DNA of 213 nucleotides. It comes from a phage. Position 1 is the first letter of the stretch. Each line of letters starts with the position of its first letter. Positions 1 to 213 of this stretch are shown in pieces. The notes under the pieces are model-generated. The model saw nothing but the letters and a program-made list of their open reading frames with translations, made no database searches and had not been told where the DNA came from. The stretch lies in the sequence record BH153107.1; one strand, written 5' to 3'. The translations under genes were made by a program, and so were the position numbers.

Positions 1-1
1 C

Positions 2-199
2 ACTTTCCGTAATGCTGAGTCCGCAGAGGAATTTGTTAAACGCTATCCACAACATAACAAGTTCCTGTATGGTGTGCTTCACAAGGGCTTTAAAGTTCTA
101 ACTGTTAATGTTATCCCTAAAGTGTATTTTTGGTCGAAAACTCATGATTATGAGGGTGCGTCAATCATGATTGATGTAAGCGAGCGCAAATACTTTTAA
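2..199 (+). CDS. Hypothetical protein, C-terminal fragment (65 codons plus TAA stop); the 5' end and start codon lie upstream of the window
   Basis: Seen in sequence: frame 2 is open from position 2 to the TAA at 197-199, while every other frame on both strands is interrupted, apart from short shadow ORFs. Under a random model with this base composition, stops occur at roughly 6-7% of codons, so a 65-codon stop-free run has a probability of roughly 1% per frame (back-of-envelope estimate). No in-frame ATG with a Shine-Dalgarno sequence occurs early in the window, so the gene must start upstream. Arg codons are CGT/CGC only (3 of 3) and Lys is mostly AAA (5 of 7). Translation: TFRNAESAEEFVKRYPQHNKFLYGVLHKGFKVLTVNVIPKVYFWSKTHDYEGASIMIDVSERKYF. 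I recognise no diagnostic motif, so the product is left as hypothetical. Confidence 0.65.
   Translation, partial: TFRNAESAEEFVKRYPQHNKFLYGVLHKGFKVLTVNVIPKVYFWSKTHDYEGASIMIDVSERKYF
161..174. repeat. Perfect 14-bp palindrome (inverted repeat) TCAATCATGATTGA embedded in the 3' end of the CDS; possible protein-binding site
   Basis: Seen in sequence: positions 161-174 read TCAATCATGATTGA, which is identical to its own reverse complement (half-sites TCAATCA / TGATTGA, dyad axis between 167 and 168). The flanking bases 160 (G) and 175 (T) do not extend it. That the palindrome exists is certain; the confidence value reflects uncertainty about whether it is functional or a chance occurrence in coding sequence. 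Confidence 0.5.
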
Positions 200-213
200 A
201 CGCATCACTAAAA

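Follow-up and report, generated by a model that had tools for sequence, protein, structure and literature searches.

The window, that is, the whole stretch of 213 nucleotides that was analysed, carries one open reading frame on the plus strand (frame 2, positions 2–196, 65 codons), which is closed by a TAA codon at positions 197–199 and translates into the 65-residue peptide TFRNAESAEEFVKRYPQHNKFLYGVLHKGFKVLTVNVIPKVYFWSKTHDYEGASIMIDVSERKYF. All other frames were checked and no second open frame was found in the window; it has no match in Rfam, and a repeat scan found no notable repeats in it. The reading frame and its stop agree with an earlier note on this DNA made from the letters alone, and so do the aromatic residues (6 Phe, 5 Tyr and 1 Trp in 65 residues) and the arginine codons (CGT, CGC, CGC) counted there. 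Megablast analysis against 50,697 phage records displays 34 matches, every one of them to Krischvirus, with phage RB49 as the best match (96.7% nucleotide identity over 213 nt). Krischvirus, within the Straboviridae, groups the T4-type phages that resemble RB49 and infect E. coli and Shigella; RB49 itself is lytic. A more sensitive blastn search lists 57 related records with identities down to 76%. On the other hand, megablast against 5,426 complete E. coli genomes and against 72,556 plasmids (PLSDB) found no match in either collection.

The match to RB49 falls within the coding sequence RB49p059 (ORF059c, 188 aa, NP_891630.1), and the window is read in the same frame as this gene and its orthologues. 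Once seven changed bases are set aside, 206 of 206 aligned bases are identical between the window and RB49 in a global alignment. Positions 2–196 of the plus strand correspond to residues 26–89 of ORF059c, which belong to its N-terminal small beta-barrel domain; this assignment is based on the RB49 alignment, on PHROG 8944 and on dN/dS. Because dN/dS among Krischvirus orthologues is 0.16–0.20 over the window stretch, the frame is truly coding, and the earlier view of a protein-coding, phage-derived sequence is borne out by this value and by the RB49 match. The gene as such is already known: it has been part of the RB49 annotation since 2003, and the wider family was described in 2025.

Other proposals of the earlier note fare less well against this background. 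The suggested AT-rich island in a GC-richer host was rejected: the GC content of the window (38.5%) is that of the phage (39–40% in six related loci), and the E. coli genomes and plasmids searched gave no match. The exclusive use of CGT and CGC for arginine had been read as a further sign of foreign origin. These two codons make up 58% of the arginine codons at the RB49 locus, therefore three out of three (P ~0.2) is unremarkable. The richness in aromatic residues shrinks likewise: with 25 neighbouring RB49 proteins (3,787 residues) as the reference, 18.5% in the window peptide compares with 11.7% (P = 0.07 for at least 12 of 65), and P rises to 0.21 if a short frameshifted patch, which supplies one Phe and the only Trp, is left aside. 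A native C-terminus of a novel and unclassifiable accessory protein, encoded in AT-rich, horizontally acquired DNA of a bacterial genome, deserves hardly any credence. The stop codon is physically there, and neither Pfam nor NCBIfam provides a hit. However, the sequence is near-identical to a lytic phage genome and is matched by none of the E. coli genomes and plasmids searched, all relatives read through the position of the stop, and the links to GoF and Frd.2 are provided by PHROG, hhalign and Foldseek.

The differences from RB49 are confined to positions 115–197 of the plus strand. At positions 115–117 the window has CCC in place of the GGG that is found in RB49, JSE, Phi1, TB34, kvi, GEC-3S and a natural variant from the Logan contigs (L009), which changes Met63-Gly64 to Ile-Pro. 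At positions 127–131 a run of five T stands against three T in RB49 (two additional bases, global alignment) and starts a short out-of-frame patch; at positions 137–140 a run of four A stands against three A in RB49 (one additional base in the alignments) and restores the frame. Together, these two runs convert Leu68-Val69-Glu70, located in strand beta3, to Phe-Trp-Ser-Lys. Finally, the T run at positions 194–197 has four bases, as compared to three in all relatives aligned (feature at 194–199). This extra T changes TAC TTT AAA CGC (Y F K R) to TAC TTT TAA, therefore giving rise to the stop TAA at 197–199, and the frame ends after Phe89. The native continuation AAA CGC ATC ACT AAA (KRITK, residues 90–94 of RB49; strand beta5 plus the beginning of the linker helix) is still present at positions 198–212 of the plus strand, now in the next frame, and frame +3 of the window accordingly ends with …NTFKRITK.

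All 57 related records align over 209 nt of the 213-nt window (208 nt if the match begins at base 2), and the four extra bases are present in none of them (blastn). In the relatives, translation continues past the position of the window stop (…ERKYF-KRITKKQFEEMK…) and gives a product of about 188 aa. Six orthologues (RB49, JSE, Phi1, GEC-3S, kvi and TB34) are 186–188 aa long and keep the stretch …ERKYFKRITKKQFEEMK…, and in their genomes the open reading frame continues for about 99 codons beyond the window stop. More broadly, the frame of the orthologue group runs for about 185–192 aa through the invariant linker ERKYFKRITKKQFEEMK; it is intact in 21 of 21 protein clusters drawn from 5.8 billion sequences, and interrupted in the window. 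The same 21 clusters are invariant at G64, L68, V69 and ERKYFKRITKKQF, with Gly64 located in the predicted turn between beta2 and beta3. Exact-match scans were run for two strings specific to the window, one covering the CCC, T5 and A4 sites and the other the extra T. Both gave no hits in JGI metagenome contigs; the extra-T string gave none in IMG/VR, and the CCC/T5/A4 string none in GTDB genomes.

Because the relatives read through and the changes are private to this copy, the window represents residues 26–89 of the N-terminal domain and does not include a C-terminus. The earlier note had taken the stretch for the tail of a gene, and this has to be given up: the stop derives from an extra T shared by none of the 57 relatives, and the gene tail is no property of the gene, whether it goes back to an error or to a mutation. 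We are highly confident that the window as a whole is explained as an internal segment of ORF059c of Escherichia phage RB49, encoding part of a barrel of the GoF/Frd.2 family, with a non-native stop and private changes.

As to the origin of these changes, we consider it probable, on balance, that they reflect a sequence error, for example miscalled homopolymers or a stretch of low quality in a read. Three of the events alter the length of a homopolymer, relatives vary in the window stretch by substitutions only, and invariant residues as well as strand beta5 are lost through the changes. Other features of the data speak against an error. The insertions of two bases and one base, ten bases apart, restore the frame, which under random error would be a one-in-three coincidence and is the expectation under selection on a real mutant, and GGG to CCC is atypical as a homopolymer miscall. 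A quasipalindrome or template-switch origin of the latter change was considered and rejected, as the repeat scan displayed no inverted repeat that is perfected by it.

A genuine mutant or variant derived from RB49 is a possible, if rather unlikely, source of the same sequence. In such a phage the additional T would cut ORF059c after Phe89 and leave the N-terminal domain alone, and the C-terminal domain may restart at Met100. The frame-restoring pair of insertions fits this possibility, as do two natural parallels: the paralogue RB49p060 is a 90-aa protein that consists of this domain only, and an independent variant (P0151, 97 aa) does much the same as the truncation discussed here. However, both P0151 and p060 retain strand beta5 (residues 89–92), which the window truncation deletes, and the changes Gly64 to Pro and LVE to FWSK hit invariant positions. 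All five mutational events are confined to 83 nt, the other 130 nt of the window being unaffected, natural relatives have no indels here at a divergence of up to 24%, and the variant strings are missing from the three public collections that were scanned.

The variant P0151 deserves a description of its own. Its sequence ends with …KRITKKAV*, owing to a run of six A in place of five A in ACTAAAAAGCAG, located 16 nt downstream of the extra T of the window. An 89-aa open reading frame for the C-terminal domain starts from Met100, 5 nt after the end of P0151. Eleven Logan contigs, all of one SRR series, carry this split variant (L009, 3001–3568, contig of SRR22356019; also L010–L016); of eight places that were read, seven agree at every base of the gene and one has a single-base difference. 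Since a natural frameshift divides ORF059c 16 nt downstream, a truncation at this site of the gene is tolerated.

If the extra T is real, it could also be bypassed by +1 ribosomal frameshifting, such that the full-length protein is made at a lower level; we regard this as very improbable. The candidate stretch is TACTTTTAAACG, in which TAC TTT TAA ACG provides a slippery run of four U ahead of a stop in the 0 frame, with the native KRITK in the +1 frame. Here, the tRNA-Phe in the P site would move from its UUU codon onto the overlapping UUU within UUU-UAA-A, beside a slowly decoded stop. The frameshift site CUU-UGA of prfB formally resembles UUU-UAA. Against slippage, a Shine-Dalgarno-like stimulator is lacking upstream (GAGCGCAAATAC), the UUU-UAA configuration occurs in none of the relatives, the corresponding RB49 stretch displays no signal of RNA structure (z = −0.7), and slippage would offer no explanation for the four remaining sites of change. 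A more general proposal, again conditional on a real extra T and in our view improbable, is that the runs in the linker (T3 at YF|K and A5 at TKK) are recurrent frameshift points at which the barrel is uncoupled from the C-terminal domain. The uncoupling would be either heritable, as in the Logan variant with the additional A, or brought about by low-level +1 slippage at UUU-UAA. If true, the phage would possess a switch by which its GoF-like protein is made either with two domains or with the barrel only.

ORF059c is embedded in a cluster of related genes. The gene order is gene 49, the 90-aa paralogue, ORF059c, a frd.2-like gene and nrdD in six out of six genomes (RB49, JSE, TB34, kvi, GEC-3S and Phi1). 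The 90-aa paralogue p060 is a single copy of the ORF059c barrel domain. The protein p058 (annotated "frd.2", 392 aa) has three tandem copies of the domain as well as a C-terminal domain that resembles the one in ORF059c (BLASTP E-values 1e-8, 1e-7 and 2e-4), and its third copy matches T4 Frd.2 (4e-6). The window matches ORF059c and not p058 or p060, which differ from it in length and number of domains. A possible further copy is found in p057, with a weak hit to phrog_3710. In sum, p060 to p057 form a tandem array of five or six copies of the GoF/Frd.2 type in 2.6 kb (L001 5640–8277, RB49 38,433–39,070 region; RB49p060, p059, p058 and p057), which is kept in six of six Krischvirus genomes.

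A TTGACA-17-TAAAAT sequence lies directly upstream of the p060-ORF059c pair. It is a consensus match only, at a place where the GEC-3S annotation lists a promoter. Sigma70-like promoter matches are present in each intergenic gap of the array, namely upstream of p060 (11/12, L001 5580–5608), of p058 (10/12, L001 6490–6518) and of p057 (12/12, L001 7725–7752), and two of these are annotated in GEC-3S. GEC-3S also carries a putative HNH homing endonuclease gene between dam and nrdC (L006 539–1294), which is missing at the dam-nrdC position in RB49, JSE, Phi1 and kvi.

Between the two domains of ORF059c lies a 63-nt linker stretch coding SERKYFKRITKKQFEEMKPVKK (L001 6178–6240, ORF059c nt 252–314), which overlaps positions 181–213 of the window. 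Every base of it is invariant in six genomes, whereas 24% of the sites in the gene vary. No signal of RNA structure was found in the linker (fold z = −0.7). The C-terminal domain has two allelic forms, and these reassort with the types of the N-terminal domain (e.g. in Phi1); a block GAGCG-AAATACTTTAAACGCATC is shared, with 23 of 24 nt, between the ORF059c linker and the end of domain 1 of p058. Judged from these sequence patterns, the data suggest that the linker may serve as a recombination or gene-conversion junction.

A structural model was computed for the intact RB49 protein and not for the altered sequence of the window. AlphaFold2 with 21 close orthologues yielded an unusable model (pLDDT 42.6); a confident one was obtained from a 43-sequence alignment covering four subfamilies, with pLDDT 87–96 for residues 20–100. 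According to this model, ORF059c (~188 aa) is composed of a small beta-barrel at the N-terminus (about 100 residues), the invariant linker and a helical C-terminal domain, the latter predicted at low confidence. The predicted order of elements is beta1 (24–27), helices 30–39 and 41–51, beta2 (55–60), beta3 (66–70), beta4 (77–81), a short helix, beta5 (89–92) and a helix at 94–99. The beta-strand content that had been presumed from the alternating residue pattern of the peptide is thereby recovered at the pLDDT given above, with KVLTVNV as beta2, VY… as beta3 and SIMID as beta4.

Foldseek analysis of the model against BFVD displays 44 hits at E <= 1e-3, all of them proteins of T4-like phages and one of them GoF (4.7e-5). 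The search against PDB provided nothing significant (best E = 0.31), and no Hfq or Sm chain is among the top 50 hits. The best of these non-significant PDB hits (E 0.3–0.6) are SH3-like small barrels, namely the Spt5 KOW domain, eL14, the Mind bomb repeat and FeoA. This agrees with the published placement of GoF, to which FeoA-type SH3 domains are nearest (Kim et al., 2025, PMC12152347). A sequence search of PDB gave one chance-level hit (E = 0.27), an unrelated lipid-transfer protein.

The earlier note regarded the peptide as unassignable. It belongs to RB49 ORF059c, it matches PHROG 8944 ("goF mRNA metabolism modulator") with E = 5e-27 for the 65-aa peptide of the window and E = 1e-101 for the full RB49 protein, and it is a distant relative of GoF and Frd.2. 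Weaker PHROG hits of ORF059c are phrog_13003, 5347 and 622, the last at 2e-5. It is phrog_622 that contains T4 GoF (5e-38) and Frd.2 (4e-46), both of which match phrog_8944 weakly. The label of PHROG 622 reads "unknown function" despite these members. A comparable clash is seen in RefSeq, where RB49p059 and RB49p058 are named "goF mRNA metabolism modulator" (L001 5927–7728) and T4 goF itself is a "hypothetical protein" (L003 5842–6267).

Direct comparison supports the relation: BLASTP aligns residues 5–51 of T4 GoF with residues 19–65 of ORF059c (E = 4e-6), and hhalign of the GoF and ORF059c family alignments covers the whole domain (109 columns) with 68% probability and E = 5e-5. An exhaustive HMMER search with the ORF059 orthologue profile failed to recover GoF at E <= 1e-3; it matched its own family, the paralogue p058 (2.8e-6) and a protein designated P0024. 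As this search stops at the family and p058, the link to GoF is to be regarded as real but distant. The barrel is distantly but reproducibly homologous to the N-terminal domains of T4 GoF and Frd.2, of the family with an "LSm-like fold" described in the literature as GoF/Frd.2/MotB.1 (Kim et al., 2025, PMC12152347).

P0024 was dismissed as unrelated. It is a repetitive protein of 451 aa, and its seven "hits" are due to a chance YHGAS…ERNYF repeat. The protein contains seven units of about 58 aa (…YHGASLSSSSHERNYFIH…) and reaches E = 6e-15 against the ORF059 profile via this short repeated motif, which makes it a false positive. Pfam and NCBIfam provide no hit above threshold for ORF059c; Complex1_LYR (E = 0.005) and RecT on p058 (E = 0.0014) are below the gathering score and were taken as chance. 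In particular, PF03197 (FRD2), which is carried by true Frd.2 homologues, has no hit at E <= 1 in ORF059c, the window peptide or RB49p058. The earlier note had named a full-length match to a characterised family as the result that would remove any novelty. This result was obtained in part, with a match to a family that is described rather than functionally characterised.

What is available on function comes from the genetics of T4 GoF. With GoF(D25Y) or GoF(G84R), T4 becomes able to grow on certain hosts mutated in rho (Kim et al., 2025, PMC12152347). [quoted passage not shown] In the window, the CGC codon at positions 41–43 of the plus strand encodes Arg39, which is aligned with Asp25 of T4 GoF, the D25Y site (BLASTP, hhalign), and the AAA codon at positions 188–190 of the same strand encodes Lys87, which is aligned with Gly84, the G84R site (hhalign). 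The Krischvirus protein is therefore natively basic at both suppressor sites. By analogy to GoF genetics, ORF059c would most likely be an early protein that acts post-transcriptionally, possibly by binding to RNA or to a partner in RNA processing and thereby altering mRNA stability.

As a discovery, the window is of little importance, being a segment of a known gene in a described family with probably a sequence error at the stop. The value lies in the correction: a private insertion of one base was mistaken for the end of a gene, and the "unassignable" peptide is the conserved domain of a GoF-like, putatively early protein. Beyond this, two observations made on the side may be useful for work on the function of the GoF family, and neither hinges on the window being real: the suppressor positions are natively basic in the Krischvirus protein, and both of the known frameshift variants fall within the 63-nt linker that is invariant at the nucleotide level.

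In comparison with known systems, the closest is RB49 ORF059c with its orthologues. It ends at residue 188, in contrast to the window, which ends after Phe89 and has IP for MG and FWSK for LVE. T4 GoF (comC-alpha, NP_049624.1, 141 aa) has the same architecture as ORF059c, with an N-terminal barrel of about 90 residues, a linker and a variable C-terminal domain, and both share the motif F-x-x-G/N-x-x-Y-x-F … F-K-V/I-L … E-x-x-Y/F-F. Both families are found in T4-type phages only, and their genes lie behind putative sigma70-like early promoters. However, the two proteins are only ~23–26% identical, and the loci differ, with ORF059c at 49-nrdD and T4 goF at 39-motB. Sm, LSm and Hfq proteins proper provide no Pfam LSM hit and no significant sequence or structure match for ORF059c. 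Like Hfq and Sm/LSm proteins, FeoA, the Spt5 KOW domain and eL14, ORF059c is a five-stranded small barrel; unlike Hfq and Sm/LSm, it is predicted to carry two helices between beta1 and beta2.
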